Assembly (NCBI GenBank): GCA_030390025.1
Contig: CM059431.1
Coordinates: forward strand, 95,668,001-95,732,000
Reading direction: 5' to 3'
DNA length: 64,000 nt
Source: Squalus acanthias
Taxonomy: Eukaryota
In this document: piece after piece, positions 1-64,000 of the stretch
Position numbering within the stretch: the first letter of the stretch is position 1
Layout: each line of letters opens with the position of its first letter
The notes under the pieces: model-generated
Databases searched by the model: none
Told to the model about the DNA's origin: nothing
Seen by the model: only the letters and a program-made list of their open reading frames with translations
Made by a program: the position numbers and the translations under genes

Positions 1-169
1 AGAGGAATGTTGCATGAATGTGTTAATTGTTGGTGGAATTTCACAGCCTCAATGCTATTGCTGAACCAAGTCGCAAATGCTCAAAATTTAGATTCGCTGA
101 GGCAGTTTGGTCGACTTATATGGAGGTACCTGAAAAGAGCACAGTATTCAAACTCGCCAGCCTAAGTAG

Positions 170-708
170 GTGTGCAGTTCTGGTCACCACATTACAGGAA
201 AGATGTGATTGCACTAGAGAGGGTACAGAGGAGATTTACAAGGATGTTGCCGGGAGTAGAGAATCTTAGCTATGAGGAAAGACTGGATAGGTTGGGTTTG
301 TTTTCCTTGGAACAGAGGAGGCTGAGGGGAGACCTTATTGAGGTGTATAAAATTATGAGGGGCATAGATAAAGTGGATAGAAAGGACCTATTTCCCTCAG
401 CAGAGGGGTCAAAAACCAGGGGCACAGATTTAAAGTAATTGGTGGAAGGTTTAGAGGGGATTTGAGGGGAAATTTCTTCACCCAGAGGGTTGTGGGGGTC
501 TGGAACTCACTGCCTGAAAGGGTGGTAGAGGCAGCAACCCTAACCACATTTAAAAAGTACTTGGATGTGCACTTGGGATGCTGTAACCTGCAGGGCTACA
601 GACCAAGAGCTGGGAAGTGGGATTAGGCTGGATAGCTCTTTGTTGGCCGGCGCGGACATGATGGGCCGAAATGGCCTCCTTCCGTGCTGTAACTTTCAAT
701 GAGTCTAT
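170..708 (+). mobile_element. CR1 LINE 3' fragment (ORF2 C-terminus and 3' tail)
   Basis: Translates QFWSPHYRKDVIALERVQRRFTRMLPG...RLRGDLIEVYKIM, typical of CR1 ORF2; ends in a degenerate TCTATGA tail. Confidence 0.9.
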
Positions 709-1161
709 GAGGTTCTTTAGCTGGCTATTGCAAAGACTGCTATTTACAGCCCTTTGAAGGTAGGAAATTACATCTCTCAGAGAGCAATGAAAAGCTAGAA
801 AGACCAAACTCACACATAGGAGTACACAGCAGGGTGATCTGTTCCTCTTTCCTACCAGGAATAATTAATGTCCAGAGGACAGATCATAACATGAGGTCCA
901 TTGTTCAAATCTAGTTACCATCAAGAGCATATCCAAAACCAAAAGCCACAAAGCCCAGAAGTTTGCCAGACTTGTTATCCTGTGGCACTGCTTCCTTTCT
1001 GGTGCCATAAGTTTTTTTGACCAAAGGCAAATGTTACCATATTTTAGTGGTATGGTGATTAAAGTAACAACCGGGTTATCTCATTCAAGGAAAAAGCCTG
1101 AACTTAGTTCACACCTTTGACCATTTTCTATTTCGAACATATTTCTTGGTGTTCACCTTAT

Positions 1162-1836
1162 GGGCTGGATTTTGATACTGGGGCGGGTTGGGGTCGTGTT
1201 ATCCACCCGACTGCAATTGGATGTGGGAGATTGATGCGATTTTCACCTAATTGGGCAATTGAGTTCCAGCATGTGGGAACCCATGACCCAATTAGTGTTT
1301 TCAGTCTGAAAGTCACCTCTGATGATGTCATCATTGCTGCCGCATTGAAGGTCTGCAAAGACTGCCTGGCCTTTGCTGTGAGAGGACCTGGATGCAAAAT
1401 GAGCAGCAGCAGCCCTAAGTCTGCTCCCAGATATTTTTGCACCACCACCACTCCCAGATATGTATCCTCCTCCTCCTCCTCCTACAACATCTCCGTTGTA
1501 ATTGTGGACCTGCAGCTGATAGTCAGCTATTCAAATGTGCTCCCGCCAGGTTTCACATTCGTGGTTCAGAACAGGCGTGCTTTACGTAGAAAAAGGGTTA
1601 AAATCACAAAGGCCTTTCAAAATGGCATTATAGAGGCAATTTAGTGCTTGTTAAGGGCCTTAACAGCCTATCCCGCCTCTTAGAGACGGGACGGAGTCGG
1701 GACCAGCAGACACGATTTAATGAAAATTGCGTGGAGGTGGGATGGAGGCGGGCTTGTGCCCGCCCACCAGTTTTCGCAATTTTAACCACCCACAAGCCTC
1801 CAAACCCACCTCCACGGGTCAATGAAAATCCAGCCC
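1162..1836. mobile_element. Harbinger/PIF-type non-autonomous element (MITE)
   Basis: Perfect 12-bp terminal inverted repeats GGGCTGGATTTT / AAAATCCAGCCC; 3-bp flanks TAT/TTT. Confidence 0.7.
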
Positions 1837-2073
1837 TTTGTGTTTGTTTTACAACACTCCAATCATCTGGCGATTCTTAAAACAATTTGGGGTAGGTGGA
1901 TGTAGCTCGGGAATGCAACACTGCATCTTTTTATTCTACTTATTGACTTAACTAGCAACAAGCTACTTGAAATCCGACAGCACAGCAAATTCAGAATCCT
2001 TCCTGAATGTGGGAAATGGTGATAGTGTTGTATTTATCACCCATTTCTGAGTGACCACTTCAGAAGGCATTAA

Positions 2074-2764
2074 GGGGGTGAAATTGAGTGCCTTTGCAAC
2101 CGGGCGCGGCGCTGACATCGACTCCCGCCATATTCGAAGGGAGTTTTGTGGCGGCGCTACAGCGTTGCGCCCCAATCTCCTTCGCACGGAGATCGTGACG
2201 TCATCGCCGTGTGCATCGCCCCGGTAGCGCCCCGGACCCAAAATTGACTTTCATCCCCTGCAGCAGCGGCGGTCAAAAACACCGACATCTGCAGGAGGTG
2301 TGCATCGGGCAGTGGTTAAAGGCGAGGTGGCTGAGGCAAGTGGAAAAAAAACTTACCTTTCCTGTTGTCGTTTTTTTTGCGGGTTTCTGCCCGCGATCGA
2401 TCAGCCCGGCACTCTGCATGTGTGCCGGGCTGATCACGCAGGATCGTGGCTGCCTTGATTGTCCAGGCAGGTACTTTTTAAATTGCAGAGCCTGCAGCAA
2501 TGGGCCTTATGCTTAAGGGTGGGAAGGAGCCTTTGAACGCGGCAGTGTGCACGGCCCTGTGGGCAGCGCTGCTGAAGTCTCTGCCTCGCTCTCTGACATT
2601 AGCGCCCTAAGAAGGAAGTGGAGTGCTTGATTTAGCGCTCCACTTCTCTCTTGGGGCGTTAAAACTCAATTTCGCGGTCACCGCGCTAATTACCGCCAGG
2701 CGCTACAATTAGCGCCCAGGCGATGTTAGCGCCCCAAAATGGTCGATACCGAATTTTCCCCCCC
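2074..2764. mobile_element. Harbinger-type MITE, family A, copy 1
   Basis: TIRs GGGGGTGAAATT / AATTTTCCCCC; exact TAA duplication (2071-2073, 2765-2767); homologous in reverse to 18064-18702 and 39246-39985. Confidence 0.85.
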
Positions 2765-2784
2765 TAAGAATCAATCATGTAGTG

Positions 2785-3017
2785 CAGAACTGAAGTCACA
2801 TATGCCAGACTACGTAAAAGTGAATATTCTATTCCTTGAAAGACATTAGTGAACCACTTGGGTTTTTATGACAATCTGGCAGTTTCCGTGGTCACTTTTT
2901 CCTAATGTTAGCCTATAAATTACGAGATTTATTGAATTCAATTTTATAACTTGCCATGGTGGGATTTGAATTTACATCTTCTGAGATTGCTAGTCTAGTA
3001 CCATAACCATTGCACTT
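2785..3017 (-). mobile_element. Decayed tRNA-derived SINE (SacSINE1/DeuSINE-like)
   Basis: Minus strand has a degenerate tRNA-like head (…TGGTTATGGTACTAGACTAG…TTCAAATCCCACCATGGC). The body motif GACATTAGTGAACCA…GGGTTTTTATGACAATC is recognised from memory of shark SINEs. Confidence 0.5.
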
Positions 3018-3109
3018 CTATACACTACTTACGCATACATAGGGAATTTCGAATACAATGCAGGAATTCTAAACAATTTTTACTCTCATGTTGAGCTACA
3101 AATGTTGTT

Positions 3110-3266
3110 TGGAGAGTTTCTGTCTTGGTACAATAGTGTAAAACGTGTGATAGCAAATCAGCAGCCATTGACTTCAATGGAAATAAAAATCGGGAGAGAT
3201 GTAAAACGGGGTCCCGATTCTCTATTATCTTCTTTACACTTTTGCACAAAGTCAAAATTTACTCCG
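3110..3266. mobile_element. Old short palindromic MITE remnant
   Basis: Imperfect inverted arms (…AATAGTGTAAAA… / …TTTACACTTTTG…) around the palindrome CCATTGACTTCAATGG. Confidence 0.45.
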
Positions 3267-3389
3267 TTGAGTGACCACCCTAAATGAACAGGTGGGCAGC
3301 TTACCTCCATCCATCTGATTTCAGATTTAGTGCAAGGTGGTACTGCGCCTTAAGAGCAAACAATCTTCAGGGTCTTTTTTGAACATAAT

Positions 3390-4091
3390 GTTCCAGATTT
3401 TCCGGGGCCTATGACATAGGCACAGTGTACGCGATCATAAGTGCCCCGCATGTTCCGGGTTTCTACGTGTGATGCGCATGTGTTAAATCCCAGAACTTGC
3501 GATCTGTCAAGTTTCAGCGTCACAGATCGTACGAATCCGCAGGAAATGGACATTCGCTGGCGGAGAGTTGGGCTATTTGCCCAACTACTGCCCAGTGAAT
3601 GCCCACGAAATTCTTACACCTGGCAAAAGGTGGCGTAGGGCCTTCTTTTCCCACATATGAGTTTAAATAAATATTAAAATAACATTTTTTAAATCATTTA
3701 AACATTCAAAAACCTTTAAAATGAGTTGAGGTTATTTTTGGCCCCTTGAAAATTGTTAAATTTATTTTTCAAAAATTTAATTTTTGTTTTAAAAACGTTT
3801 AATTAAATTGTATTTGAATTAATTTTGAACATGTGATGATTTATTTTTAAGTGCTGTGAAATGTGTGTTTTAGGGGATTCCTATAACTTATGGGGATTCC
3901 GTACGTAAATGGAATCTGCATAAGTGATTGGTTGGCCTGGCCCACGTGATCCCAGGGACGCTTGCAGGCGTACGCCTGCAGGCCCAGGACCGCAAGAGTC
4001 CGAAGATACGGAGGCACCAGGTAGGTGTGGAGATTTATTGCGGATCGGAGGCATTTGCCCGCGGGAAGCCTTCGACCGCAATTTCCAGCCC
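3390..4091. mobile_element. Harbinger-type MITE, family B (GC-rich arms, AT-rich core)
   Basis: AAT on both flanks; right TIR AATTTCCAGCCC, degenerate left TIR GTTCCAGATTTT; same architecture as 27508-28251 and 40249-40986. Confidence 0.7.
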
Positions 4092-4118
4092 AATGATTCT
4101 TTTTTAAAACACTAAAGG

Positions 4119-4563
4119 AGGTTGGGCCTATACTCATTGGAGTTTAGAAGAATGAGAGGTGATCTTATTGAAACATATAAGATTCTGAGGGGGCTTGACA
4201 GGGTAGATGCAGGGAGGATGTTTCCCCTCATGGGGAATCTAGAACTAGGGGGCACAGTTTCAGAATAAGGGGTCGCCCATTTAAAATAGAGATGAGGAGG
4301 AATTTCTTCTCTCAGCGGGTCGTGAATCTTTGGAATTCTCTTCCCCAGAGAGCTGTGGAGGCTAGGTCATTGAATATATTTAAGGTGGAGATAGACAGAT
4401 TTTTGAACGATAAGGGAGTCAAGGGTTATGGGGAGCGGGCAGGAAAGTGGCGTTGAGGCCAAGATCAGATCAGCCATGATCTTATTGAATGATGGAGCAG
4501 GCTCGAGGGGCCAAATGGCCTCCTCCAGCTCCTATTTCTTATGTTCTTGTGTTTTTATGTTCT
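4119..4563 (+). mobile_element. CR1 LINE 3' fragment
   Basis: LGLYSLEFRRMRGDLIETYKIL-type coding followed by the CR1 3'UTR and (TTCTTATG)-like tail. Confidence 0.9.
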
Positions 4564-4608
4564 CCCTCATCGACAAAGTAACTCCTGTGGAGCAATGAAT
4601 ACACTCAC

Positions 4609-4675
4609 ATAGCCCTTTTATATTTTATTGTATTACGACAAATATTTCCGAATACTGGTTTCTTTAAAAAAAATC
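4609..4675 (-). CDS. Candidate internal exon of unidentified host gene (phase 1 to 2): (G)FFLKKPVFGNICRNTIKYKRA
   Basis: Minus-strand acceptor ctctcattccttattttttttcag and donor gtgagt; only one of three frames is open; lies in non-repeat sequence. Confidence 0.6.
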
Positions 4676-5545
4676 CTGAAAAAAAATAAGGAATGAGAGC
4701 AGTGAAATGTGAGTGAGTTGCAGACCCATTATACACCAGCTGCTGCAATCCAGTAATCAGACCATGCATAGCCTAGAAGACCAAATAACATGGTTACATG
4801 TTCAAAGGAACTGGGTTTTTGCTGTGTTGTTTAATTTTTGTAAAAAGCCTGATAACCCATTAAATATAGACAGACAACAGCACAAATCATTGACATCCAA
4901 GCAGAGAATAGCACATTCGTATACAGTTTTAAGTTGGTTCACAAGATCACACATGGGGAAAGTCATTCTCACAAGTAATGACAACGAAATGGCAGAAAAA
5001 TGTAATAATTACTTTGCCTCAGTTCTTACCGGGGAGAGGAACAGGGTGGAAATTACATCAGAGAAGAGACTTTAAAAAAAATCAAGACATTTAAAATATA
5101 AAGCTTGAGCACAGAGCTTGGAGACAGAGCTGGGTGAAGGCAATCGGAGTGGATCACAAGCAGAGTGGAGGAATTTGGTAAGAGTAGGAATTAGGTGGAG
5201 AGGAGGAAGGCGGTTGAGACGTCTAACTGAAAAGGAGGAGTGCAGCCACAGACACCAAGGACTCTAAGTTAATAGGCCCGAGAGTGGAGCTGCGGGAGTG
5301 CGAGAGGAGTGGCCAGAGATAAAGGTAGGCCCGAGAGCCCAGAGCCTGGTGGGAGTGCGAGCGTCAGGGAGCGAGGTAAAAAACCCTAAAGTGCCGTCAG
5401 CACAGGGGAAGGAGCTAATTGGAGTAGCTGGTGACTGTTTTTCTTAAAGTCTTCAATTTATTTCTGTTAAATTAGTTAATAATCTATTAAATAGAAATGA
5501 GAAGTCGCACAACACCAGGTTATAGTCCAACAGTTTTATTTGAAA

Positions 5546-5583
5546 TCACAAGCTTTCGGAGCTGCTGCTCCTTCATCAGGCGA
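5546..5583 (-). ncRNA. Minimal type I hammerhead ribozyme motif (left arm copy)
   Basis: Minus strand reads TCGC-CTGATGA-A-GGAGC-AGCA-GCTCC-GAAA-GC-TT-GTGA. Confidence 0.7.
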
Positions 5584-5966
5584 AGTAAAGAAATACAGAA
5601 TCGACAAAGCATATATAGATAGAGAACAATGCATGTGTAACTTACAATGGCAGACGACTATATTTAAATCATCCTGACTGTTTATCTGCCGAGGTGTGAC
5701 AAAAGGCAATCAGGTCAGCCAGGAAGGTAGCTGTCTGTAGTGTTCCAGCTTTTGACACGTTAGACCCCCTGTAACTCCACCTCATTGTCTCAGTTGTATC
5801 TTGCTATGTCTTTGATGTGGTACCTTCCTGGCTGACCTGATTGCCTTTTGTCACAACTCGGCAGATAAACAGTCAGGATGATTTAAATATAGTCGTCTGC
5901 CATTGTAAGTTACACATGCATTGTTCTCTATCTATATATGCTTTGTCGATTCTGTATTTCTTTACT

Positions 5967-6004
5967 TCGCCTGACGAAGGAGCAGCAGCTCCGAAAGCTT
6001 GTGA
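5967..6004 (+). ncRNA. Minimal type I hammerhead ribozyme motif
   Basis: TCGC-CTGACGA-A-GGAGC-AGCA-GCTCC-GAAA-GC-TT-GTGA: CUGANGA and GAAA core boxes, 5-bp stem II, 4-bp stem I, palindromic AAGCTT in place of a full stem III. Confidence 0.75.
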
Positions 6005-6779
6005 TTTCAAATAAAACTGTTGGCCTATAACCTGGTGTTGTGCGACTTCTCATTTTTGTCCACCCCAGTCCAACACCGGCATCTCCGCATCATGACCACT
6101 ATTAAATAGAGGCATGGCAAGGCACCTCAGTCCCGTGGAATGCACATCTTGTGCCATGTGGGAACTCCAGGATGCTTCCCATGTCCTGGACAACCACATG
6201 TGCAGGAAGTGTCGTCAGCTGGAGAAGCTCAAGCTCCAGGTTTTGGAGTTTGAGCAGCAGCTAGCATCACTGCGATGCATCCGCGATACTGAGATCTATG
6301 TGGATAGCATGTTTCAGGAGGTGGTCACCCCGCAGCATAAGAGTGTGCAGGCAGCTAGAGAATGGGTGACCATCAGACAGACAAGAAGGACCAGGCAGGT
6401 AGTGCAGGAGTACCCTGAGTGCATCTCACTCTTTAACCCGTATTTAGTGCTGAATATTGGTGAAGGCGATGGTTCCCCTGGGGAGTGCAGCCAGAGCCAA
6501 TTCCACGGCACCACGGGTGGCTCAGCTGTACTGAATGGGGAGGAGGAAGATCGGGAAAGCAATAGTGATAGGGGATTCGATAGTTAGGGGAACAGACAGG
6601 TGTTTCTGCGGCCGCAGACGTGATTCCAGGATGGTATGTTACCTCCTTGGTGCCAGGGTCAAGGATGTCACTGAGTGGCTGCAGAACATTCTGAGGGGGC
6701 AGGGTGAACAGCCAGAGGTCGTGGTCCCAGAGCAACGATCTGGAGTGATGGAGCCTAGCGCTGATACTGTGGTGTGTAA

Positions 6780-8589
6780 GGGCCTGCAGGAACATACTGT
6801 TCCCTGCTGACGGGAGGAAGAAGCCTGCCAGTGAGCCCAAGAAGGCGTGGCTGGAGATAGCTCAGAAGGTGAGCCACGTATGGTGCTACGCTTCTGGATA
6901 CAGTGCCGAAAGCACTTTAATGAGCTAATGAGTGCAGGAAAGGTGAGTACACGGGCACATTCAACCACATCCTGCTGTGCACATCACACCATCTCCCTCA
7001 CTTTGCCTTCCCAAGCCTAATCCTGCACATCGCTCCTCACACCAACTTACCTTGCAGGTGCACCTATCCCTCTCTGTCTATGCACTTCCTCACATCCCCA
7101 TCGGTCCATCCACCAATGACGCTGACCCTCATCTTAATGCAATGTCACGCCTCTGCCTCATAGTCACCCTCAGCAAATGGTGTCCAGCCATCCGTTCAAC
7201 ACATTCCATTACTCTCACTCATAGGTCTGTTCTTTCCCTCCTTACAGGAGAAGAGAGCACAGAACAGCAAGGACAGGCAGAGAACCAGAGATGGCCCTCC
7301 AGCCATCTGAATACTCACAGCTCCAGAGGAGGATGTGCTGGAGATAACAACAACAACTTATATTTATATAGTGCCTTTAATGTAATAAAACATCCCAAGG
7401 CGCTTCACAGGAGTGTTAGCATAAAAAAACAAAATTTGACACCGATAAGCAGAGTCTCAGCATGGCTGGCCAGCGAAGATGGAGAGATGGGGGTCTCCCA
7501 GCTACCTGGTGACAGAACTAAATATCACACAGCCACATGTCATACAACAGTCACTCATGTTGACTTGATGTCAGCAGCCAGTGAAAGATGATCAAGTGCA
7601 TAATGTTAGCTTAAAACATTCTTACCATGACAGTTCTAATTCATGTCTTTAATCTCCCACAGGCTCATCAAACAAGCCGGAGGAAGTGGTCCAGGAGGAT
7701 GAGGACGCCTCCTCGGAGGAGGTCACACACACTGAGGGTGCACCATCACAGGGTTCATGCAGACCAAGCACCGGGTCAGATACTCACACTTCAGTGGATC
7801 CAGTAAGACAGATAGTTGGGTATTCACCTGGTGTGTCACAAATCACAAGTGAGCAAGAGCTGATGTTGGAGACAGGGACAGTAGTGGAGAGTCTGCATCG
7901 GAGGGTTGGAGCCAGGTGCTGAACCTCAGGGGCCGTCGACGAAGAGGATAATTCTGGAGCATCAGCAACAGATATGTGAGGTACTGGCAGGCTTTCCAGC
8001 AGCACTGCGCTTGCAGAGAGATTGGAGGAGTCCGTCTCAAGCATGAGTGGCATGATGTCGCAGGCCTTTGCGATGATGTCTTTGTTCATGGAAAGAGTGG
8101 CCACCTGCAAGGGGCATCAAACGCGGCAGTCAAACGAGTGCATACAGGCCCTCACCAATGACTTGCACACTCTGAGTGCCACCTCAAATAGGATTGATGA
8201 AACACTAGCCTTGGTTGTTCAGCGCCCCACTGATGTGAAGCCAAGTGCTCTCCAGCTCATTGCTACCAGGGAAGTGTGGGTGGGCCATGAGAGGGAAGAT
8301 GGAGAAAGGGGACATGGAAGTGGGGACGCTGCTCAAACCGCTTCCACTCCTCGCCCACTGCCCCCTTCCTTAGTCAGTGGCCCACATGCAGCCTCATGTC
8401 CCGATGGCTGAGTCTGCCTCTATACAGGTGCAGGTGGAGCAGACTTTGGCGGGGCCCTCCAGAGGACTTCGGTCAAGAACAACTCAGCAGTCAGAGCAGG
8501 GATCTGAGCAGCCTGCCTCTACCTCTGTTGAAGCCACAGGGCTTGCACGACGTAAGAATACCAGAAAAAGGAAGATCAAAGATTTGTAA
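6780..8589 (+). pseudogene. Harbinger Myb/SANT-like DNA-binding protein gene remnant, spliced
   Basis: ADGRKKPASEPKKAWLEIAQKV...WIQCRKHFNELMSAGK then donor GTGAGT (~6943); acceptors ccttacag (~7247) and tcccacag (~7662); basic C-terminus RRKNTRKRKIKDL*. Confidence 0.7.
7348..7443 (-). mobile_element. L2-type LINE/SINE 3' tail fragment inserted in the Harbinger Myb gene
   Basis: AACAACAACTTATATTTATATAGTGCC is the reverse of an L2-type tail; GATAA duplicated at 7343-7347 and 7444-7448. Confidence 0.6.
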
Positions 8590-8879
8590 TTGCACAAGGG
8601 TATGTACATAAGGTGTGCTACAAAGTTTCTGTTTAAATTTTGAGCCACATAAATGTTAATTCTTTGCATCACTTTCCTGCCTGGCCCATTTTTGTGTGCT
8701 GCCTGGCAAGTGGCCTTCTCACTTGTGATGTGTGGTTAGACAAGACATAAATCCAAGCAATGAGTGTCTGTGAAAGAGATGCTTTGTTGATTGCAGGACT
8801 GCTGTGCACTAGGGGTGGCGGAGTGGTGGGTGGGGGAGGTGCAAATGGGTTCATCATGTGGCTGCCAGATGGGTGCACT

Positions 8880-9960
8880 GGTGCTATTATGATGCCATCC
8901 CGGGCATCTCGGGCAGCAATGTGCGCTGCTGTTGGTGCCATGGCCACATGACATTCCTCCTCCTTCTCCTCCGAACAGGCACTGCGCTCTCCTCCATGCT
9001 CCTCCTGCAGCTCAAATCCTCGCTGCTGTGCTCTGTTGTGCAGATTGCAGCACACCACGATTATTCTGGAGACCCTGGCTGGCCAGTTTTGAATGGCGCC
9101 TCCAGATCTGTTTAGGTACCTTCTTCAGCATCCCGACTGCTTGCTCAATGACACATCTCGTCGTCATATGGCTTTGATTGCAGCAGTCTTGGGCCTCATT
9201 GCTTGGGCTCCTCACGGGTGTCAACAGCCATGTTTTTAGTGGGTAGCCCTCGTCTCCAAGCAGGCAGCCGGTAAGTCTGTTTGGAGATGCGATGAGTTCA
9301 GGGAGGGTGGACTTGCGCAGGATGAATGCAACATGGCAGCTCCCTGGAACTCTTGCATACACCTGCATAATGATCTTTTTGTGGCTGCAGACAAGCTGTA
9401 CATTGATGGAGTAGAAGCCCTTATGGTTCACGAACATTCCTGGGTTATCTGGGGTGCCTTGATTGCCACATGTGTGCAGTCGATGACGCCCGGCACCTGT
9501 GGGAAGCCAGCCAGAGTCGCAAACCCGGGCGCCCACTCATTCTGACTGGCTTCATCGGTGGCAAAGTGTACATAATTGCCTGCCCTGGCAAACATGGCAT
9601 CAGTCACCTCTGTGATGCATTTGTGGGCGGCCAACTGTGAAATCCTGCAAATGTCTCCTGCAGATCCCTGGAAGGAACCTGAGGCGAAGAAGTTGAGGGC
9701 AGTGGGCCAGTGGTCACGTTGACAACCACTAGTAAAGCGTGGCCACTGGGCAGCAGGTCTAGTTCCAGCAGGCTACAAACATCTGCCACGACCTGGTGCG
9801 ATAGCCTGAGCCTCCTGAGGCACTGGTGTTCAGACATGTCCTGGAAGCTGCTCCTCTGCCTATAAACCCTGTGTTGCAGGTATTGCTTCCTGTGAGCTGC
9901 TCCTCTGTGCTCATTCCCCCTCTCTTGTGGAGCGGCAGGTCTGTGAGGAGAAGGCTGCTG
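8880..9960 (-). pseudogene. Harbinger DDE transposase (HARBI1-like) pseudogene
   Basis: [55 protein letters not shown] and CCNLHN motifs across frameshifted ORFs. Confidence 0.9.
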
Positions 9961-10060
9961 TGGCGAGTTGGAGCCGGCTTCCCGACGCGCTGTCAATTTC
10001 AGCACTTTTAACCACCCGCTGCTCCTAGACCCACTCGCTCTTTGCAGTAAAAATTCCCCC

Positions 10061-13000
10061 ATAGAATCATAGAACAGTATAGCACAGAAGGAGGCCATTC
10101 GAAGAGCAATCCAGTTAGTCCCACTCCCCCACTCTTTCCCCATAGCCCTGCAATTTTTTTCTCCTTCAAGTATTTATCCAAATCCCTTTTGAAGGCTACC
10201 ATTGAATATGTATCCACCACGCAATCAGGCAGTGCATTCCAAATCCTAAACATTCGTTGCATAAAAAAAATTTCCTCACGTTGTCTCTGGTTCTTTTGTC
10301 AATCACCTTAAATCTGCCCTTTCGTTATCGACCCTTCAGCCACTGAAAACAATTTCTCTTATTTACTCTATCTAAAACCTTCATGATTTTGGACACCTCT
10401 ATCAAATCTCCTCTCAGCCTTTTCTGCTCCAGGGAGAACAACCCCAGCTTTTCTAGTCTATCCACGTAATTGTATTCCCTCATCCCTGGAACATTCTAGT
10501 AAACCTCTTCTGTACCCTCTCCAAAGCCTTCACGTCCTTCCTAAAGTGTGGTGCCCAGAATTGGACACAATACTCCAGCTGGGGCCGAACTAGTCTTTAT
10601 ATAGGTTTAGCATAACTTCCTGGCTTTTGTACTCTCTGCCTCTATTTATAACAGATACATCGACGACATCTTCTTCCTTTGGACCCACGGCGAAGGATCA
10701 CTGAAAGGACTACACGATAGCATCAACAGGTTCCATCCCACCATCAAACTCACCATGGACTACTCCTCAGAATCGGTTTCATTCTTGGACACACGAATCT
10801 CCATCAAAGACGGACGCCTCAGCACTTCACTCTACCGCAAGCCCACGGACAACCTCACGATGCTCCACTTCTCCAGCTTCCACCCTAACCACGTTAAAGA
10901 AGCCATCCCCTATGGACAAGCCCTGCGAATACACAGGATCTGCTCAGACGAGGAGGAACGCGATGGACACCTACGGACACTGAAAGACGCTCTCGTAAGA
11001 ACGGGATATGACGCTCGACTCGTCGATCGACAGTTCCGACGGGCCACAGCGAAAAACCGCATAGACCTCCTCAGAAGACGAACACGGGACACAACCAACA
11101 GAGTACCCTACGTCGTCCAGTACTTCCCCGGAGCGGAAAAACTACGCCATGTTCTTCGCAGCCTTCAACATGTCATCGATGACGACGAACACCTTGCTAA
11201 GGCCATCCCCACGCCTCCACTACTCGCCTTCAAGCAGCCGCCTAACCTCAAAAGTACCATCGTTCGCAGCAGATTACCCATCTTTCAGGAGAACAGCAAC
11301 CAAGACACCACACAACCCTGCCACGGCAACCTCTGCAAGACATGCCAAATCATGGACACAGATACCATCATCACACGTGAGGACACTACCCACCAGGTAC
11401 ACGGTACATACTCATGTGACTCGGCCAACGTTGTCTACCTGATACGTTGCAGTAAAGGATGCTCCAGAGCATGGTACATCGGCGAGACCATGCAGACACT
11501 GAGACAACGTATGAACAGACACCGCGCAACAATCGCCAGGCAGGAGCGTTGCCTCCCAGTCGGGGAACACTTCAGCAGCCAGGGGCATTCAGCCTCGGAT
11601 CTGCGGGTAAGCGTTCTCCAAGGCGGCCTTCGAGATACACGACAGCGCAAAATAAAGCTCAGGATCCCATATGCTTTATTAATTGATTTGTTAACCTGTC
11701 CTGCCACCTTCAAAGATTTGTGCACAAGCACCCCCAGGTCTCTCTGTCCTTGCACATCCTTTAAAATTGTATCATTTAGTTTCCTATCAAAATGTATCAC
11801 CTCACATTTCTCTGCGTTGAATTTCATCTGCCATGTGTCTGACCATTCCACCAGCCTGTCTATGTCTTCTTGAATTATATTACTATCTACTCACTGTTTA
11901 CTATACTTCCAAGTTTCGGGTCATCTACAAATTTCGAAATTGTACCTTGTACCCCCAAGTCCAAGACATTAATGTATATCAAAAACAGCAGCGGACCTGG
12001 TACTGAACCTTGGGGAACGCCACTTTATACCTCCCTCCAGTCCAAAAACAGCCATTCACCACAACTCTCTGTTTTCTATCCATTCACCAATTTTGTATCC
12101 ATGCTGCGACTGCCCATTTTATCCCATGGGCTTCAATTTTGCTAACAAACCTAATATGTGGTACTTGAGCAAACGCCTTTTGAAAGTCCATATACACAAC
12201 ATCAACTGCACCACCCTCATCCACCCTCTCTGTTACCTCATCAAAAAACTCAATCAAGTTCGTCAAACACAATTTGCCGTTAACAAATCTATTCTGGCTC
12301 TCCTTTCTTAGTCCATGCTTGTCCAAGTGGCTGTTAATTTTCTCCTGGATTATTGTTTCTAAAAGCTTCCCCACCACCGACGTTAAACTGACTGGCCTGT
12401 AATTGCCAGGTTTATCCTTCTCGTACTGTCTCTTTGCCCCTCTTATTTCCTTTTTCACTTCTCCTCCATACACTTTATATTCACCCTGATTTGCCCTTGT
12501 ATTATCAAGTTGACATCTGTCATACGCCCCCTTTTTCTGCTTCATTCTACTCTCAACTCCTTCATCATCCAGGGAGCTCTAGCTTTGGTTGCCCTCCCTT
12601 TCCCCTTGTAGGAATGTACCTAGACTGTATCCGAACGATCTCTTCTTTAAAGGCTGCCCGTTGATCCGTTACATTTCTGCCTGCCAGTCTTTGACACCAA
12701 TTTACCCGGGCCAGATTCCTCCTCAATTTGCTGAAATTAGCCCTCCTCCAGTTAAGTATTTTTATTCTAGATTGCTTCTTGTCTTTCTCAATAATTACTA
12801 TGATCACTATTCCCGAGATGCTCTCCAACTGTGACATTCTCCACTTGACCCACTTCATTCCCCAGGATTAGATCCAGCAATACCTCTTTCCTCATTGGGC
12901 AGGAAACATACTTGTGTTCTTTAGATTTGAGGTGACGATCAGATCAGCCATGATCTTATTGAATGGCGGAGCAGGCTCGAAGGGCCGATTGGCCTACTCC

Positions 13001-13710
13001 TGCTCCTATTTCTTATGTTCTTCTGTTCTTATACCGATCAAGAAAATTCTCCTGAACACACTTCAGAAATTCCGCCCCTTCTCTGCCCCACTCAATATTG
13101 GGGTAGTTAAAGTCTCCCATTATCACTACTCGAGAGTTCTTACACTTCTCAGTATTTTCCTTTCAAATCTGCTCCTCTATCTCCTTCCCACTATTTTGTG
13201 GCCTATAAAATACACAAAGTAGCGTAATAGCTCCTTTATTGTTTCTCAACTCCAACCAAATAGATTCTGTCTTTGATCCCTCAAGGACATTCTCTCTATC
13301 ACTGTAATATTTTCCTTAATCAAAACAGCTAAACCCCCTCCTTTTTTCCCTACCCTATCTTTCCTGAATACCTTGTACCCAGAAATATTAAGCATCCAAT
13401 CCTCCCCTTTTTCGAGCCAGGTCTCAGTTATTGCCACTGCATCATATTCTCTCATGGCTATGATCCCACCTAATTCTGTATTATTACCAACTCTAACTGT
13501 CTCTCCCTCTGTGCACCTTGTTTCTACTTTTTAATAATATATCCTGGTGCCCAACCCCCTGGCGAATTAGTTGAAACCTATCCCCACAGAACTAGTTAAC
13601 CTACCTGCAAGGATATTGGTCCCAGCTCTGTTCAGGTGCAAATCGTCCATCTTGAACAGGTCTCTCCTGCCACAGAACTGGTCCCAATGTCCCAGGAATC
13701 TGAAGCCCTC
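10061..13710 (-). mobile_element. Older CR1 LINE with internal deletions; hosts a Penelope fragment; its ORF1 resumes at ~17111-17290
   Basis: Tail ATAGAATCATAG at 10061; RT motifs (VDVVYMDFQKAF, NYRPVSLTS) and EN motif (AITETWL) on the minus strand. Confidence 0.85.
10653..11652 (+). mobile_element. Penelope-like element fragment: RT C-terminus, Cys-rich linker and GIY-YIG endonuclease (Neptune-like)
   Basis: Uninterrupted frame: RYIDDIFFLW (10653), FLD, LYRKPTD, PCHGNLCKTC, NVVYLIRC...WYIGET, LRQRMNRHR. Confidence 0.92.
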
Positions 13711-16700
13711 ACTCATAGAGTCATAGAGTTATACAGCACAGAAAGAGGCCCTTCGGCCCATCGTGTCCGTGCCGGCCATCAAGCCCTGTCTATTTTAATC
13801 CCAGTTTCCAGCACTTGGTCCATAGTCTTGTATGCTATGGCACTTCAAGAGTTCATCTAAATGCTTCTTGAATGTTGTGAGGGTTCCTGCCTCTACCACC
13901 CTTTCAGGCAGTGAGTTCCAGATTCCAACCACCCTCTGGGTGAAAAAGTTTTTCCTCAAATCCACTCTAAACCTCCTGCCCCTTACCTTGAAACTATGCC
14001 CCCTGGTTATTGACCCCTCTACTAAGGGGAAAAGTTCCTTTCTATCTACCCGATCTATGCCCCTCATAATTTTGTACACCTCAATCAGGTCCCCCCTCAG
14101 CCTTCTCTGCTCTAAGGAAAACAACCCCAGCCTGTCCAGTCTCTCTTCATAGCTGAAGCGCTCCAGCCCAGGCAACATCCTGGTGAATCTCCTCTGCACA
14201 CTCTCCAATGCAATCACATCCCTCCTATAGTGTGGCGACCAGAACTGCACACAGTATTCCAGCTGTGGCCTAACTAGCGTTTTGTACAGCTCCATCATAA
14301 CCACCATGCTCTTATAATCTATGCCTCGGTTAATGAAGGCAAGTATTCCATATGCCTTATCTACCTGCCCTGCTGCCTTCAGGGATCTATGTACATGCAG
14401 ACCAAGGTCCCTCTGATCCTCTGTCCTTCCTAGGATCCTACCATTCATTGTGTATTCCCTTGCCTTGTTAGTCCTCCCAAAATGCATCACCTCACACTTT
14501 TCAGGGTTAAATTCCATTTGCCACTGTTCTGCCCATCTAACCATCACGTCTATATCGTCCTGTAGCCTGAGGCTTCCCTCCTCGCTATTTACCACCCCAC
14601 CAATTTTCGTGTCATCTGCAAACTTACAGATCATACCTCCTACATTCATATCTAAATCATTAATGTACACTACAAACAGCAAAGGACCCAGCACCGATCC
14701 CTGCGGTACACCACTGGACACAGGCTTCCAGTCACAAAAACAACCTTCGACCATCACCCTCTGCCTCCTGCCACTAAGCCAATTTTGGATCCAATGTGCC
14801 AAATTGCCCTGAATCCCATGGGCTCTTACCTTCTTGACCAGTCTCCCATGTGGGACTTTATCAAAAGCCTTACTGAAGTCCATGTAGACTACATCAACTG
14901 CACTACCCTCATCCACACACCTAGTCACCCCCTCAAAAAATTCAATCAAATTGGTCAGACATAATCTCCCCCTGACAAAGCCATGCTGACTATCCCTGAT
15001 TAATCACTGCCTCTCCAAGTGGAGACTAATTCTGTCCCTCAGAATTTTTTCCAATAATTTCCCAACCACTGATGTTAGGCTCACTGGCCTGTAATTCCCT
15101 GGTTTATCCCAACTACCCTTCTTGAATAATGGTACTATGTTAGCTGTTCTGCAGTCCTCTGGCACCTCCCCTGTGGCCAGAGAGGTTCTGAAAATTTGTG
15201 TCAGAGCCCCTGCAATCTCCTCTCTTGCCTCACACAGCAGCCTGGGATACATCCCGTCAGGGCCTGGGTATTTATCCACTTTTAAGCCCGCTAAAACCTC
15301 TAGTACCTCCTCCCTCTCAATACTAATTTGTTCAAGTATATCACAATCCCCCTGCCTGATTTCTATGCCTGCATCACCCTTCTCCATAGTGAACACAGAT
15401 GCAAAATATTCATTTAAAACCTCACCTACATCTTCCAGCTCTACACACAGATTGCCACTTTGGTCCCTAATGGGCCCTACTCTTTCCCTGGTTATTCTCT
15501 TGCCCTTAATATACTTATAAAACACCTTGGGATTTTCCTTTATTTTGCCCGCCAGTGTTTTTTCATGCCCCCTCTTCGCTCTCCTAATTTCTTTTTTAAG
15601 TACCCCCATGCACTTTCTATACTCCTCTGGGGCTTCCACTGTTTTTAGTCCTTTGTATCTGCCAAAAGCCTCCCTTTTTTTCCTAATCTATTCTTGTCTA
15701 TCCCTTGACATCCAGGGTTCCCTGGGCTTGTTGGTCCCACCCTTGACCTTTACGGGAACATGTTGGCATTGTACTCTCTCTATTTCCTTTCTGAAAGACT
15801 CCCATTGCTCTGATGTGGATTTTCCTACAAGTAGCTGATCCCAGTCCATTTTGGCCAGATCCTCCTTATCATATTAAAATCGGCCTTCCCCCAATTTAGA
15901 ACCTTTATTTCCAGTCCATCTTTGTCCTTTTCCATGACTACCTTAAATCTCACTGAATTATGGTCACTGTCACCAAAATGCTCTCCTACTAACACATCTA
16001 CCACTTGCTCGGCTACATTCCCTAGAATTAGGTCCAGTACCGCCCCCTCTCTTGTAGGACTTTCTACATGCTGGCTCAAAAAGCTCTCCTGGGTGCACTT
16101 TAAGAATACCGCACCCTCTGAGCCTTTCACATTCTGACTATCCCAGTTAATATTGGGGAAGTTGAAATCCCCTACTATTATTATCCTATTATTTCTACAC
16201 TTCTCTGAGATTTGCCTACATATCTGTTCCTCTATCTCCCCCTGAGTGTTTGGGGGCCTATAGTACACTCCCAGCAAAGTGCTTGCCCCCTTTTTGTTTT
16301 TAAGTTCTACCCATATGGCCTCATTAGAGGAACCTGCTAAGATATCATCCCTCCTTACAGCAGTAATTGACTCCTTGATTAATATTGCGACACCCCCTCC
16401 TCTTTTACACCCCCCTCTGTCTCGCCTGAAGATTCTATACCCTGGAATATTGAGCTGCCAGTCCTGCCCCTCCCTCAACCATGTCTCTGTGATAGCAACA
16501 ATATCATACTCCCATGTGTTCATCAACACCTTCAATTCATCTGCCTTACTCGCAAGACTCCTTGCATTAAAATAAATGCCATCCAGCCTTGTCATACTCC
16601 CTTGTGCCGTTACATATTTGCTCTGCCTTCCAGGCTGACTTGTTTTTCCCTCTATATTTGGCTGTGCATCACCCTCTACTATAGCTCCACTCCGTATCCC

Positions 16701-17110
16701 ATCCCCCTGCTGAGTTAGTTTAAACAACCCCCAACTGTACCAGCAAACCTCCCCGCAAGGATGTTGGTCCCGTTCCGGTTCAGTTGTAACCCGTCCAACT
16801 TGTACAGGTCCCACCTTCCCCAGAAGCAGACCCAGTGATCGAGGAAACTAAAGCCCTCCCTCCTGCACCAACTCTTTAGCCACGCATTCATCTGCTCTAT
16901 CCTCCTATTCCTATACTCACTAGCACGTGGTACCGGGAGTAATCCAGAGATTACAACCTTTGAGGTCCTGCTTTTTAATCTGCTACCTAGCTCCCTGAAT
17001 TCTTGTTGCAGGACCTCATCACTCTTTCTACCCATGTCGTTGGTACCAATGTGAACCACGACCTCTGACTGTTCGCCCTCCCCCTTCAGAATGCCCTGTG
17101 GCTGTTCAGT
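13711..17110 (-). mobile_element. Young CR1 LINE, 5'-truncated within ORF1; ORF2 broken by a few frameshifts/stops
   Basis: ORFs 16715-17173 (esterase end), 15825-16814 (APE endonuclease), 15004-15639 and 13795-14949 (RT, FADD); nearly the same protein as the 46318-50410 copy. Confidence 0.95.
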
Positions 17111-17290
17111 GCATCCTGCACCATGTCTGTAGCCATGCATTAACCTGCCATATCTTCCTATTTCTAATCTCATTAGCGTGTGGCACTGGAAGTAATCCAG
17201 AGATTACTATACTGAGGTCTTGCTTTTTAACTTCCTCCCCAGCTCCTGAAACTCTGACTGCAGGACCTCAACCCTCTTCCTCCCTATTTC

Positions 17291-17400
17291 GCTGCTCCTT
17301 CGTCAGGTGATTTCAAATAAAGCTGTTGGACTATAACCTGGTGTTGTGCGACTTCTCACTTTTGTCCACCCCAGTCCAACACCGGCATCTCCGCATCATG
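17291..17400 (+). mobile_element. Short Penelope pseudo-LTR/tail fragment with a small 5' inversion
   Basis: Matches 6001-6094; preceded by the inverted half-hammerhead GCTGCTCCTTCGTCAG. Confidence 0.8.
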
Positions 17401-17939
17401 GATACTTTTGACAGATAGCCCTGGCAAAAGTATGAATGGGGATCACTGAAAAAAGACACTAAAACATTAAGTACATTTTTTTTTAAACCATCACGTTTTT
17501 AAAATGAGTTAAAATGACATTAAATTAAATATTTTATACAAAATTTTAATTTTTTGAAAAAAATAATTAAAGTTTTTATGGGGCTAAAAATAAACTTACC
17601 CTTTTTAAAAGTATTTTAAAATTATAAATGAGTGAAAAAAAATATTTTTTTTACTTTTATAAACTCTTATGCTGATAAAAACAGGCCTTACGCATGCTTT
17701 TACCAGGCGTAAGATTTCTAAGAGTTTTCAGCGGGCGGAGGTTCTGCAGAAAGCGGAACTCTCCGCCCGCAGAGGCCCTTCTCCAGGGCAGGCGTCCGAT
17801 CTGTCAAGAGCATTCTTGACAGATTTGAAATGCCGGTTTTTAGCGCATGCGCTTCGCATGCCTGAATCCGGCATTTCCGAGGTCCCTACGGGTGTGTACA
17901 CAGCTCGTTCACACCTGTAGGCATCGGAAAATACGGGCC
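17401..17939. mobile_element. Harbinger-type MITE family B, partial copy
   Basis: AT-rich core with AAAAATAAACTTACC and terminal GAAAATACGGGCC; homologous to 40500-40986. Confidence 0.65.
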
Positions 17940-18063
17940 AAGGTGATTTATTTAATTGCTGTTCACTAGGTCTAAACTACACTGCAATTTTTCTATTCGA
18001 TCCTCAGAGCAAACTACCCAAAGCCTAAATTATTTACTCAAGCTTAACAAGAGTAAACACAAA

Positions 18064-18702
18064 GGGGGAAAAATTCGGTCTCGACCATTTTGGGGCGGTT
18101 TCATCGCCTGGGCGCTAACTTTAGCACCCAGCGGTAATTAGCGCCGGCAACCATGAAATTGAGTTTTAGTGCCCCAAGAGGGAAGTGGAGCGCTAAAACA
18201 AGCACTCCAGTTCCTTCTTAGGGCGCTAACGTCGGAGAGCGGGGCGGAGACTTCAGCAGCGCTGCCGTGTTCAAAGGCTCCTTCCCTCCCTTAAAGGGAA
18301 GGGCCATCGCTGCAGGCTCTGCAATTTAAAAAGTACCAACCTGGACCACCAAGGCAGCCGCGATCCCGCGTGATCAGCCCAGCACTCAAGCAGAGTGCCG
18401 GGCTGATTAATCGCGGGCAGGAACCCGCAAAAAAAACTACAACAGGAAAGGTAAGTTTATTTTTCACTTACCTCGGCCACCTCGCCTTTAATCATCGCCC
18501 CCGAAGCAGCCGCCCGCCTCCTGCAGCTGTCGGTGTTTTCGCCCGGCGCTGCTGCAGGGGGCGGAAGTCAATTTTGGGTCCAGGGCGTTATGGGGCGATA
18601 TGCACGGCGATGACGTCACGATCTCCGGGCGAAGGAGATCGGGGCGCAACGCCGTAGCGCCGCCGCAAAACTCCTGCACAAAGGCACCCAATTTTCACCC
18701 CC
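18064..18702. mobile_element. Harbinger-type MITE, family A, copy 2
   Basis: TIRs GGGGGAAAAATT / AATTTTCACCCCC; AAA on both flanks; reverse-complement homolog of 2074-2764. Confidence 0.85.
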
Positions 18703-18974
18703 AAAGAACCTAAATATTAGATTTTTAGATACTTAACTTAGAATCCTTGGGTTCTGTGGCTCCACTCCTTCTTTTGTGTTGAACATGAGAAACCGCCTTC
18801 CTCCTCTCCACCGAATCCCTACTATCACCACACTCTCAGCTTCCACTCTGTGATCCACTCCGATTGCAATTTACCCAACTCTGTCTCCAAGCTCTGTGCT
18901 CAAGCTCTTTTTACGCTACCCATGTAAAATAAACTATCACCAGTGTTAAATCAACTCCAATTGGAAAATCGAGG

Positions 18975-19325
18975 CCAATGAAGGAAAGGGAAAGGGAAAA
19001 TGAGAAAATAAAAAGAGAGAGGTGAGAAAAGAAGAGAGGGAGTAAAGAAGAGAGGGAGAAAAGGAGAGAGAGAGGGAGAAAAAGAGAGAGCAAAGAGAGA
19101 GAATATGAGGGGGCGAACAGAGGGGAGAACGGGAGAAAAGAGAGGAGGATTAAAAAGGAGAAAAGGAAATAAACCAGCGAAGAAAAAAAGAAAAAAAGAG
19201 AAGAAAAAAGGACAAAAAAAAATAAAAAGAGAAGAAAAAGAAGAGATAAAAGTGAAAAGGAGAAAATAAAATAAAAGGACTTGCATTTAAAAAACACAAG
19301 AAAAATCAGAGATAAGGAAAGATCA
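18975..19325. repeat. A/G-rich low-complexity polypurine tract
   Basis: About 350 bp of almost only A and G; produces spurious F/L/S-rich minus-strand ORFs. Confidence 0.9.
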
Positions 19326-19337
19326 TTTGAAGTTAAT

Positions 19338-19727
19338 CGGGGAGAAATTCATTATTGCCCAGTGAAACAGCACTAACCTGAGAGTGCGACTCATTACTCA
19401 TGATCCCTTTAAGTAGCCCCCTGGAGCCGGCTACCAATTGCTTCTCACCTCCTCTCCCTGTCGCTGATGGGGCGAGGCACTAAGGCATGGGGCCATAATC
19501 AATTTCGCAGATCGGGCGCCCAATGAGCGTTGCACGCTCACTGACGTCATGATCTGCCTTCTGCTTAAGTCCCCGGTGCTAACTCGTAGCAGCGGAGCTA
19601 TGGGGGGGGAGGGCGAATTTGGCGTGTAGCGCTGGATTCGCCTCACCACAGCGCTACTGCCTCAGCATCCTGTAAGCACACCCGCCAGGTGCTAATTGGA
19701 GGCACTAAGGTACCAAATTTCTCCCCC
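19338..19727. mobile_element. Harbinger-type MITE (390 bp)
   Basis: TIRs (C)GGGGAGAAATT / AATTTCTCCCCC; AAT on both flanks. Confidence 0.7.
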
Positions 19728-19879
19728 AATGCCTCCAGTATGCTATTTTGAATAAATCCTTTTTTATCTCTACTATTTTTCTTGGTAGATCAATGAAGTA
19801 TTTATCACGCTGCAGTATGCATGTTCTTTATTCTGCTTTCTGTACTATATTTACTTTTCACAATTTTCATTGATGTTGT

Positions 19880-21819
19880 TTGGTCGGTAGCGCAATCGAA
19901 TGAGTCGATTACGGACAGCTCAGGGTAGAAAGGGGCTGTCTGGGTTGTCTCCTCCCTTCCGCTTCCTCCTCTTCCAGTTCCTCCTCCTCTTCCGCTTCCT
20001 CCTCCTTCTCTTCAGTTGGTCGCCATATGCCTGGTGGCAAGGGCTGTGCCCTCATGATGGCAAGGTTATGGAGCATGCAGCAGACCTCGACGAATCTTGA
20101 GACGCACTCTGGCGAGCACTGCAGGGCTCTTCCAGAACGGTCCAGGCAGTGGAACCATTGCTTCAGCACCCCAGTGGTCTGCTCTATGATGTTTCATGTG
20201 GCAGCATGGCTGCCATTGTACGCATGCTGGCCACATGTGAATCGTGGTTGTGAATCGGAGTCATGAGCCAGGTGGTCAAGGGATAGCCCTTGTCACCCAG
20301 CAGCAAGTCTCTGGTTTGCCGTGGTGCGTCAAATACTGAGGGAACAGCGGACTGGCACAGAATAAATGCATCATGACTGCTGCCAGGATACCGGGCATTA
20401 ACGATCATGATGTGCTGAGCATGGTTTCACATCAACTGTACATTAAGCGAGTGGAAACCTTTGCGGTTGCGGTACATCTCAGCATTTAGATGTGGCGCCC
20501 GCAAAGCCACAAGCGTACAGTCGATGGTGCCCTGCACCATGGGGAAGCCCGCTATCCTGGCAAAGCCACGTGCACGCACCGAATGCTTCTCTCTGGTCAG
20601 AGAGCAGACAATGAAGTCCCCTCTCCTGGCATAAAGAGCGTCTGTCACCTCTCTTATGCAGCAGTAGACGGCGAACTGGGAGATGTTACATAGTTTCAAA
20701 GAAATTTACAGCACAGAAGGAGGCCATTTGGCCCATCTTGTCCGTGCCGGCCGACAAAGAGCTATCCAGCCTAATCCCACTTTCCAGCACTTGGTCCGTA
20801 TCCTTTTAGGTTACGGCACTTCAAGTGCATATCCAAGTACTTTTTAAATGTGATGAGGGTCTCTGCCTCTACCACCCTTTCAGGCAGTGAGTCCCAGACC
20901 CCCACCACCCTCTGCATGAAAAAGTTTCTCCTCAATTCCCCTCTAAACCTCCTACCAATTACTTTAAATCTATGCCCCCTCGTATCGACCCCTCTGCCAA
21001 GGGAAATAGGTCCTTCCTATCAACTTTATCTAGGCCCCCCATAATTTTATACACCTCAATTAGGTCTTCCCTCAGCCTCCTCTGTTCTAAAGAAATCAAC
21101 CCCAGCCTATCCAATCTTTCCACATAGCGAAAATAGCTGATGTAAGAGAATTGCTCTCGGAAGACCCTAGTTGGGTAAGGCCTCCTGCTGAGAGCCCTTG
21201 TCCTCCACCTCCTCCTCGCTCTGCAAGCAGCTTGTCCTCTTCTTTCTTGCCTCTGAGCCATCTCTCTGTCATGCTGCAAGCCAAGGGGGATGACAACTAG
21301 AGCCCTCATGACTGGGAGCAAGTGATCTGATCAGAACCCTTGAATTCAGAAGCAAGGCCTTCTCCACTTGCAGCACCACTCCCTGTCACCTCACCAACTT
21401 TAAACAACTCTAGAAAGCTCCAAACACTTCCACAAACTTACACAGAGCCAGTAGAAATCAATCAGCAACTAACCTTAGAGCGGTTGCTGATCACTTGAAA
21501 TAACTGCTGGGGGTTTCTGGCTGATGCTGAACGCATGTTCAGCTGTGTGAGCTGATCACAGGCCGTTAGCTGGAGCGTTGACGATGAAAATAGCAAAGCT
21601 GGCATCAAATCAGCGTTGCACGCAGATTGATGTCATGATCTGTGCACTCTACATTCTTCCAGCACGCGCTCCAAGCACCTGCCTTACCGTCCTCACCAAG
21701 GTGGCGTCTGGCACGGCAAGCACCAGAAGTGTGCGTGCGCAGTGCGGACATCATTTGTGGCACAAAACAGCACCCATAGCACCAAAAAATCAGGTGCTAT
21801 GGAGTCAAATTTTTCACCC
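19880..21819 (-). pseudogene. Harbinger transposase pseudogene with one element end
   Basis: GFPMVQGTIDCT, NRKGFHSLNVQL, ARYPGSSHDAFIL, LLGDKGYPL, CCMLHNLA and acidic tail; terminal AAATTTTTCACCC at 21819. Confidence 0.88.
20689..21136 (-). mobile_element. CR1 3' fragment inserted in the Harbinger transposase
   Basis: Reverse homolog of 270-708 (ERLDRLGLISLEQRRLREDLIEVYKIM). Confidence 0.88.
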
Positions 21820-22402
21820 ATAGAATCTTATAGTGCAGAAGGAGCCCATTTGGCACATAGTGCCTGTGCTGGCTCTTAGGAAGAGCAGTCGAGCTTAGTC
21901 CCACATCCCTGCTTTTTGTCCGTAACCCTGTAAGTTCCTCATCCTCCAGTACCTGTCTAACTCCCTTTTAAACTATTTATGGAATCAGCTTCCACCACCT
22001 TTTCAAGTAGAGCTTTCCAGATCCTGACAACTCTCTGAGTGAAAAACTTTCTCCTCATCTCCCCTCTAGATCTTTTGCCAATGATTTTGAATCTATGACC
22101 TCTAGTTATTGACCCACTCGCCAGAGGGAATATATTTTTCCTATTTACTCAAAACCTCTCATCATCTTGAAAACCTCTATTAGGTGACCTCTTAAACTTT
22201 TCTGTTCCAACCTCACCTCATAACTGAAGTCCCTCATCCCTGGTAACATCCTGGTAAACCTCCTCTGTATCCCTTCTAAGGCCTTTACATCTTTCCTGAA
22301 GTGTGCTGCCCAGAATTGTCCACAATACTCCAGCTGAGGCCTAACCAGTGATTTATAAAGTTCTAGCATGATCTCTTTGCTTTCATATTCTATTCCTCTA
22401 TT
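21820..22402 (-). mobile_element. CR1 3' fragment
   Basis: [19 protein letters not shown] on the minus strand; tail ATAGAATC. Confidence 0.88.
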
Positions 22403-22950
22403 TGGTGTTACCTGCTAATTAACATGATAGGAGCACCCAGCCCAACGATGGGACAGGATGTGCGCTCAGCAGGGGGCCTATATTCATGTAGCCTGCTCCT
22501 TTTCAAGGCAGGGTGCAGCTCTGAAAGCTGAGCTGCCTTCTGCACATAAAAAAAGCTAAAAGTGCCTGAGCACGAACACAAATGGCGCAACAAGCCAGGG
22601 AAAGGGCACCCAGGGTCTCGGATGCAGCACTCCAGCTTTGTGCAGGGGTTCAATACTGGAAGTGAGGTCCTCTACCCACAGAGGGCCAGGAGGCCCTCCA
22701 GAAAGAAGGATGTGGGACAAGATCGCCAGCAGTGTCATCCTCAGGACCTGGCTCCAGTGACCAAAGAAGTTTCATGACCTCAGATGAGTGGTCAAGGTCA
22801 GTGAATGCTCCTCAAAAGTCATCTCCTACTAAGTGCACCACTAGCCTCACACACTGTTCAATGCACGACACTCACACCCCCACCTCCATCACTCACCTAC
22901 CAACAATCTCTGCCAAACATGAGGCACACCTCACATTCCTAGCTTCACCT

Positions 22951-24452
22951 TGTTGGAGTGAAAGTCCGTATTACCCGAATACCTCGCTATTCTTTCTGCG
23001 CAGTCTGTGAGACCAGCACATAGAACAGTACAGCACAGTACAGGCCCTTCGGCCCTCGATGTTGTGCCGAGCATTGTCCGAGACCAAGATCAAGCTATCA
23101 CACTCCCTATCACTCTGGTGTGCTCCATGTGCTTATCCAATAACCGCTTGAAAGTTCCTAAAGTGTCCGACTCCACTATCACAGCAGGCAGTCCATTCCA
23201 CACCCCAACCACTCTCTGAGTAAAGAATCTACCTCGGACATCCCTTCTATATCTCCCCCCATGCACCTTATAGTTATGCCCCCTTGTAACAGCTGCCTCT
23301 ACCCGAGGAAATAGTCTCTGAACATCCACTCTATCTATCCCCCTCATCATCTTATAAACTTCTATTAAGTCGCCTCTCATCCTCCTCCGCTCTAAAGAGA
23401 AAAGCCCCAACTCCCTCAATCTTTCCTCATAAGACCTCCCCCCCAAACCAGGCAGCATCCTGGTAAATCTCCTTTGCACTCTTTCCAATGCTTCCACGTC
23501 CTTCCTATAGTGAGGTGACCAGAACTGCACACAATATTCCAAATGTGGTCTCACCAAGGTCCTGTACAGTTGCAGCATAACCTCACGGTTCTTAAACTCA
23601 AACCCTCTGTTAATAAACGCCAACACACCATAGGCCTTCTTTACTGCTCTATCCACTTGAGTAGCAACCTTCAGAGATCTGTGGATATGAACCCCCAGAT
23701 CCCTCTGCTCCTCCACGTTCCTCAGAACCCTGCCGTTGACCCTGTAATCCTTATTCAAATTTGCCCTACCAAAATGAATCACCTCGCACTTATCAGGGTT
23801 AAATTCCATCTGCCATTTTTCGGCCCAGCTCTGCATCCTATCAATGTCTCTTTGCAGCCTACAACTGCCCTCCACCTCATCCACTACTCCACCAATCTTG
23901 GTGTCATCAGCAAATTTACTGATCCACCCTTCATGCTGGGTTAAAAGTTCAAACAACTTCCTGCTGAGCATGGGGTGTAAATTGGCTAAGAGAATTTTGG
24001 GGAAAGGATGTCTTCAGGGGAAAGATAATAGTCGGATGTGTAAGAGTCATTCAGCCATATTTGAATGTGTCAACCTGATAACTCTGTTTAGGGAGGGGAA
24101 GGTTTTATTGCGGCAATAAAACAATTAGAAGAGTTGAGAGCCTGGATGTTTAGTTTATGTTGTTATTCTGTGGCATTTGTATGTACCTTTGATGTACCAT
24201 GATTTATTGATAGTATGCATGGAATGCAATGATCAAAGGTGAAAATTAGCATAAGAAATGTAAGGGAATACTGTTTAGTAGCACACACTGGAATCATGAA
24301 AAGTGTGTGTCTCAGCAGCTCTCATACTGGTTTGTGTAGTATGAAAAGACATGAGCTCTCATACTGGTTTTGTGTAGTATGAGGTTTTAATAAAGACCTG
24401 ATCCTGCATTACTACAACTGAGTGTGTGTATAATCTGGCGTTCAAAGCAACA
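22951..24452 (+). mobile_element. Probable solo LTR (about 590 bp once the inserted LINE is removed)
   Basis: Begins TGTTG, ends CAACA, AATAAA about 60 bp before the end, internal ~27-bp direct repeat GCTCTCATACTGGTTT(T)GTGTAGTATGA. No matching TSD seen. Confidence 0.5.
23019..23933 (-). mobile_element. CR1 LINE 3' fragment (HER1-like subfamily) with intact reading frame
   Basis: Open frame from WISKFADDTKIGG to the stop at 23090; distinct tail (reverse of CATAGAACAGTACAGCACAG). Confidence 0.9.
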
Positions 24453-26048
24453 AAATGAAAAAGAACAAGAAAGCAGTCCAACACACCTCACCCCCTTGGA
24501 GGAGATGGTGCTGGCCATTCTTGGCAGGGGCATGGCTGAGCCCTTGGCCAGTGGCTGAAAGTATACAAGATGCTGGTATCCCCATATGTTATCCTCCTTC
24601 TCACGTCTCACTTCCCCCTCATCCCATAATCTCTTATGATTTACAAGCTGCACATGGTGTAAGCGTGCACCTCTTGCTTTATCTCCTCCCCTCACCACAA
24701 CTCTACTCTTGTGCCTTCCCCATTTCAGACACCCAAGAAATCCAGCCTGCCCAGACAGTGGTTGACCAAGAAGAGGAGAGGAGAGTGAAGAAGAAACACC
24801 GTCACTCGATTTGATATGCCCTGCCTCCAGCTCTTGAGGTTATCCTGCAAGACCATCTGCAGTGTCCCCCACTGAAAGTTAGCAGCCTTCCACCAGCCAT
24901 GCTGCAGCCACTGGGTAAGCACTGCATAACAGCACTAAGGGAATGCACAAAGGTGATTAGTTGATTTTTTGATGTAATATTGGATACATATATGGATAAA
25001 GTTGGATTGGAAAGTTTGGTTTGTTGTGGCTTTTATTTCAGCATTGTAGCCAAGAGGACACTGTGATGGTCAGTGACAGAGGGAAGATAAGGGGTGGGAC
25101 AAATGTTGAAAGGGGAATTGGGGTTGTGTTCACAGGTACCCAAGGCGGATGATTCGATCCCAGATATCCTGGCCTGAAAGGGGCTGTCTGGGTTGCCACC
25201 TTCTTTCTGCTTTTTCCTCTTCTGATTTTTCCTCTTCCGCTTCCTCTGCGCTCTGCGAGCAGCTTGCCCCCTTTGCTGCCTCTGCTTCATCTCCGTGTGA
25301 TGTTGCAGCCCAAGGGAGACTGCAACTAGAGTCCCCAGGACTGGGCGCAAGTGGTCTTCTCAGAGGCCTTCCTTTAACAGTCAAAGCCTTGCAAACATAA
25401 AATGTAAAAATAAACAGTCCAAAGCAAAAATCTAAACTTAACTGAAAGTTGTGTGTGTCCTTTTAAGAAGCTCTGGCAGCATCTCTGTTGTACTGCTGCA
25501 CGCACGTTCTTCCGTGTGTGGTCTGGAGAGGGTGGTATCAAGTTCGGCGACATCGAAAATCATAGATGATATTTCAATTCAGGCATTGTACGCTGATTGA
25601 CATCACGATCTGCATCATTTAAATGTGGGCGGTGAACATAGGCAATGGCAGTGCTGCCGCCCTGCCCAATATAGCGGCTGCCACGTTCCACGCCACAAGC
25701 AGGCGGAAGTGAGGCAGCCACCATTTTGTCTGCAAAACCGCCCTTAACAGCCGGTGCTAAACCTCCCAATTTCGCAGCCTCTTTGTTTATAAAATATGTT
25801 AGTGTTCAGTTTAATTTTACCTTCTGATCTTTTCTCTCAACCTCTCTTTGCCTCCCGTATTAACTTTTTCAAGTCCTTCTTGTACATTCCATAATCTTCC
25901 TGGTTATTAAATGAATCTTGCTCCTGACATTTGTCACAAACTTCCTTTTTCTGTGTTATTTTTAACTTTTAATTACTTTGTCATCCAGGGCGCATTAGCT
26001 TTGGATGCTCTACCTTTTCCCTTCAAAGGAATATGCCTAATTTGTACC

Positions 26049-26492
26049 CGACGTAGAGTCATCCAGACTCGAGTCATCGTTGACTTGTTCACAGATGTGA
26101 TTTCCAGTAAAAAAAAGTAAAAATTTTAAAGTTTATGGTTTTCCATACAGACTGCATTTGACACATTAGACCCCCTGTGACCCCACCTCATTGTCTCAGT
26201 TGTATCTATGTCTTTGATGTGGTGCCTTCCTGGCTGACCTGATTGTTTCTCTGCCGAGGTGTGATGAAAGGCAGTCAGAAAGATTAACTGTAGTCGTCTG
26301 ACATTGTACGCTGCACAGGCATTGTTCTCTGTCTATATATGCTTTGCCGATTCGTATTCCTTCACTTCACCTGACGAAGGGGCAGCAGCTCCGAAAGCTT
26401 GTGATTTCAAATAAAACTGTTGGACTATAACCTGGTGTTGTGCGACTTCTCACTTTTGTCCACCCCAGTCCAACACCGGCATCTCCGCATCA
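26049..26492 (+). mobile_element. Non-autonomous Penelope-like element (single pseudo-LTR and tail)
   Basis: Homologous to 5750-6093; 11-bp TSD TAATTTGTACC (26038-26048, 26493-26503). Confidence 0.85.
26367..26404 (+). ncRNA. Minimal type I hammerhead ribozyme motif
   Basis: TCAC-CTGACGA-A-GGGGC-AGCA-GCTCC-GAAA-GC-TT-GTGA; perfect stem I TCAC/GTGA, stem II with one G-U pair. Confidence 0.75.
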
Positions 26493-27507
26493 TAATTTGT
26501 ACCTGAACTATCTCTTCCCTAAATGTCCTCCATTGCTCTGTTACTGCTTTATCTTGCTATCACCTTTTCCAATTTACCTTTGCTAAGTCCCTTCTTAAAT
26601 CACTAAAATAGCTCTTCCCCAATTGAGCATTTTTAACTTAGATATTTTCTGATCTCTTTCCATAATTACTTTAAACCGAATTATGTTGTGGTCACTGTTA
26701 GCTAGATAAACTCCTAATGTAACACACTCCACTTGCTCTACTTTATTTCCTAGAACCAGATCCAACACTGCTTCCTTCCTTGTTGGACTGGAGACATATT
26801 GATCAAGAAAGTTCTCCTGCACATATATCAGAAATTCCTACCCTTAGCACTACGTTTTTCCCAGTCTATATTCGGGTAATTAAAGTCTCCAAATATTATC
26901 ACTCTACTTTTGTTGCATTTGACAACAGATTTGCTCATCTATCTCCTTTGCACTGCTTGGAGTGCTATAAAAAAATGTTCAACAATTTAACAGCTCCCCC
27001 TCTGTTCCTCAAGCCAAATTGATTTAGTCCTAGAACCATCTAGTATATCCTTTCTATTTAGAACTGTAACATCATCCTTAATCAATACTGCCACGCCCCC
27101 TCCTTTTTTTCCTTCTCTATCATTCTTGCTAGCCAGGAATATTACGAACCCATTCTTGTTTGAGCCATGTCTTTGTTAATGCAACCACATCACTGTAAAA
27201 TAATTTCAGTATGGGCTTTTTGAAGATATAGCTGATTTACTTCTATTTACATTGGAAAATGAATCAAAACTTAAACATTGCAACCCTTACTGGCTCATTT
27301 TTATAATTTAAAAAAATACAGAATATTGCTGAGTTCCTTTACAATAATGTTTTATTTCTCTTTTTTCCTGATTTTAAGGTGGTTCAGGTACCATATTTTG
27401 AAGAACAAAATGGGAGCCGTATTTTAAAGTTCTGGTTATCTGCCCCAACTAACAGCTCAAAGTCACTTTAGACATTGAAGCAGGTCTTGCAGTATTTGCA
27501 ACATTTT

Positions 27508-28251
27508 GGCCCAAAAATTAGTGTCTCTACGCGAGAGTACGCACTGTGTACTCTCGCGTATTCTGTCTCCAATTGCCGGTTTTCTGCATGCACTGCGCAT
27601 GCGCTGAAAACCGGCACTTGGTGATTTCAAAAGGGGGTGGTTCCTAGGTGAACCGCGTGTGCGCTACAGGCTGCGCGCACGCAGTGCACTTAGTGCTTTG
27701 AACGCGCAGGTAAGCATGGAAGATTTTGCACATAAAGAAAGGAGGCGTAAGACCCTCTTTTAACAAAGTAAGTAGTTAATTAAGTATTATTTTGAATTTT
27801 TTTCAACAGGTATATCTTTTTTAGAGACTTTAAAGAAAGGTAAGTTTATTTTTATAACTTTTTAAAAGATTTTAAATTTTTTCAAAAATTTAATTTTTTG
27901 TTTAAAGTGGTTAATTTATTTAACTATACTTATTTTATTAATGTGATGGTTTTTTTTTTTAATTTAATTGAGGTTTAGCTGTTCTTTTGAGGGGGTATAG
28001 ATTCATAGCTTTGACAGCACTTGCTGTGAAAACTATGAATGAAAGATGGTGTGCTGCCATTGGCTCTAACTGAATCACGTGATCCCACAGCTCGCACGAA
28101 TTAACTGCGCCTGTGGGATACGGAAGCACTGCACAGCTGCTGTCTAGAAAATCAAGTTCATGCGAGCTCGGAATGAAAAGGCAGGCGCGCAGTGAGATAT
28201 CGCGGGGAAGCCTTACCCCCGCACGAAGGCTCCGTCTTTAATTTCTGGGCC
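27508..28251. mobile_element. Harbinger-type MITE family B
   Basis: TIRs GGCCCAAAAATTA / TAATTTCTGGGCC; TTT on both flanks; reverse homolog of 40249-40986. Confidence 0.85.
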
Positions 28252-28287
28252 TTTAATCCTACAGTATTTGACTGGCTTAAATGTCAC

Positions 28288-28334
28288 CTTGACTAAACAA
28301 GGTTTTCACTGAGCTGCAGGGTTTGAATTTGGTC
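28288..28334 (-). CDS. Candidate internal exon of host gene (phase 2 to 1): (R)TKFKPCSSVKTLFSQ
   Basis: Acceptor tttccctcatatctccttggtattcgaacag, donor AAG|gtgaca; phases bridge exons 33327-33619 and 4609-4675. Confidence 0.5.
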
Positions 28335-28971
28335 CTGTTCGAATACCAAGGAGATATGAGGGAAATATGCTTTTAGAAACCAAGATATTCATTTCCCCAG
28401 GTTTTTTATTATGTGAATAGAAAAGTTAATTATTTCAGTTTTTTGTTGAATATGTTTTTTGCTGACCACCTAAGTTCCCTTCCTCATCCCCATGCTAGGT
28501 GATAAATGGTTCCCTGTGACCATGCTACAGGTTTCCTCCTCGTCCTCCTTGAGTTATCTGCAGTCTTTGACATGGTCCACCCCACCATCCTCTGTTGTCC
28601 AGATGAATGGGACTGCCCTAGCTTGGTGTCACTCCTATTTTTCCATTCGTAGCCAGAGCATTTCCAGCAATGGCCTTTCTTTCTGCCCAACAATGTTACC
28701 TCTAGAGACTCCAAGGATCTATCCTTGGTCCCTCTTCTACCTCAAAAACATAGTGCCCCTTGCTGACACCATTTGAAGTCATGGGATCAGCTTCCACATA
28801 TACGCTGATGACACCCAGCTCTAACTCGCCACTACATAGAACTACATAGAATTGCGCAGAAACAGGCCATTCAGCCCAACTAGTATGTGCTGGTGTTGAT
28901 ACTCCACACGAGTCTCCTCCCATTCCATCTATCTCATCTCAGCCTTTCAGCATATCTTTCTATTCCCTTTT

Positions 28972-29835
28972 AGAAACAGAGAAACATAGAAGTTAGGAGC
29001 AGGAGTAGGCCGTTCGGCCCTTCAAGGCCTGCTCCGCCATTCAATGAGATCATGGCTGATCATCCAAATTCAGTACCCTGTCCCTGCTTTCTCCCCATAT
29101 CCCTTGATCCCTTTAGCCTTAAGAACTATACCTAACTCCTTCTTGAATATATTTAATGATTTGGCCTCAACTGCCTTCTGTGGTAGAGAATTCCACAGGT
29201 TCACCACTCTCTGGATGAAGAAATTCCTCCTCATCTCAGTCCTAACTGGCTTACCCCTTATCCTTAGACTGTGACCCCTGGTTCTGGACTCACCCGCCAT
29301 CGGGAACATCCTTCCTGCATCTAGTCTGTCTAGTCCTGTTAGAATTTTATAAGTTTCAATGAGATCCCCTCTCATTCTTCTAAACTCTAGCAAGTAGAAG
29401 CCTAATCGACCCAATCTCTCTTCATACGTTAGCCCTGCCATCCCAGGTATCAGTCTGGTGAATCTTCGCTGCACTCCCTCCTTGGCAAGAACATCCTTCC
29501 TCAGATAAGGCAACCAAAACTGCACACAATACTCAAGGTGTGGTCTCACCAAGGCCCTGTACAACTGCAGCAAGACATCCTTGCTCCAGTACTCAAACCC
29601 TCTCGCTACGAAGGCCAACATACCATTTGCCTTCTTAACCGCCTGCTGCACCTGCATGCTTACCTTCAGCGACTGGTGCACAAGGACACCCAGGTCTCGT
29701 TGCACCTCCCCTTTTCCCAATCTATTGCCGTTCAGATAAAATCTGCCTTCCTGTTTTTGCCACCAAAGTGGATAACCTCGCATTTATCCACATTATACTG
29801 TATCTGCCGTGCATCTGCCCAATCACCCAACCTTT
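28972..29835 (-). mobile_element. CR1 3' fragment
   Basis: ORF 29070-29783 is the CR1 ORF2 C-terminus; tail AGAAACATAG. Confidence 0.92.
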
Positions 29836-29859
29836 TCTCTCACGTGCTCGCCTAGTTTC

Positions 29860-30960
29860 CTTTTGAAAGCATCTCAACCACCTCAACCACTTCCTATAGT
29901 AGTGAGTTCCACATTCCAACCACTCTCTGAGTAAAGACATTTCTCCTTATTTCCCAATTGGATTTATTAGTAACTATATTGTATTTATGGCACCAATTTT
30001 GGATTCTCCCACAAGTGGAACCATTCTCTCCACATCTACTCTGTCCAACCCATTCATAATTTTAAAGATCTATATCAGATCTCCTCTAAGTCTTCTCTTT
30101 TCTAAAGCAAAAAGCCCCAACCTGTTCAATCTTTCCCAGTAGTTGTAAGCTCTCAGTTCTGGTGCCATTCTTGCAAATCTTTTTTGCACTTTCTCCAGTG
30201 CTTCTATATCCTTTTTTATAGTCTGGAGACAAGAACTGTGCATAGTTCTCTAAGTGTGGCCTGACCAGGGTCCTATACAAGATTAACATAACTTCACTAC
30301 TTTTAAATTCTATACCCCTAGAAATAAATCTCAGTGCTTTGTTAGCATTTTTAATTTCTTTGCTGACCTGCAATGCTACTTTTAAAGATTTGTTCACCTG
30401 TATCCCTAGATCCCTTTGCTCTTCGACCCTGTTCAGTTTCTTATTCTCTAAGGTGTACGTGATATTTCTGTTTTCCCTACCAAAGTGCATCATCTCATGT
30501 TTATATCTGTTAAAGTTCATTTGCCACTTAACTGTCCAGTCTGCAAGCTGTCTAATGTCTTCTTGTATTATGTTGCATTCTTCCTCATTGTTAGCTATAC
30601 CCCCCAGTTTTGTATCATCTGCAAATTTTGATATTGAATTACTTATTCCTAAGTCCAGATCATTAATGCATGTTATGAATAACAGTGGTCCCAGCACTCA
30701 TCCTTCTGGAACTCCGCTTGCTACCTTCCTCCAATCTGAATAACTATCATTTACCGTTAATCTCTGCTTTCTATTTTTTAGCCAGTTTGCTATCCATTCA
30801 GCTATTTGTCCTGACTTCACATACTCTAACCTTTGTCATGAGCCTACTGTGTGGTAACATATCAAAGGCCTTTTGAAAATCCAAGTATATGACATCTACT
30901 GCATTACCCATGTCTACTCTTCAAAGAATTCTATCAGGTTAGTTAAGCATGACTTAGCCT
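29860..30960 (-). mobile_element. Older CR1 RT fragment
   Basis: LGPLLFITCINDLD...SKFADDTKLGG (ORF 30086-30697). Confidence 0.85.
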
Positions 30961-31574
30961 TTCAGAATATATTTTGTATTATATTTACTGCCTCCCTTGT
31001 CTTCTCCATGGCTTGTGTTGTCAGACTGCATGTCCGACATCCAAACTTGGATGACGCGCAATTTCCTCCAGTTAAACTTTGGGAAGACCAAAGCCATTGT
31101 CTTCGGCTCCAGCCATAAACTCCGTACCCTTGTCATCAATTTCATCCCCCTCCCAACTATTGTCTCAGATTGAACCAGACTGTTTGCAACATCACTGTCC
31201 TATTCAGTTTAGAGCTGAGCTACAACTCCATATCATCTCCATCACTGCTTTCATAACATTGCCCGCCTCTGCCCCTGCTGATGCAACTTTCATCCACGCT
31301 TTTGTCACCTCCAGACCTGACTATTCTAATACTCTCCTCGCCAGCCTCCATTCCACATGCTCTGTAAACTTCAGCTCTATCCAAATCTCTGCTGCCCGTA
31401 TCCTATGTCACACCAAGCTCATCTATCGCATCTGTGCTCGCTGACCTAGATTGGCCCCAGGTCCTCCAAAGTCTCAAATATATAATTCTCATCCCTGTGT
31501 TTACATTTCTTCATGGTCTTGCCCTCCCTATCTATATACGTTCCTTCAGCCCTACAGTCCCCTCAGAACTCTCT

Positions 31575-32969
31575 GGTCTAGAAGTTACACCACATAACAC
31601 CCTTTTTTCAGGTGCTATGCTGCCTCCCAGGTCCCAAAAATGGCGAACACACATCCGACCAGAAGTGCACCATCCACTATATTGAGACATCCTTTATCCA
31701 CGCCTGAAGCAGGTATTAGACTCTTTGCATATGCAAATAAGGAGCCTAACGCCTGATTGAGGCTACACATGGGGAAGCCAACCCTACAGAACACCGGCAA
31801 CAAAAAAAGTAAGCTACTCTCAAGCCCATATTAAACCACCACCCCAATTGTCACCCATTCCGCACCCCACCCACCCTCCCGGAGCCCCACCCCACACCCG
31901 CCTCCTCAAGATCCCTGACCTCCCTCCACACCCTGGCCCCGACCCCCAATCTCCCTCCCCTCAGCCCCGTGATCCCTAATTCAGGCTGCTGCTGGCTGAC
32001 ACAACCCACCACTGCCAACGATCGCCCCCCCCCACCCCACCCCGAGACCCACATTCCCCCAGGCTTGCGATTCTCACCCCGAGACCCACATTCCCCCAGG
32101 CTTGCGATTCTCACCCCGAGACCCACATTCCCCCAGGCTTGCGATTCTCACCCCGAGACCCGCATTCCCCCAGGCTTGCGATTCTCACCCCGAGACCCAC
32201 ATTCCCCCAGGCTTGCGATTCTCACCCCGAGACCCACATTCCCCCAGGCTTGCGATTCTCACCCCGAGACCCACATTCCCCCAGGCTTGCGATTCTCACC
32301 CCGAGACCCACATTCCCCCAGGCTTGCGATTCTCACCCCGAGACCCGCATTCTCCCAGGCTTGCGATTCTCACCCCGAGACCCACATTCCCCCAGGCTTG
32401 CGATTCTCACCCCGAGACCCGCATTCCCCCAGGCTTGCGATTCTCACCCCGAGACCCGCATTCCCCCAGGCTTGCGATTCTCACCCCGAGACCCGCATTC
32501 TCCCAGGCTTGCGATTCTCACCCCGAGACCCACATTCCCCCAGGCTTGCGATTCTCACCCCGAGACCCGCATTCCCCCAGGCTTGCGATTCTCACCCCGA
32601 GACCCGCATTCCCCCAGGCTTGCGATTCTCACCCCGAGACCCGCATTCCCCCAGGCTTGCGATTCTCACCCCGAGACCCACATTCCCCCAGGCTTGCGAT
32701 TCTCACCCCGAGACCCGCATTCTCCCAGGCTTGCGATTCTCACCCCGAGACCCACATTCCCCCAGGCTTGCGATTCTCACCACGAGACCCGCAACACCCC
32801 GCCCCCCCAAGACCCCTCCCAGGCCATCACTTACCAATCTTCCACCACTCACCTTCTTGGGCTCCTCCTGCAGCGTTGTTCCAATGCGTTTGAGGTCCGG
32901 GGACCTCACCATTCCTGCGCAGGATATTTTGAAAGCACAAGGGGATTTTCGCTCCGGAATTTCTAAGCT
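31575..32969. mobile_element. Harbinger-like non-autonomous element containing a minisatellite
   Basis: Degenerate TIRs GGTCTAGAAGTT / AATTTCTAAGCT; interrupts the L2 3' region. Confidence 0.5.
32041..32793. repeat. 37-bp minisatellite, 20 full copies plus a partial one
   Basis: Unit CCCGAGACCC(A/G)CATTC(C/T)CCCAGGCTTGCGATTCTCAC, head-to-tail with no spacers. Confidence 0.97.
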
Positions 32970-33326
32970 TTTGTTTCCCCAACTCTGACCTCTTGCGTGC
33001 CCCTCGCTCCCTTCATCCCACCATTGGTGGCTGTGCTTTCAGCCGTCTAGACCCCACGCTCTGGAATTCCCTCCCTAAACCTCTCTGCCACTCCAACTTA
33101 TTCTCCACCTTTAAGATCCTCCTTAAACCCATTTCAATGACCAAGCAACTTTACTCCTTTTTTGGGGGGGGGGTAGAGATTGGTATAGAAAAGGGTGGAA
33201 TTGGCTTATTTCCTAGTTTTCCATGAGTTTTTAACCCCTTCTTTGTCATTAACCAGTGGAATTCCTCCCCCAATTTTTTTTTAATAATATGAAAATATCC
33301 ACACATACCTTTTCATAGATGCTTAC

Positions 33327-33619
33327 CTTTGTGCAGTTCCAGATGGCGAGTTCCTCATCTTTGTATTATTTGAATGCATTGGGGGAGGAGCAGTTGTCAT
33401 ACCGGATGAAGAGGTTAAGTGCTTATGCGGACTCAGGGCCTTCTGTGTTTTTAGGTTTTTCTGGGAATTTGTAAACGTTTTGCCACTGTCCTGTCGTTCG
33501 TCCTTCTCCTTTTTTGCTCGTTCTTTCTTGTTGAAGTGGGCTCGCTCTTCCTGCACTTCCAGCATTCTCTGTATGTGTGCCTCCTCCTGCTGAAGGAACT
33601 CTCGCATCTCCAGGGCACA
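33327..33619 (-). CDS. Internal exon of unidentified host gene (293 nt, phase 0 to 2): CALEMREFLQQEEAHIQRMLEVQEERAHFNKKERAKKEK...SPSGTAQ(R)
   Basis: Acceptor ccttctgcttctcgacttttgcag, donor AG|gtaagc; 97 open codons; charged helical then S/T/P-rich protein-like composition; no resemblance to the repeats here. Confidence 0.8.
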
Positions 33620-34198
33620 CTGCAAAAGTCGAGAAGCAGAAGGTGGTTCACTTTAAGAGAGAATTATAGGCTAGATTTTTATGAATTAGTGGAAGTTTGT
33701 GCAGCAGGTACACACATTGAGATCCAAGTACAGATTTGCAATTCCTGCTGGGCTTGCTGACATCTGCACCCGAATTTCCGATACCCCCTCCAGACGCACA
33801 TAGCTCTGCACCAGCAGTGCATGATGTAGTACTCCTGAGCACGCAGTCCACATACAACAGGCTAAGCAAAACAAAAGTACTTGTGCCTCCTCAGTTTCCA
33901 ACTCCATTTTATTGCATACATATTTCATATCATTTTAACTGCAGCTTTATGCTGTTTAAAATTTTCCTTCACATGATCTTTTCATAAAAACTGAAACATC
34001 TCTGGGAAGCTTTATTTAAAACAAAAATCATGATAAGCAGTGATGCACATTTCACTTTTTAACAATCAAGTTTACAGCATAGAAGGAGATCAATTGGTCC
34101 ATCGTGCCAGCTCTTTGACACTGCCCTGCCCTCTCCCCATAGCCCTGTATCTTCCTCCATTTCAAATGTTTTTCTAATTATCCCTTAAAAGAAGTTAT

Positions 34199-35470
34199 GG
34201 GGCTAAAAATTCGGGGGCTTAACACCACCCATTACTGGCAAAATGTAGCGTAAAGAGGGCGGCTGCCGTTCTTTCGGCAGCTGGTGGCGGGTCACGCGGC
34301 GTCTGTCATTTTCCAAGGCCCAGTAGCGCTGCCGGTAACATCAATCAGCCTGCAGATTGAAATGAGGGAGAGGTGACAACACACACCGACTTAATGTCAC
34401 CTCAGTGAACTTGGTCCTTTGCGCTGAGTTTGGTGTTGGGTCCTAAACTCACCATGTACACCTAGCATGCAGCAGACTGACAGAGGTACTGACAGCACCT
34501 CTTAAAGGGACAAATACATTTTTCAGGTAAGTTTGCGTTAAGCTTTTAGACTTTTTAAAATTTTATTTAAGTAGTGGCTTTATACAATACATCTTAAAAG
34601 TTTATTTTACATGTGTAAAGAGTGCTGCTGGATGCTTGCAAGGCCTCGGATAATAAAGGAAGGCCTCTGAGAAGACAGAAAATGCTGCAAATACTCAGCA
34701 GGTTAGGCAACATTCGTGGAGAGAGAAACAGAGTTCATGTCTCAGGTCAAGATTCTGCCTGACCTGCTGAGTATTTCCAACATTTTATGATGTCGTTTCA
34801 GATTTACAGCATCCGCTCGCAAAGGGAAGAGGAAGATGCAGAAGAGGAAAACGCAGAAGAGGAGGAAACAGAAGAGGAAGAAGCAGAAGGAAGGATGCAA
34901 CCCAGACAGCTCCTTTTTGGCCGGATATCTGGGATAGAATCATCAGCCTGCGGTCCCAGTGACTACAACCCCAATTCCCCTTTCAACATTAGTCCCCCAT
35001 GTTACCTTCCCTGTGTTACTGACCACCATAGCGTCCTCTTGGCCACAATGCTGAAATAAAAGCCACCACAAAGCAAACTTTCCAATCCAACTTTATACAT
35101 CTATCCATGTGACTTCAAGAAATCAACTCATCACCCTTATGCATTCTCTTAGTGACTATCTTGTGTATGCTTTTGCCTATCCTACTGATGTCACGCAGTG
35201 CTACCCCAGTGGCTGCAGCATGGCTGGTGGAAGGCTGCTGACTTTCAGTGGGGGAAACTGCAAATTGCTTTGCTGGTCGACAGCTTGAAGAGCTGGTGGC
35301 TGGGTGTGTCAAATCGAGTGACAGTGTTTCTTCTTTTTCTTCACTCTCCTCTCCCTCTTCTTGGCCAACCACTGGCTGGGCAGGCTGCATTTCTTGGGTT
35401 TGTGAAATAAGGAAGGCATAACGGTGGAGTTGTGGTGAGAGGAGGGCGGGAAAGCAAGAGGTGCATGCCA
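34199..35470. mobile_element. Harbinger deletion derivative, reverse relative of ~24600-25779
   Basis: Left TIR GGGGCTAAAAATT; shares AAAGGAAGGCCTCTGAGAAGAC, the acidic EEE...QPRQL tail and 3' UTRs with the 24.6-25.8 kb copy. Confidence 0.7.
34675..34815. mobile_element. Short fold-back element, probably Penelope-derived
   Basis: Inverted arms AAAATGCTGCAAATACTCAGCAGGTTAGGCA / TGCCTGACCTGCTGAGTATTTCCAACATTTT. Confidence 0.55.
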
Positions 35471-35500
35471 GAAGGAGGAAGATTACACCTGCACACCTAC

Positions 35501-35575
35501 CTTCTTCTTGTATGTCACGATACAGCCATCATCCTTATAGCTGCCTGTGGTCTCTATAGGAGAGGAACTAGATCT
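35501..35575 (-). CDS. Candidate internal exon of host gene (75 nt, phase 0 to 0): RSSSSPIETTGSYKDDGCIVTYKKK
   Basis: Acceptor tttctatttatttatttcag, donor AAG|gtaggt; 25 open codons, in phase with exon 33327-33619. Confidence 0.7.
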
Positions 35576-35750
35576 CTGAAATAAATAAATAGAAATGCTG
35601 CTCAGTCTATTTAAAAGGCTCTTTTTGAATCTTTTTATTTGGCCAAAATATCAAATACTATCAAACCTAAATGTTGAAAGGGTGGGCCTAAATTACTATA
35701 CAACCCCCACCAATCTACTAAAGCAGGGCTCCCCTGATGGATTGTTAGGT

Positions 35751-35894
35751 GAATGGATTTTCAACTTACCACCTGGGCGTAACACAGGCATTGTGGATCA
35801 GCTGCTCATTGTAGAAATCAATGGAAATGAAAACCAGTGCGGCCGATCCGCAAGGCCAGTTTTATGCCTGGGCAGTAAGTTGAAAATGTATCCC
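35751..35894. mobile_element. Old short palindromic MITE
   Basis: Arms ATTTTCAACTTACCACCTGGGCGTAA / TTATGCCTGGGCAGTAAGTTGAAAAT. Confidence 0.55.
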
Positions 35895-36399
35895 ATTGTC
35901 TATCGATCGTGCTACTGATTGCTGCCTTTTTGTGAGAAAATGCACAGGCTGAGAGCATTAACAGATGGATAGCGGCAGTTGAACAACATGATGGCTGAAA
36001 TCACTGGGAACACTGTACATTAGATTTTTGATGTGTTATTTTTAACATGCTGGTTGGTTGCATATTACACCAACTTATAAAAAAGGCCTCAACTTTATAG
36101 AATAAAGGAGATTTCAATTATATTTTGTGGTTTTGTGGTACCGCAATTAAGCACAATTTGAATAATTATATTTAATTCGAGGCATATTCATGTAAAAGGT
36201 TATGGACTGAGTTCTAGGACCACATTTTTCATGGCTCGGCACTTGTATAACAACTTGCGTTTACCCGAAAGTTTGACTGTCTATAGTCTTCACAGAGGCT
36301 CCCTGATCTACTGAGGGTTTCAAGCATTTTGTGTTTTTGTTTCAGATTTCCAGTATGAGCAGTATTTTGATTTTTGTTGCATTCATTAATATAGCAAAT

Positions 36400-38080
36400 A
36401 TCCTAATGTGCTTTAGAGAGCAGGAAAGAAGCAAATGCATGATAAAAGGACACTGAGTCATGGTGTGAATTAGGAGGCATGACTGAAAGATAGGATTCCA
36501 AAGGTGAACAAAGAGGAAGAGAGGCGGAATGGTAAAGAGGTTTAGGTAAGGAGTTCCAGAGAGTAGGATCAAGAAGGTTGAAGGCTCTACCATTAATTTT
36601 GGGATTGAGTGAAGGGGGAATGCACAAATGTCAGTAAGCATGGGGGCCAGGAGAGGTAAATGAGTAGGGAGGGGTCCAAGGGCTGGGTCTTGTGGAAGAG
36701 ATCAACTTGGAGAGGATAAGGTTAGAGATGGGCGAGATACTGCAGAGTGACAGGAGATGTGGGTAGGGTAGACTCAGGGAGAGATCAGGAGCAGCGGGAA
36801 GAGGAGTGGGAGATATCAGCAGAGGCAGCTGCACAGATGGTCTCAATCTTGCAAATGAAGAGATCTATAAGCCCTTTGTTGGTATTGGAGTGGGAAAGAG
36901 CTCGAAAGCAGTAGGTAGCTCTGGCTGAGGAAAGCAAGGCATTGTAATGCTTGACATGGTTGAGCCAGATCTGGCGATTAGACCAGCCATGCACTAGGTC
37001 ATGTTTACAGCCCTTTGACTGAAGGGAGCAAAGATGGGGACTATGCCAGGGTAACAACTTGCGTTTACTCGAAAGTTTGACTGTCTAGTCTTCACAGAGG
37101 CTTCCTGATCTACTGACGGTTTCCAGCATTTTGTGTTTTTATTTCAGAGGGGCGGGAGGCAGTGAGTGATTTGATGGAAATGAGGGCATCAAAGGCATAG
37201 GCGAGGGAACAGTTGAGCAATTGAGTAACTCAACTGAGGCAGGGATGTCATGGGTGGAGGGCCAGAGTGAGTGCAAGCGTGAATTTGTGAGCCAGCTGGA
37301 GGAGAGGTTTTTTCTAAGAGCAGATGGTGAGTGTGGTGAGAGGGAAGGTAAAGGGATATAAGGAGTAAGAGATGACTAAGTGGTCAAAGTCAGCTTTGTG
37401 GATGATGGAGATCTCAGGAGAGGAGAGGCCTTTAGAGATGGTGAAGTTGAAGGAGTGGCTATAGGTATGGGTGGGAGAGTTTATGTGAAGGGTGAGATTG
37501 AGTGAGGATAGGAGGGCAGAGAAAAAGGGGTTGGGGGAGATTAGATGAATGTCAAAATCACCAAGGATGAGGAGTTGGTCAGTGTGGAGGGTAAGGGCCG
37601 AAATTGAGATAAGGATGTTGGGGTGGGGTTGGTACGCTGGTACACAACAAGGCATTTAACTGAGAAGAGGAGGGCTGGAAGAGAGTGAGGTGCTCCAAGA
37701 TGGGACTTTATGAAAAGACTTGTCATTGCCTGCAGCAGTTTGGATGAGGAGCTGATGGAAAGTTTAAGCAGATTAAGAACCTTCAGTAAGAGACGAGGAG
37801 TCCCTGCCCATAAGCGAGATTTCTCCCAAAATGTCAATAAATCCATCAACCTTGAGGACAATGGATAGCAAAAGCTTTGTTGATGAGGAGGGAACATTCT
37901 GGAGGACAACATGGAACATGTACTTCCTTGCTGTTATAACAAGTATTAGATGTGGGGGTAGAAGAATGGCCTACCAGCCCAACAGGGAACGTATCGGAAG
38001 ATCCCAGAGTGACAATAACAAGAGCAGGAGAGCTGGCAGCAAAACAGGAGAGAAAAATTTTAAAAAGTGATGTCATAGTC
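36400..38080 (-). mobile_element. Old L2-clade LINE fragments (endonuclease region and 3' end)
   Basis: LLILGDFDIHL, NSPTHTYSH, GRAFNLLDPTLWNSLP on the minus strand. Confidence 0.7.
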
Positions 38081-38229
38081 AATGCAGAGGAAGGAGTGAC
38101 GGAGACTGAGGAATTTTAAGCTAAGTATTTAATTTAGTATCCAACTGGTTATAGTGTAAGTATACAGTTGGTTATAGTTGATTAAGGGGCTATCTATCTT
38201 TAAAAAAATAAACAATACATAAGACCCAA

Positions 38230-39029
38230 GGATAAAAACCATTCTATCAATTTTACCCGCCAGGTAAAGTAAGGTGAAGCCTGCTGGATTCAGGAGGTAA
38301 GTTACTTTCTACTTACCTGCTAGATCCAACGTCTCACCCACCCACCGCGATCAGACACTCCCCCGAGGCCTTCAATGCCCTCCACAAGGCCTCCGATCCC
38401 CTACCCAGGCCTCCAATCCCCACACAAGACCTCCGATCGCACCACCCCAGGCCTCCGATAACCCCCAACGAAGCCTCCGATACCCTCCGCGAGGCCTCTG
38501 ATCACCCCCACAAGGTCACCGATCTCCTCCCCCGACGCCTCCGATCACCTTCCCAGACTCCCCACTCCAGCCCCAATGCTCCTCTGGCCCCAAACCTCCA
38601 GCCCTGATCTCCCCTCAATGCTCCTCTGGCCGGCCGCGATCCTCCCCCCCCTCCACATCCCGATGCTCCTCCAGCCTGCCCCGATCCTTTCCCCACCCGC
38701 TTGATGCTCCTCCGGTCCTTATCCTCCACAATGCTCCTCCGGTCGGTCCCAATCCTCTTCCACACCCACCAATGCTCCTCCGGCTCCGTTCCTCTAGCCC
38801 CGACTCCTACCCAATCCCTCCCTCCCTCCCCTCTGCGGCCTAGTGCTGCAAGCCTACTCGCCCAGCCAGCCAGCCTCTCCATTTGGGTGGCTGCAGGTGG
38901 GAAACAGAGCTTTGAAATGTTAATCAGGCCCTGCCATTAAATTTGGCAGGACCTGCGGGAAACCCGTTCTCCTGGGTTTCCCAACTGCTTTCAAGCCCCC
39001 TGACCCATCCCCGGATTAAAATTCCAGCC
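38230..39029. mobile_element. Harbinger-type non-autonomous element with degenerate C-rich tandem repeats (left end unclear)
   Basis: Right TIR AAAATTCCAGCC; degenerate ~19-bp GCCTCCGAT repeats at ~38365-38560. Confidence 0.55.
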
Positions 39030-39245
39030 AAGGAGTGTGATAAGTTAAAATTGCAAGAAAAACAGCATCAGTGCAAAAGGGTCTGTTGCCCAAATAAGCG
39101 TTCTATACACTAATGCACATAGCATAAGGAATAAAACATGTGAATTAGAAGTGCAAATTCAGCTTAAAGGTAATGACGTAGTGGCCATCACTGTGACCTG
39201 ACTACAAGCTAGGCATGACTGGGAGATAAATATACCAGGTTATAA

Positions 39246-39985
39246 GGGGGAAAAATTCAGGCATCGACCAAATTGGGGTGCTAACATCGCCTGGGTGCTA
39301 ACTTTAGCACCAGGCACTAATTAGTGCCGGTGACTGCGAAATTGAGTTTTAACGCCCCAAGAGGGAAGTGGAGCGCTAAATCAAGTGCGCCACTTCCTTC
39401 TTAGGGCGCTAATGTCAGAGAGCGAGGCGGAGACTTCAGCAGCGCTGCCCACAGGGCCGTGCACGCTGCTGCGTTCAAAGGCTCCTTCCCTGCCTTAAAG
39501 GGAAGGGCCATCGCTGCAGGCTCTGCAATTTAAAAATTACCAACCTGGACCACCAAGGCAGCCGCGATCCCGTGTGATCAGCCCAGCACTCAAGCAGAGT
39601 GCAAGGCTGATCGATTGCGGGCAGGAACCCACAAAGAAAAACTAGAACAGGAAAGGTAAGGTTTTTTTCCACTTACCTCAGCCACCTCGCCTTTAATCAT
39701 CGCCCCCGAAGCAGGCCACCCGCCTCCTGCAACTGTCGGTCTTTTCGACAGGCGCTGCTGCAGGGGGCAGAAGTCAATTTTGCGTCCGGGGCGCTGCGCA
39801 TAGCGATGACATCATGATCTCTGGGCGAAGGAGATTGGGGCACAACGCTGTAGCGCCACTGCAAAACTCCTGCCGAATGGCGGGAGTTGATTTCAGCGCC
39901 GCGCCCGGTCGCAAAGCCATTTGCGCCCCGTTAGCGCCCACTGGGGGCGCTAATGGGAGACGCAAAGGCACCCAATTAAACCCCC
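39246..39985. mobile_element. Harbinger-type MITE family A, copy 3
   Basis: TIRs GGGGGAAAAATT / AATTAAACCCCC; removing it plus 3 bp restores CR1 codons GGT TAT AAG GTC TTT (GYKVF). Confidence 0.88.
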
Positions 39986-40248
39986 AAGGTCTTTAGAAAG
40001 GACAGGGAAATTGGAAAAGGAGGAGGAGTAGCAATATTGATAAAGGGCACTATTACAGCATTAGCAAAACGGGAAATCAGTAAGTGTGAGCAGGCAGTAG
40101 AAATGCTCTGGATAGAATTGAAGAAAAGAAAAGGTTGCAAAACTTTGGTGGGAGTTGTCTACACACATAGACTGGGAGAAGCAGAACAGCTCAAGTTCCA
40201 AAGGCAACAAATTTCTTGAGAGCGTCTGAGATAGCTTTATGGAACAGT

Positions 40249-40986
40249 GGGCCAGAAATTCGGCTTTCCGGCTTCCTGCGGGTGCAAGCATCGCGCGCGT
40301 ACTTGCCTACCGCGCCTGCAGTTGTGCTTTGGGCCCACGAGGACTTCGGGTCCTGGGCCTCCTCCAGCTGCCGGCGCGCAGTGCTTGTGTATCCCAGGGG
40401 CGTAGTTAGTTCGAAGCGTCCCCTGGGATCACGTGGGCCATGGAGAGCCAATCGGAGCAGGGAATCTCCATTCATAGATTTGACAGGATCTATGAATAGA
40501 GATCGGCCCCAAAACCACACTTAAACTTCAAATAAATTGAAAAAAAAATCACATTTTTAAAATAACTATAAGTTAAATAAATTAACTACTTTAAACAAAA
40601 ATTTAAATTTTTGAAAAAATTAGTTATACTTTTTAACGGTGCTAAAAATAAACTTACCTTTCTTTAAAGTATCTAAAAAAGATAAACCTGTTGAAAAAAT
40701 TTTTAAATTGTATTTAATTAACCACTTACCTTGTTAAAAACAGGCCTTGCGCCTCCTTTTCTTCATACTTACCTTCCCGGAGAAACCTGAAAAAAAAACC
40801 TACGTTCGCTGCATGCGCGCAGCCTCTCCCTGCGCACGCGTTCAACTTCTGAACCCCTCCCTTCAGGGGAACGGAAGTTCCGGTTTCCTGCGCATGCGCA
40901 GTGCATGCAGGAAATCGGCACTTCAGATGGCCTTACGGGTGAGTACACAGCGCGTACTCACCCGACAACAGCCGAATTTCTGGGCC
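40249..40986. mobile_element. Harbinger-type MITE family B
   Basis: 17-bp TIRs GGGCCAGAAATTCGGCT / AGCCGAATTTCTGGGCC (1 mismatch); flanks AGT/AAT; removal restores DSFMEQYVL. Confidence 0.88.
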
Positions 40987-43900
40987 AATATGTTCTTAAA
41001 CCAAGAGAACAGGCCATAGTAGATTTAGTGATGAGTAATGAGTTTGAATTGATCAATAATCTAACAGTAAAAGAACACTTAACTAACCTAACCTAATTGA
41101 AAATAAGGAAATGGCAGACTTGCTAAATAATTACTTGGTATCGATCTTCACAGTAGAGGAAGAGGATAAATTATGAGAGATACGAGGAAAGCTAAAAATA
41201 AATCAAGGGGATGAATTTACTAGATTTAATATAAGTAAAAAAAAATGGAGAAAATACAGAGATTGAAGATAAACATATCTCCAGGACCTGATGGCTAATA
41301 TCCCAGGTATTAAAAGAAGTCGGTGAGGAAATTGTAGATGCTCTAGTCATGATCTTCCAAAACTCTCTTGATTCAGGAAATGTCCCCTTGGATTGGAAAA
41401 TTGCCAATGTCACTCCATTATTTAAGAAGGATGGGGCAAATAAACCAGGAAATTATAGAAGTATTACACTAACGTCTGGTGTGGGAAGTTACTAGAATCA
41501 GTTATTAGGGAAAGAGTGACTGATCTCTTGGACAAATATGAACTGATCAGAGAGAACCAGCATGGATTTGTAAAGGATAAGTCATGTCTATCTAACATAG
41601 TTAGTTACTAGTGGTGTCCCCTACAGTTCAGTCCGAGGCTGGCTATTCTTCACAGTCTTTATTAATGACTTGGACAGCGGTGTTGAGAATATGATAAGTA
41701 GGTTTGCTGATGACACCAAAATCTGTGCAACGGTAGAGGAGTGCAATCAAATTCAAAAAGATTTAGATGTGCTAGGGGATTGGGCCACACATTGGCAAAT
41801 GGCTTTTAATTTAGATAAATGTAGTGTCATGCATGTTGGTCGGGCCAACACAGAATACACTTATCATTTGCAGGGAACCATAACGAAACAGGTCGAGAGA
41901 GAAAAAGATCTTGGTGTTATTGCGCACAGATCACTGAAGGTTCATGGCCAATGTCGAGAACCTATAGCTAAAGCTAACAAAGTAATAGGTTGTATTACTA
42001 GAACCATTCAATAAATCAATGGACACCATTTTGACAGTGTTCAGGTTGCTGGTCAGACTGCATCTAGAGTACTGTATGGGCGATATAGTGGCCTTGGGAA
42101 AGGTCCAGAGGAGAGCTACAAGAATGATTCCTAGCTTAATGAACCACAGCTACTCCGATAGGCTCAATGACCTTGGTCCAATTATTTTTTGAACAGCGTA
42201 GCTTTAGAGGTGATCTGATAGAGGTCTATAAAAAAGTTAAAGTGCTGGATAGTGTCCCTATTGATAGATTATTACAGATTGGGGGAGAACCAGAGGACAC
42301 GAGTTTCAACTATGTAAGAGTAGGAACAGACAGGATATTAGCCAGTTTTTCTTTTCCCAGAGAATTGTGAGCCTCTGGAATACATTGCCAGCTGGTGTGG
42401 TGGGTGCAGAACTCTGCATGCCTTCAACAGGGAGCTGGAATGGTTCCTGGAATGGTTCCTGACTAGGTCAGAGATCGCATCATATAGAAGGTAAGTGTCT
42501 TTACAGGAAATACTTGGTCCATTTGATCTCTTGGACTGGTTTTGATCACCTGAGGGTCAGAGAGGAATTTTACAGAGCATTTTTTTCCCTTATTGCCCCT
42601 GAATTTTTTCCTTCTTTTTGCCTCTCCCTGGAGATTACGGCCGCGATTTTGCTGACCTCGGCGGGTCCGTGGCGGGCGACGCCAGTGGCGAGTCCCTACC
42701 CCGCTGCTGGCTCCAGCCCGTTCTGTGAAATGAATTTACCTTGATTGGGCTTGCTAAGCCTGCCCAGCACTTTTCCCGGCCAATTCGAGGAAGCGGGTCT
42801 GGTAACGTCATTTGATGATGCATCATCAGCCGGTTTCCTTAAAGGGACCAGGGGCAAATTTACTTTGAAAGTTCTGCTGTCAGTGTTCCACAGCATTGAG
42901 GTTCTGCAAACAGTGACAATCACTGCACAGAGGAGCAGGGCTGCACCCAGGCTCTCCCATGACTCCCTCCATATGCTTATGTAGCGAGTCAGAGCACGCA
43001 GGGAGCTCCTCTTCCCTTCCCATGGGCAGAAGAGACCTCCCCAGGAGATCAACACAGCCTGGTTGCACATTGCAGAGGAGGGCACAAGCGGGGATGTGTT
43101 CCGCAGGACCTGGGTGCAGTGCCTCAAACGTTTCAATGATCTCAGTAGATCGCGAAACATTAGTACAAAGTCACACACAACCTCATCCTGCTATGCCTCT
43201 CATCACATCCCCATCACTCTGCCTTCCCTACCCGACTCCTGCACATCCTTACTCACACCAACTGAACTTACACCTCCACCCATCCATCTCTATCTATATT
43301 ATCACATCCCCATCTAACTAGCCACCCCTCACACTCACCCTCATAGAAAAAATAGAAACATGGAAGATAGGAGCAGGAGTAGGCCATTCGGCCCCTCGAG
43401 CCTGTTCCGCCATTTAATGAGATCATGGCTGATCATCCAAATTCAGTACCCTGTCCCTGCTTTCTCCCCATATCCCTTGATCCCTTTAGCCTTAAGAAAT
43501 ATATCTAACTCCTTCTTGAATATATTTAATGAATTGGCCTCAACTGCCTTCTGTGGTAGAGAATTCCACAGGTTCACCACTCTCTGGGTGAAGAAATTCC
43601 TCCTCATCTCAGTCCTAAATGGCTTACCCCTTATCCTTAGACTGTGACCCCTGGTTCTGGACTCCCCCGCCATCGAGAACATCCTTCATGCATCTAGTCT
43701 GTCTAGTCCTGTTAGAATTTTATAAGTTTCAATGAGATCCCCTCTCATTCTTCGAAACTCTCGCGAATATAAGCCTAATCGACCCAATCTCTCCTCATAC
43801 GTCATTCCTGCCATCCCAGGTATCAGCCTGGTGAATCTTTGCTGCACTCTCTCCACGGCAAGAACATCCTTCCTCAGATAAGGTGACCAAAACTGCACAC

Positions 43901-44839
43901 AATACTCAAGGTGTGGTCTCACCAAGGCCCTGTACAACTGCAGCAAGACATCCTTGCTCCTGTACTCGAATCCTCTCGCTATGAAGGCCAACATACCATT
44001 TGCCTTCTTAACCGCCTGCTGTACCTGCATGCTTACCTTCAGCGACTGGTGCACAAGGACACCCAGGTCTCGTTGCACTTCCCCTTTTCCCAATCTATTG
44101 CCGTTCAGATAATAATTTGCCTTCCTGTTTTTGCCACCAAAGTGGATAACCTCGCATTTATCCACATTATACTACATTTGCCATGCATCTGCCCAATCAC
44201 CCAACCTGTCCAAATCATACTGGAGTTTCTCTGCATCCTCCTTACAGCACACACGCCCACCCAGCTTTGTGTCGTCTGCAAACTTGGAGATATTAGATCT
44301 AGTTCCCTCGCCTAGATCATTTATATATATTGTGAATAGCTGGGGTCCTAGCACCGATCCCTGCGGTACCCCAACAGTCACTGCCTGCCACTCGGAAAAA
44401 GACCCGTTTATTCCAACTCTTTGCTTCCTGTCTGCCAACCAGTTCTCTATCCAAGACAGTACCTTACCCCCAATCCCGTGTGCTTTAACTTTTCACGCTA
44501 ATCTCTTATGCGGGACCTCACTTATTGAAATCTCAGCAGTATAAATAGGGGAGGCTAGAGTGCAGTTTGTCACGGAGTGCAGATCGGAACAGAGTGTTAA
44601 ACTGCGAGTTTGGTGAGTGAGGGAGTTCGGGGAGGGAGGTGTTCCTTTCTTTTTCCATCTTTGTCAGCTTCCAGGAGAGCAGGAGTTAAAAAGCTGCACA
44701 AGAGGGGACAGAGAACCAGCGGTGAGTATTTCTACAGTATTTCTACATTCCAGTCATTAAAGTAAAAGTAAGGTCTCTAGTTTGGAGTAAGTAGTGTTTA
44801 AAGGGAAGTAAGGTCCCTAGTGTATTTAATATTCTTTAA

Positions 44840-46289
44840 TATTCAAAAAGGGTGGTAGAGAGAAAGCGGGGAATTACAGACCAGTAAGCCTGACATCGGT
44901 AGTGGGGAAAATGCTAGAGTCCATTATAAAGGATGTAAAGCTGAGCACTTGAAAAACAGTGACAGGATCGGACAGAGTCAACATGGATTTACAAAAGGTA
45001 AATCGTGCTTGACTAATCTACTGGAATTTTTTGAGGATGTAACTGGGAAAATAGATAAGGGAGAACCAGTAGATGTGGTGTATTTGGACTTTCAAAAGGC
45101 TTTCGATAAGGTCCCGCATAAGAGATTAGCGTGTAAAGTTAAGGCACATGGGATTGGGCACAAGGTATTGACTTGGATAGAGAACTGGTTGGCGGACAGA
45201 AAGCAGAGAGTAGGAATTAATGGGTCTTTTTCCGAGTGGCAGTCAGTGACTAGTGGGGTACCGCAGGGATCGGTCCTTGAACCCCAGCTATTCACAATAT
45301 ACATTAATGATCTAGATAAGGGAACTAAATGTAATATCTCCAAGTTTGCAGATGACGAAAAGCTGGGTGAGCATGTGTGCTGCGAGGAGGATACCAAGAA
45401 ACTCCAGGATGATTTGGACAGGTTGGGTGAGTGGGCAGAAGTGTGGCAGATGCAATATAACTTGGATAAATGCGAGGTTATCCACTTTGGTGTCAAAAAC
45501 AGAAAGGCAGACTATTATCTGAATGGCCTTAGATTGGGAGAAGGGGAAGTGCAACGAGACCTGGGTGTCCTTGTGCACCAGTCCTAAGGTAAGCATGCAG
45601 GTGCAGCAGGCGGTGAAGAAGGCAAATGGTATGTTGGCCTTCATAGCGAAAGGGTTTGAGTATAGGAACAGGGATGTCCTGCTGCAGTTGTACAGGGCCT
45701 TGGTGAGACCACACCTTGAGTACTGTGTGCAGTTTTGGTCGCCTTATCTGAGGAAGGATGTTCTTGCCATGGAAGAGTTCAGCGAAGATTCACAAGGCTG
45801 ATACCTGGGATGGCAGGAATGACATATGAGGAGAGATTGGGTCAATTGGGCTTATACTCGCTGGAGTATAGAAGAATGAGAGGGGAACCCATCAAAACAT
45901 ATAAAATTCTGACAGGTCTGGACAAACTAGATGCGGGAAGAATGTTCCCGATGGTCGGAGAGTCCAGAACCAGGGGTCATAATCTAAGGATAAGGGGTAA
46001 GCCATTTAGGACAGAAATGAGGAAGAATTTCTTCACCCAGAGAGTGGTGAACCTGTGGAAATCTCTACCACAGAAGGTAGTTGAGGCCAAGTCATTAAAT
46101 ATATTCAAGAATGAGTTAGATATATTTCTTAAAGCTAAAGGTATCAAGGGATATGGGGAGACGGCAGGTACAGGGTACTGAGTTTGGATGATCAGCCATG
46201 ATCTCATCGAATGGCAGAGCAGGCTCGAGGGGCCGAATGGCCTACTCCTGCTCCTATTTTCTATGTTTCTATGTTTCCATGTTTCTATG
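44840..46289 (+). mobile_element. CR1-E, 5'-truncated CR1 inserted in the 5'UTR of CR1-D
   Basis: RT ORFs 44949-45587, 45523-45801 and 45735-46181, then a (TTTCTATG)n tail just before the CR1-D ORF1. Confidence 0.9.
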
Positions 46290-46317
46290 TTTAAAGGGAG
46301 TAAATTAAGGGTAGGTC

Positions 46318-47382
46318 ATGGCAGGGCTGCTCGGCAGCGTGGAGTGCTCCTCCTGTGCTATGTTGGAAGTCAGGGACACTTTAGGTGTCCAGGGCAAACA
46401 CATGTGCAGGAAGTGTCTCCAGCTGCAGCTACTCGAAATCTGCGTTTCAGAGCTGGAGCTGCGGCTGGAGTCACTGTGGAGCATCCACGAAGCTGAGATC
46501 TTCGTGGATAGCACGTTTAACAAGGTGGGCACACCGCAGTTAAAGAGTGCACAGGCAGACAGGGAATGGGAGACCACCAGACAGAGTAAAAGAACTAGGA
46601 AGGTAGTGCAGAAATCCCCTGGGTCCATCTCCCTCTCCGACAGATTTTCCGTTTTGGATACTGATGGGGGAGAGGGTTTCTCAGGGGAATGCAGCAAGAG
46701 CCAAGTCCGTGGCACTACGACTGGCTCAGCTGCACAGGAGGGGAGGAAAAAGAGTGGGCGAGCAATAGTGATAGGGGATTCTATCGTAAGGGGAACAGAT
46801 AAACGTTTCTGTGGCCGCAGACATGACTCCAGGATGGTATGTTGTCTCCCTGGTGCCAGGGTCAAGGATGTCACTGAACAGCTGCAGGGCATTCTGAAGG
46901 GGGAGGGCGAACAGTCAGAGGTCGTGGTTCATGTTGGTACCAATGACATGGGTAGAAAGAGGGATGAGGTCCTGCAACAAGAATTTAGGGAGCTAGGTAG
47001 CAGATTAAAAAGCAGGACCTCAAAGGTTGTAATCTCTGGATTACTCCCGGTGCCACGTGCTAGTGAGTATAGGAATAGGAGGATAGAGCAGATGAATGCG
47101 TGGCTAAAGAGTTGGTGCAGGAGGGAGGGCTTTAGTTTCCTGGATTACTGGTTCTGCTTCTGGGGAAGGTGGGACCTGTACAAGTTGGACGGGTTGCACC
47201 TGAACCGGAACGGGACCAACATCCTTGCGGGGAGGTTTGCTAGTACTGTTGGGGGGGGGTTTAAACTAACTTGGCAGGGGGATGGGATACGGAGTGGAGC
47301 TATAGTAGGGGGTGATGCACAGCCAAATATAGAGGAAAAAACAAGTCAGCCTGGAAGGCAGAGCAAATATGTAAAGGCATAA
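46318..47382 (+). CDS. CR1 ORF1 (zinc finger, leucine zipper, SGNH esterase); C-terminus extended by an extra base in the G-run at 47251-47259
   Basis: CSSC...CRKC, heptad leucines, IGDS, PGA, HVGTND, DGLHLN. Confidence 0.9.
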   Translation: MAGLLGSVECSSCAMLEVRDTLGVQGKHMCRKCLQLQLLEICVSELELRLESLWSIHEAEIFVDSTFNKVGTPQLKSAQADREWETTRQSKRTRKVVQKSPGSISLSDRFSVLDTDGGEGFSGECSKSQVRGTTTGSAAQEGRKKSGRAIVIGDSIVRGTDKRFCGRRHDSRMVCCLPGARVKDVTEQLQGILKGEGEQSEVVVHVGTNDMGRKRDEVLQQEFRELGSRLKSRTSKVVISGLLPVPRASEYRNRRIEQMNAWLKSWCRREGFSFLDYWFCFWGRWDLYKLDGLHLNRNGTNILAGRFASTVGGGFKLTWQGDGIRSGAIVGGDAQPNIEEKTSQPGRQSKYVKA

Positions 47383-47388
47383 AGGAGT

Positions 47389-50300
47389 ATGGCAAGGCTG
47401 GATGGCATTTATTTTAATGCAAGGAGTCTTGCGAGTAAGGTAGATGAATTGAAGGTGTTGATGAACACATGGGAGCACAATATTGTTGCTATCACAGAGA
47501 CATGGTTTAGGGAGGGGCAGGACTGGCAGCTCAATATTCCGGGGTATACAATCTTCAGGCGAGACAGAGGGGGGTGTAAAAGAGGAGGGGGTGTCGTAAT
47601 ATTAATCAAGGAGTCAATTACTGCTGTAAGGAGGGATGATATCTTAGCAGGTTCCTCTAATGAGGCCATATGGGTAGAACTTAAAATCAAAAAGGGGGCA
47701 AGCACTTTGCTGGAAGTGTACTATAGGCCCCCAAACAGTCAGGGGGAGATAGAGGAACAGATATGTAGGCAAATCTCAGAGAAGTGTAGAAATAATAGGG
47801 TAATAATAGTAGGGGATTTCAACTTCCCCAATATTAACTGGGATAGTCAGAGTGTGAAAGGCTTAGAGGGTGCAGAATTCTTAAAGTGCATCCAGGAGAG
47901 CTTTTTGAGCCAGCATGTAGAAAGTCCTACAAGACAGGAGGCGGTACTGGACCTAATTCTAGGGAATGAAGCCGGGCAAGTGGTAGAAGTGTTAGTAGGA
48001 GAGCATTTTGGTGACAGTGACCATAATTCGGTGAGATTTAAGGTAGTCATGGAAAAGGACAAAGATGGACTGGAAATAAAGGTTCTAAATTGGGGGAAGG
48101 CCAATTTTAACATGATAAGGCAGGATCTGGCCAAAGTGGACTGGGATCAGCTACTTGTAGGAAAATCCACATCAGAGCAGTGGGAGTCTTTCAGAAAGGA
48201 AATAGAGAGAGTACAACGGCAACATGTTCCTGTAAAGGTCAAGGGTGCCACCAACAAGCCCAGGGAACCCTGGATGTCAAGGGATATACGAGAGTGGATT
48301 AGGACAAAAAGGGAGGCTTTTGGCAGGTACAAAGGACTAAAAACAGTGGAAGCCCCAGAGGAGTATAGAAAGTGCATGGGGGTACTTAAAAAAGAAATTA
48401 GGAGAGCGAAGAGGGGGCATGAAAAAACACTGGCGGGCAAATTAAAGGAAAATCCCAAGGTGTTTTATAAGTATATTAAGGGCAAGAGGATAACCAGGGA
48501 AAGAGTAGGGCCCATTAGGGACCAAAGTGGCAATCTGTGTGTAGAGCCAGAAGATGTAGGTGGGGTTTTAAATGAATATTTTGCATCTGTGTTCACTATG
48601 GAGAAGGATGATGTAGGCATAGAAATCAGGCAGGGGGGTTGTGATATACTTGAACACATTAGTATTGAGTGGGAGGAGGTACTAGCGGTTTTAGCAGGCT
48701 TAAAAGTGGATAAATCCCAAGCCCAGACGAGATTTAACCTAGGCTGCTGTGTGAGGCAAGAGAGGAGATTGCAGGGGCTTTGACACAAATTTTCAGAACC
48801 TCTCTGGCCACAGGGGAGGTGCCAGAGGACTGGAGAACAGCTAACGTAGTACCATTATTCAAGAAGGGTGGTAGGGATAAACCAGGGAATTACAGGCCAG
48901 TGAGCCTAACATCAGTGGTAGGAAAATTATTGGAAAAAATTCTGAGGGACAGAATTAGACTCCACTTGGAGAGGCAAGGATTAATCAAGGATAGTCAGCA
49001 TGGCTTTGTCAGGGGGAGATCATGTCTGACCAATTTGATTGAATTTTTCGAGGGGGTGACTAGGTGTGTGGATGAGGGTAGTGCAGTTGATGTGGTCTAC
49101 ATGGACTTCAGTAAGGCTTTTGACAAAGTCACGCATGGGAGACTGGTCAAGAAGGTAAGAGCCCATGGGATCCAGGGCAACTTCGCACATTGGATCCAAA
49201 ATTGGCTTAGTGGCAGGAGGCAGAGGGTGATGGTCGAAGGTTGTTTTTGTGACTGGAAGCCTGTGTCCAGTGGTGTACCGCAGGGATCGGTGCTGGGTCC
49301 TTTGCTGTTTGTAGTGTACATTAATGATTTAGATATGAATGTAGGAGGTATGATCAGTAAGTTTGCAGATGACATGAAAATTGGTGGGGTGGTAAATAGC
49401 GAGGAGGGAAGTCTCAGGCTACAGGACGATATAGACGGGTTGGTCAGATGGGTAGAACAGTGGCAAATGGAATTTAACCCTGAAAAGTGTGAGGTGATGA
49501 ATTTTGGGAGGGCTAACAAGGCAAGGGAATACACAATGAATGGTAGGACCCTAGGAAGGACAGAGGATCAGAGGGACCTTGGTGTGCATGTACATAGATC
49601 CCTGAAGGCAGCAGGACAGGTGGATAAGGTGGTTAAAAAGGCATATGGGATACTTGCCTTCATTAGCCGAGGCATAGAATATAAGTCATGATGCGGAGAT
49701 GCCGGTGTTGGACTGGGGTGGACAAAAATGAGAAGTCGCACAACACCAGGTTATAGTCCAACAGTTTTATTTGAAATCACAAGCTTTCGGAGCTTTCGGA
49801 GCTCCTTCGTCAGGTCCGAAAGCTCCGAAAGCTTGTGATTTCAAATAAAACTGTTGGACTATAACCTGGTGTTGTGCGACTTCTCATAGAATATAAGAGC
49901 AGGGAGGTTATGATGGAGCTGTACAAAACGCTAGTTAGGCCACAGCTGGAATACTGTGTGCAGTTCTGGTCGCCACACTATAGGAAGGATGTGATTGCAT
50001 TGGAGAGGGTGCAGAGGAGATTCACCAGGATGTTACCTGGGCAGGAGCGCTTCAGCTATGAAGAGAGACTGGACAGGCTGGGGTTGTTTTCCTTAGAGCA
50101 GAGAAGGCTGAGGGGGGACCTGATTGAGGTGTACAAAATTATATGGGGCATAGATAGGGTTGATAGAAAGGAACTTTTCCCCTTAGTAGAGGGGTCAATA
50201 ACCAGGGGGCATAGTTTCAAGGTAAGGGGCAAGAGGTTTAGAGGGGTTTGAGGAAAAACCTTTTCACCCAGAGGGTGGTTGGAATCTGGAACTCACTGCC

Positions 50301-50411
50301 TGAAAGGGTGGTAGAGGCAGGAACCCTCACAACATTCAAGAAGCATTTAGATGAGCACTTGAAACGCCATAGCATACAAGGCTACAGACCAAGTGCTGGA
50401 AACTGGGATTA
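47389..50411 (+). pseudogene. CR1 ORF2 (APE endonuclease and reverse transcriptase), disrupted
   Basis: ORFs 47389-48783, 48780-49691 and 49874-50251; frameshifts near 48718 and 50245; Penelope insertion at 49686. Confidence 0.93.
49686..49884 (-). mobile_element. Miniature Penelope-like hairpin insertion
   Basis: 73-bp perfect inverted arms (49728-49800 / 49815-49887) plus tail; 13-bp TSD CATAGAATATAAG (49673-49685, 49885-49897). Confidence 0.88.
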
Positions 50412-50597
50412 GAATAGATAGGGCTTGATGGCCGGTGCAGACACGATGGGCCAAAGGGCCTCTTTCTGTGCTGTATAACTCTGTGACTCTATGACCTTAT
50501 CGAAAGCCTTCTAAAATTCCAAATACACCACATCCACTGCTTCTCCCTTATCTATTCTACCAGTTACATCCTCAAAAAATTCCAGTAGATTAGTCAA

Positions 50598-51023
50598 GCA
50601 ACACGGTGGCATAGTGGTTAGCACTGGTGCCTCACAGCGCCAGAGACCCGGGTTCGAATCTGACCTCGGGTGACTGTCTGTGTGGAGTTTGCACATTCTC
50701 CCCGTGTCTGCGTGGGTTTCCTCCGGGTGCTCCGGTTTCCTCCCACAGTCCAAAAATGTGTGGGTTAGGTTGATTTGGCTATGATAAATTGACCCTTAGT
50801 GTTAGGGGGGATTAAATATGTGGGGTTATGGGGATAGGATGGGATATGTTAGGGGGAATTAAATACGTGGGGTTACGGGGGTTGGGTGGGATAGGTGTAC
50901 TGTGGGGATTAAAGCAGGGACAGGGTACTGGATTTGGATGATCAGCCATGATCGTATTGAATGGCGGAGCAGGCTCGACGGGCCGAATGGCCTACTCCTG
51001 CTCCTAGATTCTATGTTTCTATG
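50598..51023 (+). mobile_element. HE1-type V-SINE (tRNA head, V domain, CR1 tail)
   Basis: A box TGGCATAGTGG (50607), B box GGTTCGAATC (50651), V-domain GTGGGTTTCCTCCGGGTGCTCCGGTTTCCTCCCACA, CR1-type tail ending TTCTATGTTTCTATG. Confidence 0.9.
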
Positions 51024-54000
51024 ATTTACCTTTTGTAAATCCATGTTGACTTTGTCTGATCCTGTCACTGTTTTCCAAGTGCTCTGCTATTACATCTTTT
51101 ATAATGGACTCTAGCATTTTTCCCACTACCGATGTCAGACTTTTTAAATAGTGGGGTTACATTAGCTATCCTCCAATCCATGGGAACTGTTCCAGAGTCT
51201 ATAGAATTTTGGAAGATGACCAGCAATGCATCTACTATTTCTAGGGCCACTTCCTTAAGTACCCTAGGATGTAGATTATCAGGCCCTGGGGAGTTATCGG
51301 CCTTCAATCCCGTCAATTTCCCTAACACCATTTCCCTACAAATACTGATTTCAATCAATTCCTCCCTCTCATTAGACCCTATGTTCCCCGACATCTCTGG
51401 AAGATTATTTGTGTCCTCCTTTGTGAAGACAGAACCAAAGTATGTATTTAATTGATCTGTCATTTCTTTGTTCCCCATTATAAATTCCCCTGATTCTGAC
51501 TGCAAGGGACCTATGCTTGACTTCACCAATCTTTTTCTCTTCACATATCTATAGAAGCTTTTACAGTCAGTTTTTATGTTCCCTGCAAGGTTACTCTCAT
51601 AATCTATTTTCCCCCTCTTAATTAATCCCTTTGTCCTCCTTTGCTGAATCCTAAACTGCTCCCAATCCTCAGGTTTACTGCTTTATCTGGCCAAATTATA
51701 GGTCCTCTCCTTGGATCTTATGCTATCCCTAATTTCCCTTGTTAGCCATGGTTGAGTCACCTTTTTTGCTTTATTTTTATGCCAAACAGGGATGAACAAA
51801 TTCTGTAGTTCATCCATGCGATCTTTAAATGTTTTCCATTGCCTATCCACCATCAACCCTTTAAGTAACATTCCCCAATCCATCCTAGCCAACTCGTGCC
51901 TCATACCATCGTAGTTTCCTTTGTTTGAATTCAGGACCCTAGTCTCTGAGTCAACTACTTCATTCTCCATCTTAATGATTAATTCTATCAAATTATGATT
52001 GCTCCTCCCCAAGGGGCAGCACACAACAAGATTGCTAATTAATCCTTTCTCATTTCATAATACCCAGTCTAAGATGGCCTGATCTCTAGTTGGTTCCTCG
52101 ACATATTGGTCCAGGAAACCATCCCGTATACACTCTAGGAATTCCTCCTCCACAGTATTGTTACTAATTTGGTTAGCCCAATCTATATGTAGATTAAAGT
52201 CACCCATGATAACTGCTGTGCCCTTATTGCACACATCTCTAATTTCCCGTTTAATGCCATCCCCAACCTCAGCATTACTGTTTGGGGGTCTGTATACTCT
52301 CCCACTAACGTTTTCTGCCCCTTGGTATTTCTCAGCTCTGCCCATACAGATTCCACATCATCAGAGCTAATATCCTTCCTTACAATTGTGTTAATCTCCT
52401 CTTTAACCAGCAATGCTACCCCACCTCCTTTTCCTTTTTTCCTGTTCTTCCTGAATATTGAATACCCATGGATGTTGAATTCCCAGACTTGTTCATCCTG
52501 GAGCCATGTCTCCGTAATCCCAATTATATCATATCCTTTTACATCTATTTGCGCAGCTAATTCATCCACCTTATTACGAATGCTCCTCACATTAAGACAC
52601 AACCTTCAGGCTTGATTTTTTAACACTCTTAGTCCTTTTAGAATTATTATTTACTGTGGCCCTGTTTGATTTACACCCTTGATTTCTCTGCCTTCCACTT
52701 TTGCTTTTCTCCTTCCTATCTTTTATTTCTATCCTTGCTTCCCTTTCCTCTGTCTCCCTGCACAGGTTCCCAACCCCCTGCCATTTTAGTTTAAACCGTC
52801 CCCAACAGCACTAGGACATTGGTTCCGGTCCCGCCCAGGTGCAAACCGTCCAGTTTGTACTGGTCCCACCTCCCCCAGAACCGGTTCCAATGTCCCAAGA
52901 ATTTGAATCCCTTCCCCTTGCACCATTCCTCTAGCCACGTATTCATCTGAAATATCCTTCTATTTCTACTCTGACTCGCATGTGGCACTGGTAGCAATCC
53001 TGAGATTACTACCTTTGAGGTCCTATTTTTTAATTTACCTCCTAACTCCCTATATTCAGCTTTTAGGACCTCATCCCATTTTTTACCTATATTGTTGGTA
53101 CCTGTATGCACCACGACAACTGGCTGTTCACCCTCCCCCTCCAGAATGCCCTGCAGCCGCTCCGAGACATCCCTTGCACCAGGGAGGCAACATACCATCC
53201 TGGATTCTCGTTTGTGGCTGCAGAAATGCCTATCTATTCCCCTTACAATAGAATCTCCTATCACTATAGCTCTCCCGCTCTTTTTGCTCCCGTCCTGTGC
53301 AGCAGGACCACCCATGGTGCCAGGAAGTTGGCTGCTGCTGCCTTCCCCTGATAAGCCATCCCCCTCAACAATATCCAAAGTGATATATCTGTTTGCAAGG
53401 GGGATGGCCACAGGGGACCCCTGCACTACCTGCCTGCGCCCTCTGCCTGGTGGTCACCCATTCCCTTCCTGCCTGTGCAGCCTTTACCTGCGGTGTGACC
53501 AACTCCCTAAACGTGTTATCCACGATGTGCTCAGCATCGTGAATGCTCCAGTATGTATCCATTCGCAGCTCCAGCACCGCAATGCGGTCTGTCAGTAGCT
53601 GCAGCTGGATACACTTCCCGCACTCATCCTAGTGCAATCATACCAATTAACAACACACAAGGGTAGGTACTCTGGTGTTTTATGCAATGTTCATGTAAAG
53701 TTTCTGTTAATGTGCTGTCAAACATTGAAACCTTTATTTTCAACACTTTGCGTTCTTGGTCAGATTTGTGTGCACCTTTGGAAGTGGCTTAGTGAGTTGC
53801 AGTGAATGGTGAGACATAACGGTCCTCCCCGCAATGGTGATGAGTGTGAAAGGAATGGCTTGGTCATTGTAGGGATGCTTTAGTGTGTTGGTGTGGGGTG
53901 GTGCCAACCTGGCGCATCATGTGGCAGCCAGGGTGTACAACGTGAAGTGAAGTAAATCTGGCCATGGTGAGGCCATCCCTGGCCTCCCAGGCAGCAATGT

Positions 54001-57000
54001 GGTCAGATGTTGATGCCCTATGTCCTGTGCAGCATCAGGTGATTGCGGAGAATGTTGGTGTTGGTGTTGCTGTTGGTGCTGCTGGTGTGCCTGGTGCTGC
54101 TGGTGCTGGGGCTGATCGTGGTGGGATTCTGAGGACCAAGGTGAGAAAGTATAAAGGACACCCATGCTGATGGAATAGATGGCAGGTGAAGTAGAGATGA
54201 CAGAAGCGATCTGTCAATGGTGAAAGAGGTAATGAGGTCAGACTGGATGGAGACTTGTGTAAAGATTTGCATCATGGTGAATCTGTTGTGGAAATGCAGT
54301 GAATAAGAGCTTGTGGCTGAGGGAAGATATCTCTGTAAGGTGGCAGCTTTTACTGTACATTAGAAGCTGTCAACTCAACAGCTGATTCAATGGCCATTGA
54401 ACCCGCACCTCAGCTTAACAGATGTGATCCCCGAGCAGCGAAGACCTCGTGGGTGAGTACGTAATATCAAAAGGTGAGCTCAAATGTATTCTTAATGATC
54501 TCTAAACAAGGTCATAATTACCTGAATTGGGTCCACCGCTGCTGCATGTCGGGTCTGCTCAGCACTGACAGACCTGACATCGGGGAAAGGCATGTGGTGG
54601 TGGGTTCACAGTGGGATCCCGGGAAAAAAAAACGTTCCCACCCGACCCACCACCGATTGCGCCCGCTTGACCCCCTGGAAAATCTGGGCCTACATGTCTG
54701 CAGGAGAGGGGCTCGGGGGAGGGAAGAGGTATTTAGCCATGATGTCCAGCTATTGTGGTGTGGGGTAGGCTTGATGGACCAGCTGGTCTATTCCTGCCCA
54801 TCATTTTTGCATGTGCGTATGTTCGTAGTTTAATTTTTGAGGAGGTTAGTAACGTGGTAGATAAGGGAGTGCCTAGGGATGCTATTTATATGGACTTCCA
54901 GAAGGCATTCGATAAGGTTCAACACAAGAGACTGCTAAGAAAAATGGAAGTACATGGAACTGGAGGCAACCTATTGACGTGGGTAGGGAATTGGTTAGGA
55001 GGTTGGAGACATAAAGTAGGGATAATGAGTATGTACTCAAATTGGCAGGATGTGACTAGTGGTGTCACCCAGGGATCTGTACTGGGCCTCAGCTTTTCAC
55101 TATATTTATCAATGACTTAGATGAAGGAATAGAGAGCTGTTTATCAATGTTTGCTAATGACACTTAGTGTAGATGGGAGCAGAAAGTTGCAAAGGGGACA
55201 TTGCTAGATTACATGAGTGGGCAAAACTGTTTCAGACAGAGTTCAATGTAAGGAAGTGCGAGGTCATCCACTTTGGACCGAAGAAAGATAGATCAGAGTA
55301 TTTTCTAAATGGTGAGAATCTAGGAACTGTGGAGGAGCAGAGAGAGTTAGGGTTCCATGTACAAAAATCACCAAAAACTAGTGGACAAGTACAAAAAATA
55401 ATTTAAAAGACGAATGGAATGTTAGCCTTCAGCTCAAGAGGACTGGAATACAAAGGGTGGAAGTTATGCTCTAGTTGTATAAAGCTCTGGTTAGACCCCA
55501 TCTGGAGTACTGCGTTCAGTTCTGGGCACCGCACTTCAGGAAAGATATATTGGCCTTGAAGGGGGTGCCTCGTAGATTCACCACAATGATACTGGGTTTA
55601 AAAGGGTTAAATCATGATGCCAGGTTACAGAGACTAATCCCTTGAATATAGAAGATTAAGGGGTGATCTAATTGAGGTGTTTAAGATGATCAAAGAAGTT
55701 GATTGGGTGGATAGAGAGAAACTATATCCTCTGGTGGGCGAGTCCAGAACAAGAGGGCAGAACCTTACAGAACCAAGGTGGATAAATGGAGTTAAGATAC
55801 AGATCAGTCATGATCTAACTGAATGGCAGAATAGGCTCAAGGGGCTGAATGGCCTACATGTTCCTAATGTTCTTGTCACTTTTTCCTTTCTGCTTTCCTG
55901 AAAACAATGGGGTAGATTTTCCTGCTACTACGCTTGGCTGTATTCCAATGCCTGGGTGCAGTGCACAGAGGGGTATCGGGTGGTTTCTGTTACGAATGTG
56001 CATTCCTCCCCGATAGTATTCTATGCACTGCATTCAAATGATCCAGGTGCATTAAGAGGGAAACCTGACTCACTGATTCTCGCTAGCATCCATTTGTGAT
56101 GCCTCGTCCAAGTGAACATTCTTTAATTGTTACCCTAAGTTGTCAGTGTCAGATAACTATTCGACTACCAAGGGTGTTACAATTGACCTCAATCGACAGA
56201 CACTGCACAAAAGCTCAACCGTAGTGCAACTCCCAGTTTTTCTTTGACTGGTGCCTGTGCAGCCTATGATTACCTAGAAAAAGAAAGCTCTAAATCAGAG
56301 TTTGAAATGGGGGAAGAGGTCTGTCTTAATGGGTAAACACACAGCTTGTATTGAACCAGAGAGACCAGGTGAATTCCAGGTTCAGTCACTTGGCTCTGTG
56401 GTCTTCTTGTGCTGATTTCAGCTGGTCAGCTGCTGCAATTGATCTTGGCCCAGAGAAGGAGGGGTGGGGGTGGGGGAAAGGTGAGCCACAGTTCCCTCCT
56501 GAGAGCTATCCAGTTACATGTATACCTTCCAAACAATGTGGTTGAAAGGATGGAGTTTGGGTCAGCTCTGGTAAATCAGCAAAGTCAAGCGATTAGATGT
56601 ACTTTTAAAGACAAGACATCTAAAATATTATCTATGAGCCAAGTTGGTTTTGGTGAAGAGTTTGATAAATACTTATATTATGGTACACAGATAGTAGGAT
56701 AGTATTGGGTCTTTCTTCATGGGAAAGAAATGTATTTCCATTCAAAGAATAGCCAACAGTACTCAGAGACCAAGACTAATATTAACATTCCACAGCGCCT
56801 GCCTTGTGAGTCATAAGGAAGCATAAATCAGAAGTGAGACTATCTCCAGGTGTCTATCAGCATTGCAATAGTTTAACCCCCAGACGATTGGGGTGGATTC
56901 ATCATCCAGTAGCACAGTCAGTCTGTTCTGATAACTTGGACTGAGGACTATACTAGAATGAAACACTTGTATTTTCTGAGGAGAACTGCAGTGCAGTTGA

Positions 57001-57956
57001 AGAGGCACAAGATCACACAATAATTATGGATGAGGAAAGCCATCTTAGTTCATCCATCCAGAGAGTCCCAAAGATTCCCCATTTCAGCGTCTTAAATAAT
57101 TCCGGGGTTTTCGCCTCCACTAATCCATCAACTGATTACTCTCCGTGTAAAGAACTTGCTGATATTAGTCCTAATTTTGCCTTTTACTAGCTAGAACCTG
57201 TGTCTCCTTGTCCTATTTTCACAATATAATTTAAAGTAATATTTCAGATTTACCTTCCATACTGGTTGCTGTCTTATGTACCTCTATAAGATCACTTCTT
57301 CCCTGGTTTCCATGCTCAAAACTTCAAGACCTAGTAATTTGCTCATCCCACACCCCTTTTTAGAGCACTAAATGGGCACATAAGCTTCCAATATGGCAGG
57401 CAGGAGGCGAGCTCTCATTACAAGCCTGTGGGGCTGCCTTTGGGGCTTTGGAGATGGGGAGCAGCAAGGCAGGGTGCAGGGGCGGTTGCAACAAGACGAA
57501 GGAGGAGGGTACTGCACAGAAGGCCATACCCACAACGGGTCTTCAGGGAGGATTTCTCCTAAATGAACTTCAGTGAGGAGCACTGTATGAGGTGCCTTCG
57601 CTTCACCAAGGAGGCTATGTCATCTGCTTCAGCTACAACTCGAGCCTTGCACCAAGGTATGTACAGCCAACAAGGTCACCGTGGCCCTTAACTTTTATGT
57701 CACAGGCTCCTTTCAGGCTGCAGCAGGTGACGTTAGCGATATATGAAACTTCGCAGTACACCTATGCATCAGTGAGGTCACCGAGGCTCTCTACACCAGG
57801 AGGAGCACCTGTACCTTGTTCCCATGGACAGAGTGAAGCAGGACGAGACAGCAGTAAGCTTTACCCACATTGCAAGCTTCCCCTGTGTGCAAGTTGCCAT
57901 AAATTGCACCCGCATTGCTTTGCGGCTCCCTTGCACAAGCCTGACCCCAGGAGGCT

Positions 57957-59057
57957 CGATGAGGGTAGTGCGTTTGATGTAGTGTATATGGATTTTAGCA
58001 AGGCTTTTGATAAGGTCACACATGGCAGACTAGTCACGAAAGTAAAGCCCATGGGATCCAGGGCAAAGCAGCAAGTTGGATCCGAAATTGGCTCAGAGGC
58101 AGGATGCAGAGGGTAATGGTTGATGGCTGTTTTGGTGACTGGAAGGCTGTTTCCAGTGGGGTTCCACAGGACTCAGTACTAGGTCTCTTGCTTTTTGTGG
58201 TATATATCAATGATTTAGACTTGAATGTAGGGGGTATAATTAAGAAGTTTGCAGATGATACTAAAATCAGCTGTGTGGTTGATAATGAAGAAGAAAGCTG
58301 GTCAGGTGGGCAGAACCATGGCAAATGGAATTCAATCCGGAGAAGTGTGAGGTAATGCATTTGGGGAGGGCTAACAAGACAAGGGAAGAGGTGTACAGGA
58401 ACAAAGAGACCTTGGAGTGCAGGTCCACAGATCCCTGAAAGTAGCAGGCCAAATAGATAAGGTGGTTAAGAAGGCATACGGAATACTTGTCTTTATTAGC
58501 CGAGGCATAGAATACAAGAGCAGGGAGTTTATGCTTGAACTGTATAAAATACTAGTTAGGCCACAGCTAGAGTACAGTGTGCAGTTCTGGTCTCCACTAG
58601 ACTGGAGAATTTTAGCTACGAGGAAAGATTGGATAGGCTGGATTTGTTTTCTTTGGAACAGAAGAGGCTGAGGGGAGACCTTATTGAGGTGTATAAAATT
58701 ATGAGGGGCCTAGATAGAGTGGACAGGACAGACCTATTTCCCTCAGCAGAGGGGTCAACAACCAGGGGACACAGAATTAAAGTAATTTGTAGGAGGTTTA
58801 GGGGGGATTTGAGGGGAAATTTCTTCACCCAGAGGGTGGTTGGGGTCTGGACCTCACTGCCTGAAAGGGTGGTAGAGGCAGAAACCCTCACCACATTTAA
58901 AAAGTGCTTGGATGTGCACTTGAAGTGCCGTAATCTACAGGGCTACGGACCAAGAGCTGGAAAGCGGGATTAGGCTGAAGAGCTCTTTGTCGGCCGGTGC
59001 GGACACGATGGGCTGAATTGGCCTCCTTCCGTGCTGTAAATTTCTATGATTCCATGA
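57957..59057 (+). mobile_element. CR1 RT/3' fragment with deletions
   Basis: DEGSAFDVVYMDFSKAFDKV to tail TTCTATGATTCCATGAT. Confidence 0.9.
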
Positions 59058-59158
59058 TATGAATTACCAATCAAAAGAGGTTCTACTCCCCAACGTACAG
59101 CTGGTTTGCGACCACAGGCAGCGCACCATGCAGGTCTATGCCTGGTTTTCTGGCAGCA

Positions 59159-59672
59159 GTCATAGAATCATAGAATGGTTATAGCACAGAAGGAGGCCAT
59201 TCAGCTCGTCGAGCCCGTGCCGGCTCTCTGCAAGAGCACTTCAGCTAGTCCCACTCCCCCGCCCTTTCCCCGTAGCCCTGAAAATTTGTTTCCTTCAGGT
59301 ACTTATCCAATTTCCTTTTGAAAGCCATGATTAAATCTGCCTCCACCACCCTTTCAGGCAGTGCATTCCAGATCACCACCACTCGCTGCGTAAAAAAGAT
59401 TTTCTTCATGTCGTCTTTGGTTCTTCTGCCAATCATCTTTGACCTCTGGTTCTCGACCCTTCCGCCAATGGGAACAGTTTCTCTCCTATCTACTCTGTTT
59501 AGATCCCTCATGATTTTAACACCTCTATCAAATCTCCTCTCAACCTTCTCTGCTCTAAGGAGAACAACCCCAGCTTCTCCAGTCTATCCATGTAACTCCC
59601 TGGAACCATTCTTGTAAATCTTTTCTGCACCCTCTCGAAGGCCGTCACATCCTTCCTAAAGTGCGGTGCCCT
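59159..59672 (-). mobile_element. CR1 3' fragment
   Basis: Tail [37 protein letters not shown]. Confidence 0.9.
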
Positions 59673-61363
59673 GAATAGAGGTCCAGTTGAGGTCGGACTC
59701 ATTCATCATGCACCAGTCCTCTGTGCCTATATTCCAACCAGGTCGTCAGGTCACAGGCTGGTTACTGGACCACAAGGTCTATCCTCTTCAGACTTGGCTC
59801 ATGACTCCTGTCAGGAACTTGGGCACAAGTGCAGAGCTGCTCTACAACAAGAGCCATTCTGCCAGCAGAAATATCATCGAACAAACAATCGGCGTGCTCA
59901 AGCAACACTTCTGCTGCCTGGACCTTTCTGCCGGAGCTTTGCAGTACAGCCCCGAGCAGGTATCTAGATATGTGGTCATCTGCTGCATGCACCTTAACTT
60001 CAGCATCATGAAATACCAGCCCTTATCACCACCTAGGCAGCAACATGCAGCCGAAGCAGGATGAGGAAAAGCAGGAGCAGCATTGACCACCAGTGCCCCT
60101 AGCTGCCAGAGCTCTCAGAAAGCATTTAATCGAAGAGCACTTCAGCTAAACCATTCCTCCCAATCCCCAATACACCAACAGTCCCACAATCTTTACCACT
60201 GTCCTAATTACCACCATCCAATTGCCTTCCTTCAGTCCAACCTTATGGATCTTGCCCTCATTTCACTACAAATATAAACAGCAACAAATATAGAACAAAA
60301 AACAAATTGATCAAACAACTCAATTTCATCTGTATATAACAGTGAAGAAGAAGAATTACGAATCATCCTTTCAATCACTTAATGCCTGTCTTGTGTGCAC
60401 ACTTGCCTCTCTGAGTGCTCCTATGAAATATGGCCCCAGTGGCTGAAGCTTGGGAGGTTGAAGGCTGCTGAGCTTCCATTCAGGATACTCCAGATGGCCG
60501 CAGTGAGCGACATCAAGCAGTTTTGGACCTTGGGGGCCTGGCTGCAGTCTTCAGCAACACAGCATAGGCCAGAGCAGTCTGGCCCAGTTGGCTCTGTGGC
60601 ACTAACAAGGGCACTGGTGACCTGTATGGCAAGGGAGCAGACACGCTGTTATCCTGAGAGAGGACAGCAGATGCCTCTCCCATGGAGCCAAGGCCGCTCT
60701 CCTGGGACTGCACCTCAGCACTCCAACAGCACTGTGCGAGAACAGAGTGGCAGAACTCTCTGGAAGCCACTGTCAACAGTGGCCCTCAAAATCAAGTTGG
60801 CATTCGTCTGAGCTTCAATGGCAGCTGTGAGAGCTGTCAGGAGAGGCTCCATAACAGTGGGTGCTACTGTCATGTTGATGGAACTGACCGCTCAGCCCAT
60901 ATTGGAAAGAATGGTCTCCATGCTCTGCACAAAGTCTTAACACAAGTTGGGAACTGGGCACCTCTATGCTCTGTGACGTTGTGCGCAAGGTTGCTGATAG
61001 GCTGCCCAGTGCACCAAGCATCCTATCAGCCTTCTTCACGGGTTAGGGCCCTCAAAGTCAGCCTCTGAGTCCTCTGCAGCAGTACCTGATCTCCCCCTCC
61101 AGCTAGCTGGCCCCTACCCTAGCTTCTAAAGTCTCATGCCCGGTGATTCCCCATGTGAAGTTCTGTCCTCTAGCCTCTAAATGATGTGTAGTGCCAGTAC
61201 CTGAGCTGGTCTTACGAGGGTGAAATTGAGTGATGCTGCATCATCAGGAAGGCTGGCCTCCTCTAACTGAAGTGGCAGAGGGGCGCCACATTTTCAGCAC
61301 CTGAAATGAAAGAAGGACAAGGGTTAGCTTTCAGTGTGAAGGGAGAGCAGAAGGAAAAGAGAC

Positions 61364-63332
61364 TGCTAACAAGGGCACAGAATGTACTCTGGGTGGGGCA
61401 CTTCAATGTCCATCACCAAGAGTGGCTCGGTAGCACCGAGCTGGCCGAGACCTGAAGGACATAGCTGCCAGTCTGGGCCTGCAACAGGTGGTGAGAGAAC
61501 CAACATGAGGGAAAAACCTCGCCAATCTACCTGTCTCAGATGCATCTGTCCATGACAGTATTGGTAGCAGTGACCACCGCACAGTCATTGTAGAGACGAA
61601 GTCCCGTCTTCACACTGAGGACACCCTCCATCGTATTGTGTGGCTCTACCACCGTGCTAAATGGAATAGATTCAGAACAGATCTAACAGCTCAAAACTGG
61701 GCATCCATGAGGCACTGTGGGTCATCAGCAGCAGCAGAATTCTATTCCACCACAATCTGTAACCTCATGGCCTGGCATATCCCTCACTCTACCATTACCA
61801 TCAAGCCAGGGGACCAACCCTGGTTCAATAAGGTGTGTAGAAGAGCATGCCAGGTGCAGCACCAGGCATACCTAAAAATGAGGTGCCAACCTGGGGAAGC
61901 TGCAACACTGGCAATGTGGAAAACTGCCGAGGTATGTCCTGTCCACAAAAAGCAGGACAAATCCAATCCGGCCAATTACCGCCCCATCAGTCTGCTCTCA
62001 ATCATCAGCAATGTGATGGAAGGTGTTGTCGAAAGTGCTATCAAGCGGCACTTACTCACCAATAACCTGCTCACTGATGCTCAGTTTGGGTTCCGCCAAG
62101 ACCACTTGGCTCCCGACCACATTACAGCCTTGGTACAAACATGGACAAAGGAGCTGAATTCCAGAGGTGAGGTGAGAGTGACTGCTCTTGACATCAAGGC
62201 AGCATTTGACCGAGTGTGGCATCAAGGAGCCCTAATAAAACTGAAGTCAATGGGAATCCAGGGGAAAACGTTCCACTGGTTGGAGTCATAACTAGCTCAA
62301 AGGAAGATGGTTGTGGTTATTGGAGGTCAATCAGCTTAGCCCCAAGACATCGCTGCAGGAGTTCCTCAGGGCAGTGTCCTAGGCCCAACCATCTTCAGCT
62401 GCTTCATCAATGACCTTCCTTCCAACATAAGGTCAGAAATGGGGATGTTCGCTGATGACTGCATAGTGTTCAGCGCCATTCACAACTCCTCATATAATGA
62501 AGCAGTCCATGCCCGCATGCAACAAGACCTGGACGACATTCAGGCTTCGGCTGATAAGTGGCAGGTAACATTAGCGCCACAGAAGTGCCAGGCAATGACT
62601 ATCTCCAACAAGCGAAAGTCTAACCACCGCCCCTTGACATTCATCGCCGAATCCCCCACCATCAAAATCCTGGGGGTAACCACTGACCAGAAACTTAACT
62701 GAACCAGCCACATAAATACTGTGGCAATAAGAGCAGGTCAGAGGCTAGGTATTCTGCGGCGAGTGTCTCACCTCTTGACTCCCCAGAGCCTTTCCACCAT
62801 CTACAAGGCACAAGTCAGGATTGTGATGGAATACTCTCCACTTGCCTGGATGAGTGCAGCTGCAACAACACTCAAGAAGCTCGACACCATCCAGGACAAA
62901 GCAGCCCACTTGATTGGCACCCCATCCACCACCTTAAACATTCACTCTCTCCAATGTACCGTGACTGCAGTGTGTACCATCTACAAGATGCACTGCAGCA
63001 ACTCGCCAAGGCTTCTTCGGCAGCACCTCCCAAACCTGCAACCTCTTCCACCTAGAAGGACAAGGGCAGCAGGCACATGGGAACACCAGCACCTCCAAGT
63101 TCCCTCCAAGTCACACACCATCCTGACTTAGAAATATATCGCTGATCCTTCATTGTCGCTGGGTCAAAATCTTGCAACTCCCTCCCTGACAGCACTGTGG
63201 GAGTACCTTCACCACTCAGACTGCAGCGGTTAAAGAAGGCGGCTCACCACCACCTTCTCAAGGGCAATTAGGGATGGGCAATAAATGCTGGCCTTGCCAA
63301 CGACGTCCACATCCCATAAAAACGAATTTTAA
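61364..63332 (+). mobile_element. LINE of a distinct CR1/L2-group lineage (EN remnant, RT and 3'UTR; internally deleted)
   Basis: NYRPISLLS, VTALDIKAAFDRVWHQG, GVPQGSVLGP, MFADDC, YKAQVR; tail GCAATAAATGCTGGCCTTGCC. Confidence 0.85.
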
Positions 63333-64000
63333 AGAATTGAAGTAACCAGTGAACTACAACAGATCCTTTTAAAACGTCACTAAAATTTGGATATTTCTGA
63401 TATTTATTTTCCAAATTTTAGCATAGTTGGCTTAAAAAAATGCTCTGAGCGGCTCTTACTTCTGAAAATAAGAATATTTTCAACACAACCTGCAGAATAC
63501 TGATACCAAATTAAGGAGTAGCTAGATATTTGCACACCTCAGGCAAGCAGCTATTTATAGAGGTCAGTGGGAATGCAAACATCAGTTTTAGTGGCAGGCA
63601 CACTGAAGCAGTTTAAAGGGGAAAGTCAGATTCTAAGCAATTCCGCAGAGGAAGACAATGAAATGACAGGCAGCAGAATTGTTAAGGAATCTGATGAAAA
63701 ATGAAGCAAAGCATTGGTTTCTTTTTAAGTGTGCGGTAGGAAAAGGGACAAAAAGTCATGCATTAGTTTGATATGATTTAGGAAAAGCTATATAGCAAAT
63801 CTGCCATTATATGGTTAGGTTCTCTACTTGATAGTAGTATCACCTAAGGGTAAATATTGAGTGCGTGCTCCCAGCATGAAGTGTCACCGCCATCATGGGA
63901 GACACACACACAAATTCCCAATGTGAACTCCCTGGTGGGCATTCAGAAAATTTATCTTTGAGCTCCGCACAGGTGAGGTGAGCAAAGTGGTATAAATCAA

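Follow-up and report, generated by a model that had tools for sequence, protein, structure and literature searches.

Based on comparisons of sequence, we propose that the copying enzyme of shark CR1 LINEs is probably made as an extension of the ORF1 protein, in the manner of retroviruses, and on balance we favour low-level programmed -1 frameshifting as the route to such an ORF1-ORF2 fusion. Most ribosomes would make the 316-residue esterase ORF1 and stop at the UAA or UAG adjoining U UUA AAC, and a minority would slip back by one base, with tRNA-Leu moving from UUA to UUU and tRNA-Asn from AAC to AAA or, at an alternative slip site in five of the six lineages compared below, on an overlapping G GGU UUA. 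Shifted ribosomes would then read the -1 frame across 47-71 codons of linker, a basic and fast-evolving stretch, into the endonuclease (EN) and the reverse transcriptase (RT). The predicted product, a fusion of ORF1, linker, EN and RT, would comprise about 1270-1290 residues and, on the logic of retroviral Gag/Gag-Pol, be small in amount relative to ORF1p. We infer the slippage and its efficiency, as well as any aid it may receive from the stop codon next to the heptamer and from a G-tract situated 8-10 nt downstream. A preliminary description of this DNA had already envisaged a gag-pol-like fusion of esterase ORF1 to EN-RT, a reading that gains support from heptamer conservation, open -1 linkers and the absence from lineages B and E of an in-frame AUG before the endonuclease.

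The ORF1/ORF2 junction in the window

The window, i.e. the whole stretch of 64 kb from Squalus acanthias analysed here, contains a CR1 copy of lineage A whose ORF1/ORF2 junction reads ...GGG GGT TGT TTA AAC TAA CTC AGC AGG GGG ATG GG on the minus strand. Within it, T TTA AAC (16718-16724, minus strand) is the slippery heptamer, in X XXY YYZ register with TTA and AAC being ORF1 codons, and is directly adjoined by the ORF1 stop TAA (16715-16717, minus strand), which is TAA, TAG or TGA in other lineages. In the list of open reading frames, the 3' part of ORF1, an SGNH/GDSL esterase in the 0 frame, occupies 16715-17203 (minus strand) and ends in ...GGCLN plus TAA (GRFAGTVGGCLN*); the ORF2 frame (15825-16847, minus strand) reads ...GLFKLTQQGDG...MTRLDGIYFNARSL.... 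Since position 16724 starts an ORF2-frame codon and lies one base 5' of the ORF1 codon TTA, ORF2 is in the -1 frame. Minus-strand sequence and frame list thus bear out the earlier claims that T TTA AAC sits in register at the ORF1 stop and that the -1 frame is open from there into the endonuclease.

Downstream of the stop, a G-rich motif (CAGGGGGATGGG, 16698-16709, minus strand), whose G5 run begins 10 nt past the heptamer, is a candidate linear stimulator. It lies in the linker between ORF1 stop and endonuclease (16569-16714, minus strand), which is open in the -1 frame for 52 codons counted from the heptamer (16724) and has its sole in-frame ATG at 16595-16593, shortly before the endonuclease Asn codon at 16568-16566. 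The apurinic-type endonuclease domain of ORF2 (15825-16568, minus strand; Exo_endo_phos, E 6e-15; Exo_endo_phos_2, E 2.6e-13) begins with ...YFNARSL, and the remaining ORF2, encoding the reverse transcriptase (13795-15687, minus strand; RVT_1, E 7e-27), is split into two frames (15004-15687 and 13795-15003). This copy is decayed: ORF1 has been shortened to 162 codons by an upstream stop, ORF2 has fallen into three pieces, and a mutation affects the -1-frame stop that usually stands five codons upstream of the heptamer. In sister copies, intact ORF1 measures 316 aa, matches Pfam Lipase_GDSL_2 (E 7e-15) and has the zebrafish ZfL2-1 ORF1p esterase as nearest solved structure (4c1b, E 2e-29); ZfL2-1 is an element with a published retrotransposition assay. 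The element combines an esterase ORF1 with an apurinic-type endonuclease/reverse transcriptase ORF2 (Lipase_GDSL_2, Exo_endo_phos, RVT_1), and we apply the name CR1 on the strength of this ORF1 and of homologues termed CR1-group in the relevant part of a 2026 survey, rather than of an RT phylogeny against L2/Rex1. As a side observation, contigs of four sequencing runs, three of them presumed RNA, span the junction; no variant is listed for 16715-16724, and depth is lowest over the G-run.

A window-wide search placed the exact 10-mer TTTAAACTAA only at 16715-16724 (minus strand), 47260-47269 (plus strand) and 52786-52795 (minus strand), with a decayed version, TTTCAACTAA, at 13567-13576 (minus strand). 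Each of the four heptamers closes an esterase ORF1 at its 3' end and has an endonuclease downstream of it, and all four junctions are followed by CAGGGGG(A/T)TGGG, in agreement with the recurrence of heptamer, TAA and G-rich motif noted before at 47260-47266 (plus strand), 52789-52795 (minus strand) and, decayed, 13570-13576. The second lineage A junction (TTTAAAC TAA CTTGG CAGGGGGATGGG; 47260-47286, plus strand) has a private in-frame TAA in its linker at 47380-47382, the lineage B junction (TTTAAAC TAA AATGG CAGGGGGTTGGG; 52769-52795, minus strand) a 2-nt deletion late in the linker, and the decayed lineage C junction (TTTCAAC TAA TTCGC CAGGGGGTTGGG; 13550-13576, minus strand) has lost about 90 nt of it. 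Such recurrence within the window is homology of repeat copies rather than a set of independent events, and comparison of diverged lineages is more informative.

Conservation of the heptamer and variation of the G-run

Six diverged CR1 lineages (A, B, C, D, E and G) of the 3.7 Gb genome were compared. A has ORF1 proteins 66% identical to those of B, and at the lower end of the range stands the D-type protein P0047, about 43% identical to A. NNT TTA AAC plus a stop is invariant in all six, of which A, B, C, E and G, being only about 70-75% diverged in DNA, are not fully independent samples; the stop itself varies between TAA, TAG and TGA. Intact heptamers occur in 28 of 30 copies of A, 24 of 26 anchored copies of B, 17 of 21 copies of C, 7 of 8 in both D and E and 10 of 11 in G, plus one G copy with the equally slippery TTTAAAT. 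When one copy per lineage is anchored, T TTA AAC TAA is the sole fully invariant stretch of that length from -60 nt to +30 nt. The first heptamer base, which is the third base of a preceding Gly, Ala or Cys codon, is T in every lineage, TTA accounts for only 29 of the 250 Leu codons in ten ORF1 copies, and the overlapping G GGT TTA is present in five lineages. With stop and flanking codons varying around a fixed heptamer, conservation exceeds what the protein needs, and the fixed wobble T speaks against the possibility, allowed for in the preliminary description, that the heptamer is kept merely as Leu-Asn codons. U UUA AAC is the coronavirus ORF1a/1b slip site and also a deltaretrovirus pro-pol site, and G GGU UUA is the site used by the yeast L-A virus.

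This fixation bears on our main rival explanation, in which ribosomes that terminate at the ORF1 stop remain bound to the RNA and reinitiate some few codons further on in the ORF2 frame, either at a non-AUG codon (B, E) or at a linker AUG (A, C, G). We consider it unlikely, albeit deserving of serious weight. The position of the stop codon is as conserved as the heptamer, and LINE-1 and SART1 use termination-linked mechanisms, as outlined in the pertinent passages of reviews. Reinitiation, however, leaves unexplained why the nucleotides of ORF1's three final sense codons are fixed in the X XXY YYZ pattern, including a rare Leu codon and the preceding wobble base, while the stop varies.

Polymerase slippage is another option: Pol II or the element's own RT might add one G to the run before the heptamer (G8 to G9) and so bring the RNA in frame. 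Natural in-frame variants, caused by one extra G in that run or by a 5-nt deletion that removes the stop, do have open frames of up to 1290 and 1270 aa, from which it follows that the -1 frame is continuous through the whole of ORF2. Run length varies among lineage A copies, with G9 giving frames up to 1290 aa, and haplotypes common to G9 and G8 copies imply that the change recurs. We nonetheless judge slippage of this kind extremely improbable. The long G-run is not conserved, with G4AG3 preceding the heptamer in B and G, G5TG3 in C and AGAGGGC in D, yet ORF2 stays in the -1 frame in all. Moreover, cis-preference is known for L1, and if only G9 RNAs gave cis-acting ORF2p, new copies should mostly be G9; instead, the frame-separated G8 state is the commonest among the copies listed (67 of 100 and 58 of 100), ahead of G9 (18, 22), G10 (5, 6) and G7 (4, 11) in a hand count over the first 100 places of two listings. 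A separate idea, that G9 in-frame copies form a subfamily of their own, from which the fusion would be seen to be transposition-competent, gained no support, on account of the haplotypes common to G9 and G8 (10 versus 10 copies, 12 informative sites).

Linkers, start codons and the downstream G-tract

Linkers are non-homologous between lineages, A-versus-B nucleotide homology ending directly after the G-rich motif, and range from 47 to 71 codons. In A, B, D, E and G the -1 frame of the linker is free of stops (0), whereas each other frame has 3-11 of them (for A, 5 and 3), which goes against the earlier concern that stops might be common in -1 linkers; in lineage C, the -1 frame is open in undamaged copies. 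Among composition-matched shuffles, the stop-free share is 0.03 for A, 0.009 for B, 0.002-0.006 for D and 0.07 for E. Upstream, no more than 4-5 codons of the -1 frame are open ahead of the heptamer in 20 of 28 copies of A and likewise 20 of 28 of B, and the productive ORF1/ORF2 overlap, which has the heptamer at its end, amounts to about 25 nt. The preliminary description had called for junctions to be aligned across CR1 subfamilies and vertebrates: a heptamer in register and an open -1 linker hold across the DNA of all six lineages, and other vertebrates are represented by proteins only.

The downstream frame, open from the heptamer, has no obligatory start codon. Lineages B and E are without an in-frame ATG from the ORF1 stop as far as the N of NARS; one D sub-lineage likewise has none before the endonuclease, and where linker ATGs occur, their positions are not conserved. 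In A, C and G, an in-frame ATG stands 3-9 codons ahead of the endonuclease; it could act as an independent start and as such favours reinitiation, which does not, however, explain why the 43-62 codons between stop and ATG stay open in these lineages. Similar to SART1, a silkworm telomeric LINE with a UAAUG stop-start and downstream structure, CR1 would tie ORF2 expression to the ORF1 stop with no intergenic region, the arrangement given for SART1 in the pertinent review passages. Unlike SART1, no AUG overlaps the CR1 stop or lies a few nt from it, as a restart of the TURBS or SART1 type would have it, and the first in-frame ATG is absent or 16-62 codons off in each of the six lineages.

The lack of an AUG in B and E might also be accommodated by internal entry, in which no translation of ORF1 would be needed for ribosomes to be set down on a non-AUG codon of the ORF2 frame, the linker or the G-rich motif acting as the entry element. 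Such entry is raised for LINEs in general in the passages concerned of a 2013 review on non-LTR protein biogenesis. For CR1 we take it to be very improbable, given that linkers are unrelated between lineages and have no better-than-random structure, and that heptamer conservation would be left unaccounted for.

Around 8-10 nt downstream of the heptamer, a G-tract is found in all six lineages, which in D takes the form GTGGGGGGGAGG at 8 nt. Folding of the 3' region, advocated earlier as a search for a hairpin, pseudoknot or G-quadruplex, gave no conserved hairpin or pseudoknot stimulator: no fold is shared over the 60-130 nt after the site (MFE z-scores -4.0 to +1.7), a hairpin clearly better than random is confined to lineage C, a crude pseudoknot scan yielded nothing beyond shuffles and a two-layer G-quadruplex entered the MFE structure in lineage A only. 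In place of the 3' stimulatory structure expected 5-9 nt after a heptamer, we found only the conserved G-tract; from a bare U UUA AAC, shifting of only about a percent is expected.

Both the missing frameshift-stimulating structure and the conserved linear motif just past the stop suit reinitiation, in a version where the 40S subunit would be retained, as by calicivirus TURBS, on the G-rich motif (which contains UGGGA in A, B and E) and ORF2p would be a separate protein like that of LINE-1. Against this version, lineage D is without the UGGGA core, and UGGGA lies downstream of the stop in A, B and E, whereas the known TURBS motif is upstream of the stop-start site. With regard to frameshifting, the arterivirus nsp2TF C-rich motif and cardiovirus 2A exemplify protein-dependent stimulators with linear or distant 3' elements. 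CR1 would resemble them in having a conserved unstructured tract about 10 nt past the shift site and no pseudoknot, a likeness by sequence analogy, as the CR1 tract is G-rich. According to the passage on stimulators in the Atkins 2016 review, a minority lie 12-15 nt downstream and work with trans-factors.

Compared with the Gag-Pol type of retroviruses, LTR retrotransposons and coronaviruses, CR1 likewise has a canonical X XXY YYZ in register where the upstream ORF ends, and its polymerase ORF lies in the -1 frame with a brief overlap and lacks a start codon of its own; the ratio of structural protein to enzyme would be expected to follow shift efficiency. CR1 differs in being a non-LTR LINE, in that its upstream protein is an SGNH esterase rather than Gag, with no protease to cut the fusion, and in having an adjacent stop plus a G-tract 8-10 nt downstream in place of a 3' hairpin or pseudoknot. 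Akin to LINE-1, the CR1 RNA is bicistronic, and ORF2 is expected in far lower amounts than ORF1p. Unlike LINE-1, where an inter-ORF spacer has in-frame stops and no known slippery heptamer, CR1 has an overlap of about 25 nt, a canonical heptamer and an open linker. For L1, the ORF2 AUG is dispensable. That LINE-1 ORF2 is translated by termination/reinitiation, as the preliminary description had it, agrees with the passage of the Atkins 2016 review in which LINE-1 is said to use some mechanism other than bypassing. The same review, in its section on mobile elements, gives pol in the -1 frame for 28 of 51 animal LTR elements surveyed and, as the sole non-LTR frameshift named there, that in gag of the Drosophila telomeric element HeT-A. 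The latter is unlike the CR1 junction in that it lies within gag and joins no reverse transcriptase, HeT-A having none.

Wider meaning and relatives in other species

Our literature search found no report of a -1 frameshift joining CR1 ORF1 to ORF2; work by Kapitonov and Jurka from 2003, which reportedly defined the esterase ORF1s and possibly treats the junction, was outside its scope. Beyond LINE-1 and a few insect elements, translation of LINE ORF2 is an open question according to the 2013 review in the part concerned, and CR1-group elements are described in the corresponding part of the 2026 survey as the dominant retrotransposons of most non-mammalian vertebrates. If our frameshift proposal is true, LINEs and retroviruses would have one common solution to setting the ratio of structural protein to enzyme, and the active enzyme would have a lipid-directed esterase at its N-terminus, which bears on where the ribonucleoprotein forms. 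A recoding rule would be needed by annotation pipelines that call ORF2 from the first ATG as well as by those that fuse both frames into host gene models, an outcome seen among the homologues. A 200-nt reporter would suffice for a direct test.

A wider and rather doubtful reading sees G GGU UUA AAC (minimally U UUA AAC), the stop and the G-tract about 10 nt downstream as an ancient -1 signal. On this view, an ORF1-ORF2 fusion would be the sole form in which EN-RT is made by all jawed-vertebrate esterase-ORF1 CR1s, the dominant repeats of birds, turtles, crocodiles and many fishes among them, and the G-tract would be a new, structure-free stimulator. The age of the signal would be at least that of the split between D-type and A-type, lineages with ray and chimaera counterparts. 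The G-tract would possibly have a host G-tract-binding protein, or else ORF1p itself, as its reader and, in the latter case, ORF2 synthesis would be self-regulating.

Among 96 ORF1p homologues that have kept the C-terminal motif, LN is the exact ending of 88, and 85 of these also agree in tail length; the homologues range over sharks, rays, coelacanth, a teleost, frogs, turtles, lizards and snakes; the eight exceptions include a chimaera ORF1p (Callorhinchus P0052), which ends in ...ALNY. Positions -10, -7, -6, -3 and -2 of ORF1p, with L at -2 and a small residue at -3, are all hydrophobic or small and fit the hydrophobic face of a terminal helix. Conservation of ...LN may hence in part be a protein constraint and is not diagnostic of the heptamer, the cross-vertebrate evidence being at the protein level. 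We also set aside as a weak argument that the residue before LN is NNU-compatible in 86 of the 88, since a residue on the hydrophobic side of a helix is seldom K, E or Q in any case.

A search for longer fused ORF1-ORF2 proteins gave one relevant match, P0121, and P0121 run against 1.84 billion representatives returned mostly ATG-starting ORF2 fragments, with no FKL junction beyond P0035, P0082 and P0121. A metagenome scan recovered, apart from bacterial SGNH hydrolases, just three distant LINE-like loci, none with the signal; a scan of prokaryote genomes gave only bacterial hydrolases, and a scan of viral contigs had no match. The three fusions, all from rays, are two Hypanus sabinus gene models (P0035, P0121) and an ENA protein (P0082), which read ...GG-FKL-(D/N)(V/L)-QGAG... 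or ...D-FKL-DRLGGG across the junction into LYLNARSV. FKL in these ray proteins is the -1 reading of TTTAAAC. A further database protein, P0128, begins with MQGDG, which suggests, from its sequence, a lineage elsewhere with an ATG at a stop-proximal place.

The CR1 ORF1/ORF2 junction in the window

On the minus strand, the window sequence at the junction reads ...GGG GGT TGT TTA AAC TAA CTCAG CAGGGGGATGGG..., and the ORF list places two frames here: the ORF1 frame (16715..17203, minus strand), which ends ...GTVGGCLN*, and a second, ORF2 frame (15825..16847, minus strand), which reads ...GLFKLTQQGDG...SMTRLDGIYFNARSLASKADEL.... As the second frame has a codon beginning at 16724, which precedes the ORF1 codon TTA by one base, it is the -1 frame, and the slippery heptamer T TTA AAC (16724-16718, minus strand) thus lies in X XXY YYZ register of ORF1. 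Both the heptamer at the ORF1 stop and an ORF2 open in the -1 frame from there into the endonuclease had been pointed out in the preliminary description and are real. So is the recurrence it reported, since the exact 10-mer TTTAAACTAA is found three times in the window and a decayed, one-mismatch form at 13567-13576, all four sites being ORF1 ends followed by CAGGGGG(A/T)TGGG.

The intact family ORF1 (316 aa) is a GDSL/SGNH esterase (Pfam Lipase_GDSL_2, E 7e-15) with zebrafish ZfL2-1 ORF1p esterase (4c1b, E 2e-29) as its closest solved structure; the -1 frame is an apurinic-type endonuclease (Exo_endo_phos, E 6e-15) and the piece after it a reverse transcriptase (RVT_1, E 7e-27). Together, these matches identify the element as a CR1-group LINE whose ORF1 encodes an esterase, as previously assigned. 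The copy at 16.7 kb is dead, its ORF1 being reduced to 162 codons and its ORF2 fragmented. A tblastn search with the ORF1 C-terminal part gave two extra weak matches (residues 54-81 and 73-114) directly upstream of the main match, at 17115-17296 (minus strand), which points to an internally duplicated or rearranged ORF1 in the dead copy. At 13550-13830 (minus strand), a lineage A copy ends around 13712 in a tail of short repeats (...ctctatgactctatga) and, as this 3' end sits within the 3' end of ORF1 in an older copy, of lineage C, the arrangement is a nested CR1-in-CR1 insertion. The low-complexity stretch at 18911-19348, whose long open frames, on both strands, are rich in Ser/Leu/Phe and in Lys/Glu/Arg, looks like simple-repeat DNA rather than a gene. 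In a 20-sequence alignment, the ORF1p N-terminus (e.g. L008:736-1683, a genomic copy) has a (near-)invariant Cys pattern (C10, C13 ... C30, C33), followed in all ORF1 proteins by a heptad-like Leu-rich stretch; it may form a zinc-binding knuckle and a coiled coil preceding the esterase.

Heptamer, linker and G-tract in diverged lineages

Junction relatives in the 3.7 Gb assembly are near-identical and number thousands, three queries giving 1959, 3072 and 4478 first-look candidates. Because copies 92-97% alike hold the heptamer by descent, we instead compared diverged lineages, sampling real genomic copies rather than building a consensus: A (n=30, including sub-type F with GCTAGC instead of GCTAGT before the G-run), B (n=30), C (n=21), D (n=8), E (n=8) and G (n=11). 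The A ORF1 protein shares 66% identity with that of B, 43% with the database protein that led to D and 52% with the one that led to E. Near-identical lineage A junctions also occur in sequencing runs X4-X19 from at least seven other organisms, so this is a young CR1 family common to several related species.

TTTAAAC is intact in 28/30 A, 17/21 C, 7/8 D and 7/8 E copies, in 24 of the 26 B copies anchored by our search pattern (4/30 were not) and in 10 of 11 G copies, the eleventh carrying TTTAAAT, which is slippery in form too; these losses match the neutral decay expected in dead copies. Conservation beyond the Leu-Asn codons had been set beforehand as a test, and the codon before TTA, be it GGT, TGT or GCT, ends in T throughout all six lineages. 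The stop, on the other hand, varies: apart from one TGA in D, lineages A to E have TAA, and in G it is TAG (6), TAA (4) or lost (1). Hence, the fixed unit is the heptamer plus the stop position, not one particular 10-mer. T TTA AAC TAA is the sole fully invariant stretch of that length between -60 and +30 nt when one copy per lineage is anchored on the heptamer and compared ungapped. Lineages A, B, C, E and G read GG GGT TTA AAC and so hold a second in-register heptamer, G GGT TTA; as D reads GCT TTA AAC, the element common to all lineages is U UUA AAC. TTA is a minority Leu codon in ORF1 (29 of 250 Leu codons in ten copies).

Downstream, homology between A and B ends directly after the G-rich motif, and the linker, measured from the heptamer up to the NARS Asn of the endonuclease, differs in length (52 codons in A, 68 in B, ~66 in C, 69-71 in D, 47 in E, 60-66 in G). 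Its -1 frame has no stop in undamaged copies as opposed to 3-11 in each other frame (C judged by eye), so the open -1 linker noted previously extends to the other lineages, and both sequence-based checks proposed with the preliminary interpretation came out in its favour. Mononucleotide shuffles (5000 trials) were stop-free in only 3% (A), 0.8-0.9% (B), 0.2-0.6% (D) and 7% (E) of cases. The frame stays open for at least 70 codons past the heptamer in 29/30 lineage A copies; lineage B is older, and 11/26 of its copies read through, the others having private indels or stops. Upstream, a TAG 4-5 codons before the heptamer closes the -1 frame in 20/28 A and 20/28 B copies and is also visible in C, D and G, which narrows the stretch joining the ORFs to only ~25 nt with the heptamer at its end.

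These data bear on how ORF2 may be translated. Termination-reinitiation at a non-AUG codon would account for the fixed stop position and for the G-rich motif past it. What it leaves unexplained is the heptamer at the nucleotide level, as well as the open stretch upstream of the in-frame ATG in A (one, at codon 43, nine codons before NARS) and in C and G (one, 3-4 codons before NARS), and we regard it as possible but rather doubtful. No in-frame linker ATG is found in B and E, and in D its position varies or it is absent (L118). As catalysis in this endonuclease family involves the NARS Asn and the ITETW Glu, a start further downstream would be useless. Internal entry, in turn, fits neither the heptamer nor linkers that are unstructured and unrelated between lineages, and seems to us very improbable. 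Low-level -1 frameshifting is the most economical reading of these sequences and, in our view, somewhat more likely than not: slippage on U UUA AAC, alone or together with G GGU UUA, would yield an ORF1-linker-EN-RT fusion beside abundant free ORF1p. The stop directly past the site may aid slippage by slow decoding while two tRNAs occupy the slippery codons.

No conserved hairpin, pseudoknot or G-quadruplex was found 3' of the site, where the preliminary description had proposed to look for one. Over 60-130 nt past the site, RNA folding in A, D and E is no better than in shuffles (z between +1.7 and -1.0), B is borderline (z -2.4 at 60 nt) and clear structure appears in C only (z to -4.0), with no fold shared across the lineages compared; a simple scan found no H-type pseudoknots above shuffles, and quadruplex-allowed folding placed a two-layer G4 in the optimum for A only. 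With 18-33% pyrimidine, the region has little available for pairing. What it does conserve is a G-tract alone: in A, B, C, E and G this reads CAGGGGG(A/T)TGGG, with the G5 run beginning 10 nt after the heptamer, and in D GTGGGGGGGAGG, beginning 8 nt after it. According to the portion of the Atkins 2016 recoding review available, a minority of frameshift stimulators are more distant from the site and work as linear RNA together with trans-factors.

Copies with ORF1 and ORF2 in one frame

ORF1 protein searches returned some copies with open frames of 545 to 1290 residues. Four of these (L130-L133, sub-type F of lineage A) have nine Gs, not eight, before the heptamer, and genome-wide the lineage A G-run is length-polymorphic from G7 to G10 (e.g. 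L130-L133, L141-L150), G9 merging ORF1 and ORF2 into a single open frame, up to 1290 aa long. Two whole-genome patterns gave 157 and 758 matches, and lengths hand-counted among the first 100 listed of each were 67 and 58 for G8, 18 and 22 for G9, 5 and 6 for G10, 4 and 11 for G7, and 6 and 3 for other lengths; G9 is thus two to four times commoner than G7 among these matches. Polymerase slippage in the G-run could in principle join the frames, but B, C, D and G lack the run and G8 copies predominate, making this explanation extremely unlikely. Ten G9 and ten G8 copies have the same haplotypes at 12 informative sites, indicating that the extra G arises repeatedly rather than marking a fused subfamily. 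In lineage E, a 5-nt deletion in L128 (G000:C14:54879160-54879654, Squalus acanthias assembly) takes out the heptamer end and the stop, fusing both ORFs into one 1270-aa open frame. These in-frame variants establish that the -1 frame runs unbroken through the entire ORF2; they speak for frame continuity rather than for activity of the fusion.

ORF1p relatives and previous work

Searching 5.8 billion proteins with ORF1p gave 144 relatives, and the 120 best, which we examined, include sharks, rays, a chimaera, coelacanth, a mormyrid teleost, frogs, turtles, lizards and snakes. The C-terminal G-L-H-L motif is kept in 96 of these 120, and ...LN is the exact end in 88 of the 96, with a 25-residue tail in 85 of the 88 and the last six residues in 50 different forms. 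The eight exceptions end ...IN (P0027), ...VN (P0115), ...LNLNG (P0041) or ...LNY (P0052, Callorhinchus), are truncated (P0069), run on beyond ...ALN as a gene model (P0111) or read across the junction (P0035, P0082); a third protein of the latter kind, P0121, came from longer proteins. Their junctions (P0035, P0082, P0121: ...REG-FKL-NLQGAG..., ...RGG-FKL-DVQGAG..., ...WRD-FKL-DRLGGG..., then ...LYLNARSV) contain FKL, the -1 reading of TTT AAA CTN, and QG.G, that of the G-rich motif, so that rays (two of the three, P0035 and P0121, being gene models from Hypanus sabinus) have the same arrangement. The putative frameshift signal is common to rays and to every esterase-ORF1 CR1 lineage sampled in the Squalus acanthias genome. 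Other vertebrates were compared at the level of the protein ending. Here, hydrophobic or small residues occupy each of the ORF1p positions -10, -7, -6, -3 and -2, as on one helix face, and K/E/Q/M/W occur at -3 in only 2/88 LN-ending relatives; the conserved Leu and the rarity of these residues may hence be protein constraints, and the LN ending lends weaker support than it appears to.

The full-text literature covered contained no paper linking CR1 or L2 elements to ribosomal frameshifting, although older work on chicken and turtle CR1 may include a brief remark on the -1 frame; 'CR1', 'ribosomal frameshift' and 'retrotransposon' co-occur only in papers on avian leukosis virus and vaccines. 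In the portions available, the Atkins 2016 review names HeT-A as its sole non-LTR case, a 2013 review of non-LTR protein biogenesis treats ORF2 initiation as an open question and leaves frameshifting unmentioned, and a 2014 ORF1 survey, the 2013 esterase structure paper and a 2026 CR1-group survey do not address frames or overlap. The CR1 junction would be a new use of a known mechanism, for which it stands as an unproven candidate.

One ORF2-type protein from a representative library (P0128) starts MQGDG..., so in that lineage ATG replaces the Trp codon before QG.G in the ORF2 frame, which would provide a stop-proximal AUG a few bases past the ORF1 stop. Several CR1 ORF1 sequences (P0008, P0018, P0098/P0101, P0121) are publicly named as host or bacterial genes. 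A 'SGNH/GDSL hydrolase [Pseudomonas aeruginosa]' on a 4 kb contig, 60% identical to shark ORF1p, is probably contamination, and chimeric gene models probably underlie '40S ribosomal protein S24 isoform X2', 'transmembrane protein 204 isoform' and 'hydroxyacid oxidase 2 isoform X1'.
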